DNA of 64,000 bases from Octopus sinensis (taxonomy: Eukaryota): assembly GCF_006345805.1 (NCBI RefSeq), contig NC_043019.1, positions 3,534,001-3,598,000 of the forward strand. The letters are read 5' to 3'. A program made the translations under genes and the position numbers. Positions 1 through 64,000 of this stretch are shown here, piece by piece (position 1 is the first letter of the stretch; each line of letters starts with the position of its first letter). The notes beneath the pieces were generated by a model. The model saw nothing but the letters and a program-made list of their open reading frames with translations, was not told the DNA's origin and searched no databases.

Positions 1-530
1 TTGGGGGTCGATTTGCTTGACTAAAAGACAGTGCTCCAGCATGGCCACAGTCAAATGACTGAAACAAGTAAAAGAGTAAAGATTAAAGAATAATGAGGTA
101 GAATAAGATAGAAAAGCAGAAAAGGTAGAGTGAAAAAAGTATGACAGATGATTAGGGATAGGGAATGAGCTGGACTGTGGATATCAGTTCAGAGTAGGGA
201 GAAGGGAAGAAAATGGGGGTAGCATAGAAGATTGATGAAAGAGTAGGTGACAGAAGATGTATTGTGGGGTCAGGCTCAACAGAACCTCAATTCTGCAGAC
301 ATGATTATGAAAAGCAGAGAAACTGATAGAGTATGACAAATGCAAAATTAGAGGGAAGAGACGAAGAAGAGGTCATCATCATCATCATCATCATCATCGT
401 TTAACATCCGCTTTCCATGCTAGCATGGGTTGGACGTATGACTGAAGGCTGGCGAACCAGATGGCTGCACCAGGCTCCAGTCTTGATCTGGCAGAGCTTC
501 TACAGCTGGATGCCCTTCCTAACACCAACC

Positions 531-765
531 TATTTCTTTATTACCCACAAGGGGCTAAACATAGAGGGGACAAACAAGGACAGACATTGGTATTAAGTCG
601 ATTAAATCGACCCCAGTACGTAACTGGTACTTAATTTATCGACCCCGAAAGGATGAAAGGCAAAGTCGACCTCGGCAGAATTTGAACTCACAACGTAACG
701 ACAGACGAAATACGGCTACGCATTTCGCCCGGCGCGCTAACGTCTCTGCCAGCTCACCGCCCTAA
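531..765 (-). mobile_element. SINE family B (aaggcggcgagctggcagaa head), nested in family D
   Basis: 13-bp TSD CCTAACACCAACC (518-530, 766-778). A second nested copy at 47771-48013 has TSD TGCCAGTACC. Central gcctttcatcctttcggggtcgataaa...gtaccag resembles the Nin/Deu-type SINE domain (from memory, unverified). Confidence 0.8.
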
Positions 766-1009
766 CCTAACACCAACCACTCCGAGAGTGTAGTGGGTGC
801 TTTTATGTGCCACCAGCATGAGGTCAGTCAGGCGGCACTGGCAACGACCTCACTCGAATCTTTTACACATGCCACCGGCACAGGTGCCAGTAAGGCGATG
901 CTATAAAAGAAAAACAAAAAGTCAGAAAGGATCTTAGGAAGAATGAAAGAGAGGAAAAAAGGGCACAGAGACAATAGAGAGAAGTAAAAAAGATAAGAAG
1001 GTAACTAAC

Positions 1010-1798
1010 CTGCCAAGGGTCCACTTATCACTTCTCCAAATCCAGTCATTGTCGTGGTCAGTCCTAAACCAGATGCGTATCGCTCAATTCCGACTAAACC
1101 CATGATAATAGCTGGCGTCATACAGTTCCTAGTTCCTCCGCTCATTCCAATGATAACATTGCCGAGAACAAAGTATGAGTAGTTAATGCTATAGGAGAGG
1201 ATTAACAGGCCACAACCTTGAGATAATCCTGTGAAACAAAGCATTGATATGTTGGAGATACATTTTGTCCTGTGAATTATGGCTGAAATGCTCCGTGAAC
1301 ACAACGCTGACAATGCGCGCAGTGTAAGTACAAAAACAGTTCGATTTAGTCCAAACCCTCTGCCTACACCAACGTCAACCATCACTGTGGTGGCGCCACT
1401 GTACGATGAATTCAGGAAAGTCAACAACACCATGAAAACTAAATACATTTTCTCATTGAATACAGATAAATGGAAAAATTTCTTGGGTTTCTTTTCAGGT
1501 TTGGTAGAGTCCACTTCTGATGAGGTGTCTTCGACATCTTGCGGTATTGGAGGCAGCTTCTTCTTGTCTGGACTCATAACAATACAGAAGGCACAGATAT
1601 GTAAGTTAAATGCTGAAAGTAGCAACAATGATGAGCGCCATCCATAGATGTCCATCAAAAACTTGATAATAATGGGCATAGTCATGGCAGCAAGAGGTCG
1701 TGCCATCGTGATGACGATGGATAAATTGCTGATTTTCTTACCAAAGATATCACCAAGGGCAACAAATGTACCAACATTGATGAAGGAATATCCAGTTC
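1010..1798 (-). CDS. SLC16/monocarboxylate-transporter-like MFS protein, large internal exon
   Basis: 789-bp exon with acceptor tctctaccag and donor G|GTTAG, phase 1 to 1. Hydrophobic TM segments, MCT-like motif MDIYGWRSSLLLLSAFNLH, charged central loop, and GLVGIERYASGLG in the C-terminal half. Next exon is outside the window (<1). Confidence 0.9.
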
Positions 1799-1954
1799 CT
1801 GGTAGAGAGAAGGAAAACAAAAAGAGAGATAGAGTGAGAGAGGAGTTTGAAAGAAAGAGAGATGAAAACCAAGAAAAATAAATACATAAATGAAAAAATA
1901 TATACTCTCTCTTTCTCTTTTACTCTTATATATATATATATATATGTGTGTGTG

Positions 1955-1997
<43 letters not shown>

Positions 1998-2225
1998 ATT
2001 TAATAAATATATGCATACATACATACATATATGTACGTACCTACATCTACATGTATATATACATGCATATATATATATATATAGGAGTACAGGACGCCAC
2101 AAATAGATGTAGAACTCAACGAGAAATGAAAACATAAAAACAAACAGGGAAACGGACTTTTTTTTTAACTACGAAAAAACAGAGTACAAGACAAACAATA
2201 CAAGGAATATATATATATATATATA

Positions 2226-2625
2226 TACTCTTTTTACTTGTTTCAGTCATTTGACTAGCCATGCCGGAGCACCACCTTTAGTCGAGCAAATCGACCCCAT
2301 GACTTATTCTTTGTAAGCCTAGTACATATTCTATCAGTCTCACTTGCCGAACCGCTAAGTTACGGGGATGTAAACACACCAGTATCGGTTGTCAAGTGAT
2401 GTTGGTGGGACAAACACAGACACAAAAACATATATACACACACATATATATGCATATATACGACAGGCTTCTTTCAGTTTCCGTCTACCAAATCCACTCA
2501 CAAGGCTTTGGTCGGCCCGAGGCTATAATAGTAGACACTTGCCCAAGGTGCCACGCAGTGGAACTGAACCCGGAACCATGTGGTTGGTAAGCAAACTACT
2601 TACCACACAGCCACTCCTGCGCCTA
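2226..2625 (-). mobile_element. SINE family A (tRNA-like head, internal TA/CA microsatellite, ...gactgaaacaagtaaaaga tail), representative copy
   Basis: About 30 copies or fragments, e.g. 5085-5490(-), 13825-14240(-), 15820-16265(+), 21245-21607(-), 23543-23975(+), 34525-34925(-), 36900-37325(-), 40718-41105(+), 49440-49845(+), 52355-52755(+), 61238-61618(-), 63330-63720(+). A-box TGGCTGTGTGGT and B-box GGTTCAGTCCC. Confidence 0.85.
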
Positions 2626-2916
2626 AAATAAAATTTACTTATAAAATACATTCTTAAGAAAATATATGAATTAATAAATCTAAAACCAAAAATAAAAATG
2701 AATAAAAATAAAGATACTTTTATCTTTTACTTGTGTGAGTCATTGGACTGAGGTCATGCTGGAGTACAACCTTGAAGGCTTAAAGTGAAACAACTTGACA
2801 CCAGCACTTACGTTTTAGGTCTGGTACTTGTATCAATCTCTTTTGCTAAACTGCTACGTTATGGAGACAGAAACAAACCAACACTGGTTGTCAAGTGGTG
2901 TGTGTGTGTGGTGGCT

Positions 2917-2959
<43 letters not shown>

Positions 2960-3105
2960 AATATAAGAGAGTGTCCACTATGTGGTCGACTCTTGCGCTA
3001 AAAATAGATCTGCTATGGTCTCAACCACCAAGAATTGTTTCCAAGGAGAATTAGCACAACTATGAACGTAAACGAGCAGGACAAATGAAAAATAACATAA
3101 AATAC

Positions 3106-3138
<33 letters not shown>

Positions 3139-3332
3139 TGTGCGCGCACACAACAGGCTTTTACACAGTTTCTGTTACCAAATATGTGTGTGTGTGTTTG
3201 CATGTGTATATATTTGAGAGTTTTTTTGCGTATATATATATATATATTTGTATGTATAGATATTCGCATGAGTGTATATACATATTTGCATTTGTCTCTG
3301 TGGTTGTGTGTATATATTTGTGTCGTTGTGCT

Positions 3333-3377
<45 letters not shown>

Positions 3378-3490
3378 AAAGGTTAAATTTATAAATAAAT
3401 CATTTATAAATTTAACCTTTAAAGGTAATTTTTGATATGCTGGCCATTGATAAGATTTTTTTCCCCGAAAGAATTTTATCCTACATTAGT

Positions 3491-3530
<40 letters not shown>

Positions 3531-4714
3531 ATATATATATATTGGCGTTAGGAAGGGCATCCAGCCGTAGAAACACTGCCAGATTTGACTGGGCCTGATG
3601 AAGCCTTCTGGCTTCACAGACCCTAGTAGAACCGTCCAACCCATGCTAGCATGGAAAACGGACGCTAAACGATGATGATGATGATGATGATATATATACA
3701 TGGGGTGGGGATTTAGGTAATCAGGAAACAAGAAGAATTTTAAAGGCTTAAATGATCATTGAAAATAGATTAGAAGGTACAATCAAATGTCTTTAGTCTT
3801 TAAGGTCAAGATCAATCTGTACATTATATATAACTGAAGCATGTATCATCATCATCATCATCATCATCATTATTGCTGGATTTTGAAAACAATGTAGGTT
3901 CCGGGTTCAGTCCCAGTGCGTGTCACCTTGGGTAAGTGTCTTCTACTATAGCCTCGGGCCGACTAAAGCCTTGTGAGTGGATTTGGTAGACGGAAACTGA
4001 AAGAAGCCTGTCGTATATATGTATATATATATATGTGTGTATGTGTATATGTTTGTGTCTGTGTTTGTCCCCCCAACATCGCTTCACAACCGATGCTGGT
4101 GTGTTTACGTCCCCGTAACTTAGCGGTTCGGCAAAAGAGACCGATAGAATAAGTACTCGGCTTACAAAAGAATAAGTCCCAGGGTCGAGTTGCCACTCCT
4201 GCGCCTATGCTAACAATATGTTAACACCATCCAAGCGTGATCGTTGCCAGAGCAGCCAACTGGCTTCCATACCCGGGGCACGTAAAAGGGCACCATTTGA
4301 GCGTGATCGTTACCAGCATCGCCTTAATGGCACCTGTGCTGGTGGCATGTGTAAAAAGATTTGAGCGAGGTCATTGCCAGTACTACCTGACTGGCCCCCG
4401 TGCCAGTGGCATGTAAAAAGCACCCACTACACTCTCGGAGTGGTTGGCGTTAGGAAGGGCATCCAGCTGTAGAAACTCTGCCAGATCAAGATTGGAGCCT
4501 GGTATGGCCGTCTGGTTCGCCAGCCCTCAGTCAAAATCGTCCAACCCATGCTAGCATGGAAGGCGGACGTTAAATGATGATGATGATATGTTTACACTAC
4601 ATGTTCATAAACATGTTTGCACTACATTAACTTGTATGTCAGAAAACAGTAAAAACACCTGAGGTTATGTTAGATGTATATTCACCATTGAGATAACATT
4701 GAGATAATAATTAC

Positions 4715-4858
4715 CTGTTATTGCTCCTAAAGTAATACAAAGAACAATCACATTGGGTGCAAAACAACTTGAAAATATCCCTGAAGAGGTGAACACTGAG
4801 CCAAGAAATATTGTCCATTTGGCACCAATTCGGTTAACTATTAAACCAGCCAAGATTC
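4715..4858 (-). CDS. SLC16/MCT-like transporter exon
   Basis: 144-bp exon, tttcag| ... G|GTAATT, phase 1 to 1. Encodes GILAGLIVNRIGAKWTIFLGSVF, the MFS motif-A-like TM2-TM3 loop. Joins flanking exons in frame. Confidence 0.9.
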
Positions 4859-5589
4859 CTGAAAAAGCAAAAATGAAAATTCAGCACAGAGATATGACGA
4901 GACAATAAGATAACTGATATTGTTGTTGTTTTTTTTTTTGGTGGGTGGGGATGGGGGATGTTGAATCTTGAAGCAGATTAGCTATAAAGAGAAATATGTA
5001 AATATTGGTTTAAAAGCACTTTGGGCAGGAAAAGTCAAAGGGGACTACTTCATGATCCAATCTTCTGAAAAAAGAATTACTCTTTTTTTCTTTTTTTTTT
5101 TTTTACTTGTTTCAGTCAGTTGACTGTGGCCATGCTGGAGCACTGACTTTAGTCGAGCAACTCGACCCCGGGACTTATTCTTTGTAAGCCCAGTACTTAT
5201 TCAATCGGCCTCTTTTGCCGAACCGCTAAGTTACGGGGAAATAATCACACCAGCATCGGTTGTCAAGCAATGCTAGGGGACAAACACAGACACACAAACA
5301 TACACGCACATATATATATATACATATATACGACGGGCTTCTTTCAGTTTCCGTCTACCAAATCCACTCACAAGGCTTTGGTTGGCCTGAGGCTATAGTA
5401 GAAGACACTTGCCCAAGGTGCTATGCAGTGGGACTGAACCCGGAACCATGTGGTTGGTAAGCAAGCTACTTACCACACAGCCACTCGCTGTAGGAGTTTT
5501 ATTCAAAATATGAACAGGAATATATTTTATAAAAGTAAAAGAAAAAAAGAAAAAACAAAGGAGAATGAGGGAAAAAAGCATCAATGCAG

Positions 5590-6030
5590 CATCAAGTGCT
5601 TCAATTTTGATTTGATGAGGCTACTGTAAACTTCTTCAATGTTCTCAGCATCTATTTCAGAAGTAAACAAAGATTGAAATTTGTTATAGACCTCAATAGT
5701 AAATTGCTTGGATATATCGGGGTTAGACGAGACTTCCTTCCAGTCGATCGTTTTCATCAGGTGAGGCTTAGCTGTTTTGGATGAGCAAAGACTAAGCTTA
5801 ACAGTAGCTAATACAATTCTGTGGTCGGAGCCATCAGAACTAAAGGAACAGTAGGAACTCGAGTCTTTGACACTATTGTGCCACTTCTTTCGAAAAATGA
5901 GGCAGTCAATTTGTGCCCTATCACCAAGTGGATACTCGAATGTCCAAAGTTGTCCTTTTGGCTTTCATAAAATGGAGGTGTAAAGATTAAATTCCTCTAA
6001 AAAGTCTTTGGGCATTTCCCCGTTCCAATT
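5590..6030 (-). mobile_element. RTE-clade LINE AP-endonuclease fragment
   Basis: Minus-strand translation QLWTFEYPLGDRAQIDCLIFRKKWHNSVKDS...GSDHRIVLATVKLSL is a typical APE C-terminal motif (IDxI...SDH); frameshifted. Confidence 0.75.
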
Positions 6031-6272
6031 GGTCACACACCAAAAGGTTCAACAGAACCTACTGAAGCAAGTCAACACACTCGCAGAATTACTACAGGTG
6101 ATGGCAAGGCTAAGGCATTGAAAAAGCCAAACACCTTCATGGGTATCACCTAACTTCTTCAGAGAGGCCAGCTGCCAACAATAAGAACTTTACCATTAGT
6201 GGCCCAGGTTCCCCATCAAACATCTTATGTTTTCTTGAAGCTTATAAATTCTTGTGTAGTAAGTAGCTTGCT

Positions 6273-7935
6273 TCATCATCACCATTGTTCGACCGTGGTC
6301 GAGACAATGGAATTTACCATGCTACGCCAGACTTCACAGTCCATCATGGCATTACGGAGGTCCTGTTGCTGGATGCCTGTATCCCTGGAGATTACATCAG
6401 GGTAGGAGAGTGTTCGCCCTCTGGTATCACGAGCAGATGGCTTCCAGAAGAGAAGAGTAGAAATTACCTCGTTTTCAGCTCTACAACAATGTCCAGCAAA
6501 CTGGACTCTTCTACCTTTCACAAGAGATGACACAGGTGGTAGTTTCCCATATACGAGGGACGTTCAATAAGTAATGCCTCTGACCCACTTGCAATTGTTT
6601 GATCTAGCTGAAATTTTGCATGTGCAATCAGTTATATCTCTATAGAGTAAGTGGCAAATTACAGCTCTGAATTAATTGTGGTTTCTGATTTACAGGTGTT
6701 TGAACCGAGTCAAGTGTGAAATGGAGCTTGTTGAATGTCGAGCAGTGATCCGGTTTTTGTATTTGAAAGGACGCACACCACGGGAGGCTTTTGATGAAAT
6801 GAAAGTAACTTATGGTGATGATGACCCATCATATGACCTTGTAAAACGCTGGCATCGTGAATTCAAACATGGTCGGAACTCTGTGGAAACAGCTCCCAGA
6901 TCTGGTCGCCCCCTTCTGCCACTGATGAGGCATCTGTCCGTCAGGTTGAGGCTGCCATTTTGGAAGATCGATGCATAATTATTCGCCAAATAGCCCATGA
7001 GGTCAAGATTAGTACCGGGTCTGTGGAAACTATCATTCATGACCATTTGCATATGCAAAAGGTGTCTGCCAGATGGATTCCCAGGTTGCTCATGCCTTTC
7101 CAGAAGCAAGAACGCGTCGAGTGCTCGAGGGTGAATTTGGAGATGTGCCAAGAAGATGAGTCAAAATTTTTCATAAGACTGATTACACAGGATGAAACCT
7201 GGGTCCATCACGATGATCCAGAGACCAAAGCCCAGTCATTGCAGTGGAAGCACCGTGACTCACCCCCTCCAAAGAAGGCAAGGGTGCAGCCCTCCACTGG
7301 CAAGGTCATGCTCACAGTCTTCTGGGACCAAGACGGAGTAGTGTTGACAGATTTCCTGGCAAAGGGTACCACAATTGCAGGAGCCTATTATGCTTCACTT
7401 TTGAGGAAATTAAGAGAAGTTATCAAAATCAAGAGGCGGGGCAAGATCAGCAAAGGCATCCTCTTCCTGCAGGACAACGCTCCGGTCCACAACTCGCTTG
7501 TCGCCAGATCAGAAGCACAGGCGTATGGCTATGAATTCCTCCCCATCCCCCCTACTTTCCTGACCTTGCACCCTCTGATTTTCACCTCTTCCCAATCATG
7601 AAGTTGTTTTTGAAAGGAAAGCGTTTCCCAGATGATGCAGCCTTAATTTCTGAAGTCACGTTGAGGTTGGAGGACCAAGCTGGGTTCTTCTACAAAAACG
7701 GTCTCCAGAGCCGCATCAAATGATGGGAGAAATGCGTAACTCTGGGTGGTTCCTATGTAGAAAAAGACTAATAACTGTGCCAAGTTTCGTTGCTCTACTG
7801 CTATGGGAAGTGGGTCAGGGGCATTACTTATTGAACGCCCCTCGTATTTGTACTTTGGTTGGATGGCGCTTCCACAAGAGATTTTGAGCTCTCATAAGGA
7901 GGCGAGTGTAAATTCCATCCAACCACCTCTCAAGC
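6273..7935 (-). mobile_element. RTE-clade LINE 3' fragment interrupted by the mariner
   Basis: C-terminal ...FAGHCCRAENEVISTLLFWKP...LSYPDVISRDTG...MMDCEVWRSMV with (GAT)n tail. Sequence resumes after 7846 and matches the uninterrupted copy at 28.9-29.0 kb. Confidence 0.8.
6554..7844 (+). mobile_element. Full-length mariner (D,D34D) transposon with inactivated transposase
   Basis: About 37-bp TIRs starting CGAGGG(A/G)CGTTCAATAAGTAATGCC; TA TSD at 6552-6553 and 7845-7846; 1291 bp. Transposase runs from ATG 6721 to TAA 7769-7771 with HTH, ITQDETWVHH, FLQDNAPVH and PYFPDLAPSDFHLFP, plus two frameshifts (about 6910 and 7545) and one premature TGA. Confidence 0.95.
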
Positions 7936-8137
7936 TTCTTTGATAACGTCCAGTTTTCTGAGCCATATAGTAGTAGAATAGCTTGCTTACCAACCACATG
8001 GTTCTGGGTTCAGTCCCACTGCATGGCACTTTGGGCAAGTGTCTTCTACTATAGCCTTTCATGACTGAAAGGGGTCTTTACCCCTCACCCAATTCATAAC
8101 GACTATAACATTGTACAGAAATGAGCTGGAAAGTTAA

Positions 8138-8584
8138 CCCTTAAGTCAGTGCTTTTCAAACTTTTTGCTGGAGCGGAACCCCAAGAAAACATTTCACTGG
8201 CTCGAGGAACCCCTGTGCAATAATTTAATAGTCTTATGCACACATCTCTACACAGGAGAATTAAAAATTACTGTCGATTTTAGCATTTTTGTAACTTCTT
8301 GCGGAACCCCTGGACTGTACTGGCAGAACCCTAAGGTTCCGCGGAACCCTGGTTGAAAACCACTGCCTTAAGTATTTAAACTGGCCATATGTGGTTCAAA
8401 TATTCAACCTGTTTCATGTTCAAACTGGCCAAATCTGGCTTCTCACACCTACCCAACAATGCCATTCTAATAATAAACAACCACATCATTGAAATTTCAA
8501 AGTTACGAGAAAATGCATGATTAATTCAGAACAATCTGAATAAATAAGCATTACATTTGACAGAGTAATTTCAATGATAAAGAG
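8138..8584. mobile_element. piggyBac-like MITE (host of the hAT MITE)
   Basis: TTAA at both ends (8134-8137, 8585-8588), CCCTT terminus; same family as 17438-17657. Confidence 0.65.
8147..8365. mobile_element. hAT-type MITE
   Basis: TIR CAGTG(C/G)TTTTCAA, perfect 8-bp TSD CCTTAAGT (8139-8146 and 8366-8373); nested in a piggyBac-like MITE. Confidence 0.85.
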
Positions 8585-8869
8585 TTAAGGAATTTCACAG
8601 GCTTAGCTGCTGAATTAAAAATATTATGGTTGTTAACGAATGTATCTATAAAAATATTGACAGATTAAGAAGAGAGATGATAGACATTGCAATACAAGGA
8701 TCTGTAAACAGTGCTAGGACATTCACATGTAGCATTTGTTAACCTTCAACGTGCATGCGCACACATAAGCACACATGCATGCACATACACAGATTTTGCA
8801 AATTTTGTGAGATATACATAATTTTTGTTTTAAGAAAGGAAAGTATTTGACCTGTTTTTCAAACCAAAC

Positions 8870-8954
<85 letters not shown>

Positions 8955-8955
<1 letters not shown>

Positions 8956-10840
8956 AATGATACATGTACATTGTTTTGTCTTGGTATAAACGATGGGCTA
9001 CAGCAAATATTCTGGTCAATACCACAGATTTGCTTGTCAGTTGTTTGACTCTAACCAGATGAGCATGTCCCTTAGTAGCTGACGATATGTGGGTCTCTGA
9101 TCACGAGCAGAAGTAATGGGGGAGCATCAGAGCCATGTGTTGAGAGGGATTCCAAGAGGTTTGGATAATTCACCTTTGGAAACATGGGTGTTTCGTTCAA
9201 TGTTCTTAAACAACCCTTATTCAGGGACCTTTTGAGTGGGATGGGTTACTCGACCAGAAGAAAATTCTAACTAGGCCCCACCTGCAAGGTCATGCACCGT
9301 TTATCTTGATATGAGATCACCATGTCGCACACATATGCTTGTGATGCATGTGCCTAGCGTACCCTTATCAGACGGGTAGTCATGATGGGTATACTGGGCT
9401 TCGTATATTTTACCCCAGTGTCACTTTGATGGCATGCACTGCTCTCTCACTCAATAACAATGATGATAATGATAAAGCTTTCTGTTATAGGCACAAGGGC
9501 TGAAATTTTGGAGGATGGTGTAAGTCAATAACATTAACCCCAGTGTTCAGCTGGCCCTTAATTTATTGACTCCAAAAGGATGAAAAGTAAAGCTGACCTC
9601 AGTGGAATTTGAACTCAGAACATAGAAAGAGGTGAAATAACACTAAGCATTTTGCCCGGTGTGCTAATGATTCTGCCAGCTCACTGCCTTAATAATAATA
9701 AGCTTGGGAAGTTAAGCAGTTGTGGTCGATGAAAAAGGTAGCAGTAGTACCAATAATTGTCGGAGCCCTGGGAACAGTGAGCAAAAATCTTGAGAAGTAT
9801 GTGGAACAAATAGGGGCTGCAATAAGGGTGGAGCACTTGCACAAAACAACACTGCTTGGAACCGCTTGAATACTGTGGAAGGTGCTCGCTCTGATGCAGT
9901 ACCAGGCAGTGACTCTCGTGGCTTCTGATCTTAACTGATTGGAAGTGCTATCATGTACATTGTTTTGTCTTGGTATAAAAGATGGGCTACAGCAAATATT
10001 CTGCTCAATACCACAGATTTGCTTGTCAGTTGTTTGACCTTAACCAGTTGAGCATGTTCCTTAGTGGCTGACGATATGTGCATCTCTGATCACGAGCAGA
10101 AGTAGTGGGGGAGCATCATAGCCATGTGTTGAGAGGGATTCCAAGAGGTTTGGATAATTCACCTCTGGAAACATGGGTGGTTCATTCAACATCCTTAAAC
10201 AACCTTTATTCAGGGACCTTTTGAGTGGGATAGGTTACTTGACCAGCAGTAAATTTTAACTGGGCCCCACCTGCAAGATCATGTGCTGTATATCTTGATA
10301 TGAGATCACCATGCCGCACACATATGGTTGTGATGCATGTGCCTAATGTATCCTTATCAGACGGGTGGTCATGATGGGTATACTGGGTTTCGTATATTTT
10401 ACCCCAGTGTCACTTTGATGGCATGCACTGCTCTCTCTCTCTCTCTCTCAATAATAATAATGATGATAATAATAATAATAATAATTTGGGCTTCGTATAT
10501 TTTACCCCAGTGTCACTTTGATGGCATGCACTGCTCTCTCACTCAATAATAATAATAATAATAAAAGATTTCTTGGTATAAAAATGGGCTATAGCAAATA
10601 TTCTGCTCAATACCACAGATCTGCTTAACCAGATGAGCATGTCCCTTAGTGGCTGACGATATGTGCATCTCTGATCATGAGCAGGAGTAGTGGGGGAGCA
10701 TCACAGTCATGTGTTGAGAGGAATTCTTTGGGGTTTGAATAACTTGTTTCAGGAAACATGGGCGCTTCATTCATCATTCTTAAACAAACCTTTAGGGACC
10801 TTTTTTGAGCAGGAAGGGCTACTTGACCTGAAGAAAATTC
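8955..10840. mobile_element. Three copies of an unclassified ~545-bp element bounded by (AAT)n
   Basis: Homologous blocks at about 8955-9452, 9889-10545 and 10570-10840 (gctctgatgcagtacc...ctctcactc-(AAT)n). No coding capacity recognised. Confidence 0.7.
9702..9888 (+). mobile_element. Dong/R4-clade retrotransposon C-terminal (RLE) fragment
   Basis: AWEVKQLWSMKKVAVVPIIVGALGTVSKNLEKYVEQIG...HKTTLLGTA*ILWKVL, starting directly after (AAT)n. Confidence 0.7.
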
Positions 10841-10905
10841 GAACATGCTTTCCCACACAACATACTCTTGCACCCAATAATAATAATTATAATAATAATA
10901 ATAAT

Positions 10906-11190
10906 AAAGGATGTGTTTGTTAATTGACATGAGTATTCCTTGCGATCACATTATAGCGGTGAAAGAATTTGACTTGATTAGTAAATATAAAGACTTGCTA
11001 ATAGAAATTGAAAAAATGTGGCATCTTAAGGTGACTACAGTAACAGTAATTGTAGGATCTCTAGGAATGATAAAAAAAGGTACTGAAAACTATTTGAAAA
11101 TGATACCAGGCTTACCATCCCTACAGGAAGTGTAAAAAATCATGTTAACTGGAACGACTCATGTACTGAGAAGAGCATTATCGCTGTGAA
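10906..11190 (+). mobile_element. Dong/R4-clade retrotransposon C-terminal (RLE) fragment
   Basis: CLLIDMSIP...KEFDLISKYKDLLIEIEKMWHLKVTTVTVIVGSLG...LTGTTHVLRRALS is a restriction-like endonuclease signature; begins in an (AAT)n run. Confidence 0.8.
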
Positions 11191-11389
11191 AACAACATCC
11201 ATTCATGAATTTATTTATTTATTAATTAATTTTTTAGATACATATTTTACTTGTGAATTTGCGTGTGTAATCTAGGAATGCATACAATGAGCTTCTCTGC
11301 CCTAGGTGTACGGAAAACACTCAGTGAGAAACGGAAGAAAATTTGAAGAAAGAAGGAAAAAAAAAGTAATAATAATAATAATGAATTAC

Positions 11390-11616
11390 CGGCACATCCT
11401 CGCATTCCTCCACAGAGTGAAACAACAAGGCCAGCATTTGCTCTACTAGAATCAAGGTGGTATATAAACTCCACATAAATGACAGTCAAAGATGATGGTA
11501 ATGCTATACACATGTAAAGGTTCACCCAGGCTCCAACCAACACCATATACTGTTTGACGGTGTACCTTCGCTTCTTCTTAGCAGGGGTCGGTTCTTCTGG
11601 TGTGTCGGAAACATCC
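11390..11616 (-). CDS. SLC16/MCT-like transporter exon (TM1-TM2)
   Basis: Polypyrimidine acceptor tttctctttctgtttcag, donor G|GTAATT, phase 2 in and phase 1 out. YMVLVGAWVNLYMCIALPSSLTVIYVEF resembles MCT TM1. Upstream start exon not securely found. Confidence 0.85.
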
Positions 11617-12409
11617 CTGAAACAGAAAGAGAAATATGTAAAACGGTGAGTCCATGTTTGGTAGTTTAGCAAGCTGCAAGGAAATATTTTTGATGGTAGT
11701 CAGTCACACCCACTTTTATTCTTGTTTCTCTTTTACTCGTTTCAATCATTTGACTGTGGCCTTGCTGGAGCACCGCCTTTAGTCGAGCAAATCGACCCCA
11801 GGACTTATTCTTTGTAAGCCTAGGTTACTTATTCTATCGGTGTCTTTAGCCAAACCACTAAGTTACAGGGACATGAACACACCAGCATTGGTTGTCAAGT
11901 GATGTTGGTGGGGCAACAAGGTGGTGCTCCAGAATGGCCAGAGTCAAATGAATGAAACAAGTAAAAGAGTAAAAGAGTAGCAATGTGAAGTTCTCATTTT
12001 AAAGTTTATCTCTGTAGATTCTCGGTAGAATTAAGAACCAGTCATATAGATATGATGGATGGGTGGATGGATGGACAGAGAGTACATAAATATATTTACA
12101 GATATGCATATGTATATGTATAAATCCTGCTAAAACAGTTACACAGAAGACTGGTGCCAGCTTAAGCCTGGCCGGCTTCTGTCAAAGTGTCCCGTCTATA
12201 CCAGCACGGAAGGTGGACGTTAAACGATGATGATGATGTGTGTGTGTGTATAAATGTGTGTATATATCTATATATCTATATATATATACATGCATATATA
12301 TAATATATAAATATCTGTATACATAAATATCCACAACCACACTATATATATACATCCATTAGATATATATATATTTATATAAAATCTATATATATATATA
12401 TAAAACTTG

Positions 12410-12700
12410 TGGAGGCGCAATGGCCCAGTGGTTAGGGCAGCGGACTCATGGTCGTAGGATCGCGGTTTCGATTCCCAGACCGGGGTTGTGAGTGTTTATT
12501 GAGCGAAAACACCTAAAGCTCCACGAGGCTCCGGCAGGGGGTGGTGGCAAACCCTGCTGTACCCTTTCGTAACAACTTTCTCTCACTCTTTCTTCTGTTG
12601 GCCGGCTCGCTTAGCCAGCGGGGTGGCGGCATTTCAAGGCTAAAACAATGCGAAGCGCATTGTGACCAGCGATGTGTAGCAACATCTGATAGCCTGGTCG
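12410..12700 (+). mobile_element. SINE family C (ggaggcgcaatggcccagtggttagg tRNA-like head), representative copy
   Basis: Other copies: 26620-26862(-), 38060-38455(-), 39833-40142(-), 48435-49005(- x2), 50651-50950(+). Possibly the OR-type SINE described from Octopus (unverified). Confidence 0.8.
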
Positions 12701-13495
12701 AAAAAAAAAACATATATATATATATATATATATAACTTATAAATAAGGGCAAACGAAAAAATTTCTAATGCCAAATATGCTGAAAATTGGACATATTGTC
12801 CATTTACCACATAATTTTTTTCCCAGTACGCACGCTACCCGAAAAAAAGGTCGACAGAAATCTCTAAAAAAATTCCATTATTACCATATCGGACCGATTT
12901 CAGGGTTAGTTCAAAAAGAACCCTCCCTTCGTCAGTGATACATGTGGCAAAGAAGTAAATGAGATACTTACTCATACCCATGGGAGAATGTATGTATGTA
13001 TGTATGTGTTGTGTGTGTATGTTTGTCCCCCACCACTCCAAAATTGCTTGACAACCAATGCTGGTGTGTTTATGTCCTTGTATCTTAGCAGTTTGGCAAA
13101 AGAGACTGATAGAATAAATACTAGGCTTACAAAGAATATAAGTCCTGGGGTCGATTTGCTCAACTAATGGCGGTGCTCCAGTATGGCTGCAGTCACCTGA
13201 CTGAAACAAGTAAAAGAATAAAAAAAATAATATATATATATATATATATATATATCCATATATCTATCTATTTATATCATCATCATCATCATCGTCGTCG
13301 TTTAACGTCCGCTTTCCATGCTAGCATGGGTTGGACGGTTCAACTGGGGTCTGGGAAGCCAGAAGGCTGCACCAGGCCAGTCAGATCTGGCAGTGTTTCT
13401 ACAGCTGGATGCCCTTCCTAATGCCAACCACTCTGTGAGTGTAGTGGGTGCTTTTTATGTGCCACCACACAGGTGCCAGACGAGATATATCCATA

Positions 13496-13529
<34 letters not shown>

Positions 13530-13576
13530 ATATATATATATATATTCCATATATTTATTTATATAAATATATATAT

Positions 13577-13636
<60 letters not shown>

Positions 13637-14728
13637 TATATGTATATATATATATAATATATATCCATATATCTATCTATTTATATATGTGTATGTGTGT
13701 GTGTGTGTGTGTGTGTTAGAAATGTTTTAAACAGAAATTTTGACAATCAATGGATTGGCAGATAAGGTCCTGTGTCTTAGCTTCCGAGGTTCCCAGACTT
13801 AACTCCCATTGACTTTTTTTCTATCTTTTATCTCATACTTCTTTAAGTCATTTGACTACATTCATGCTGGGGCACTGCATTGAAGAGGTTTAGACAAACA
13901 AACTGACCCCAGGACTTTTATTTTTTCTTTGAGCTTAGTACTTATTCTATCGGCTTGTTTTGCCAAACCACTCAGTTACAGGGATGTAAACACACCAACA
14001 CGGTTGCCAAGTGATGGTGGGGGACAAACACAGACACAAAGACAAAGACAGATATAGATATATATATATATATATACATGGCAGGCTTCTTTCAGTTTCC
14101 ATCTATCAAATCCAATCATGAGGCTTTGGTTAACCTGAAGCTATAGTAAAAGACACTAGCCCAAGGCACCACACTGTAGGACTGAACCTGAAACCATGTG
14201 GTTGAGAAGCAAGCTTCTTACCACACAGCCATGCCTGCGCCTGGGGGCATCTAAAGTCCAATGTTTATACAATTCATCCAAGAACTGTTGAAGAATTAAA
14301 AGAAAGCATAAGAATTTAATGTGGAGAAGCTGAGTCTGAAGTCTTGAATATTGTACAAAATTCTCTTTGGTTTCATTTTTGGAAACCTAATGAATGTGAG
14401 AGAAATCAGTTGGAATAATTAATCTAACCATTTTTTTTTTTTTCATTGTGAGTTAATCATTTTGTGATAACGAACGTTAGGAAAATAAAACAAAAGAGTA
14501 TTGTATCTCTTATACAAATGATTTTTCATGTGATTAGGATGGTGTGTGACTTTAGCACCACCCTGTACACACACAAACACACACACATCACACATATATA
14601 TATATATACAGAGAGAGAGAGAGACAAAGAGAGAGGTAAATAATAATAATAATTAAATTATTGTATACAGTGCTCAGGTGAACCACAACTTGTCAAAAAA
14701 AGAGAAAGCAAGCAGACCAGCCACTGGA

Positions 14729-14801
14729 TGCCAAAACCTGGGACTGAACCAGGGACCTTTAGATCTTCAGTCTAACGCTCTCCCAACTGAGTTATTTCGG
14801 C
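14729..14801 (-). pseudogene. tRNA-Phe: tRNA-Phe(GAA) retrocopy/pseudogene
   Basis: 73 nt, GCCGAAATAACTCAGTTGGGAGAGCGTTAGACTGAAGATCTAAAGGTCCCTGGTTCAGTCCCAGGTTTTGGCA. Cloverleaf with GAA anticodon; G10>A breaks the D-stem and the T-loop/B-box is altered (TTCAGT). Fused to a CR1 3' tail. Confidence 0.85.
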
Positions 14802-14819
14802 TGGTAGAGGTAGATGGAA

Positions 14820-14945
14820 GGATAGCTAAATAGATAGATAGATAAACAGAGAAACATACAGATGACAGATAGATAGGCAGATAGATGGATGGATGGATGG
14901 ATGGATGGATGGATAGAAAGATAGGATAGATAGGCAGATAGGATG

Positions 14946-14995
<50 letters not shown>

Positions 14996-15003
14996 GGATA
15001 GAC

Positions 15004-15049
<46 letters not shown>

Positions 15050-15051
15050 GC

Positions 15052-15086
<35 letters not shown>

Positions 15087-15180
15087 CAGACAGATAGATA
15101 GATAGATAGACAGACAGAGAGACAGACATACAGACAGCTACACAGATAAATAGATAGGTATATAGATAGATACATATATA
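14820..15180. repeat. (GATA)n/(GGAT)n microsatellite
   Basis: Direct inspection; source of the YLSI-repeat ORFs. Confidence 0.95.
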
Positions 15181-16720
15181 CATAGATGGAAAAATCGATA
15201 TGTGTGCATGTAAGTGTGTGTAGGTGTATGTGTGTGTGTACAGATGTATATTATATGTGCATGCATATATGTGTGTCTGTAGAGAGAAAGAGAGAGAGAG
15301 AGAGAGAAAGAGAAGTAAAGTTAGAAATACTTAAGTAAAAGTTATGAGTTAGCTTACATGTTAAAGATTTGTGAAGATCAAAGCTGTTACAAGTTATGAG
15401 GACAGGTTCACTTTCTTTCCCTGTTTCTCTCGCTCTCTGTATATACACATATATATACCCATGTGTGTGTGTGTGTGTGTGTGAGCCTTGTAGAATTCAT
15501 ATGAGGCTATGGGATTGGGTGATGATGTTTGGAAAAGTTGGCAGAATTCTCAATAACAGTATTAACGGCAGTGATGATGATGATGGTGGTGGTGGTGGTG
15601 GTGGTGGTGGTGGTGGTTGCGGTTGTGGCCTCGCTAGTGGCAGCAATGCAAAAGTACTATAGCGGTATTGTTGTAAGCAGGCTACAATCAGTAAGGACAA
15701 AACCGGAAACAATTAGAAGAAAGTAGCTTTAAATAGGCATTGGAATTGTCCAGTGATAAGAGTGTATATATATGTGTTATATATATATATGTGTGTGTGC
15801 ATGCGTGTGTGTGTGTATGACGTGGCTATGAGGTAAGACGTTGGTTTTCCAGCCATATGGTTTCAGTTTCACAGCTTGGCACCTTGACGCCAGTGGTTTA
15901 ATTTATAGCCCTGAGTCGACCAAAGCCATGTGAGTGGATTTGATACAGGGAAACTGAAAGAAGCCCGTCGTATATATGTATATATATATATATATATATG
16001 TATATATGTGTATGTATATATATATATATATATATATATTTGTATGTGTATGTGTGTGTGTGTGTTTGTGTGTCTGTGTTTGTCCCCCCAGCATCGCTTG
16101 ACAACCGATGCTGGTATGTTTACGTCCCCGTAACTTAGCTGTTCGGCAACTGAGATCGATAGAATAAGTACTAGGCTTACAAAGAATAAGTCCTGGGGTC
16201 GATTTGCTGACTAAAGGCAGTGCTCCAGCATGGCCACAGTCAAAATGACTGAAACAAATATAAAGAGTATATACATATATATATTATATATTCACACACA
16301 TGCATATACATATATATATATATATATACATATCATTCCTCTCAACTCTATGCGGCTTCCACTCCAATATATTTGACCTCATCCTTCCCTTTCTTACTTC
16401 TTGACCTTTTTATTTTTTCAAATGTTTGTTTCTTTATTCTGACCTTCTGGCTTTTTTTCAACTCATTTCAACTCACATCTGTGGTGAAGTAACTTGGAAA
16501 TTCCAAGTGACGACGTAACCTTTATTTAATTAAAGAAAACTTGGCCTGATCGTTAATTAATTTGAGCACCGCTCATAGAGTGACTATTATATTAGAGGAC
16601 CCGCTGGTTAAGAGACATACGTAGCCTGCATTTTAACCCATTCCACTCCCTCAATTTGGAATTTTATTAATATTTGTAGCAACCTTAATTGCTAACTTAA
16701 AGCTATATATAAAATATAGT

Positions 16721-17416
16721 GTCCCCAAAGTCCATCCCCTCCTCACCATGGTGGGGACACTGGCTATGGGTAGTGTCAGAGCTATGCCATCGGGAATTTT
16801 GTTTCCTGGTAGGGCCACCGAAGGTGGATTGGTCTGACACCGAGTGGTATTAGGGCCACAACCTGGCAGACGGGGCTCTGGTGAAAATCCTCGGAGTATC
16901 TGTTTGCATTCCCAAAGTCCATCCCCTCTTCATTTGGTGGGGACACTGGCAATGGGTAGTGTCAGAGCTATGCCGTCGGGAATTTCGGTTCCTGGTAGGG
17001 CCACCCAAGGTGGATTGGTCTGACACCAAGTGGTATTAGGGCCACAACCTGGCAGACGGAGCTCTGGTGAAAATCCTCGGAGTGTCTGTTTCGGCAACCG
17101 GTGGCTCCTCGGTCGTTCTGTCCCTGCGTCTTCGGACAATCTATGGCAAACAGGATGTCTCTACATGCCGGATTGTTGAGGACCGCTTGTGAAATCCACA
17201 TATTCTCACAAAACTTCTTCCATGAATTCTCAATGACGAATACAATGGCAACATCGGCCTGTGCCGATGGAACCGTGACTGGCTCGCTATCTCCAGTGAA
17301 CTGGAGCAGAACCGTCGTGCGTGGGCTGCCATGGTTCGAGATGCCTCGAGGGTGGTAGAAGAAGCTGACTCAACCCACCCAGGGTGAATGTCGCCACAAG
17401 TACAAGTAAGTAAGTC
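16721..17416 (+). mobile_element. RTE-related insertion: tandem ~190-bp 5' unit plus RTE 3' end
   Basis: Units at about 16721-16908 and 16909-17095. C-terminus ...RDWLAISSELEQNRRAWAAMVRDASRVVEEADSTHPG*, (TAAG)n tail, flanked by a ~34-bp direct repeat. Confidence 0.75.
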
Positions 17417-17437
17417 CAACCTTAGTTGCTAACTTAA

Positions 17438-17657
17438 CCCTTTAGCATTTAAACCGGCCATATCCGGCCCAAATTTTCTCCTTCTTTTCTGTTCAAACCA
17501 TCTAGATCTGGCCTCTCACTCATATCCTACAATGACATCCTCAAAATAAACCATCACATCATCAAATTCTCAGAGCTACAAGATAATGCAGGATTAATTC
17601 AAAACAATGTGAATGAAAAAGCATTATATTTGACAGAGTAATCTGAACGCTAAAGGT
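17438..17657. mobile_element. piggyBac-like MITE
   Basis: TTAA TSD (17434-17437, 17658-17661), termini CCCTTTAGC/GCTAAAGG. Confidence 0.75.
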
Positions 17658-17945
17658 TTAAAGCTATACATAAACTATCAGCTTATCAAATTTCCTTCTA
17701 ACTTCAATATGGAAAAAAAAATGTGTAACCTTCAACGCCAATAAACTGTTATTGTTTCTGAGTGTACATTGTCTGCCTTTTGTTCTTTATAACTGCCGAA
17801 TATAATATCTAAGAATCCCTGAGTCAAACAAAATATGCACTCGTATATTCATCAATAGAGTGAGTGTATTTATTGAAGTGTACAGTATTATATAAGATTG
17901 ACTGTAACAGGTATATAATGCTATACACTTCGACTGATGTATATA

Positions 17946-18730
17946 TCAGGCTGAGTAAAAATTAAGCAATGTTTTGAAACATGAAATTCATCACAATATA
18001 TTTCAACAATGCGGAAATTTTATTCATCAAAGTAAGTACCATTACAATCAACATATTTTTGCTAATGAGTTACAAGTTTGTTTATTCTGGTAACATACAA
18101 ATCTGGAGTTCTGGAGCTGATGAACCGTTTTAACGCACTTTCAGCATCAGTTTGATTTTTGAACTCCTTCTCTCGCAAAAACCATCAACGTGTTTGAAAA
18201 AGTGGTAGTCGGTAGAAGAAAGGTCTGGGGAATAAGCTGGGTGGGGAAGAACTTCATAGCCAATTTCCCTCAACTTCAGGAGCATCATTAGTGAAATATG
18301 GGGTCAAGCGTTGTCATAAAGAATGATTGGCCCTCTTCTGTTGACCAGTCTGAGATGGAGAAGTAGTAGTTTTTTGGTTCAGTTTGGTAATTTCATGGTA
18401 ACATGTTTCTGCAGTAATGGGTTTTCCAGGTCTTAAGAAGTGGATGAGTCCAGCAGTACACCACCAATCAGTCACCATAACCTTTTCAAAGAGCTAGGGT
18501 TTAGGGAAGGCATTTTGTGCTTCATTTTGGTCCAACTACTGTGAAGAACGTTTTTTATTATTGTACAAAATCCACTTTTCATTGCAAGTTACAATATGGT
18601 CAAATGGCAAGAGATCTTTTCAATATACTGATAGTTGAGAGGATGAGCACACAGCAGTAAAAAACAAACTGAAGTCACATGCAAAGAACATCAGTTTATG
18701 AGTGCAGCAGTTTGCAGTGAGAAATAACTC
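17946..18730 (-). mobile_element. Decayed, internally deleted mariner transposon
   Basis: Minus strand gives IVTCNEKWILYNNKKRS, HDNA*PHI, LPHPAYSPDLSSTDYHFF, QKYVDCNGTYFDE*; many stops and frameshifts. Confidence 0.85.
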
Positions 18731-18953
18731 GGGGCCCTGATGACATGTGCAAGCTAACATGAAGAGCAGATGTAAAATGTAAAATGATATTCACATACAT
18801 ACATCATCATCGTCATCATCATCATCATCATTTAACGTTCACTTTCCATGCTAGCATAGGTTGGACGATTTGACTGAGGACTGGCGAACCAGATGGCTGC
18901 ACCAATCTGATCTGGCAGAGTTTCTACAGCTGGATGCCCTTCCTAACGCCAAC

Positions 18954-18991
<38 letters not shown>

Positions 18992-19155
18992 CATATACAC
19001 ACACATATATATATGTACATACACACACATGTATATATATGTACACATACACATCCATATATGTACACACACACACACACACACACATGTATATATACTT
19101 ATATATATATGTACACACACATACATGTATATATATATGTATGCATATATATATA

Positions 19156-19207
<52 letters not shown>

Positions 19208-19947
19208 GAAATGAGGTACTCAGAAAATCGGATGGTTTATATTTACAGATATTTATTTGTATATTACATTTTTTATACATCATATAACTTAGATCATGTA
19301 TTAGTGCTTTCTCCCATTCTAGTGGGGTTTTCAAATCAAACTAAGTTCCCGTGTGAGGAGTTTTGACCATTTGACCATATATATATATGTATGTATGTAT
19401 ATATATATTATATATATATGCATACACATATATATGAATTGATTATTAGCAACAGAAGGTATACACATGTATACACACACATATATTTACATTCACACAT
19501 ACACACCTATGTACAGGTGTGTGTGTGTTGTGTGTGTGCGCGCGCGTGCATATGTGTGTGTCATTGTGTCCTGTTCAGAATTCTATTGTCTGTCATGCTG
19601 AATAAGACAGGAAGTAAAGTGAGTTCGTCATAGCTTGATTACCTCATTTCCATTCAGTATCTGTATCGTTTGGCCAGCAGAAATCGGAAAGTGGTAGAAC
19701 TTAGGAATGACGGTGGTGGTAGTGGTGGTGGTGGTGGTTGGGAAATCAGCTGGTGGCTCTGAGTCAACAAAGAACCAATTCCCAATAATTGGTTCCACAC
19801 CACATTCTGACCCAACAATATCACTCACTAAGGAATCTTATATAATAGACACTGCTTTCTTCTGATTGTTTGTGTAAATAACATTTCAATAACTTCTACT
19901 GAATTTTTTGGCATATCTGTCTGTCTGTCTGTCTATATATATATATA

Positions 19948-20075
19948 TTTATTATATAGAAGGAGCTTCTACAGGACTAGAACTGTTCATTCAAGAGAAA
20001 TCTTCAGGAGGCTTCCTGAAGATTCTCTTGAATGAAACAGTTCTAGTCCTGTAGAAGCTCCTTCTATATAATAAA
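19948..20075. repeat. 128-bp near-perfect palindrome
   Basis: Arms are reverse complements around the centre GGA(G)GCTTCC; left flank is (TA)n. Confidence 0.95.
20010..20059 (+). ncRNA. Type I hammerhead ribozyme motif (right arm of 128-bp palindrome)
   Basis: Stem I gcttc/gaagc, core CUGAAGA, stem II TTC-tctt-GAA, GAAA, stem III ACAG/CTGT, cleavage triplet GUA. Stem II is one nt shorter than in the 51.8-kb copy. Confidence 0.7.
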
Positions 20076-20142
20076 TTAATTTTACTCTACTATGTATTGA
20101 GTACCTTATTTACTGTGGTTAACCCCGAATCAACCCGGGACC

Positions 20143-20183
<41 letters not shown>

Positions 20184-20273
20184 TGCACACATATCTATAT
20201 ATATACTTGCATATATATATACATATACACACACATATATATCTATATGTATATGTATATATATATATATGTG

Positions 20274-20304
<31 letters not shown>

Positions 20305-20326
20305 CACATGTATATATGTATATATG

Positions 20327-20364
<38 letters not shown>

Positions 20365-20543
20365 TATATGTACATATGTAATATATATATATATATGCAT
20401 ATATATATATATACATATGTATACATATGTATACACACACATATATATACATAAGTACACATATATAGACATACACACACACATATACAAACATACATAC
20501 ATACATACATGTATATATATATATATATACATACATACAGAGA

Positions 20544-20586
<43 letters not shown>

Positions 20587-22413
20587 TCAGTTTCTTGCTT
20601 GTTGACTCAAAAGAAAAGGAAATCAAGATTATGAGGAAGAACTTTGGAGGTGATTGACACGTGCTTCATGACAAAAAAAGATAAAAGAAAAAATGATAAA
20701 AAAGCTGTTTTTTTTATCATCTTCCCTATCTTATGACCAGCTCTTTTCTATTGTCTCCCAAACTTTATTTCCTAATCTAATTCATTCTTCTTTCTCCCTC
20801 AACATCCTCCTAATGGTTTTTATAACCAAATTGACCCCTTTAATATATCTTATTGTATGTCTACTTATCTATGTACCTCTTTTTTCTTAATTGCCTGTAT
20901 ATCTTAAGGCGGCGAGCTGGCAGAAACGTTAGCAAGCCGGGCGAAATGCTTAGTAGTATTTCGTCTGTCTTTACAATCAGAGTTCAACTTTGCCTTTCAT
21001 CCTTTCAGGGTCGATAAATTGAGTACCAGTTGCATACTTGGGGATCAAACTAATTGATAGCCATCCCACAAAAAAATTTTGGGCCTTGTGCCTAGAGTAG
21101 AAACGAAAAGAATTACATGTATATTCTTGCGAAATCATTAAAAAAGCTTCTCCCAACATTTGGCCCAAATCAGCCCAGATGGAGGTAAAGAGGGGAAGAG
21201 GGAGGGGTGGGGGCGTTTAATTTGATCTCATGCATTCTTTCATTTTTTTTATTTGTTTCAGTCATTTGACTGCGGCCATGCTGGAGCACTGCCTTTAGTT
21301 GAGCAAATCGACCCCAGGACTTATTCTTTGTGAGCCTAGTACTTATTCTATCAGTTGCTTTTGCTACACTGTTAAGTTACGGGGACACAAACACACCAGC
21401 ATCGGTTGTCAAGCGATGTTGGGGGGGGGGGACAAACACAGACACACACGACGTGTTTCTTTCAGTTTCCGCCTACCAAATCCATTCACAAAGGTTTGGT
21501 CGGCCCAAGGCTATAGTTGAAGACACTTGTCCAAGGTGTCGTGTCACGCAGTGGGACTGAACCCAGAACCATGTGGTTGGTAAGCAAGCTACTTACCACA
21601 CAGCCACATGTTTTATGCTTTTATCTATTTATGAAATCTTTATTAGTATTTTAGTTTTTGACTGTAAATGTATCTTGTATCTCAGTTTCTTGTGAGAAGT
21701 GGTAGAATGCAACGACTACCTAGATATACATTGTTACAAAGCTAAGCGACATGGTGAGGAGAAATAGCAAGGTACTTGTCAGGAGGTAGTAGATGACGGA
21801 TGTGATGTACCAAAGGCGGCGAGCTGGCAGAATCGTTAGCACGCCGGGCGAAATGCTTAGTGGTATTTCGTCTGCCGTTACGTTCTGGGTTCAAATTCCG
21901 CCAAGGTCGACTTTGCCTTTCATCCTTTCTGGGTCGATTACATAAGTACCAGTTACACACTGGGGTCGATATAATTGACTTAATCTGTTTGTCTTTCCTT
22001 GTTTATCCCCTCTGTGTGTAGCCCTTTGTGGGTAGTAAAGAAATAGGTATTTCGTCTGCCGTTACGTTCTGGGTTCAAATTCCGCCAAGGTCGACTTTGC
22101 CTTTCATCCTTTTGGGGTCGATTAAATAAGTACCAGTTACACACTGCGGTCGATATAATTGACTTAATCCGTTTGTCTGTCCTTATTTGTCCTCTCTGTG
22201 TTTAGCCCCTTGTGGGTAGTAAAGAAATAGGTATTTCATCTGCCGTTACGTTCTGAGTTCAAATTCCGCCAAGGTCGACTTTGCCTTTCATCCTTTCGGG
22301 GTCGATTAAATAAGTACCAGTTACACACTGGGGTCAATATAATCGACTTAATCCGTTTGTCTGTCCTTGTTTATCCTCTCTGTGTTTAGCCCCTTGTGGG
22401 TAGTAAAGAAATA

Positions 22414-22565
22414 GGATGCGATGTACTTGTTCACCACCTCCGCCCAACCTTTTAGGGACAGCATCCTGTCGGCCCATTGCCGGGCGAGAGTGACCAACCT
22501 ACTTGTTATCCCATTCCAGTTCTTCTCTGTTTGGAGGTCCAGACTAAACAAGACCCCTAGCAACT
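22414..22565 (-). mobile_element. L1/Tx1-clade LINE fragment
   Basis: LGVLFSLDLQTEKNWNGITSRLVTLARQWADRMLSLKGWAEVVNKYIAS resembles the post-RT LGV...W..R.LSLKG motif of Tx1/L1 ORF2. Confidence 0.6.
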
Positions 22566-22768
22566 CATATGTATGTGTGTGTGTGTGTGTGTGTATACCA
22601 TGCATGGTGGGCTGGCTGGCTTCACCGGAAGTTTTGTTTACCAAATTCGTAAGGCACTAGTCAATCCGGCGCTATGATAGAAGGCGCACAGCAAAGGAGC
22701 TGCGATATGGTACCAAACGAGAAACACCACTTGCGGAGGAAGATAACACATCTTAACCACACAGCTTT

Positions 22769-22866
22769 ATGAGAGAGAGAGAGAGAGGGGGGGGAGGGAG
22801 AGAGAGAGAGACAGACAGAGAGAAAATAGGGAAGAAGAGGCAAAACAAGAAACAAGGAGGAAGAAA

Positions 22867-22899
<33 letters not shown>

Positions 22900-23105
22900 C
22901 AGCAGCAGCAGCAGCAGGAGAAGAAGATGAAGAAGAAGAAGAAGAAAAAGATGAAGGAGAAGGAAAAAAGAAGGAAAAGAAGAAAAAGAAGAAAAAGAAG
23001 GAGAAGGAAAAAAAGGAAAAGGAGAAGAAAAAGATGAAGGAGAAGGAAAAGAAGAAAGAGAAGGAAAAGAAGAAAAAGAAGGAAAAGAAGAAGGAGAAGA
23101 AGAGT
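22769..23105. repeat. Polypurine tract (GA, AGT, AGC, GAA repeats)
   Basis: Direct inspection; source of poly-F/poly-S ORFs. Confidence 0.9.
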
Positions 23106-23129
23106 AGCGATGACCATACGTAATAGAGC

Positions 23130-23335
23130 CGTGTAGTTACGTAGTATTTTCTCAATTGCTGTGACGTGTTGAGTGACGTCAGTGGAACCGGATAGATTGG
23201 AGGGGGGGATTTTAGCGTTAACACATAGGACAGAAAAAAAAAGAGATTAACAAACAAAAATGGAAATAAGAAATGATTCATTAAACGCCAGTCGTACACC
23301 AGATCCGAGACAGATGACCTTTGTACGGTCAATAG
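23130..23335. promoter_or_regulatory. Candidate regulatory cluster (CRE/ATF and nuclear-receptor half-sites), possibly the MCT promoter
   Basis: TGACGTG at 23162, perfect TGACGTCA at 23174-23181, TGACCT-N5-CGGTCA from 23315, in unique CpG-containing sequence next to a long GA-rich tract. Link to the MCT gene is inference. Confidence 0.35.
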
Positions 23336-23979
23336 GTACTGAACGACTTTATGAAATTCGTATTTCAGCTTTTATCAAGATAAGAAATTTCCAGTGACAA
23401 GAAAATGCCGTTTTAAATATGCCCACGCACATACACGTTTATATATATGGCATGCGTATGCGATTGCGAATAATCATACAATGTATTATACATATATTAA
23501 ATGTATATCGTATATATATATCGTATATGTATATCGTATATAGGCGCAGGAGTCGCTGTGTGGTAAGTAGCTTGCTAACCAACACATGGTTCCGGGTCAG
23601 TCCCACTGCGTGGCATCTTGGGCAAGTGTCTTCTGCTATAGCCCCGGGCCAACCAATGCTTGTGAGGTTGGATTTGGTAAACGGAAACTGAAAGAAGCCT
23701 GTAGGATATATGCAATATATATATATATATTATATATATATATATGGTATATGTATGGTGTTTGTTTGTGTGTGTCTGTGTTTGTCCCCCTAGCATTGCT
23801 TGACAACCGATGCTGGTGTGTTATGTCCCCGTTACTTAGCGGTTCGGCAAAAGAGACCGATAGAATAAGTACTGGGCTTACAGAAAGAATAAGTCCCGGG
23901 ATCGAGTTGCTCGATTAAAGGCGGTGCTCCAGCATGGCCGCAGTCAAATGACTGAAACAAGTAAAAGAGTAAAGAGTAC

Positions 23980-24011
<32 letters not shown>

Positions 24012-24485
24012 TTCGGAATGGTCATTTTGCCAGTTTAGCCAATAAAAACACACACACTATATATTTGGTGTTACTTTGCTTCAGTGTTAGTTATTTTTTA
24101 CATTAATCTTAATCTTATTTCGGCCAGAGTTCTTTCGTCACACTCCTGTGACCGCATCAGTGGTCCTTTGTTTTCTTCTTTCTTATATTATATATTTATG
24201 TAAGATATATGTTACACACATACGTATGTATGTATGTATGTATGTATGTATGTATATAATGTAATTCGGTAATAACGAATTTTTTAGAAATTTCTATCGG
24301 TTTGTTTCGAGACGCATAAATTATAATGGTTATTGACAATTCTTGTCTTTTTTTCGGCATATTTGGCATTAGAATTTTTCTTTTGCCCTTATTTTGTAAA
24401 TTATTTATAAATTTAACCTTAAAGGTATTTTTTGATATTCTGGCCATTGCTAAAAAATTTTCCCGAAAAAATTTCATCCTACATT

Positions 24486-24715
24486 AGTTATAAATTGAAT
24501 AGTGTTCACTTCCGGATTCTCTCACTCTGTGAAAGTTTCTAGTTCGAATCACACATGTCTCGAAATGTGCCGAAGATTTTTCCCGAAAAAAATTTTTATC
24601 CTACATAAATTTTTTTCGGAAAAATCTTCGGCACATTTCGAGACATGTGTGATTCGAACTAGAAACTTTCACAGAGTGAGAGAATCCGAAGTGAACACTA
24701 TATCAATTTATAACT
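24486..24715. repeat. 230-bp near-perfect hairpin
   Basis: About 110-bp arms with an ~11-nt loop TTATCCTACAT. Confidence 0.95.
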
Positions 24716-24956
24716 CGGGCTCCTTTTATTGAGACTGGTCACTGTTCATTTATTTTCATTCAGCATCTGGCAGTTGTCTTCAAGGTGACCTGTGTCAAGA
24801 AATATCATTTGTAGCAGACATTCTGTCGACATCGTTCACACGCGCTTGAAGTTGTAACTTGGGCAAGTGACTTCTGCTATAGCCAAGGGCCGACCAAAGC
24901 CTTGTGAGTGGATTTGGTAGACGGAAACAGAAAGAAGCCCGTCGTTTATATGTATA

Positions 24957-25021
<65 letters not shown>

Positions 25022-27000
25022 TCCCCCAACGTCATTTGACAACCGATGCTGGTGTGTTTAGGTCCCCGTAACTTAGCGGTTCGGCAAAAGTAACCAACAG
25101 AATAAGTACTAGACATCCAAAGAATAAGTCCTGGAGGTCGATTTGCTCGACTAAATGCGGTGCTCCAGCATCGCCGCAGTCAAATGACTGAAACAAGTAC
25201 GAATGGCTCAGAATTTTACGAACTCCCATCACATCAGAGTTTTTTTTTGTTTTTTTTTCGAGAGTGAGTTCAATAGAGTTTCATGCACAATCTTTCTTTA
25301 CATAATTAACGCATCGGATCAAATGCTTCACATTTCTTCAGGCTCTTTACGTTCTGATTTTAAATTCCGCCAAAGTCGACTTTGCCTTTCATTCTTTCGA
25401 GGTCGAAAAATAAGTTCCAGTTGAGCACTGGCGTCGATGTAATCCCCTTATCTCCTCTCCAAAAATTACTGGCCTTGTGCCAAAATATGGCTCCCTTTGA
25501 TCAAAGGTGGCGAACTGGCAGAATCGTTAGCACACCGGGCAATATGCTTAGCGGCATTTTGTCTGTCTTCTCGTTCTGAGTTCAAATTCCGACGAGGTCG
25601 ACTTTGCCTTTCATCCTTTCAGGGTCGATTAAATAAGTACCAGTTACGCACTGGGGTCGATGTAATCGACTTAATCCCTTTGTCTGTCCTTGTTTGTCCT
25701 CTCTGTGTTTAGCCCCTTGTGGGTAGTAAAGAAATAGGTATTTCGTCTGCCGCTACGTTCTTAGTTCAAATTCCGCCGAGGTTGACTTTGCCTTTCATCC
25801 TTTCGGTGTCGATAAATTAAGTACCAGTTACGCACGGGGCTCGATGTAATCGACTTAATCCGTTTGTCTGTCCTTGTTTGTCCTCTCTGTGTTTAGCCCC
25901 TTGTGGGTAGTAAAGAAATAGGTATTGATGATGGGGCTGCAGCAAGGTGAGGGATTTGGAACACAAAAGCCAAACAACTGGAATGGACAGTGCAAAACAT
26001 ATCGTCTAATACTCTGTAAATTACGCCAATCCACAGACTTGGACTGGCCTTAATTCATTGAACCCGAAACAATAAAAAGTAAAGTTGACTCTAGTGGGAT
26101 TTGAACTCGGTGCAGAGGCATTCTAACCAAAACGTCTCTGTCCATTCTGTTTTCTGCTTACCTAAAGTTGGTAGGTTTGAATTGAGAGATTTCACTTCTT
26201 CTTCTAATAAATCGAACGATGACCCTTTGGTAGGTTTGTCATTGCATAGTGTTGAAGTGGTTGGCAATTGTGATGAAAGATTACTTCTGCTGAGAGGTCA
26301 ATCACCGGTTTTCAAAACCAGTGAAATTCTAGAACAAGGACAAATTCACACACACACACCTGCCCTTGAATTTCACACACACAGATGTATACCAGCTCAC
26401 GAATATCATACATACATATGTACCCACGCACACACATATACAAACCGGTTCTTTCTAATTTTACACATATACACGTGTGTGTATCCGTTTGTTTTCGCTG
26501 TTTGTTTGTTTCTTCGTCCCATTAGTGGGAGAAGTCCGAAACGTGGTCCTTTGCTATTCGTAAGACCCGCAGAAGAGAAAGCAGGTCAACCCTTGACACC
26601 GAGAGCATCGACGGATCGATGAATGCGCATCCAGGCTCAGCTGTTGCGTACGAAGTCGGGGACAAGAAGCAGGAAGAAAGAGTGAGAGAAAGTTGGAGCG
26701 AAAGAGTACAACAGGGGTCGCCACCACCGCCTGCCGGAGCCTCGTGGAGCTTTAGGTGTTTTCGCTCAATAAACACACACAACGCCCGGTCTGGGGATCG
26801 AAACCGCGATCCTCCGACCGCAAGTCCGCTGCCCTAACCACTGGGCCATTGCGCCTCCACTGTTATCGCTGTCCCATTCAGATGAAGTGTACAGGCTAAG
26901 TAACCGAAGCGCTCGTGACCCTGAGATACCTGCTGATGATACGGAAATTTCCAACATTGAGATAGATTCAGAAGATCTGGCAATATTTCTGAGTAATTTG

Positions 27001-28155
27001 AAGGCGGCGAGCTGGCAGAAACGTTAGCACGCCGGGCGAAATGCTTAACGGTATTTCGTCTGCCGCTACGTTCTGAGTTCAAATTCCGCCGAGGTCGACT
27101 TTGCCTTTCATCCTTTCGGGGTCGATAAATTAAGTACCAGATACGCACTGGGGTCGATGTAATCGACTTAATCCGTGTGTCTGTCCTTGTTTGTCCCCTC
27201 TGTGTTTAGCCCCTTGTGGGTAGTAAAGAAATAGGTATTTCGTCTGCCGTTGCGTTCTGAGTTCAAATTCCGCCGAGGTCGACTTTGCCTTTCATCCTTT
27301 CGGGGTCGATAAATTAAGTACCAGATACGCACTGGGGTCGATGTAATCGACTTAATCCGTGTGTCTGTCCTTGTTTGTCCTCTCTATGTTTAGCCCCTTG
27401 TGGGTAGTAAAGAAATAGGTATTTCGTCTGCCGTTACGTTCTGAGTTCAAATTCTGCCGAGGTTGACTTTGCCTTTCATCCTTTCGGGGTCGATAAATTA
27501 AGTACCAGTTACGCACTGGGGTCGATGTAATCGACTTAATCCGTGTGTCTGTCCTTGTTTGTCCTCTCTATGTTTAGCCCCTTGTGGGTAGTAAAGAAAT
27601 AGGTATTTCGTCTGCCGTTACGTTCTGAGTTCAAATTCTGCCGAGGTTGACTTTGCCTTTCATCCTTTCGGGGATCGATAATTAAGTACCAGTTACGCAC
27701 TGGGGTCGATGTAATCGACTTAATCCGTTATCTGTCCTTGTTTTTCCCCTTTGTGTTTAGCCCCTTGTGGGTAGTAAAGAAATAGGTATTTCGTCTGCCG
27801 TTGCGTTCTGAGTTCAAATTCCGCCGAGGTCGACTTTGCCTTTCATCCTTTCGGGGTCGATAAATTAAGTACCAGATACGCACTGGGGTCGATGTAATCG
27901 ACTTAATCCGTGTGTCTGTCCTTGTTTGTCCTCTCTATGTTTAGCCCCTTGTGGGTAGTAAAGAAATAGGTATTTCGTCTGCCGTTACGTTCTGAGTTCA
28001 AATTCTGCCGAGGTTGACTTTGCCTTTCATCCTTTCGGGGATCGATAAATTAAGTACCAGTTACGCACTGGGGTCGATGTAATCGACTTAATCCGTTTAT
28101 CTGTCCTTGTTTTTCCCCTTTGTGTTTAGCCCCTTGTGGGTAATAAAGAAATAAG
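27001..28155 (+). repeat. Tandem array of SINE family B: head plus six ~184-bp units
   Basis: Unit starts at 27051, 27235, 27419, 27603, 27786 and 27970. Shorter arrays at about 21804-22413, 25503-25925, 36143-36560 and 53380-53706. Confidence 0.92.
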
Positions 28156-28733
28156 AATCGTTAACACGCTGGGTGAAATGCCTAATGGCATTCCGTCTGT
28201 TTTTTTTTTTTTACTTTCTGAGTTCAAATTTCGCTGAGATCGACTTTGTCTTTTATCCTTTCGGGGTAAGAGTATTCGGCTTACTATCGTGAGTTCGATT
28301 CCTGGCAGTGTGTTGAGTCCTTCAGCAAGACACTTTATTTCACATTGCTCCAGTCCACTCAGCTGACAAAAGTAATATCCAAAGGAGCAGCCTTATCGCA
28401 TTCTGTGTCACGCCGAATCTCCCTAAGAACTACATTAAGGGTACCTATGTCTGTGGAGTGCTCAGTCACATGTAAATTAATTTTCCGAGTGGGCTGCTCC
28501 ATCGATTAGATCAACTGGAACACTCGTCGTCGAAACTGACGGAGTACCACTGAAAAATATGATACGCCGAATTGTTCTCCGGAAAATATAATAAAAAAAT
28601 AAATGCGCCCTTTTAAAGCCTGGCGTATGTGTTCCCCAGCCGGACGGGACGCCAGTCCATCGCAGCGTTACTCATTTTTGCCAGCTGAGTGCACTGGAGC
28701 AACGTAAAATGAAGTGCTTTGCTCAAGAACACA

Positions 28734-29059
28734 TCATCATTGTTCGATCGTGGTCGAGACAATCGAATTTACCATGCTACGCCAGACTTCACGGTCCATC
28801 AAAGCATTACGGAGGTCCTGTTGCTGGATGCCTGTATCCCTGGAGATTACATCAGGGTAAGAGAGTGTACGCCCTCTGGTATCGCGAGTAGATGGCTTCC
28901 AGAGGAGAAGAGTAGAAATTACCTCGTTTTCAGCTCTACAACAATGTCCAGCAAACTGGACTCTCCTACCTTTCACAAGAGATGATACAGGTGGTAGTTT
29001 CCCATATATTTGCATTTTGGTTGGATGACGCTTCTACGAGAGATTTTGAGCTTTCATAT
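28734..29059 (-). mobile_element. RTE-clade LINE 3' fragment nested in a SINE
   Basis: Same family as 6273. 7-bp TSD GAACACA at 28727-28733 and 29060-29066; host SINE spans about 28620-29150. Confidence 0.8.
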
Positions 29060-30389
29060 GAACACAACGCGTCGCCCGGTCCAGGAATCGAAACCACAAT
29101 CTTACGATCATGATGCTGACGCCTTAACCACTAAGCCACGCGCCTCCACACTCCAGAAAATATAGTAATTCATTTTTTTTATTTTGTCATTTTTACTCGG
29201 GTGCGTGACGTCATTTACCCAGTCGTAACTGGTTTGAACTGGTAGAAACAAATACAGTCTGTGCTTTTAACTTCCTTTATACTTCCAGTTTTCTTACTTT
29301 TTCTCTCTCTGTCCCACTTTCTTTCTCTCTTTTAAAACTCTCTCTTTTTCTTCATTCGTTCAACAATTTTTTTTTTTTCAATATCTGCTTTTTATTTTCT
29401 CATAAAAAGAACCGATATTTACTGTCAAGAAGTCGGTTTCCGTCAACCAAATCCACCCACAAGGCTTTGGTCGGCCCGAGGCCATATTTGAAGACACTTG
29501 CCCAAGATTCCACGTAGTGGGACTGAACCCGGAACAAGGTGGTTGGTAAGCAAGCTACTTACCACACAGCCACTCCTGCGCCTGTATCTATTTACATTTC
29601 ATGCATATAGCTTATACATGCACCCTGAATGTAGTTTCAACATTTATATTTCATTTGTTTCAGTGATTTGACTGCGGCCATGCTGGAGCACCACCTTGAA
29701 AAATTTTAGTCGGCCAAATCCCCCTCCGGTACTTTTTTTTTTTTTTTTTGAAAACCTGGTACTTATTCTATCGGTTTATTTTGTCGAGCCGCTAAGTTAC
29801 GGGGAACCGCTAAGTAAATGCACCAACACCAATTGTCAAGCGATGGGGCTTTGGTCACAGGGTTCGGGCGACCCGTGGCTATAAGTAGAAAACATGTGCA
29901 AGATACCACGCAATGGGATTGAACCCGGAACCATGTGACCGAGAACCAAACATCTTACCGCACAGCCACGCCTTAAATTTTTAGTAACTTTTTTTTTTAT
30001 ACACAATACCATCAAAAAGAAAAGATACCAGTCTCCACCTGCGATGCCATGCTTTCATTAAACGTTTTACACTACACGTACGCCATTTGTATTTTATTTT
30101 TTTTGCTGTACAAATATTAGGATTTACGTAAAATTAAAGAATAAAGCATTGGTTTAAAGAATGCAGGTAAGGAAATAAAAACTGAAAATGTCAGCATTTT
30201 TTTTTTTGCAAAGTAACGTACAAGTAATAACTCTATTCGTGTTACATTCGTTCGGGGAAGTGGCAAGTCAGACCTAATAACCTAGAAATAGCATTTTGTG
30301 TTTACTGTAACAAGAAGAAAACAAAATACATACTTGCTTAGAAACTTGGTGTTCAGAGCAGTCTCAGACATTACGACTAGGTCAGATAT

Positions 30390-30401
30390 GAGAAAAGAGG
30401 G

Positions 30402-30432
<31 letters not shown>

Positions 30433-30765
30433 GAGAGAGAGCGAGCGAGAGAGAGAGAGAGATGGGGAGAGAGAGGAAGAGGGAGAGAGAGAGAGAGTGA
30501 GTGAGAGAGTAAGAGAGTGAGAGAGAGAGAGAGAATGAGAGAGTAAGAGAAAGAGAGTGAGAGTGTGAGAGAGAGAGTGAGTGAGATAGGGAGAGAGAGA
30601 GTAAGAAAGGGAGAGAGAAAGAGTGAGAAAGGGAGAGAGGGAGAGAGTGAAAGAGAGAGAGTGAGAAAGAGTGAGAGAGAGAGTGAGAAAGAGAGAGAAA
30701 GAGAGTGAAAGAGAGAGAGTGAGAGTGAAAGAGAGAGTGAGAGAGAGTGAGAGAGAGAGAGAGAA
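30390..30765. repeat. Degenerate (GA)n tract
   Basis: Direct inspection; source of poly-SL ORFs. Confidence 0.95.
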
Positions 30766-30879
30766 CAAAAACAAAAAACATTCGAATTTCGGAGTTTTCT
30801 GATTTGGGGTTTGTTATATTTGGGGACGGCTATTTTGCCAATAAACGCACTGGTTATAATCAACATAGTTGCAAAAATA

Positions 30880-31260
30880 CCTTCAGAAGACAATACCTGT
30901 GAACCTGAACTAGAAACGGGCTCCATGGAGATCATCCAGCAAATAGCTAACTCCATTCACCAGAGGATTAAGGTAACCGTAGATTATCCTAGTAAGCAAC
31001 CCTAACCACACTGTCTGGTTTAGACGCTGAACTCAGGCTGGAAACTAGGAATAACAAGGTCCAAACTCTCCATTCGCATTATGCCAAACCCATGGCCTCA
31101 AAATACCCGATTCAGCGGAATCGAACAATTGCGGATAAAACTAAGTTTAATATCCTTATAGCGGAGTTGTTAAGGACGAGAAACGTCTCCCGCATGTGCA
31201 ACCCAACAGAATTAGAGAGGCACGCGCACAACACTTCATCAACCGCACGCAGTTCTCTGC
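30880..31260 (+). mobile_element. Penelope-like element (PLE) reverse-transcriptase C-terminal fragment
   Basis: MEIIQQIANSIHQRIKVTVDYPSK / ...GLDAELRLE...LHSHYAKPMASKYPIQ...KFNILIAELLR.RNVSR...HFINRTQFS across frameshifts. Matches the recalled PLE thumb motif (Y.KPMAS...ELLR..RN.S). Confidence 0.7.
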
Positions 31261-31279
31261 GATAATATCGGAATTTAAT

Positions 31280-31352
<73 letters not shown>

Positions 31353-33213
31353 GGTGGGCGCACACATACATACTAGTACACACCAAAGATACATCAAAAT
31401 GAAACTTGAAATTTTGGAAAAAAATTATGCTATGTGTGTCAGTGTGCGCAACTAACATTTGGTTTTTTTATTTTTCACATTAAATACCGATAAAATTGTA
31501 TTGTAAGAAACACTACCTTTCACCTGGCACTGTCGTTCATGCAGTACTCTCTCAGCCTAACGTGAAGCTTCCTATCTCAGACATGTGAGCATGGAACTGT
31601 GAAGTGCACAGTTCTATACAAGGATTTTTGTATTTTTTCATAAACTAGGGGATGGCTACTGACATTAAGCTTAATGAAAGAATTAAGGAAAAAAAGGACT
31701 GAATTGTTATTGATAATATCGAGTAGAAATACGGGGTGCTGTAGTTCCGCATTTCCTGTACACGAGCCGTCACTGAGTTCAGGAATTATTATTCGGACAA
31801 ATATTGGCCTCCCCACCCAAAATTTGTGTGGTTTTTGTCCCGCTCTTCTTCATTAATTTATAGGTGTCTGGTTTAGTGGTTAGGGTGTTTGACTCGTGAC
31901 CATGAGATTGCGGTTTCGATCCGTGAACCGATCGATGTGTCGTGTTCTTGAGCAAAGCAACTTCATTTCACGTTGCTCCATTCCACTCAGCTGCTACAAA
32001 ATGAGTAATCCTGCAATGGACTGGCACCCCATCCATAGACAAATATATACACCAGAGAAACCAGGAAACCGGTCCTGCGCTCCCTACAGAGTAATGTGGA
32101 CTAACCCAACTTCTTAGTGAGAAGACAGGAAATGCAATTTGCCTCCTTGAAATTTTTATTGTTTCGTAATGTGCTACATCATAGCGAAGTTTATATATAG
32201 TACTCCGTGTGTGTTGAGCTTAAAAACGTGTTTATATTCTTGAATGTTATAAAGTGTAGAATTAGATTATTATCCTGCTTCCAGATTCAGTGTTGCAGCC
32301 AGGATTTGAAAAATAGGGCACATTCTCGCTCACCTTAGTTTGGGATTTAGTGGGATGGTGAAAAACAAGGGGGAATTCGCGGCGTGTGCTCAGTGAACAA
32401 ATTAAACACACTACCCGGCAGTGGCTAAAACGCGAACCGATCAAGTTTATATATAAATTTTCTTTTTATATGTTTGTTTCCTTTTACACAATATCAAAAC
32501 AACGGCTAAAAGTTTTCTGAAGCATCGACCCCACTAATTTTATCTACGAGCCGCCACTGCTTAAACTGTAGTAAAGTACAAGGTTCTAATTTCAAAACAC
32601 CCGAACTTGTTTCTCGTACAGATACAAGGCTTGAAACTGGGGAAGCAGATTAGTCGATACTATCGACTGGTACTTTATTCGATCAACTCTGAAAGAATGG
32701 AATGCAAAGATAATCTCTCGACTAGATTTGAACTCAGTACTTAAAGATCCGGAAGAAATACTACAATATATTTTGTCCGACGCGCTAACGATTCGATCAT
32801 TTTATCTGAAGAAAGTGAAAGTAACGGGCATTAAAAAAAATTGAAAGCATTGGTATTGAACTTGTTTTGTGTAATTTAACTAACACTATGACCCGGCAAC
32901 ACCAGGTCACAGTGCTAGTGCATGCATATGCAGCTGCGTGCGTGCGCACATACACGCCGGTACTGTCCAAATCTCCGACCAATCACATACAGCTAGCTGG
33001 CATTCAATTGGCGTATCAAGTTTCAGGCATTTTGATTGGGTTTTGGATAGAAAATTCACAAAAAAGTAACTTCTATTGAATTTTTAATGGCTTTGTGGGG
33101 TGACTGGGGAAATGTAAAGATGTGCATGACCACCCTTGGACGGTTTTGAATGACCATAGAAAGTGCGAGACCTCTAACTGAAAAATTGTGGATTTGTATA
33201 AAGGACACACACA

Positions 33214-33253
<40 letters not shown>

Positions 33254-33537
33254 AGACAGACAGACATTTTGCCGTTTATATATAGAGCGATACGAATAAG
33301 TAAAAGTTTAAATCAGTGATGGAAATATAGATTTTAGAAACTTTTAGCAACCCAATAATGGGTTTTTAGGAACTTGGGGGTATGCTAAAATCCGTGAGCC
33401 GCCCTCAGCTCGTGCTCAAAAGTAAGAGAACGCAGTGCCCTAAGCAAACACAGCTCTCCATTTCTGTTCTTTCCTTTCTCATAATGTTGTCAATTCAAAT
33501 GATGACCACTGGGAAAATAAATACAAATGTTGTTTGA

Positions 33538-34160
33538 TAATAATAATAATGAAATTATAGTATACAGTGCTCAGGTGCACCGCAACTTGTCAAAAGTGCG
33601 TATAAAGCATATGCAGTAATGTACAAATGTCTGGGAAGCGAACAGTGTATGAGTCAGATACATGCTTGCGTGTGTATGGAGGGGAGAAAATCAGGTGTAG
33701 TGTTGGCGAATCTCAGGAAGCATGGAAGTTTTGAAGGATGCAGTGCTCCGACAACTAACAACTGATGCCGGCAGTTTGTTCCATGCTTCAGCAACTCTTA
33801 GCGTGAAAGAATGTTTCCGAAAGTCATGGGAGCTGTGCTGTTTTCTGTCTTTGTAAACATGTCCACGGGTGTTAGACAGATGGAGTTTGAAAAGGTGCTC
33901 AGAGTTATTGTTTGTAAGATGGTTAATAATTTTATAGGTGTCTGCCAAGTCAACTGCCAGACGTCGGAGTTTCAGTGTATCCATGCCCAGGGAAGCAAGG
34001 CGTTCAGAATATGGCAAATGCCTGATGGAGGGTATTCTTTTGGTTGCACGTCGCTGAACAGCTTCCAGACGATTAATATCCGGGCAAGATAGGGGTTCCA
34101 GACCGGTGATGCAAATTCCAGGTGAGGTCGTACCATGGCTATATAAAGCCGTTTCATCCG
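33538..34160 (-). mobile_element. CR1/L2-group LINE 3' fragment
   Basis: LYIAMVRPHLEFASPVWNPYL / INRLEAVQRRATKRIP...YSERL...RRL..DL...TRGH...RV..AWNKLP; frameshift; 3' UTR ends in (ATT)n. Confidence 0.88.
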
Positions 34161-34706
34161 CAAACAACCGTAAACATTCTCTCATCCGTAAACAGTTAAC
34201 GCAACAGTATATCAAATTTTATGATTATCTCACAATTTAAGAAAGTTTTCTGAAATATTTTTCGACTGAAGCGATGACAAGTACTTAAAATGCTAAGCTG
34301 AACTGATTATGAGAACTGGGCGATAACTGCTAGAACGACTGACTGACTTATACAGACGGACAAATAATATAACCTTGACGTTAAGATATATTGACTAACA
34401 AATCTCGCCTCAAACTGGTTGCAATGGATGTGTTGGTGACGAAATTGCAACGAGTGAAATAAGAAAGTTTGACGTCATTCAGTGAAAATAACAGTTTTTG
34501 TGTTTCTGAATGGCTAATACTCTCTGGAGCACCGCCTTTTGTCGAGCAAATCGACCCCGGGACTTATTCTTTGTAAGCCCAGTACTTATTCTATCGGTCT
34601 CTTTTGCCAAACCGCTAAGTGACGGGGACGTAAACACACAAGCATCGGTTGTCAAGCAATGCTAAGGGGACAAACACAAACTCACAAACACACACACACA
34701 CACACA

Positions 34707-34744
<38 letters not shown>

Positions 34745-35118
34745 GTACATACATATATACGACAGGCTTCTTTCAGTTTCCGTCTACCAAATCCACTCAC
34801 AAGGCATTGGTAGGCCCGGAGCTATAGCAGAAGACACTTGCCCAAGATGCCACGCAGTGGACTGAACCCGGAACCGTGTGGTTGGTTAGCAAGCTACTTA
34901 CCACACAGTCACTCCTACGCCTATCTCCTAGTGTGTATTTCCCGCTGTAAATCATATAAATATGTTTCGTACACATTGGACTTGTATAAACGTGTATATA
35001 TATAACTTGCGACATGCCTACAAAAGTGTACTGAGTGCCCAGAAGCGTAGCTAGAGTGTGTGCCGTTCGGGGCGGCCCTTCCATTTGCCGCTCTCGAACC
35101 CCCCCTAAAAAAAACACG

Positions 35119-35529
35119 GGATCTTTTCGGTTTGAACGGCAGTTTTTTCTAGCGGTGTCATATGAAATTGTCACCCATAATTATGACCCTAGTATCGATC
35201 TATTGCACTTCAATCTATTTTAGGGTTAGGGGTGGGGGGAAGGGCATATTTTTTTCTTCAAAAATGTAAATAAACCCAATCTGTTTCTAAACGAGGGACA
35301 TATTCATACAGCACAGAATGTTTTCACCTCAATAGACGTCATTGATTGGTTGAAATTGTAGAAATTGAAGAAAAAAAAGCAACAAATATCTTACAAACTA
35401 TAGAATTTTTTCAATAAAACCAAGAGAAAAAGATGTTTTATAAACACATTCTACTAGTATACGAAGTTTAAAAGTGTTTAGTTACGGGGAAATTATTTTT
35501 AAAGACTGCCGTTCAAACCGAAAAGATCC
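35119..35529. mobile_element. MITE with GG termini and 8-bp TSD (Merlin-like)
   Basis: Perfect 25-bp TIR GGATCTTTTCGGTTTGAACGGCAGT; TSD AAAACACG (35111-35118, 35530-35537). Nested in a GCGTAGC/GCTACGC-ended element of about 35039-35620. Confidence 0.8.
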
Positions 35530-37095
35530 AAAACACGTATTGCCTACAGCAGACCCAAAAGCGGTGCCACTTTAAAAGTGCCGCCCGGGGGCGGACCGCC
35601 CCTACCGCTACGCTAGTGTGACTGCCCGACATTTTTTTTTTCCGTCTTAACTTTCAAAAAATTGAAACTTTTTAATGAAATTTTCTACGTATCTTTCAGT
35701 TGGGTAGATTATGATTGTGTCAGAATTCAAAATGAATAAAAAAAAAAAAGGTATCGCACACACACACGCGCGCGCGCGCAGGTATATAATCATCATCATT
35801 GTTCGACCGTGGTCGAGACTAAATTCCATAGTCTTTTCAAATGGCTAATAATGTGTGCGCGCGCCACTACTACACACATTGGAAAGCATTGTACAACCAA
35901 GTACTAAAGATCTTTCCTCCTCCATGAAACAAAGCTGTTCCCGCTGGACGTCAACCCAGTATTTCTAAGCTACGGACCCAGCGATTTATTGTAAGGTTAT
36001 CTCCCTAGATAGATTGCCTTCACTACGGCTAAGGAGCCCTTTCTACCCCAGGTATATAAAATGGAACTTGAAATTTTGAAAAATTATGTGATATCAGTCT
36101 GTATGTACGTTGTGAACGACTGGTGACCGGTAATAAAGTCACAGTCGAGCTGGCAGAAACGTTAGCACGCCGGGCGAAATGCGTAGCCGTATTTCGTCTG
36201 CCTTTACGTTCTGAGTTCAAATACCGCCGAGGTCGACTTTGCCTTTCATCCTTTCGGGGTCGATAAATCAGGTACCAGTTACGCACTGGGGTCGATGTAA
36301 TCGACTTAATCCCTTTGTCTGTCCTTGTTTGTCCCCTCTGTGTTTAGCCCCTTGTGGGTAGTAAAGAAATAGGTATTTCTTCTGCCGTTATGTTCTGAGT
36401 TCAAATTCCGCCGAGGTCGACTTTGCCTTTCATCCTTTCGGGGTCGATAAATTAAGTACCAGTTACGCACTAGGGTCGATATAATCAACTTAATCCATTT
36501 GTCTGTCCTTGTTTGTCCCCTCTGTGGTTAGCCCCTTGTGGGTAGTAAAGAAATAGGTAATAAAGTCACAATTTTGGCCAGGAAAAAAAAATCACAATTA
36601 ATTTATGGGATCCGGACAAAACCCTCCTTGGACAATACCTCCTCGGACAACCCCCACTCACGGACAAAACCTCCGTGACTTTATTACCGTCACTTTTTTG
36701 CTTGACTTTTTTTTCAGTGACGTTTTTTACCTGGATTCGAGTGATTAACGTTTTTTTTTTTCTTTTCTCACATTAAATTTTGAAAGCTATATGTAGAAAA
36801 TTTCATTAAAAAATATCTGTTCTGAAAGTTATGATGAAACAAAACTGGTGGGAACACACCTGCCTACTTTGGTTTTCTTTTTTTTTTAATTTTTTTTTTT
36901 TATTTTACTTGTTTCAGTCATCCGACTGCGGCCATGCTGGAGCACCGCCTTTAGTCGAGCAACTCGACCCTGGGACTTATTCTTTTTGTAAGCCCAGTAA
37001 TTATTCTATCGGTCTCTTTTTGCCGAACTGCTAAGTGACGGGGACGTAAACACACCACCATCGGTTGTCAAGCAATGCTAGGGGAACAAACACAG

Positions 37096-37156
<61 letters not shown>

Positions 37157-37425
37157 TACGTCAGGCTTCTTTCAGTTTCCGTCTACCAAATCCACTCACA
37201 AGGCATTGGTCGGCCCGGGGCTATAGCAGAAGACACTTGCCCAAGATGCCACGCAGTGGGACTGAACCCGGAACCATGTGGTTGGTTAGCAAGCTACTTA
37301 CCACACAGCCACTCCTGCGCCTACTATTGTGACTATATTTTCATCTTTGAAAAATCAAAATTAAAATAACATTATTTCAAATTTTGAGAAACAGTGCATT
37401 ATTAATGCTTACGTTATAGAAAACA

Positions 37426-37960
37426 CCATTTTTTCTACTTTTCATCGGATACTCCCTGGCTCTTAATTTTCCATTTTTTCTACTTTTCATCGGATACTCC
37501 CTGGCTCTTAATTTTCCATTTTTTCTACTTTTCATCGGATACTCCCTGGCTCTTAATTTTCCATTTTTTCTACTTTTCATCGGATACTCCCTGGCTCTTA
37601 ATTTTCCATTTTTTTCACTTTTCATCGGATACTCCCTGGCTCTTAATTTTCCATTTTTTCTACTGTTCATCGGATACTCCCTGGCTCTTATTTTCCATTT
37701 TTTCTACTTTTCATCGGATACTCCCTGGCTCTTAATTTTCCATTTTTTCCTTTTCATCGGATACTCCCTGGCTCTTAATTTTCCATTTTTTCTACTTTTC
37801 ATCGGATACTCCTGGCTCTTAATTTTCCATTTTTTCTACTTTTCATCGGATACTCCGGGCTCTTAATTTTCCATTTTTTCTACTTTTCATCGGATACTCC
37901 CTGGCTCTTAATTTTCCATTTTTTCTACTTTTCATCGGATACTCCCTGGCTCTTAATTTT
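37426..37960. repeat. 45-bp minisatellite, about 12 copies
   Basis: Unit CCATTTTTTCTACTTTTCATCGGATACTCCCTGGCTCTTAATTTT, near-identical with occasional 1-3 nt indels; no spacers. Confidence 0.95.
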
Positions 37961-38562
37961 CTAATTCAAATTTTGCCGAGCTTAATTTTGTTTTTCATCT
38001 CTCTGTAGCCGATTAAAACAATTGAAAAAGAACCAGTCGAGAAATTGAAGTTGCTATAATTAACTGGGGAAGCACCCCGTCGGTTACGACGATGAGGGTT
38101 CCGGTTAATCCGAATCAACGGAACAGCCTGCTCGTGAAATTAACGTGTAAGTGGCTGAGCACTCCACAGACACGTGTACCCTTAACGTAGTTCTCGGGGG
38201 ATATTCAGCGTGACACAGAGAGTGACAAGGCCGACCCTTTGAGGTACAGGTACAACAGAAACAGGAAGTAAGAGTGAGAGAATGTTGTGGTGAAAGAGTA
38301 CAGCAGGGATCACCACCATCCCCTGCCAGAGCCTCGTGGAGCTTTTAGGTGTTTTCGCTCAATAAACACTCACAACGCCCGGTCTGGGAATCGAAACCGC
38401 GATCCTATGACCGCGAGTCCGCTGCCCTAACCACTGGGCCATTGCGCCTCCACTATAATTAACTAAATGCCGGCTCTCAAAAACTCCTGACCTTGAACGT
38501 AAATTAGAAATCGTTATGAGAGAAAGAGACAGAGTGATAGAGATAGAGAGAGACACACACAC

Positions 38563-38610
<48 letters not shown>

Positions 38611-39586
38611 AGATACATACAAACACACACACACTCACACAGATAGATACACACAACTATGACCTTGAACCTAAATTAGAAGCCGTTATGCAAGAGTAGT
38701 GGATTAGCAAAATCGTTAGTGCGTCGACACACTACCTGTAGGTATTTTTACGGCTCGGACATTCTGAGTTCAAATCCTGCCGAAATCAACTTTACCTGCC
38801 TTATCTACACAGGTGTACCTCCTCCCAATTTCATAAAGGAATTTGTCTCGAAAATGTATTCGGAGCGCGGGAAGGAGTTTCGGCTAATTCATACCAGTCG
38901 ATTTCATTTATTTTTTTTTTTGTTAACTTTCAGAGAAATGGATATTTCATAATGGAATTTTCTACAAATACAGGCTAAAACATTTTTAAGGATTTTAAGG
39001 ATTTATACATTCCAGATGGTGTAGACTGCGATAATATCGGAATTTAATAAGAGAGAGAGAAAGAATGGTGGGCGCACACATTCATACAAGTACACACCAC
39101 AGATACATCAAAGTGAAACTTGAAATTTTGGAAAAAAATTATGCTATGTGTGTCAGTGTGCGCGGCTATCATTTCTTTTTTTAATTTTTCACATTAAATG
39201 CCGATAAAATTCTAATGTACACCAGCTGAAAGGTATTTAGAGAAAATTTCATTGAAAAATCTTCGTTTTTCTGAAAGTTATGATTGCCAATTATGAGAAA
39301 ACAAAGTCAACTTGTATTTTTATCCGAAACTCCAGCATAAACAAATTCCAATATAAACGGAACCTGCACCACCTGAAAAGATTCTGTAAAAGATAGCTTT
39401 GAAAAGAAACCTCATTTTTTGTGAAAGTCGGACGGGGTAAGGTGGGGGTCAAGTATGCCGTTTAATTTTCATACCTATACCCTTAGGGCAGTGGTTCCCA
39501 ACCAACCTGTGGTTCGCAAAGGTAATACTGGGGGGCCGCAAACTAGATTCAAAACATCATATATATATATATCTCTATATATAAAA

Positions 39587-39687
<101 letters not shown>

Positions 39688-39780
39688 TGGTGTGTGGGTT
39701 GGAGGCGCAATGGTCAGGGCAGCGTTTTCGCGGCTTCGATTCCCAGACCGGCGTTGTGAGTGTTTATCGAGCGAAAACAC

Positions 39781-39838
<58 letters not shown>

Positions 39839-40168
39839 ACCACGTGACCGACTAGGCTATCAGATGTTGCTACACATCGCCGGTCACAATGCGCTCCGCA
39901 TTATTTTAGCCTTCAAGTGACGCCATCCCGCTGGCTAAGCGAGCAGGCCAACAGAAGAAAGAGTGAGAGAAAGTTGTGGCGAAAGAGAAACAGCAGAGAT
40001 CCCCACCACCCTTTGCCGGAGCCTCGTAGAGCTTTAGGTGTTTTCGCTCAATAAACACTCACAACGCCCGGTCTGGGAATCGAAACAGTGATCCTACGAC
40101 CGCGAGTCCGCTGCCCCCTAACCACTGGGCCATTGCGCCTCCACACACACACACACACACACACGTTT

Positions 40169-40209
40169 ATCTTTCTGTCGAAGAGCGTAGGCTCGAAACG
40201 TAAAATACT
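40169..40209 (+). ncRNA. Degenerate minimal Penelope-type hammerhead motif
   Basis: atcttt-CTGTCGA-A-GAGC(GTAG)GCTC-GAAACGTA-aaatac. One core mismatch (CTGTCGA vs CTGACGA), palindromic ACGT helix III, imperfect stem I. Confidence 0.5.
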
Positions 40210-41232
40210 TTTTCTATTCCTGAGCGCTATACTAATACATTTGTTTGTTTGTACTCCACCTGCCTTCGTTTTTTGTTTATTTTCGTAAACTTTCCCGTTA
40301 CATACATACATACATACATACATACATTCATACATACATTCATACATACATACATACTTACATACATACATACATACATGCATGCATACATACATTCATA
40401 CATACATACATACATGCATGCATGCATGCATGCATACATACATACATACATTCATACATACATACATACATACATACATACATACAATAGAGGACAAAAA
40501 AGGGACAACAAAACATCCAGACAGACGATACAAAGAAAACAATGACAGAAAAGATAAAATTTCAGCTGTTAGTACTTTACATTCGAAAACGACATCGCAC
40601 TTACAGTGATTTATAAGACTTGGATGGGATACATATTTATATTAGAAATTCAAATAATAAAAAGATAATTAAAAAGATATATGATAAAAATAAGATTTAA
40701 AATGTAAGTGAACTAATAGGCGCAGGAGGGGTGTGGTAAGTAGCTTGCTAACCAGCCACTGGTTGGGTTCAGTCCCACTGCGTAGCACCTTGGGCAAGTG
40801 TCTTCTACTATAGCCCCGGGCCGACCAATGCCTTGTGAGTGGATTTGGTAGATGGAAAACTGAAGAAGCCTGTCGTATAATGTATATATTATATGTGTGT
40901 GTGGTTGTGTTTTGTCCCCTAGCATTGCTTGACATCCGATGCTAGTGTGTTTACATCCCCGTCACTTAGCGGTTCGGCAAAAGAGATCGATAGAATAAGT
41001 ACTGGGCTTACAAAGAATAAGTCCCGGGGTCGATTTCTCGACTAAAGGCGGTGCTCCAGCATGGCCACAGTCAAATGACTGAAACAAGTAAAAGAGTAAA
41101 AGAAAGAGTAATATATAGCATGAAAACCGTGTATGCGTGTGTAGATACATGTATTCGAGGGAGAATAAATAGAGTTTAGTAAAACGAGATAACAAGAAGG
41201 TAAAACTCAGTTAGAACCTACGGCCGTTTCAT

Positions 41233-41332
41233 NNNNNNNNNNNNNNNNNNNNNNNNNNNNNNNNNNNNNNNNNNNNNNNNNNNNNNNNNNNNNNNNNNNN
41301 NNNNNNNNNNNNNNNNNNNNNNNNNNNNNNNN
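41233..41332. other. Assembly gap (100 N)
   Basis: Run of exactly 100 N, typical of a placeholder of unknown size. Confidence 1.
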
Positions 41333-41645
41333 TTGTCTGTGCCTGTAGTTACTTTTTGTTACTAGTTAAAAAGAATTCTTTCTCTTTTAGTGATGTGTGT
41401 GTGTGTGTGCATATGCATGCACAGTCACAAAAGGTTTCCAAACAGTTTCCATCTACCATATTCACTCAAGGATTTTGATCAGCTTGGGGTTATAGTAGGT
41501 GCTGTGGAGTGGGACTGAACTTGAATCCACATGGTTGCAAATTAAGCTTAATTAAAAAGAATTCTTTCTCATTGCTGCATTTTGTGGAATATTTTTCACT
41601 AATTCTACTTTTTTTTTTCTCTCTCTTTTTTTATTCTATTTCCAG

Positions 41646-42830
41646 CCGCAAAGGTTTTTCCCAAATCCGTACCAGAATCAAGGTGGGAAGATGGTAGAAA
41701 TCCCAGTCAATCACGAGATGTCTTCTGCTTACACTCCTCAAGCTGGTTACAGTTCTGCTCAACCTCGACAGATTCCTGTCCACACAGTGCCAACCCCGTC
41801 AGCACATTACCAATACCGACAGCAAGCGCCACCACCGCAACCACCACAGCAGGGCGGCCACCAGTACCCTGGTGCTTCTGAGGCCCGAGAGATCCCAATT
41901 CAACACGTTGGCAGCAATTCACAACCGGCAGAGCCACCTCGGCAACATTACACAACACACTTCCAGCATACACCAGCATTCAACTACCCTCACTTTCAGG
42001 GTCAGCCACACCCTACAAATACTATGCCCCACCGTCAACCGCAGCCGCCAGCATCACCACAGCAACAACAGCAGCCACCACCAACACATCCTCAGCAGCA
42101 GCAGCAACACCCACATCCTCAGCATCAATTTAATTATCAACCTGGACAGCAACCAGCCAGTTTCCAAGGGTCATGGACCAGTAGTCCGTCTCATCAAGCT
42201 GGAGGTCAAAACGCTGGGGAACGTGTCATACCAATTGTTCGCCACACTGACAGCCCTGGCGCTGGAAGTCCGCAAACAGGGAGGAAACCGCCGACTCAGC
42301 AACCACCCACCCAAGGAGTCTACATGCAGGGTCCTCAGACATACGCCCAGCCCCATCATGAAGCAGGAAAGGAGCCTGCAGCTAAAGAAGGGTCGCCAAA
42401 GGAACACGAACTTGAAAAACCTCTTTCTCCTCTCGAGACAGTTGAAAAAATTGTTGAAGATGCTAAAGAGCTGGGACTCCAGGTGAACATGTTCAAAGGT
42501 AGCAAAAAGGACAAAAACTACAAATACCTGGAGGAGATGTTGACCAGAATGCTCTTGAAGCTGGACAACATCCAGGCCGGCTCCGACGACAGCATCCGTC
42601 AGGCTCGGAAGCACGCCGTCAACACAATCACTCAAACTTTGGACTTGCTCGAGCTGAAGGGGATGAGCGGAGAGGACAACAAGGAGAGCGAGATGCGGAG
42701 AGACGCGGACAGAACCGAAAGCGCTGCCCCTCCCACAGACGGTAACGTTCCGGAAAAGTCTGGCTCCAGTGAGAAGAAGGAACCTGGTTGCGTCCGAGAG
42801 ATGATGCTAGATAGTGAAGTTGCTTGCTAA
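41646..42830 (+). CDS. BAG3: BAG-domain co-chaperone, BAG3/starvin-like, terminal coding exon
   Basis: Strong acceptor (long pyrimidine tract, ttccag) 45 nt upstream of and in frame with ATG 41691. P/Q-rich region with IPV/IPI motifs. C-terminal BAG domain (KNYKYLEEMLTRMLLKLDNIQAG...RQARKHAVNTIT). Orthology to BAG3 rather than BAG4 is inferred from the IPV motifs. Confidence 0.9.
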   Translation, partial: PQRFFPNPYQNQGGKMVEIPVNHEMSSAYTPQAGYSSAQPRQIPVHTVPTPSAHYQYRQQAPPPQPPQQGGHQYPGASEAREIPIQHVGSNSQPAEPPRQHYTTHFQHTPAFNYPHFQGQPHPTNTMPHRQPQPPASPQQQQQPPPTHPQQQQQHPHPQHQFNYQPGQQPASFQGSWTSSPSHQAGGQNAGERVIPIVRHTDSPGAGSPQTGRKPPTQQPPTQGVYMQGPQTYAQPHHEAGKEPAAKEGSPKEHELEKPLSPLETVEKIVEDAKELGLQVNMFKGSKKDKNYKYLEEMLTRMLLKLDNIQAGSDDSIRQARKHAVNTITQTLDLLELKGMSGEDNKESEMRRDADRTESAAPPTDGNVPEKSGSSEKKEPGCVREMMLDSEVAC

Positions 42831-42920
42831 CTACTGTTGTACATGTTGTCGGCAGCACTATAGCATGGCATGTATTCCTTGTTAAATTCTTACTTTGTGA
42901 TATTTAAATATTTAAAAGGA

Positions 42921-42966
<46 letters not shown>

Positions 42967-42971
42967 TCTTT

Positions 42972-43541
42972 AGGCGGCGAGCTGGCTGAAACATTTACCA
43001 TGCCACACAAAATGCTTGGCAGTACTTCTTTCTCCGGGCTTTTTGGTCTGAGTTCAAATACTGCCAAGGTTGACTTACCCTGTCGTCCTCTCAGGGGTGG
43101 GGGTCTAATGAAATAAGTACCAGTCAAACACCGGGGTCAATGATATTGATTTACCCTTTCCCCCCAAAAAAATGCTGGCCTTGTGCCAAAATTTGAAACC
43201 ATTATTATTATTACCATCATTATTATTATTATTATGATTATTATTATTATTATTATTTGTTATTGGTATTATTTGTTATTAATATTTTTATTGTCATTAT
43301 TATTATTAGTAGTAGTAGTATTAGTATTTAGTAGTAGTAGTATTATTATTAGTGTGGTTTTTTGAGGGAGATGGATTAGCAAAATTGTTAGAGCAACGGA
43401 CAAAATGCTTTGTGGTATTCCTTCTGGCTCTTTAGATTCAGGTTTCAAATCCCACCAGGATCAGTCAAATATTAGGGCCAATTTAATTGACTGATCCCCG
43501 CTTCCTCACCCAAATTTCAGGCCTTGTGCTTCTGTTAGAAA

Positions 43542-43589
<48 letters not shown>

Positions 43590-44225
43590 GGTGGTGAGCT
43601 GGCAGAATTGTTAGCATGGTGGACAAAATGCGTGGTGAAATTTTGTCTGTCTTCACGTTCTGAGTTCAAATGCCGCCGGGGGTTGACATTGCCTGTCATC
43701 CTTTCGGGGTTGATAAAATAAGTACCAGTTAAGTACTGGGGGGGTTGATGTAATCGACTTATCACCTCCCCCTCCCCCAAATTAAGGCAATGGATTGACA
43801 GAATTTTTACCATGCCTAAGAGAACACTCGGTGGTATTTGAGTTCAAATGCTGTTGAGGGTTGGCTTTCCTTTTTATCCTTTCATGGTTGATAAAATATG
43901 TACCAGTTAAGTACTGGGGTTGATGAAAATGACTAACCTCACTTTCCCCAAAAATTCAGGCCTTTTGGTAGAAAAAATTACTATTATTGTTAAGGCGTAA
44001 AAGATGAAGGTCGCAAGTTGGCGGAATTGTTAGCATGCCAGGCATATCGCTTTGCAACATTTTGTCCGTTTTTTACATTCTGAGTTTGAATTCCACCGAG
44101 GTCAACTTTGCCTTTCATCCTTTCAGGGTCAGTAAAATAAGTACCAGTTGTGCACTGGGGGTTGATGTAATCACTTTGCCCTAAGCCTCCCCTGAAAATC
44201 TAGGCCTTGTGCCAAAATTTGACAC
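42972..44225 (+). mobile_element. Chain of five same-orientation family-B variants separated mostly by (ATT)n
   Basis: Copies at about 42972, 43370, 43588, 43790 and 44000, ending in ...ggccttgtgcc...attattatt. Confidence 0.7.
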
Positions 44226-44629
44226 CGTATTAGGGGAGTTTGTTTGGCACAGATGGTAGGGAATTAGGCTCAATCTGGTTTTGTAACCCACACATGAAAG
44301 TCAATCTACCATTGGATTCAGTTGGCCCTTCATCGACCCCCACTGTGTATATTATATTATAGGCACCATATATACCAAGGCTGATGCATTCAACTGTATT
44401 ACCCACTTTAAATGAACATTAAACTTCATGTCTGTTCAAAAATTAATTATCATTCGATATTAGTTACTAATTATTAATTATATTATGCTATTAACACATG
44501 TATGTTTAAATAAATAGACATTGAGCATAGCTGTTGTTTCTTTTTTACTGTACAGAACAGAATGTATAGTATGCAAATTAATCGCTCCCATTCTCCGAAG
44601 CTACTGGATTTGTTGTGTATATAAACAGA

Positions 44630-44734
44630 TTAGCTACTCATTTCTCTGGGATTGGCCAAGTGATGCAACAACCTCTGATGTAGAGTCCAATACGGTCTGA
44701 AAATTGACGTAGGCTGCTCGTCATTTTCTTCAAT
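44630..44734 (-). CDS. Candidate terminal exon of an unidentified gene
   Basis: Strong acceptor ttatttctctgcag in unique sequence. Phase-0 frame IEENDEQPTSIFRPYWTLHQRLLHHLANPREMSS*; a phase-2 frame RLKKMTSSLRQFSDRIGLYIRGCCITWPIPEK* is also open. No homolog recognised. Confidence 0.4.
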   Translation of the reverse strand: MEENDEQPTSIFRPYWTLHQRLLHHLANPREMSS

Positions 44735-44797
44735 CTGCAGAGAAATAATTAAATTTGGCCATGTTTGTATGACCACTATGTAGGTTTACACATAGGC

Positions 44798-44852
<55 letters not shown>

Positions 44853-45506
44853 TATGCCTATCTTTATTGTATACTCTTAGTATTTGAGTGGATGTATAAA
44901 AGTTATGAGTGTGTATATTATATATATATATGTATAATATTTTAACCAACAATATTTTTAAAGAAAAAGCCACAAAGGGTGCCCCATCCTTCAATGTTTT
45001 TCCTTTTCTTATATCTGTCAGCAGACTAAATATTACTACTAATTCATGCACTTCTGGAGTGGAAGAGGGAACAGCATGCACACCACTACTTCACTGAAAA
45101 GCTGGCAGTGTTTGCAATATTTTCAAACACTCTCTCTTCCCCTTACAACTACAGTCCACTGTGTGTGTGTTTGTGTATGTGTTTGAGTGTGGTATACATA
45201 TATTAGAAGGCGGCGAGCTGGCAGAAATGTTAGCACACCGGGCGAAATGCTTAGCGGTATTTCGTCTGCCATTACGTTCTGAGTTCAAATTCCGCTGAGG
45301 TCAACTTTGCCATTTGTCCTGTAATCAGCTACACTCGACAACCACACTCAAAACTCTAATATTCCACTCATATACCTGACTCACCTATGTCCTCTGCACC
45401 AATCAACACTCCACTCTCCTTCTCTTTCTCTCTCACTCAATGAAATTAGCTGAAACCTACCACCCCTATTCACCACTCCCTCTCCTAGTCTCAGGTTTGT
45501 TCAAAT

Positions 45507-45960
45507 GGGTCACTTTGGTCGGGTCGGGGTCGTTGCTCTACTACCCCCCCCCCTGCTCCACACTAGCTCAGTCCACTTGGATGCCAGAGGGGCCCCTACT
45601 CAGCTTGCCACTGTTGCAAAAGTTGGGGGAAACCCTGCAAATTAACGAGCGTTCGTTTCGTTAGCTCATAAGTCGTGGTTTCAGGCCTGTCCTGCACCCA
45701 CCACCCCCTCATACACCCTACATCACCCAGGGTCACTTCGGTCGGGTCGTTGCTCTAGCCCCCCCCCACCACCACCACTCCACTCCACACTAGCTCAGTC
45801 CACTTGGATGCCAGAGGGACCTACTCAGCTTGCCACCGTTGCAAAAGTTGGGGGAAAAACCCTGCAAATTAACGAGTGTTCTTCATTTCGTTAACTCATA
45901 AGTCGTGGTTTCAGGCCTGTCCTGCATCTACCCCGCCTCATCCACCCTGCATCACCCACC
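45507..45960. repeat. Tandem duplication of a ~225-bp unit
   Basis: Units start GGGTCACTT(T/C)GGTCGGGTCG at about 45507 and 45730. Confidence 0.85.
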
Positions 45961-48243
45961 CACCCCACTCTCACACGAAGTCTAAGATGCTAAAGTGCCG
46001 GAAGCAATTGCCGTTAGATTGGGTGAGTGACTGAGATTTAAAATCTGTAAAACAGCTGCCTTTCTTGTAACAAAGAATGAATGGAAAATGAAATATATAA
46101 ATATTAATAATAACAACAACAATAATCTTCTAATAATAATAATAATAATAATAATAATTCTCTTATCAATGTCCAGCTTCTAAATTTTTTTAATCATATT
46201 TAGTTAAATTTTTTATAAATTTCTGCAAGTTTTATTTTATATTATTTTTTTATATCTTGTATTATTATTATTATTATAATTTTTTTACTTTTTTTTTTTC
46301 TTGAATTTTAATTTCCAACTTGGTGGTGTGCAGTCGGGCTTCTTCCCCTATGCTGCACCCCCGACACTTACTCCCCCATCCACCCACCCACCCACCCACC
46401 TACCCACCCTTCTGTTTGTCTGATGTTCACTCCTGGCTTCTCATAAATGCACACACACATACACACACATACACACACACACACACACACACAAACGCAA
46501 CACACACACATACACGCACACTTTGCTACTTAGAGAAAGATCACAACTTCGACACTTGTCGAAATGTTTATATTTCCACAAAAATTGAATTTAGTTTGTA
46601 AAAAATTTTTTTTATCACTTAGGTCTCTAAACCCCCCCCCCCAATCCTGTTCCCGCTCCCCTGTGCAACAGAAACTCTTACTAGAATTATTATTATTATT
46701 ATTATCATTAATAATAATAATAATAATGATAATTTTAAATAGGCTACATCAAGGTCTCAACAGTACTTGACATTTTCTTATCTAAAATCCCACCCAGTTA
46801 TTTGAAAACCTATAAATGATATATGTATGTTTGCCTATGTGTATGTATAGTATATATATATATATATGTAATATAAATATTACTTGCTATACACATACAC
46901 CATATATATATATTTTTTCAGTCTGAATAAAAATGTTTTAAAAAGAGCATAATTTGTTTTTTGTTTTTGGTTTTTTCTTTTACTTCTTTTCTTCAGTCAT
47001 TTGACTGCGGCCATGCTGGAGCACCGCAAATCAAACCCCGGACTTATTCTTGTAAGCCCAGTACTTATTCTATCGGTTTCTCTTTTGCCGAACTGCTAAG
47101 TGACGGGGACGTAAACACACCAGCATTGGTGTCAAGCAATGCTAGGGGAACAAACACACCACACACACACATACACATATATATATATATATATATAATA
47201 TATATATATATACATATATACGACAGGCTTCTTCAGTTTTCCGTCTACCAAATCCACTCACAAGGCATTGGTCGGCCCGGTGCTATAGTAGAAGACACCT
47301 GCCCAAGATGCCACGCAGTGGGACTGAACTGTTTGTTTAATTATTTATCAAAATATGTACCTTTTCCTTCTTTGGACACTAAAACTCTGCTTGCGAAGAC
47401 CTGTTGAGGCAAGTGAAATCAAAATCAAAATCAAATTCGATGACTGGCATCTGTGCTAGCGAGGTGCAAAGAGCACCATACGAGTGTGATCATTGACAGA
47501 GCGGCTGACCGGCTTCCATGCCAGTGGCACTTAAAAGGCACCATTCGAGCGTGATCGTTACCAGCGTCGCCTTACTGGCACTCAAGCCCTGTGCTAGTAG
47601 TGTATTAAGAGCACCATCCGAACGTGATCGTTGCCAGAGCGGCTATCTGGCATCCGTGCCGGTGGCACGTAATAGACACCATTCAAGCATGATCATTACC
47701 AGCATCACCTTACTGGCACCTGTGCCGGTGACATGTGTAAAAAAATTCAAGCGAGGTCGTTGCCAGTACCTATTTCTTTATTACCCACAAGGGGCTAAAC
47801 ACAGAGGGGAAAAACAAGGACAGACATAGGTATTAAGTCGATTACATCGACCCCAGTGCGTAACTGGTACTTAATTTATTGACCCCGAAAGGATGAAAGG
47901 CAAAGTCGACCTCGGTGGAATTTGAACTCACAACGTAACGCAGACGAAATACCGCTAAGCATTTCACCCGGCGTGCTAACGTTTCTGCCAGTTCGCCGCC
48001 TTAACTGACCCCATGCCAGTACCACCTGACTGACCCCATGCCGGTGGCACGTAAAAGCACCCACTACACTCTCGTAGTGGTTGGCGTTAGGAAGGGCATC
48101 CAGCTGTAGAAACTCTGCCAGATCAAGATTGAAGCCTGGTGCAGCCATCTGGTTCCCCAGCCCTCAGTCATTCGTCCAACCCATGCTAGCATGGAAAGCG
48201 GATGTTAAACGATGATGATGTATTACCATTGATGAAAACCTAC

Positions 48244-48365
48244 CTGTTTTTTGAATTCCTTGCAGTACATGGGGCATTGTTTATCGCCATTTCATTCATT
48301 ACAGGTACTGGATGATTTCACAGCACCCTCAATTGGGTACCATGTTATGCTTGTTGTGGATTGAT
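48244..48365 (-). CDS. Candidate exon of an unidentified gene (contains in-frame TGA)
   Basis: Acceptor attatcacag, donor CAG|GTAGGT, 122 bp. All three frames contain a stop; the best frame reads QSTTSITWYPIEGAVKSSSTCNE*NGDKQCPMYCKEFKKQ. Confidence 0.4.
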
Positions 48366-49099
48366 CTGTGATAATGCAGGTTGACAATCAGTCAATGATT
48401 CTGCTTATTATTTGATATGTGGCCTTCTCAAGTCTAGCTAGGCTCATGGGCCCAGTTTCCCGGTTTCTGTGGCGTATGTGTTCCCCCTCAGCTGGACGGG
48501 ACGCCAGTCCAACTCCGCGTTACTCAAAAAACAGGAAGAGAGAGTGAGAGAAAGTCGGGGTGAAGGAGTACAATAGGGGTCACCAACACCCCTGCTGGAG
48601 CCTTGTGGAGCTTTTTTTTTTTGCTTAATAAACACACACAATGCCTGGTCTGGGAATCGAAACCACGATCCTCTGACCGCGAGTCCGCTGTCCTAACCAC
48701 TGGGCCATTGCGTCTCCACAAATAAATGCACCATTTTCAAGCCTAGCAAGGCTCATGGGTCCGGTTTCTGTGGCGTATGGGGTCCCCCAGCTGGACTGGA
48801 CGCCAGTCCATAACAGAGTTACTCAAGAAACAGGAAGAAAGAGTGAGAGAAAGTTGGGGCGAAAGAGTACAACAGGGGTCACCACCACACCCTGCCGGGG
48901 CCTCATGGAGCTTTAGGTGTTTTTGCTCAATAAACACACACAATGCCCGGTCTGGGAATCGAAACCGTGAGTCCGCTGCCCTAACCACTGGGCCATTTGC
49001 ACCTCCATATATATATATATATATATATATAAATATATATACATATATATATATATACATACATGTGTGTGTGTGTTGGAGATCATTTTCCTCTGCCTA

Positions 49100-49385
49100 G
49101 CTGAAGATTCGAAACCGAATCCACACACCCATTGCTTGTCATATGAATGTCTGGTCCTTTGTGCTTTATCTCTGTGTTGGGAGAGCAAGGAGAAACACCT
49201 GACCTCCGAAGGCTTTTGGTGGTCATGGAAAGGTCAAACCGTTGTTTTAGGTTTGACCTACTTCCTGGCCATACCTTAAATGATCGATTGAAGGATTCAC
49301 TTCTCCCTCTTTGGTTTTCAACTGGACAACTGAGAACATCTCTCTCTCTTTCTCTGTTCAATTTCCAACCATCTAACCAAGAACT
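49100..49385 (-). CDS. Candidate exon of an unidentified gene (S/R-rich)
   Basis: Unique non-repeat sequence, open for about 95 codons (SWLDGWKLNRERERDVLSCPVENQRGRSESFNRSFKVWPG...). Pyrimidine-rich acceptor gtccctttccattcag nearby. Donor uncertain (possible GC donor TAG|GCAGAG). Confidence 0.35.
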
Positions 49386-49875
49386 TCAACTGAATGGAAA
49401 GGGACAACACAGTTTGTATCCTTTCTTACTCTTTGTCAGCAGGAGTGGCTGTGTGGTAAGTAGCTTGCTAACCAACCACATGGTTCTGGGTTCAATCCCA
49501 CTGCGTGGCATCTTGGGCAAGTGTCTTCTGCTATAGCCCCGGGCCAACCAATGCCTTGTGAGTGGATTTGGTAGACGGAAACTGAAAGAAGCCTGTCGTA
49601 TATATGTATATATATATGTATGTATGTATGTATGTGTTTGTGTGTCTGTGTTTGTCCCACAAGCATCGCTTGACAACCGATGCTGGTGTGTTTACGTCCC
49701 CGTTACTTAGCGGTTCGGCAAAAGAGACCGATAGAATAAGTACTGGGCTTACAAAGAATAAGTCCCGGGGTCGATTTGCTCGACTAAAGGCGGTGCTCCA
49801 GCATGGCCGGAGTCAAATGACTGAAACAAGTAAAAGAGAAAGAGAAAGAGAGACCATACTTGGCTTCCAATACAC

Positions 49876-50595
49876 ATCATCATCATCATCATCATTGTTC
49901 GACCGTGGTCGAGACAATGGAACTTACTATGTTACGCCAGACTTCACGGTCCATCATAACACTACAGAGGTCCTGTTGCTGGATGCTTGTATCCCTGGAG
50001 ATTACATCAGAGTAGGAGAGTGTGCACCCTCTGGTATCGCGAGCAGACGGCTTCCAGAGAAGAAGAGTAGAAATTGCCTTGTTTTCAGCTCTACAACAAT
50101 GTCCAGCAAACTGGACTCTTCTACCTTTCACAAGAGATGATACAGGTGGTAGTTTCCCATATATTTGCATTTTGGTTGGATGACACCTCCACAAGAGATT
50201 TTGAGCTCTCATAAGGAGACGAGTGTAAGTTCCATCCAACCGTTTGAGAGGTGGTTGGATGGAACTTACACTCGCCTCATACATACATACATACAGCATC
50301 ATCATTGCTCGATCGTGGTCAAGACAATGGAACTCACTATGTTACGCCAGACCTCACGGTCCATCATAGCATTATGGAGGTCCTATTGCTGGATGCTTGT
50401 ATCCCTGGAGATTACATCAGAGTAGGAGAGTGTGCGCCCTCTGGTATCGCAAGCAGATGGCTTCCAGAAGAGAAGAGTAGAAATTACCTCGTTTTCAGCT
50501 CTACAACAATGTCCAGCAAACTGGACTCTCCTACCTTTCACAAGAGATGATACAGGTGGTAGTTTCCCATATAGTTGTACCTTGGTTGGATGCAA
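49876..50595 (-). mobile_element. Two adjacent RTE-clade LINE 3' fragments
   Basis: About 49876-50280 and 50296-50595; same family as 6273 and 28734; (GAT)n tails. Confidence 0.8.
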
Positions 50596-51485
50596 GCAAC
50601 ACACATTTTTGGTGTGTATATTTATATTTTTGTATGTATATGTCACATATGTGGAGGCGCAATGGACTAAGTGGTTAGGGCAGCAGACTCGCGGTCGCAG
50701 GATTCGCGGTTTCGATCGATTCCAGACCGGGCGTTGTGTGTGTTTATTGAGCGAAAACACCTAAAAGCTCCACGAGGCTCCGGCAGGGGGTGGTGATCCC
50801 TGCTGTACTCTTTCACACACACTTTTCTTCTGTTGGCCTGCTCGCTTAGCCAGCGGGGTGGCGTCCTTCGAAGGCTAAAACAATGCGAATGCATTGTGAC
50901 CAGCGATGTGTTACAACATCTGATGGTCTGGTCGGTCACGTGATCACATGATATTGTCACATATACACAATTACTGCCGTGTCTATGTCACTAACTACGG
51001 CTGACAAATAAAGTCTGTGAATATTATTCTTTTCTCTTTGATGTTGTTATCATACTGTGTCGTTCTACTTTCGACCATCTACATAGAGTGATACTGACGT
51101 GGTACAAGAATCGCTGATTCTACATCAAGTAACTTTTCATCTGTATGCTACATCTGTGACTCTGACATGAGAACCACACCCACACAATATATATATATAC
51201 TCTTTTACTTGTTTCAGTCATTTGACTGCGGCCATGCTGGAGCACCGCCTTTAGTCGAGCAAATCAACCCCAGGACTTATTCTTTGTAAGCCCAGTACTT
51301 ATTCTATCGTCTCTTTTGCCGAACCGCTAAGTGACGGGTACATACCACACCAGCATCGGTTGTCAAGCAATGCTAGGGGGATAAACACAGACACACAACA
51401 TACACACACACATATACACACATACATATATACGACGGGCTTCTTTCAGTTTCCGTCTACCAAAGCCACTCACAAGCGTGTCATA

Positions 51486-51540
<55 letters not shown>

Positions 51541-51783
51541 ATGTTTGTGTGTCTGTGTTTGTTCCCCCAACATCGCTTGACAACCGATGCTGGTGTGCTT
51601 ACGTACCCGTAACTTAGCAGTTCAGCAAAAGAAACCGATAGAATAAGTACTATGCTTACAAAGAAAAAGTCCTGGGGTCGATTTGCTTGACTAAAGGCGG
51701 TGCTCCAGCATGGTCACAGTCAAATGACTGAAACAAATAAAAGAGTCTATATATATATATATATATATTTATTTTATAGAAGG

Positions 51784-51834
51784 AGCTTCTACAGGACTAG
51801 AACTGTTTCATTCAAATGAAATCATCAGGAAGCT
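51784..51834 (-). ncRNA. Type I hammerhead ribozyme motif
   Basis: Minus strand reads AGCTTC-CTGATGA-T.TTC(ATTT)GAA.T-GAAA-CAG(TTCTAGTC)CTGT-A-GAAGCT. All core nucleotides present, 6-bp stem I, U.U mismatch at the base of stem II. Confidence 0.75.
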
Positions 51835-54729
51835 TGGTGTCAAGAATAGTTTTGGCATTTATACATTTAGGCAGATTTAATGGGGTGGTGGTGGGGGGGG
51901 CTTTTTTGGGGGTAGGCAGGGCACAAACTGTCTTACTTAGGGGTGGTCAAAAGAATCAGTGATAAAGTAGATAAATGAATAAATAGAATAATAGAATAGA
52001 GTTTTAGGTAAATAAGAAGACTATCGCTTATATATATTAATATTATATATATATATATATAATATCTATATATATATAGGCATGCATGCATAAGTATAAG
52101 TTTGCTTCCAGATACATGAGTTTGAGTTAGTCCCACTGCATGGCATTTTGTCATAGAAGAGAGCATCATTGTCAAGAGAGGTTGTTTGTTTCTAGTCTTC
52201 CTTGCAAAGCATGTCTAGCTAATATGAAATATTACCTGATTTGAAAAACAGGTGAGGGTTAGCAACAGGAAGAGCATCCAGCTGCTGAAAATCTACCTCA
52301 ACAAATTCCAACCATGCGAATATAGGAAAGTGTTTGTTAAATGATGGTAATGAAGGCGGAGGAGTGGCTGTGTGGTAAGTAGCTTGCTAACCAACCACAT
52401 GGTTCCGGGTTCAGTCCCACTGAGTGGCACCTTGGGCAAGTGTCTTCTGCTATAGCCCCGGGCCGACCAATGCCTTGTGAGTGGATTTGGTAGACGGAAA
52501 CTGAAAGAAGCCTGTCGTATATATGATTATATATATATGTGTGTGTATGTGTTTGTGTGTCTGTGTTTGTCCCCCTAGCATTACTTGACAACCGATGCTG
52601 GTGTGTTTATGTCCCTGTCACTTAGCGGTTCGGCAAAAGAAAACCGATATAATAAGTACTGGGCTTACAAAGAATAAGTCCCGGGGTCGATTTGCTCGAC
52701 TAAAGGCGGTGCTCCAGCATGGCCGCAGTCAAATGACTGAAACGAGTAAAAGAGAGAGAGAGAGAGAGAGAGTATGACATAGTAATAAATTTACATGCTT
52801 TGCTTTGCTCGTTATATAATTAAGTTTGACGTTGATGCCAGTGTCGTTGCTGGGAAATTATGTTTGAATATATAACTAGGAAAAATGGTCAAATCAATAA
52901 TGGCTGGAATTAAATCCTTCTGCGATCTGTGAAGAATTTGATGACATTTAGAAATATTTGTGTTGTGGAATTCGAGATGTTTGTGTTGTGGAAGATATTG
53001 TTTTACAGGAAAAGTAAATCTTGCTAATTATAAAAAAAAAAATACAAAATGTTTATTAAGCTATATGACCTTGAGGCTGTCGTGGCTTCTGTTAGTGTCA
53101 TTAAAGATGGGAAAGCGGCGGATGATGGCAGCGCTAGAGTGAATTCTTTGTCGTATCTTGTTTCTTCTCTTTGCATTCTGAATTAAAATCCTGCCTGGGC
53201 CAGCCTCGACTTTCATGCTTCTGAGATTGGTAAAATAAGAAGTACAACATATAGTAAAGCTAGTTTAATGTACTTATTTCTTTACTATCCACAAGGGGCT
53301 AAACACAGAGAGGACAAACAAGGACAGACAAACGGATCAAGTCGATTATATCGACTCCAGTGCGTAACTGGTACATATTCAAATTCCGCCGAGGTCGACT
53401 TTGCCCTTCATCCTTTCGGGGGCGATTAAATAAGTACCAGTTACGCACTGGGGTCGATATAATCGACTTGATTTATTTGTCTGTCCTCTCTGTGTTTAGC
53501 CCCTTGTGGGTAGTAAAGAAATAGGTATTTCGTCTGCCTTTGCGTTCTGAGTTCAAATTCTGCCGAGGTCGACTTAGCCTTTCATCCTTTTGGGGTTGAT
53601 TAAATAAGTACCAGTTACGCACTGGGGTCGATGGAATCGACTTAATCCCTTTGTCTGTCCTTGTTTGTCCTCTCTGTGTTTAGCCCCTTGTAGGTAATAA
53701 AGAAATGTATTATTCTATCAAAAATAATTATTCTTTATTCACATTGTTTTGAATGGTTCATGGCTTTATCTTGTAATTTTGCGATTCCGGTGATGTGACT
53801 GTTTATTTTCAGAATGATTTTGCTGGGTAGTTGTGAGAAGCCAAATCTGTTCATAAAACAGATAGACTATTTTGGCCATATACAGCATAGAGGTTACTCT
53901 GTCAAAACGTAATTACTTATGCTTTCAAAAAGCACCCACCACATTCATGGAGTCGTTGGCGTTAGGAAGGGCATCCAGCTGTAGAAACACTGCCAGATCA
54001 GACTGGAGCCTGGTGCAGCCTCCTGGTTTCCCAGACCCTGGTCGAACTGTCCAACCCATGCTAGCTGAGTTGTCAAACAGTTAAACCAAATTTTCTCAAA
54101 ACAACTTGTCCAACTGTCCCATAGGCCTCCCCTTTGAGAAACACTGATTTAACCTAAATTTGAGACACCAGCAAAAGAAAAAATAAAGATAGACCTTTTG
54201 TCTATTCCAAAGAAAAACGATTTTATTCACACAAATATGCCACCGAAGAGTTTAAAGTACCAGTAAGTACATCGCAACAGCTGATGTACTTGTGCATACA
54301 AATGCACGTTCCCACAGCTTTATCGATCGCATTCTTACCTGGAATCGATTTTTGTAATTTTTTCAAGACTTATACACGCCCTGATACCATTGGTATCTAC
54401 ATATCAAATTTGAGCACAATTGGATGGAGGATGCCCGAGATCCTAGAAGACACGCACACACAGACAGACACAACGGATTTTATATAATAGATATACTCTC
54501 TTTACTCTTTTACTCTTTACTTGTTTCAGTCAGTTGACTGTGGCCATGCTGGAGCACCACCTTTAGTCGAGCAACTCGACCCCGGGACTTATTCTCTTTT
54601 GCCGAACTACTAAGTGACGGGTACATAAATACACCAGCATCGGTTGTCAAGCAATGCTAGGGGGACAAACACAAACAGTCACACAAACACTATATATAAA
54701 TACACCTATATATATATATATATACATAT

Positions 54730-55658
54730 ATTATGACGGGCTTCTTTCATTTCGCGTCTACCAAATCCACTCACAAGGCTTGGTTGGCCCAGGCTATAGT
54801 AGAAGACAGTACCCAAGATGCCACGCAGTGGACTGAACCCGGAACCGTGTGGCTGGTAAGCAAGCTACTTACCACACAGCCACTCCTGCACCATATATAT
54901 ATGATGGGCTTCTTTCAGTTTCCATCTACCAAATCCACTCACAAGGCTTTGGTCGGCCCGAGGCTATAGTAGAAGACACTTGCCCAAGTGCCACGCAGTG
55001 GGACTGAACCCGGAACCGTGTGGCTGGTAAGCAAGCTACTTACCACACAGCCACTCCTGCGCCTATATATATATATAATTTGTGTGTATACGTGTGTCAG
55101 TCTGTCTGTGTTTATGTTTACAAGTTTCAGAACTGATTTTGCATCAAGCATAACTTAAACCATTTGATAAAGATTGATAAAATAAATGCTAGGATAGGAT
55201 GGATATGATTGACTAACTAAAAGGGCCTTGAAGGCGGTACCATGGCCACAGTCCAATCACTGAAACCATTAAAAGAATTCAGCCTGGCGAGGCGCCAGGT
55301 TCTACCGACCCACCAGCTTCACATTAAACTGTAACACAATGATGCTGCTTGATGGGTCTAATAACATAACAACAACAGGTAAAGTACTGCTCACTTCCAT
55401 TGATGGCTAAGCCATGTGGAAAAGAGAGAACGCTGAATCTGTAGAGATTGCCAAATTTCTGGTGTAGTTAATGTTGAAAACAAAACGAGGTATGGTGCAA
55501 CCATTACCTGTTTCGCCTTGTGTTTCTATTCACGTGTTTATTATATTTAACGCAATGATTTATCAGGTGTGTATAAATATATTATATTCAAATATTTATC
55601 AGATACATATAATTATCGTCTGTTTATCAAATAAAAATATACCTGATATATATATACA

Positions 55659-55692
<34 letters not shown>

Positions 55693-56816
55693 CATGTGTG
55701 TGTGCGTATATATATATATATTATATCGTTTAACATCTGTCTTCCATGCATGCATGGGTAATACATACACACATACATATATATGTGTGTGTGTATATAT
55801 ATATATATACACATACATACATATACACATATATACATATACATATATACATACATACATATATATACACACACATATATATACATATATATATGACGGG
55901 CTTCTTTCAGTTTCCGCTACCAAATCCACTCACAAGGCTTTGGTTGGCCCGAGGCTATAGTAAAGACAGTAGCCCAGATGCCACGCAGCGGGACTGAACC
56001 CGGAAACCGTTGTGGCTGGTAAGCAAGCTACTTACCACACAGCACTCCTGCACCTATATATATATGATGGGCTTCTTTCAGTTTCCATCTACCAAATCCA
56101 CTCACAAGGCTTTGGTCGGCCCGAGGCTATAGTAGAAGACACTTGCCCAAGATGCCACGCAGTGGGACTGAACCCGGAACCGTGTGGCTGGTAAGCAAGC
56201 TACTTACCACACAGCCACTCCTGCGCCTATATATATATATAATTTGTGTGTATACGTGTGTCAGTCTGTCTGTGTTTATGTTTACAAGTTTCAGAACTGA
56301 TGTTGCATCAAGCAGAACTTAAACCATTTGATAAAGATTGATAAAATAAATGCTAGGATAGGATGGATATGATTGACTAACTAAAAGGGCCTTGAAGGCG
56401 GTACCATGGCCACAGTCCAATCACTGAAACCATTAAAAGAATTCAGCCTGGCGAGGCGCCAGGTTCTACCGACCCACCAGCTTCACATTAAACTGTAACA
56501 CAATGAGCTGCTTGATGGGTCTAATAACATAACAACAACAGGTAAAGTACTGCTCACTTCCATTGATGGCTAAGCCATGTGGAAAAGAGAGAACGCTGAA
56601 TCTGTAGAGATTGCCAAATTTCTGTGTGTAGTTAATGTTGAAAACAAAACGGGTATGGTGCAACCATTACCTGTTTCGCCTTGTGTTTATTCACAGTGTT
56701 TATTATATTTAACGCAATGATTTATCAGGTGTGGTATAAATATATTATTCAAATATTTATCAGATACTATAATTATCGCTGTTTATCAAATAAAAATATA
56801 CCTGAATATATATACA

Positions 56817-56848
<32 letters not shown>

Positions 56849-57060
56849 CATGTGGTTGCGTATATATATATATATATATCGTTTAAATCCGTCTTCCATG
56901 CATGCATGGGTAAAATACATACACACATACATATTAGTGTGTGTCTATATATATATATACACATACATACATATACACATATATACATATACATATATAC
57001 ATATACATATATATACACACACATATATATCCATATATTACACACACACACATGTATACA
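54730..57060. repeat. ~1.17-kb tandem duplication
   Basis: Same unique sequence at about 55222 and 56387; differences are mostly single-base indels. Confidence 0.85.
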
Positions 57061-57073
57061 TATATGTACACAC

Positions 57074-57104
<31 letters not shown>

Positions 57105-59341
57105 TATCTATATATATGTACACACACACATATGCGTATAACACACATACACATAACAAATGTGCATATGTGCAAGCATGGCTGTGTGTCTTAAGAAGTT
57201 TGCTTCCAAACTAACCACATGGTTTTGGGTTCAATCCTACTGAGTGGCACATTGAGCAGGTGTCTTCCACTGTAGCCTCAGGCCAACCAAAACCTTGTGT
57301 GTGGATTTGGCAGAAGAAACTGGAAGAAACTTGTCATACATATATATGCATATATACCCTTTTACTCTTTTACTTGTTTCAGTCAGTTGACTGTGGCCAT
57401 ACTGGAGCACCGTCTTTAGTCGAGCAAATCAACCCCGGGACTTATTCTTTGTAAGCCCAGTACTTATTCTATCGTCTCTTTTGCCGAACCGCTAAGTAAC
57501 GGGGACATAAACACACCAGCATCGGTTGTCAAGCAATGCTAGGGGGACAAACACAGACACACACACATATATACGACGGGCTTCTTTCAGTTTCCGTCTA
57601 CCAAATCCACTCACAAGGCTTTTGGTCAGCCCGAGGCTATAGTAGAAGACACTTGCCCAAGGTGCCACGCAGTGGGACTGAACCCGGAACCATGTGGTTG
57701 GTAAGCAAGCTACTTACCACACAGCCACTCCTGCGCATATATATATATATGCGTGTGTATGTATGCATGCACATGTGTGTGTGTGTGTGTGTTTTGTTTG
57801 TATTTTGTTGTCTTGGCATTGCATAATATTTGTAAACAAGTGTCACCATCCTACAAGCAGTGTCATTAATTTCCAGTATTTTGCCAGATCCTGTCTGGCC
57901 ATAGAGAAATATTACCTTGCTTAAAAACAGGTGAGGGCTGGCAACAGGATATATCAAATGCACAGGTGTGGCTGTGCGGTAAGAAGCTTGCTTCTCAACC
58001 GCATGGTTCCGGGTTCAGTCCCACTGCGTGGCACCTTGGGCAAGTGTCTTCTACTATAGGCTCGGGTTGACCAAAGCAATGTGAGTGGATTTGGTAGATG
58101 GAAACTAAAAGAAGGGCATCGTATATACTCTTTTACTTGCTTCAGTCATTTGACTGTGGCCATGCTGGAGCACCGCCTTTAGTCAAGCAAATCGACCCCG
58201 GGACTTATTCTTTGTAAGCCTAGTACTTATTCTTTTGCCAAACCACTAAGTTACGGGTACGTAAACAGACCAGCATCGGTTGTCAAGCGATGGTGGGGGG
58301 ACAAACACAGACACATAAACACACACACACATACATACATACATACATATATTATATATATTGTTATATTTCGGAATGGTCATATTGCCAGTTTAGCCAA
58401 TAAATCTTGCACAACAAATATTTAAACGTATATATATATATATATATGACGGGCTTCTTTCAGTTTCCGTCTACCAAATCCACTCGTAAAATTTTGGTTG
58501 GCCCCAGGCTATAGTAGAAAACACTTGCCCAAGGTGCCACGCAGTGGGACTGAAACCGGAACCATGTGGTTCGTTAGCAAGCTACTTACCACACAGCCAC
58601 TCCTATGCCTATTCTTTTACTTGTTTCATTCGTTTGACTGCAGCCATGCTGGAGCCCTACTTTAAAGGGGTTTTTTTTTCAGTTGAAGGAAACAACACCA
58701 GGACTTATTCTTTGAAAGCTTAGTACTTACTCTATTGATCTCTTTTGCTGAACCGCTAAGTTACAGGGATGGAAACACACCAGCATCGACTGTCAAGTAA
58801 TGGTGATGGAGACAAACACAGATACAAAGGCACACACACACATAAATATATCCATATACATAGGTTTTGTAACAAGATGAAGGTCTCAGGAACACTTGAG
58901 GAGTGTCTGTCTTGTCTTGTCACATACAATTGTCGAAGGGAGAACCAAAATTCGACTGTCTTCAATAGCAATAAATAATACTTTATTTTCCGGGTTTCAC
59001 AAATAAAAATGTATACGGCACGTTAAAAGCACCAACCGATCGTGGCCGATGCCAGACTCCCCTGGCACCTGTGCCGGTGGCATGTAAAAAGCACCCACTA
59101 CACTCGCGGAGTGGTTGGCATTAGGAAGGGCATCCAGCTGTAAAAACACTGCCAGATCAGACTGGAGCCTGGTGCAGCCCCTGGCTTCCCAGATCCCGGT
59201 CGAACCGTCCAACCCGTGCTAGCGCGGAAAACGGACGTTAAACGATGATGATGATGATGATGATGATTTTCCTTAAGAGCGAACCGGTAGCCAAGTCCAC
59301 AAGACTGGTCACAAATGTTCACTTGTGTGAGCCAAAATTAC

Positions 59342-59545
59342 CGTCTCTGTTCCTGCTTAGAAGAGAGCTTCTCTATATATGTAGGGTTTTCCCTGAGAGA
59401 AGGTTGGTCACGTTCACTCGGTAGGGTTGCTGATTCCAAAAGGCAGATTTAGCGAGAACGCTTTCAGTTTGCCGTTCTCTGTGCATGCGCATGAGGGAAC
59501 TTCCGGCAGCCTACCAGACGTAATCCAACTCTGCGCATGCGTGCT
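59342..59545 (-). promoter_or_regulatory. Housekeeping-type promoter and candidate non-coding first exon
   Basis: Two NRF1-like sites (TGCATGCGCATG 59482-59493, TGCGCATGCG 59532-59541), an ETS-type ACTTCCGG (59499-59506), local CpG enrichment, and a minus-strand donor ACG|GTAATT at 59341. Confidence 0.5.
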
Positions 59546-60079
59546 GAAAACTTCCAAAAATAGCGTCACTACAGCTTCTTTTAGTTTCTGTCAACCAAAT
59601 CCACTCACAAGGCTTTGTTTGGCTCAAGGCCATAATAGAAGACACTTACCCAAGGTGCCACGCAGTGGGACTGAGCCTGGAACCAAGCTTCTTACCATGC
59701 AGCCATGCCTGTGCTATCATTATCATCATTGTTTAATGTCTGTTTTCCATGCTGGCATGGGTTGGACGGTTTGACTGAGGTCTGGAGAGCTAGAGGTTGC
59801 ACCAGGCTCCAATCCGATCCTGGTGCAGCCACTGGCTCTAATGTGATCCAGCATTGTTTCTACAAATGCTCGAAATACGAGAGTAGAAAAACGGCCAACA
59901 ACTGATGAAAGGTTGTTTGTCTTGTTTTCCATTTGTGTCTTTCGTAGTTCAAAAAAATAGTTCATATTCCATGTACTCATACTTCGTATTCTTTTGCTGT
60001 ACACATTTTGTGACATCCTGTGCCCACATATGCATATATGTACATATACATATGTATATATGCATATATATATATATTA

Positions 60080-60359
60080 CTAGCAGTATTGCCCGGCGTT
60101 GCAAGGGAAATAACTATATAAGCATTTTTAGAGAGTTACTTCCCTTATATAATAGCAAAAAAATGCATTAAAAATGGGAAAAAATGATGGTAAATTTTTT
60201 TTTAAATCGTAGACTCATGCTAATACCCAGAAGGACTCGATATGAATCACGACTATAAGATACCCGCTTTTGGTTACATGCACTGCAAAATGTGGGAGTA
60301 GTTAGGAATCTAAATCGTAGGTGACAGACACCACACAACTTCACTATTATATATAAAGA
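60080..60359 (-). mobile_element. Non-autonomous Helitron-like element
   Basis: 5' TC, 3' CTAG, inserted at A|T, subterminal hairpin; homologous to 61917-62216. Confidence 0.7.
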
Positions 60360-60389
60360 TTATATGATTGAACACCACGCATCCTTTTC

Positions 60390-60980
60390 CAAGTAAGTTA
60401 GGCAAGTGAAATCGAAATTGAACCAAATTCGTTGACTGGCACCCATGCCAACCTCCCTTCACTGGACACTAAACTCTGCTTGCGAAGACCTGTTGGGGCA
60501 AGTGAAATCGAAATTGAGCCAAATTCGATGACTGGCACCCGTGCCAGTGGAGCGATTACAGCGCCATCCAAGCGGGATCACTGCCAGAGCAGCTGTCTGG
60601 TTTCCGTGCTGGTGGCATGTAAAGAACACCATTTGAGTGTGATCGTTGACAGCGTCGCCTCATTGGCACATGAACAAAACATTCGAGCGAGGTCGTTGCC
60701 AGTACTGCTGGACTGACTTCTGTGCAGGTGGCACGTAAAAAAACACCATTTCGAGCGTGGCCATTGCCAGTACCGCCAGACTGGCCCTCGTGCCGGTGGC
60801 ACATAAAAAGCACCCACTACACTCTCGGAGTGGTTGGCGTTAGGAAGGGCATCCAGCTGTAGAAACTCTGCCAGATCAAGATTGGAGCCTGGTGCAGCCA
60901 TCTGGTTCGCCAGCCCTCAGTCAAATCGTCCAACCCATGCTAGCATGGAAAGTGGAGGTTAAACGATGATGGTGATGATA
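60390..60980 (+). mobile_element. SINE-like family D with internal subrepeats and (GAT)n tail, representative copy
   Basis: Ends ...catgctagcatggaaagcggacgttaaacgatgatg. Other copies: 375-900(-), 3541-3690(+), 4225-4590(+), 13277-13480(-), 18802-18955(-), 47340-48220(+), 59025-59268(+), 62480-62900(-). Confidence 0.8.
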
Positions 60981-60996
60981 TATATATTTATATAAT

Positions 60997-61917
60997 ATAT
61001 GTTATTTAGAGATAGCAGTGCCCATCATCACACCATATAAAAGAATTTTATTTTAATACTTATTCATTCCTAAATTTCTCTGCTACACATGTCTCTTGGG
61101 GTTCTTTTACCGTTCTTTAAGCACGCAGTGTTTTACAGGAACATTTCTGAAAACGCAACCCCAATTGTCAGGCCTCTAAATAACTTTATGATAATTCAAT
61201 ACCAAATTCTATATATTAATTTTTTAGCAGATAAATATACTCTTTTACTTGTTTCAGTCATTTGACTGCGGCCATGCTGGAGCACCGCCTTTAGTCGAGC
61301 AAATCAACCCCGGGACTTATTCTTTGGAAGCCCAGTACTTATTCTATCGGTCTCTTTTTGCCGAACCGCTAAGTGACGGGGACGTAAAAAACACCACCAT
61401 CAGTTGTCAAGCAATGCTAGGGGGACAAACACATACATATATATACATATATACAACAGGCTTCTTTCAGTTTCCGTCTACCAAATCCACTCACAAGGCA
61501 TTGGTCGGCCCGGGGCTATAGCAGAAGACACTTGCCCAAGATGCCACGCATTGGGACTGAACCCGGAACCATGTGGTTGGTAAGCAAGCTACTTACCACA
61601 CAGCCACTCCTGCACCTATGTTAATTTAATATGTTAATATTAATACCAAATATGTTAATTTAATACCAAATACGCATATTTATCTGCTAAAAAATTAATA
61701 TATAGAATTTGGTATTGAATTATAATAAAGTTATTTAGAGGCCTGACAATTGGGGTTGCGTTTTAAGAAATGTTCCTGTAAAACACTACATGTTTAAGGA
61801 ACGGTAAAAGAACCCCAAGAGACATGTGTAGCAGAGAAATTTAGGAATGAATAAGTATTAAAATAAAATTCTTTTATATGGTGTGATGATGGGCACTGCT
61901 ATCTCTAAATAACATAT
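60997..61917. repeat. ~240-bp inverted repeat pair enclosing a SINE
   Basis: Arms 60997-61238 and 61676-61917, with a handful of mismatches; spacer is a family-A SINE plus about 55 bp of AT-rich duplicated sequence. Confidence 0.9.
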
Positions 61918-62216
61918 CTTTATATATAAAAGTGAAGTTGTGTGTGTGTGTCTGTCTCCTACGATTTAGATTCCTAACTACTCCCACATTTTGCGGTGCA
62001 GTGTAACCAAAAGTGGGTGTCTTATAGTCGTGATTCATATCGAGCCCTTCTGGGTATTATCGCGCGTCTACGATGAGTCTACGATTTAAAAAAAAATTTA
62101 CCATCATTTTTTCCCATTTTTAATGCATTTTTTTGCTATTATATAAGTAACTCTCTAAAAATGCTTCTATAGTTATTTCCCTTACAAACCCGAGCAATGC
62201 CGGGTGATACTGCTAG
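61917..62216 (+). mobile_element. Non-autonomous Helitron-like element
   Basis: A|TCTTTATATATAAAAG ... ACCCGAGCAATGCCGGGT hairpin, then GATACTGCTAG|T. Confidence 0.75.
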
Positions 62217-62992
62217 TATTATATAAATAACAGTAAAAGACAGGGGTAATGTCATGATCCCAGTTGCTTATATGTCATAGAGACCAGATAAAAGCCTTCC
62301 GAGTCTGAGGGCTCAAGAAAAAAGAAAAAGTATCCCCTAAAGACAAGCCTATTTTATTGTGAATGTGTTTTGTAAGAGATTTAGCTTCTATTTCCAGCAA
62401 GTTGAGCAACTACATAAAAGCGCTTATCAATTGATGATGGTAATGATGGTGGTAGTGATGAAGTTGGTGGTTGTGATGATGACATCATCATCGTTTCACA
62501 TCCGCTTTCCATGCTAGCATGGGTTGAACGGTTCAATTGGGGTCTGGGAAGGCAGGAGGCTGCACCAGGCTCCAGTCTGATCTGGCAGTGTTTCAACAGC
62601 TGGATGCCCTTCCTAACGCCAACCACTCCATGAGTGTAGTGGGTGCTTTTTACGTGCCATTGGCACGGAGGCCAGTTGGGGCGGCGCTGGCGACGGCCAC
62701 GTTCGGATGGTTCTCTTACATGCCACCGCTACACATTCTGGTATCACATTCTGGTATCACAGCTACAAATTCCATTGATGTTGATCGATTTCGATTTTTA
62801 CTTGCCTCAACAGGTCTTCACAAGTAGTTCTGTGTCCCAAGAAGGAAAGGTATGCATACGTGGACTGGCTACACCCCAGGTAGAGGCCACGGGTTATGAT
62901 AAAAGAAAAAAAAAAAAAACCAAGAACATATATATATATAGTTCCATTTTTGTCCATGTTTATTTACAAACTATCAAATCATTCTTCTGTAA

Positions 62993-63218
62993 TCACTGAA
63001 CATCCATTGTTGAGGGCTCCTCTTTTACATCATCCCGGCACTTGGAATTGAGAAGTTCCCACCGAATGTCTGGGGTAATTTCTGCATGGTTGTGAACCCT
63101 CAATACTTCGAGCAAGGATTCCTTTTGTTCACTGGAGACATTTTCTTTGTAGCGCTGAACAAACGTTAGGAAACACTGGTGCCACAGAACGGGCAATCGA
63201 CGCTGTTCTCGGGAGAAT
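62993..63218 (-). CDS. BYSL: Bystin, last coding exon
   Basis: Acceptor aatttcag, phase 2. FSREQRRLPVLWHQCFLTFVQRYK...QKESLLEVLR...H...ITPDIRWEL matches the conserved bystin C-terminus. Stop TGA at 62993-62995. Confidence 0.92.
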
Positions 63219-64000
63219 CTGAAATTAAATTGATGAAAAATAGCATTAAAGATAACCTATTAATTAGTGTCCAAATTTTTTGTATTTAATTTATCACCAA
63301 AAATCATTTTTATGCAACTTTATCTGATAGGCACAGGAGTGGCTGTGTGGTAAGTAGCTTGCTTACCAACCACATGGTTCCATGTTCAGTCCCACTGTGT
63401 GGCATCTTGGGCAAGTGTCTTTCTTCTATAGCCTCGGGCCGACCAATGTCTTGTGAGTGGATTTGGTAGACGGAAACTGAAAGAAGCCTGTCGAATATAT
63501 GTATATATATGTATGTTTGTGTGTCTGTGTTTGTCCCCTAGCATTGCTTGACAACAGATGCTGGTGTGTTTACGTCCCCGTCACTTAGCGGTTCGGCAAA
63601 AGAGACCGATAGATTAAGTACTGGGCTTACAAAAGAATAAGTCCTGGGGGTCGATTTGCTCGACTAAAGGCGTTGCTCCAGCATGGCCGCAGTCAAATGA
63701 CTGAAACAAGTTAAAGAGTAAAGAGAGATACTAAATATATAAAAAATTTTTTTACAATATTTGAAAGACACCCTAGTTCTGATGACTAACTCAACCAAAA
63801 TGCATGCATTCCAGTCTGGTCAGGTAGACTGTGGCCATGCTGGAGCACCGCCTTTATTTGAGCAAATCGACCCCAGGACTTATTTTTTGCAAGCCTAGTA
63901 CTTATTTTTTCGGTCTCTTTTGCCAAACCGCTAAGTGATGGGGACGTAAACACACCAGCATCGGTTGTCAAGCAATGCTAGGGGGACACACACAGACACA

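What the first reader, a model, noticed from the sequence alone, without database searches (positions are those of the whole stretch)
14632..14812. Pre-tRNA-Phe fused to a CR1 LINE 3' tail: chimeric retrocopy or nascent SINE
The minus strand reads: 4-nt leader ACCA, full tRNA-Phe(GAA), 27-nt trailer, T7 run (Pol III terminator-like), then 44 nt matching the 3' end of the CR1 at 33.55 kb at 41/44 positions, then (ATT)n. AGAGGTA at 14632-14638 and 14806-14812 looks like a 7-bp TSD. This is the architecture expected if CR1 RT switched template onto an unprocessed pre-tRNA at TTTTGAC microhomology, analogous to U6/L1 chimeras, and is one route by which tRNA-head/LINE-tail SINEs arise.
Basis: partly seen in the sequence, partly recalled or inferred. 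Interest (0 to 1): 0.75.

Follow-up and report, generated by a model that had tools for sequence, protein, structure and literature searches.

The report
Pre-tRNA-Phe fused to LINE tail
A dead, one-off retrocopy in an octopus-like genome joins an unprocessed phenylalanine pre-tRNA to the last 44 bases of a very common LINE; it is a clean example of a known accident of LINE reverse transcription that recurs often in this genome, and it is not a new SINE.

Summary
On the minus strand, 14812-14632 reads: TACCTCT, leader ACCA, tRNA-Phe(GAA), a 27-nt trailer, T7, 44 nt of a LINE 3' end, (ATT)4, TACCTCT.

A tandem tRNA-Phe gene cluster on contig C6 (4.205-4.332 Mb) carries the same ACCA leader and the same trailer core. 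Homology to those genes starts at about -4 and stops in the T-run. The 5' part is therefore a Pol III primary transcript, not a mature tRNA and not a DNA duplicate of a gene.

The 3' part matches an extremely abundant APE+RT LINE family: 42/44 to the family majority and 43/44 to one subfamily.

The junction occurs once in the 2.72-Gb genome, and a T7 terminator separates head from tail. It is a single dead chimera, not a SINE family.

About 27 other dispersed copies carry this tRNA-Phe trailer. Of the 16 dispersed copies I examined, 10 are fused at their T-run to other SINEs. The SINE-A fusions show four junction points and three source-gene trailers.

Template switching is the likeliest mechanism, but RNA ligation before reverse transcription cannot be excluded. 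The "CR1" label is plausible but was not formally tested.

The scan has already noted at least eight similar pre-tRNA/LINE chimeras elsewhere in this genome. No empty-site test was possible.

The parts
14806..14812 (-). 5' target-site duplication TACCTCT (AGAGGTA on the + strand)
   Evidence: Identical 7-mer at 14632-14638. Background rate is 0.24% with exact boundaries and about 2% with 2-nt slack.
14802..14805 (-). 4-nt pre-tRNA 5' leader ACCA
   Evidence: The same ACCA precedes 10 of the 16 tRNA-Phe genes recovered from the C6 cluster. Sequence further upstream is unrelated.
14729..14801 (-). tRNA-Phe(GAA) body, decayed: G10A, A58G, G63A, C69T relative to the cluster genes
   Evidence: ARAGORN. 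Rfam RF00005, 57.3 bits. Differences listed; two of the four are CpG transitions.
14702..14728 (-). 27-nt 3' trailer of the primary transcript (TCCAGTGGCTGGTCTGCTT...)
   Evidence: The trailer core TCCGGTGGCTGGTCTGC is shared with the C6 cluster genes. The nearest present-day trailers are C6:4225860 and C6:4331650, each 3 mismatches in 27. The apparent 'CCA' is encoded in the genes' trailer (TCCGG changed to TCCAG by CpG decay); it was not added post-transcriptionally.
14695..14701 (-). T7 run: Pol III terminator / oligo-U end of the pre-tRNA, overlapping by 0-4 nt the TTTT of the LINE (CACTTTTGAC)
   Evidence: Homology to the source genes ends here. LINE matches begin at the last 4 T (query positions 37/38-76; family sequences).
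14651..14694 (-). Last 44 nt of the 3' UTR of an abundant APE+RT LINE
   Evidence: 42/44 to the family majority, 43/44 to the GGTTCACC subfamily, 40/44 to the copy at 33.55 kb.
14639..14650 (-). (ATT)4 microsatellite tail of the LINE
   Evidence: All 30 family copies inspected end in (ATT)n-type repeats.
14632..14638 (-). 3' target-site duplication TACCTCT
33537..34150 (-). 5'-truncated copy (about 615 bp) of the same LINE family in the window. It carries the C-terminal 174 codons of the ORF plus a 3' UTR of about 155 nt and (ATT)n.

Best explanation
This is a single, dead chimeric retrocopy made in one retrotransposition event.

Proposed sequence of events:
1. The reverse transcriptase of an abundant APE+RT LINE (probably CR1/L2-like) primed on a nicked target at ...TACCTCT...
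2. It copied the (ATT)n tail and the last 44 nt of a LINE RNA.
3. It then continued on the oligo-U 3' end of an unprocessed Pol III primary transcript of a tRNA-Phe gene from the C6 cluster family.
4. It copied that transcript to its 5' end at about -4.

What is shown:
- the anatomy of the element
- the source gene family, and homology boundaries that coincide with the transcript ends
- the uniqueness of the junction
- the flanking TSD
- recurrence of equivalent chimeras from several tRNA-Phe genes

What is inferred:
- that the join was made by template switching at or in the TTTT of the LINE
- that this LINE family's own enzyme did it

The copy cannot act as a SINE. Any Pol III transcript started from its damaged tRNA promoter would stop at the T7 run before reaching the LINE tail.
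For: 1. Source genes. One search gives matches of 91-93% identity to query positions 1/7/8-114/118 only, that is, from the leader to the T-run. These lie at C6:4.205-4.332 Mb. Searches show 16 tRNA-Phe genes or gene-like copies there. Most carry the leader acca and the trailer tccggtggctggtctgc followed by a T-run. Their conserved upstream and downstream flanks are absent from the window copy.

2. The LINE part is 42-43/44 identical to a family with 33,328 first-look candidates. One member has a 995-codon open frame with Exo_endo_phos and RVT_1 domains.

3. The junction is unique. Only the window itself spans the 76-nt junction query. The 30-mer across the junction, allowing up to 3 mismatches, occurs once in 2.72 Gb.

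4. A 7-bp TSD flanks the whole composite, and no TSD flanks the LINE piece alone.

5. The two halves have similar divergence: 4/73 in the tRNA and 1-2/44 in the LINE tail.

6. Recurrence. The tRNA 3' end plus trailer motif occurs at 40 places, 13 in the cluster and 27 dispersed. Of the 16 dispersed loci I examined, 9 are fused 21-28 nt after the tRNA to one SINE, at SINE positions 1, 300, 330 and 387, and 1 is fused to another SINE. An exact-pattern count finds 7 fusions to the SINE head with three different source-gene trailers. Two of them come from one gene type and end at its first versus its second T5 run.
Against: - No empty orthologous site could be examined.
- No present-day gene has the exact trailer. 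The best are 3 mismatches in 27.
- The TSD is short and lies in low-complexity sequence, so its chance rate is about 0.2-2%.
- The genomic product cannot distinguish template switching from RNA-RNA ligation before reverse transcription.
- The 5' boundary is uncertain by about 3 nt, because TCT precedes ACCA both here and in two other retrocopies (L014, L017).
Confidence: 0.82

Rival explanations
1. Same single-event chimeric retrocopy, but the pre-tRNA and a LINE RNA 3' fragment were first joined as RNA by a cellular ligase. The ligated RNA was then reverse-transcribed from the LINE tail.
For: RtcB-mediated ligation has been shown to precede retrotransposition of U6/L1 chimeras (PMC6789731, found). 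The genomic product would look identical to what is seen.
Against: RtcB needs a 3'-phosphate or a 2',3'-cyclic phosphate. By general knowledge, nascent Pol III pre-tRNAs end in UUU-OH. Six of the nine SINE-A junctions, and all seven hits, lie exactly at the SINE 5' end. That is what an RT running off a template and switching would give. Nothing here tests RNA end chemistry.
Confidence: 0.1
2. Two independent events: an older pre-tRNA-Phe retropseudogene or a dispersed tRNA-Phe gene, and later a separate, extremely 5'-truncated (56-nt) LINE insertion into its T-run.
For: The LINE family is hugely abundant, and T-rich sites could be favoured targets. Genuine dispersed tRNA-Phe genes with unrelated SINEs 140-470 nt downstream do exist (L020, L021, L026).
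Against: - No TSD flanks the LINE piece alone, whereas TACCTCT flanks the composite.
- The tRNA part has transcript-exact boundaries and none of the gene flanks.
- Ten other loci show the same abutment at the T-run.
- The two halves have similar divergence.
Confidence: 0.05
3. Member or founder of a tRNA-Phe-headed SINE family with a LINE-derived tail (a nascent SINE).
For: It has the head-plus-tail architecture of tRNA-derived SINEs. Template-switch chimeras are the proposed origin of such SINEs (10.1101/081950; PMC4476161).
Against: - The junction is unique in 2.72 Gb.
- A T7 terminator lies between head and tail.
- The promoter-bearing tRNA is mutated at G10 and A58.
Confidence: 0.02

Closest known systems
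U6/L1 and other small-RNA/L1 chimeric retrocopies of mammals (Buzdin et al. 2002/2003, as cited in PMC4476161; Doucet et al. 2015, PMC4476161)
   Same: A full-length Pol III small RNA in sense orientation, ending at its oligo-U, is fused to a 5'-truncated LINE 3' end. One TSD flanks the composite. The events recur independently with variable junction points on the LINE/SINE side.
   Different: The captured RNA is an unprocessed pre-tRNA with its leader, trailer and terminator U-run. The partner is a non-L1 LINE with a microsatellite tail rather than poly(A), in a mollusc. SINE RNAs are the commonest partner in this genome.
tRNA/LINE-1 chimeras reported across mammals (bioRxiv 10.1101/2025.02.02.635956)
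   Same: tRNA sequence co-inserted with LINE sequence inside one TSD.
   Different: That paper reports 21 loci, mostly half-length tRNAs in antisense orientation, attributed to twin priming. Here the pre-tRNA is full-length, sense and unprocessed.
PittSINE/TguSINE1 origin model in passerine birds (Suh et al., bioRxiv 10.1101/081950)
   Same: In the proposed mechanism, a CR1-type RT switches from a SINE/LINE RNA to a tRNA and produces a tRNA-plus-LINE-tail chimera flanked by a TSD.
   Different: The bird chimera became an amplifying SINE family. This copy is unique and carries a terminator that would block transcription of the tail.
Pre-tRNA retropseudogenes of the human genome (Schmitz et al. 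2004, as cited in PMC4476161)
   Same: Reverse-transcribed copies of unprocessed nuclear pre-tRNAs, implying that nuclear RNAs are captured by LINE machinery.
   Different: Those are described as tailless or L1-mediated retropseudogenes without a fused LINE tail. I know them only through the citation and did not read the original.

Membership tests
Template-switch-type chimeric retrocopy (U6/L1-like) | The 5' module is a complete cellular small RNA in sense orientation whose boundaries coincide with the transcript ends. | tested here: met
   Homology to the C6 tRNA-Phe genes runs from leader ACCA to the T-run only. The gene flanks are not shared.
Template-switch-type chimeric retrocopy (U6/L1-like) | The 3' module is a 5'-truncated LINE or SINE 3' end with its native tail. 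| tested here: met
   44 nt plus (ATT)4, 42-43/44 identical to the LINE family 3' end.
Template-switch-type chimeric retrocopy (U6/L1-like) | One target-site duplication flanks the whole composite. | tested here: met
   TACCTCT at 14806-14812 and 14632-14638. Background rate 0.24% (exact boundaries) to about 2% (2-nt slack).
Template-switch-type chimeric retrocopy (U6/L1-like) | Recurrent independent events with different junctions and different source genes. | tested here: met
   Four junction positions on one SINE, a second SINE partner, and three source-gene trailers.
Template-switch-type chimeric retrocopy (U6/L1-like) | An empty orthologous site shows that both modules arrived together. 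| not testable with these tools
No related eukaryote genomes were on hand.
SINE family (tRNA head plus LINE tail) | Many genomic copies share the same head-tail junction. | tested here: not met
   The junction is unique.
SINE family (tRNA head plus LINE tail) | The Pol III transcript from the internal promoter includes the LINE-derived tail. | tested here: not met
   A T7 run lies between the trailer and the LINE tail. That T runs of 4 or more terminate Pol III is established knowledge. No expression was measured.
Functional tRNA-Phe gene | Canonical sequence and structure, and gene-type flanks. | tested here: not met
   G10A breaks a D-stem pair and A58G alters the conserved T-loop A58. The conserved upstream block of the cluster genes is absent.
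   L076 has a 995-codon open frame: Exo_endo_phos 5.5e-13, RVT_1 8.5e-36.
   No named reference LINE proteins were available. Hits carry no clade names. The C-terminal motif YPERL..LG...L..RR...DL resembles the CR1/L2 motif as I recall it. The element into which L076 is nested has RTE-like motifs. Both readings rest on memory only.
   The (ATT)n microsatellite is present in all copies. The predicted fold of the retained tail is no better than shuffled sequence (z = 0.87).

The most novel reading that the evidence does not exclude
In this octopus-like genome, capture of Pol III primary transcripts (pre-tRNAs still carrying leader, trailer and oligo-U) by LINE/SINE reverse transcription may be a frequent, ongoing process rather than a rare accident. 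There are dozens of tRNA-Phe events alone, arising from several source genes. Partners include at least two SINEs and a LINE, and alternative terminators are used. If so, the chimeras would form a genomic record of Pol III start and stop sites. Some composites with weak terminators (T3, for example L017 and C1:176719555) may have been re-transcribed and re-mobilised, which would be SINE birth caught in the act.
Probability: 0.35. Interest if true: 0.55.

Novelty: new member of a known kind. Interest (0 to 1): 0.35.

Why it matters
This locus is ordinary in kind, but it is unusually clean. Both ends of the captured RNA coincide with the ends of a Pol III primary transcript whose source gene family can be identified.

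It adds non-mammalian, non-L1 evidence for the proposed first step of the "SINE-birth" model, in which a LINE tail is joined to a tRNA. Here that step happens readily and acts on nuclear, unprocessed pre-tRNAs.

Taken together with the other tRNA-Phe chimeras found here and the earlier notes of the scan, a genome-wide catalogue in octopods looks feasible. Such a catalogue could quantify which RNAs LINE RTs jump to. It could also map Pol III start sites and terminators from DNA alone.

Tried and rejected
- **Fetching more of the genome.** I wanted the rest of the C6 cluster, C8:51928132, C1:176719555 and full-length LINEs. I did not use pattern searches to read out flanks.
- **LINE clade.** The word-based protein search and the Atlas returned only unnamed APE+RT proteins. 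Pfam found nothing clade-specific. The clade is left open.
- **TSD survey of 30 LINE copies.** An automated survey to learn the typical TSD length gave no clear signal, because the BLAST 5' boundaries were too imprecise. Only L076 (ATAAGAA), L042 and L063 showed 6-7-bp TSDs.
- **RNA fold of the retained tail.** Not better than shuffled sequence.
- **Mature-tRNA reading.** Rejected. The TCCA after the discriminator base is the genes' own TCCGG trailer after CpG decay, and it is followed by 23 more trailer bases.
- **Rfam hits near the locus.** The mir-297, mir-3149 and SCARNA7 hits are far below gathering scores and fall on TG/TA repeats. I treated them as spurious.
- **A first script using fuzzy regex timed out.**

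Full report
**Observation**

| Element | Coordinates | Sequence or note |
|---|---|---|
| 5' TSD | 14812-14806 | TACCTCT |
| Leader | 14805-14802 | ACCA |
| tRNA-Phe(GAA) | 14801-14729 | 73 nt |
| Trailer | 14728-14702 | 27 nt, starts TCCAGTGGCTGGTCTGCTT |
| T-run | 14701-14695 | T7 |
| LINE 3' end | 14694-14651 | 44 nt |
| Tail | 14650-14639 | (ATT)4 |
| 3' TSD | 14638-14632 | TACCTCT |

ARAGORN calls the tRNA, and Rfam's tRNA model scores it at 57.3 bits, E 3.9e-11.

One numerical correction is needed. Identity to the LINE copy at 33.55 kb is 40/44 over GAC...ATT, not 41/44.

A 7-mer repeated at this spacing occurs at 0.24% of positions in this microsatellite-rich window with exact boundaries. 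The rate is 1.6-2.3% if each boundary may slip by 2 nt. The TSD is therefore supportive, not decisive by itself.

**Source of the tRNA part**

The window belongs to a 2.72-Gb assembly of 13,516 contigs. Earlier notes of the scan call it an octopus, and the repeat content is consistent with that. I did not establish the species.

A search of the whole genome with the 181-nt element gave matches at 91-93% identity that cover only query positions 1/7/8 to 114/118, that is, leader to T-run. They lie at C6:4.205-4.332 Mb.

That region holds at least 16 tRNA-Phe genes or gene-like copies:
- Eleven have an identical canonical body.
- Most have the leader acca and the trailer tccggtggctggtctgc followed by a T-run of 6-20.
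- They share conserved blocks upstream and downstream.

The window copy shares none of those flanking blocks. Its homology begins at about -4 and ends in the T-run, which are the ends of a Pol III primary transcript.

The TCCA after the discriminator base is not a post-transcriptional CCA. It is the genes' TCCGG after a CpG transition, and 23 further trailer bases follow it.

Relative to the cluster genes, the tRNA body differs at G10A, A58G, G63A and C69T. Two of these are CpG transitions. G10A and A58G damage a D-stem pair and the conserved T-loop adenine, so the copy is a pseudogene.

No present-day gene has exactly this trailer. The closest are C6:4225860 and C6:4331650, each 3 mismatches in 27. 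A dispersed copy at C8:51928132 shares the GCTTG variant.

**Source of the LINE part**

The 3' 164 nt of the copy at 33.55 kb has many 96-98% identical relatives. Thirty copies all end in the same way: CACTTTTGAC, then the 44-nt stretch, then (ATT)n.

A subfamily with GGTTCACC matches the window's tail at 43/44.

The family is enormous, with 33,328 first-look candidates for its C-terminal 174 residues.

One copy, L076, has a 995-codon open frame with Exo_endo_phos and RVT_1 domains. It is flanked by a 7-bp TSD, ATAAGAA.

Is this LINE a CR1?
- Its C-terminal motif YPERL..LG...L..RR...DL resembles the CR1/L2 motif as I remember it.
- The element it is nested in has RTE-like motifs.
- CR1 families are reported to be recently active in Octopus vulgaris (PMC13282606), and RTE elements are also known there (PMC9115989).
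- Named references were not available, and the protein searches returned unnamed relatives.

"CR1" is therefore plausible but untested.

**One copy or a family?**

A 76-nt query centred on the junction is spanned only by the window itself. All other hits start at the LINE's TTTT.

The 30-mer across the junction, allowing up to 3 mismatches, occurs exactly once in the genome, with zero hits for the reversed control.

A T7 run also sits between head and tail. Any Pol III transcript from this copy would stop before the LINE tail; that T runs of 4 or more terminate Pol III is established knowledge.

This is a single, dead-on-arrival chimera, not a SINE.

**Recurrence**

The motif formed by the tRNA-Phe 3' end plus the trailer core occurs at 40 places with up to 3 mismatches: 13 in the C6 cluster and 27 dispersed.

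I held 16 dispersed loci:

| Class | Count | Loci or detail |
|---|---|---|
| Fused 21-28 nt after the tRNA to one roughly 440-nt SINE ("SINE-A") | 9 | SINE positions 1 (six loci), 300, 330 and 387 |
| Fused to a different SINE-like repeat | 1 | L014 |
| Ordinary genes with unrelated SINEs 140-470 nt away | 3 | L020, L021, L026 |
| Ambiguous | 3 | L015, L018, L028 |

An exact-pattern count found seven fusions of a tRNA-Phe trailer to the SINE-A head. They carry three different trailers that match three different gene types: the cluster type, the L021 type and the L030 type.

Two fusions from the L030 type end at that gene's first and second T5 run respectively.

Leaders are copied too. L024 has atca like its L030-type source gene, and L027 resembles its L020-type source gene in both leader and T-loop.

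These are therefore independent captures of Pol III-terminated primary transcripts.

The scan's earlier notes list comparable chimeras in the same genome for pre-tRNA-Lys (two loci), Met, Ile, Sec, Ser and Arg, plus a 5'-truncated Phe. I did not re-test those loci.

**Mechanism**

The product is what target-primed reverse transcription followed by a change of template would give:
1. Priming occurs on the (ATT)n tail.
2. 44 nt of LINE RNA are copied.
3. The RT continues on the oligo-U end of a pre-tRNA.
4. It runs off that RNA at its 5' end.

This model is established for U6/L1 chimeras. It is also the proposed route to tRNA-head/LINE-tail SINEs (PMC4476161; 10.1101/081950).

U-runs at the other junctions are 3-6 long. 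The T7 here therefore probably includes at least one T from the LINE's TTTT, which is compatible with 1-4 nt of microhomology. Microhomology is evidently not required, since the SINE-A junctions lack it.

Ligation of the two RNAs before reverse transcription, as shown for U6/L1 (PMC6789731), would leave the same product and cannot be excluded.

A two-event origin is disfavoured for four reasons:
- The LINE piece has no TSD of its own.
- The tRNA part has transcript-exact boundaries.
- The two halves have similar divergence (4/73 and 1-2/44).
- The many parallel loci show the same abutment at the T-run.

**Limits**

The LINE clade and the exact source gene remain open.

**Verdict**

The nascent-SINE reading is rejected for this copy.

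This is a new member of a known kind, and the scan has found the same kind repeatedly in this genome. The locus itself is of modest interest. The apparent frequency of pre-tRNA capture in this genome deserves a systematic census.

Noticed in passing
G000:C6:4205000-4332000 (loci L002-L013, L016, L030, L073-L075): Tandem or inverted cluster of at least 16 tRNA-Phe genes. Eleven have identical bodies. It also holds a divergent pseudo-type (ACCGAAATGG.../CCCGAAATGG...) present in two copies, and single genes with other trailers (4221089, 4229027).
   Followed up: partly
G000:C27:13805792-13805847 and G000:C8589:4652-4715; source type L030 = C6:4229027: Two chimeras from the same gene type end at its first T5 run and at its second T5 run respectively. 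A third (L024) ends two T into the second run. This looks like a DNA record of alternative Pol III termination.
   Followed up: partly
L017 (G000:C3847:4204-4262) and G000:C1:176719555-176719613: Two tRNA-Phe/SINE-A composites share the same junction, with only T3 between trailer and SINE (GCTTGTTTATAGGCG), and differ at 3 of 59 bases. They could be a composite element that was re-mobilised, or an old segmental duplication. The flanks of the C1 copy could not be fetched.
   Followed up: no
G000:C1:98845641-98851982: Three copies of the tRNA-Phe 3' end plus a GGTCTAC trailer variant lie within 6.4 kb. L014 on C30 carries the same variant. This may be a second small tRNA-Phe gene cluster or a tandemly duplicated retrocopy.
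   Followed up: no
L014:1496-1506 and L017:1496-1506: Two independent chimeras with different SINE partners share an 11-nt leader, tttatctacca. This hints at a source gene transcribed from at least -11. No such gene was seen in the parts of the C6 cluster I held.
   Followed up: no
L008 (G000:C23:18174386-18177481): The tRNA-Phe/SINE-A chimera is flanked by a roughly 60-nt inverted repeat (agaatgctggatggttgtaaaaatat... and its reverse complement). It may have inserted into a palindromic element or a MITE.
   Followed up: no
L076:1-730 and 3859-4001 (G000:C8:7983600-7987600): The LINE copy with the 995-codon open frame is nested, with TSD ATAAGAA, inside the coding region of a different retroelement. 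That host's translation has YADD and RWYGHVLRMDE / GRGRPRK motifs, which I recall as RTE-like.
   Followed up: partly
window:15200-15269, 13610-13714, 15704-15852: Rfam E-value hits to mir-297 and mir-3149 (on TG/TA microsatellites) and SCARNA7 (26.8 bits against a gathering score of 65). All are well below gathering thresholds and are probably spurious.
   Followed up: no
window:14821-15187 and 14570-14631: The chimera sits between a 367-bp (GATA)n array and a (CT)n(TA)n(TG)n block. Several other tRNA-Phe chimeras (L018, L025, L029) also lie in TA-type microsatellites, which suggests a target preference or tolerance for simple repeats.
   Followed up: no
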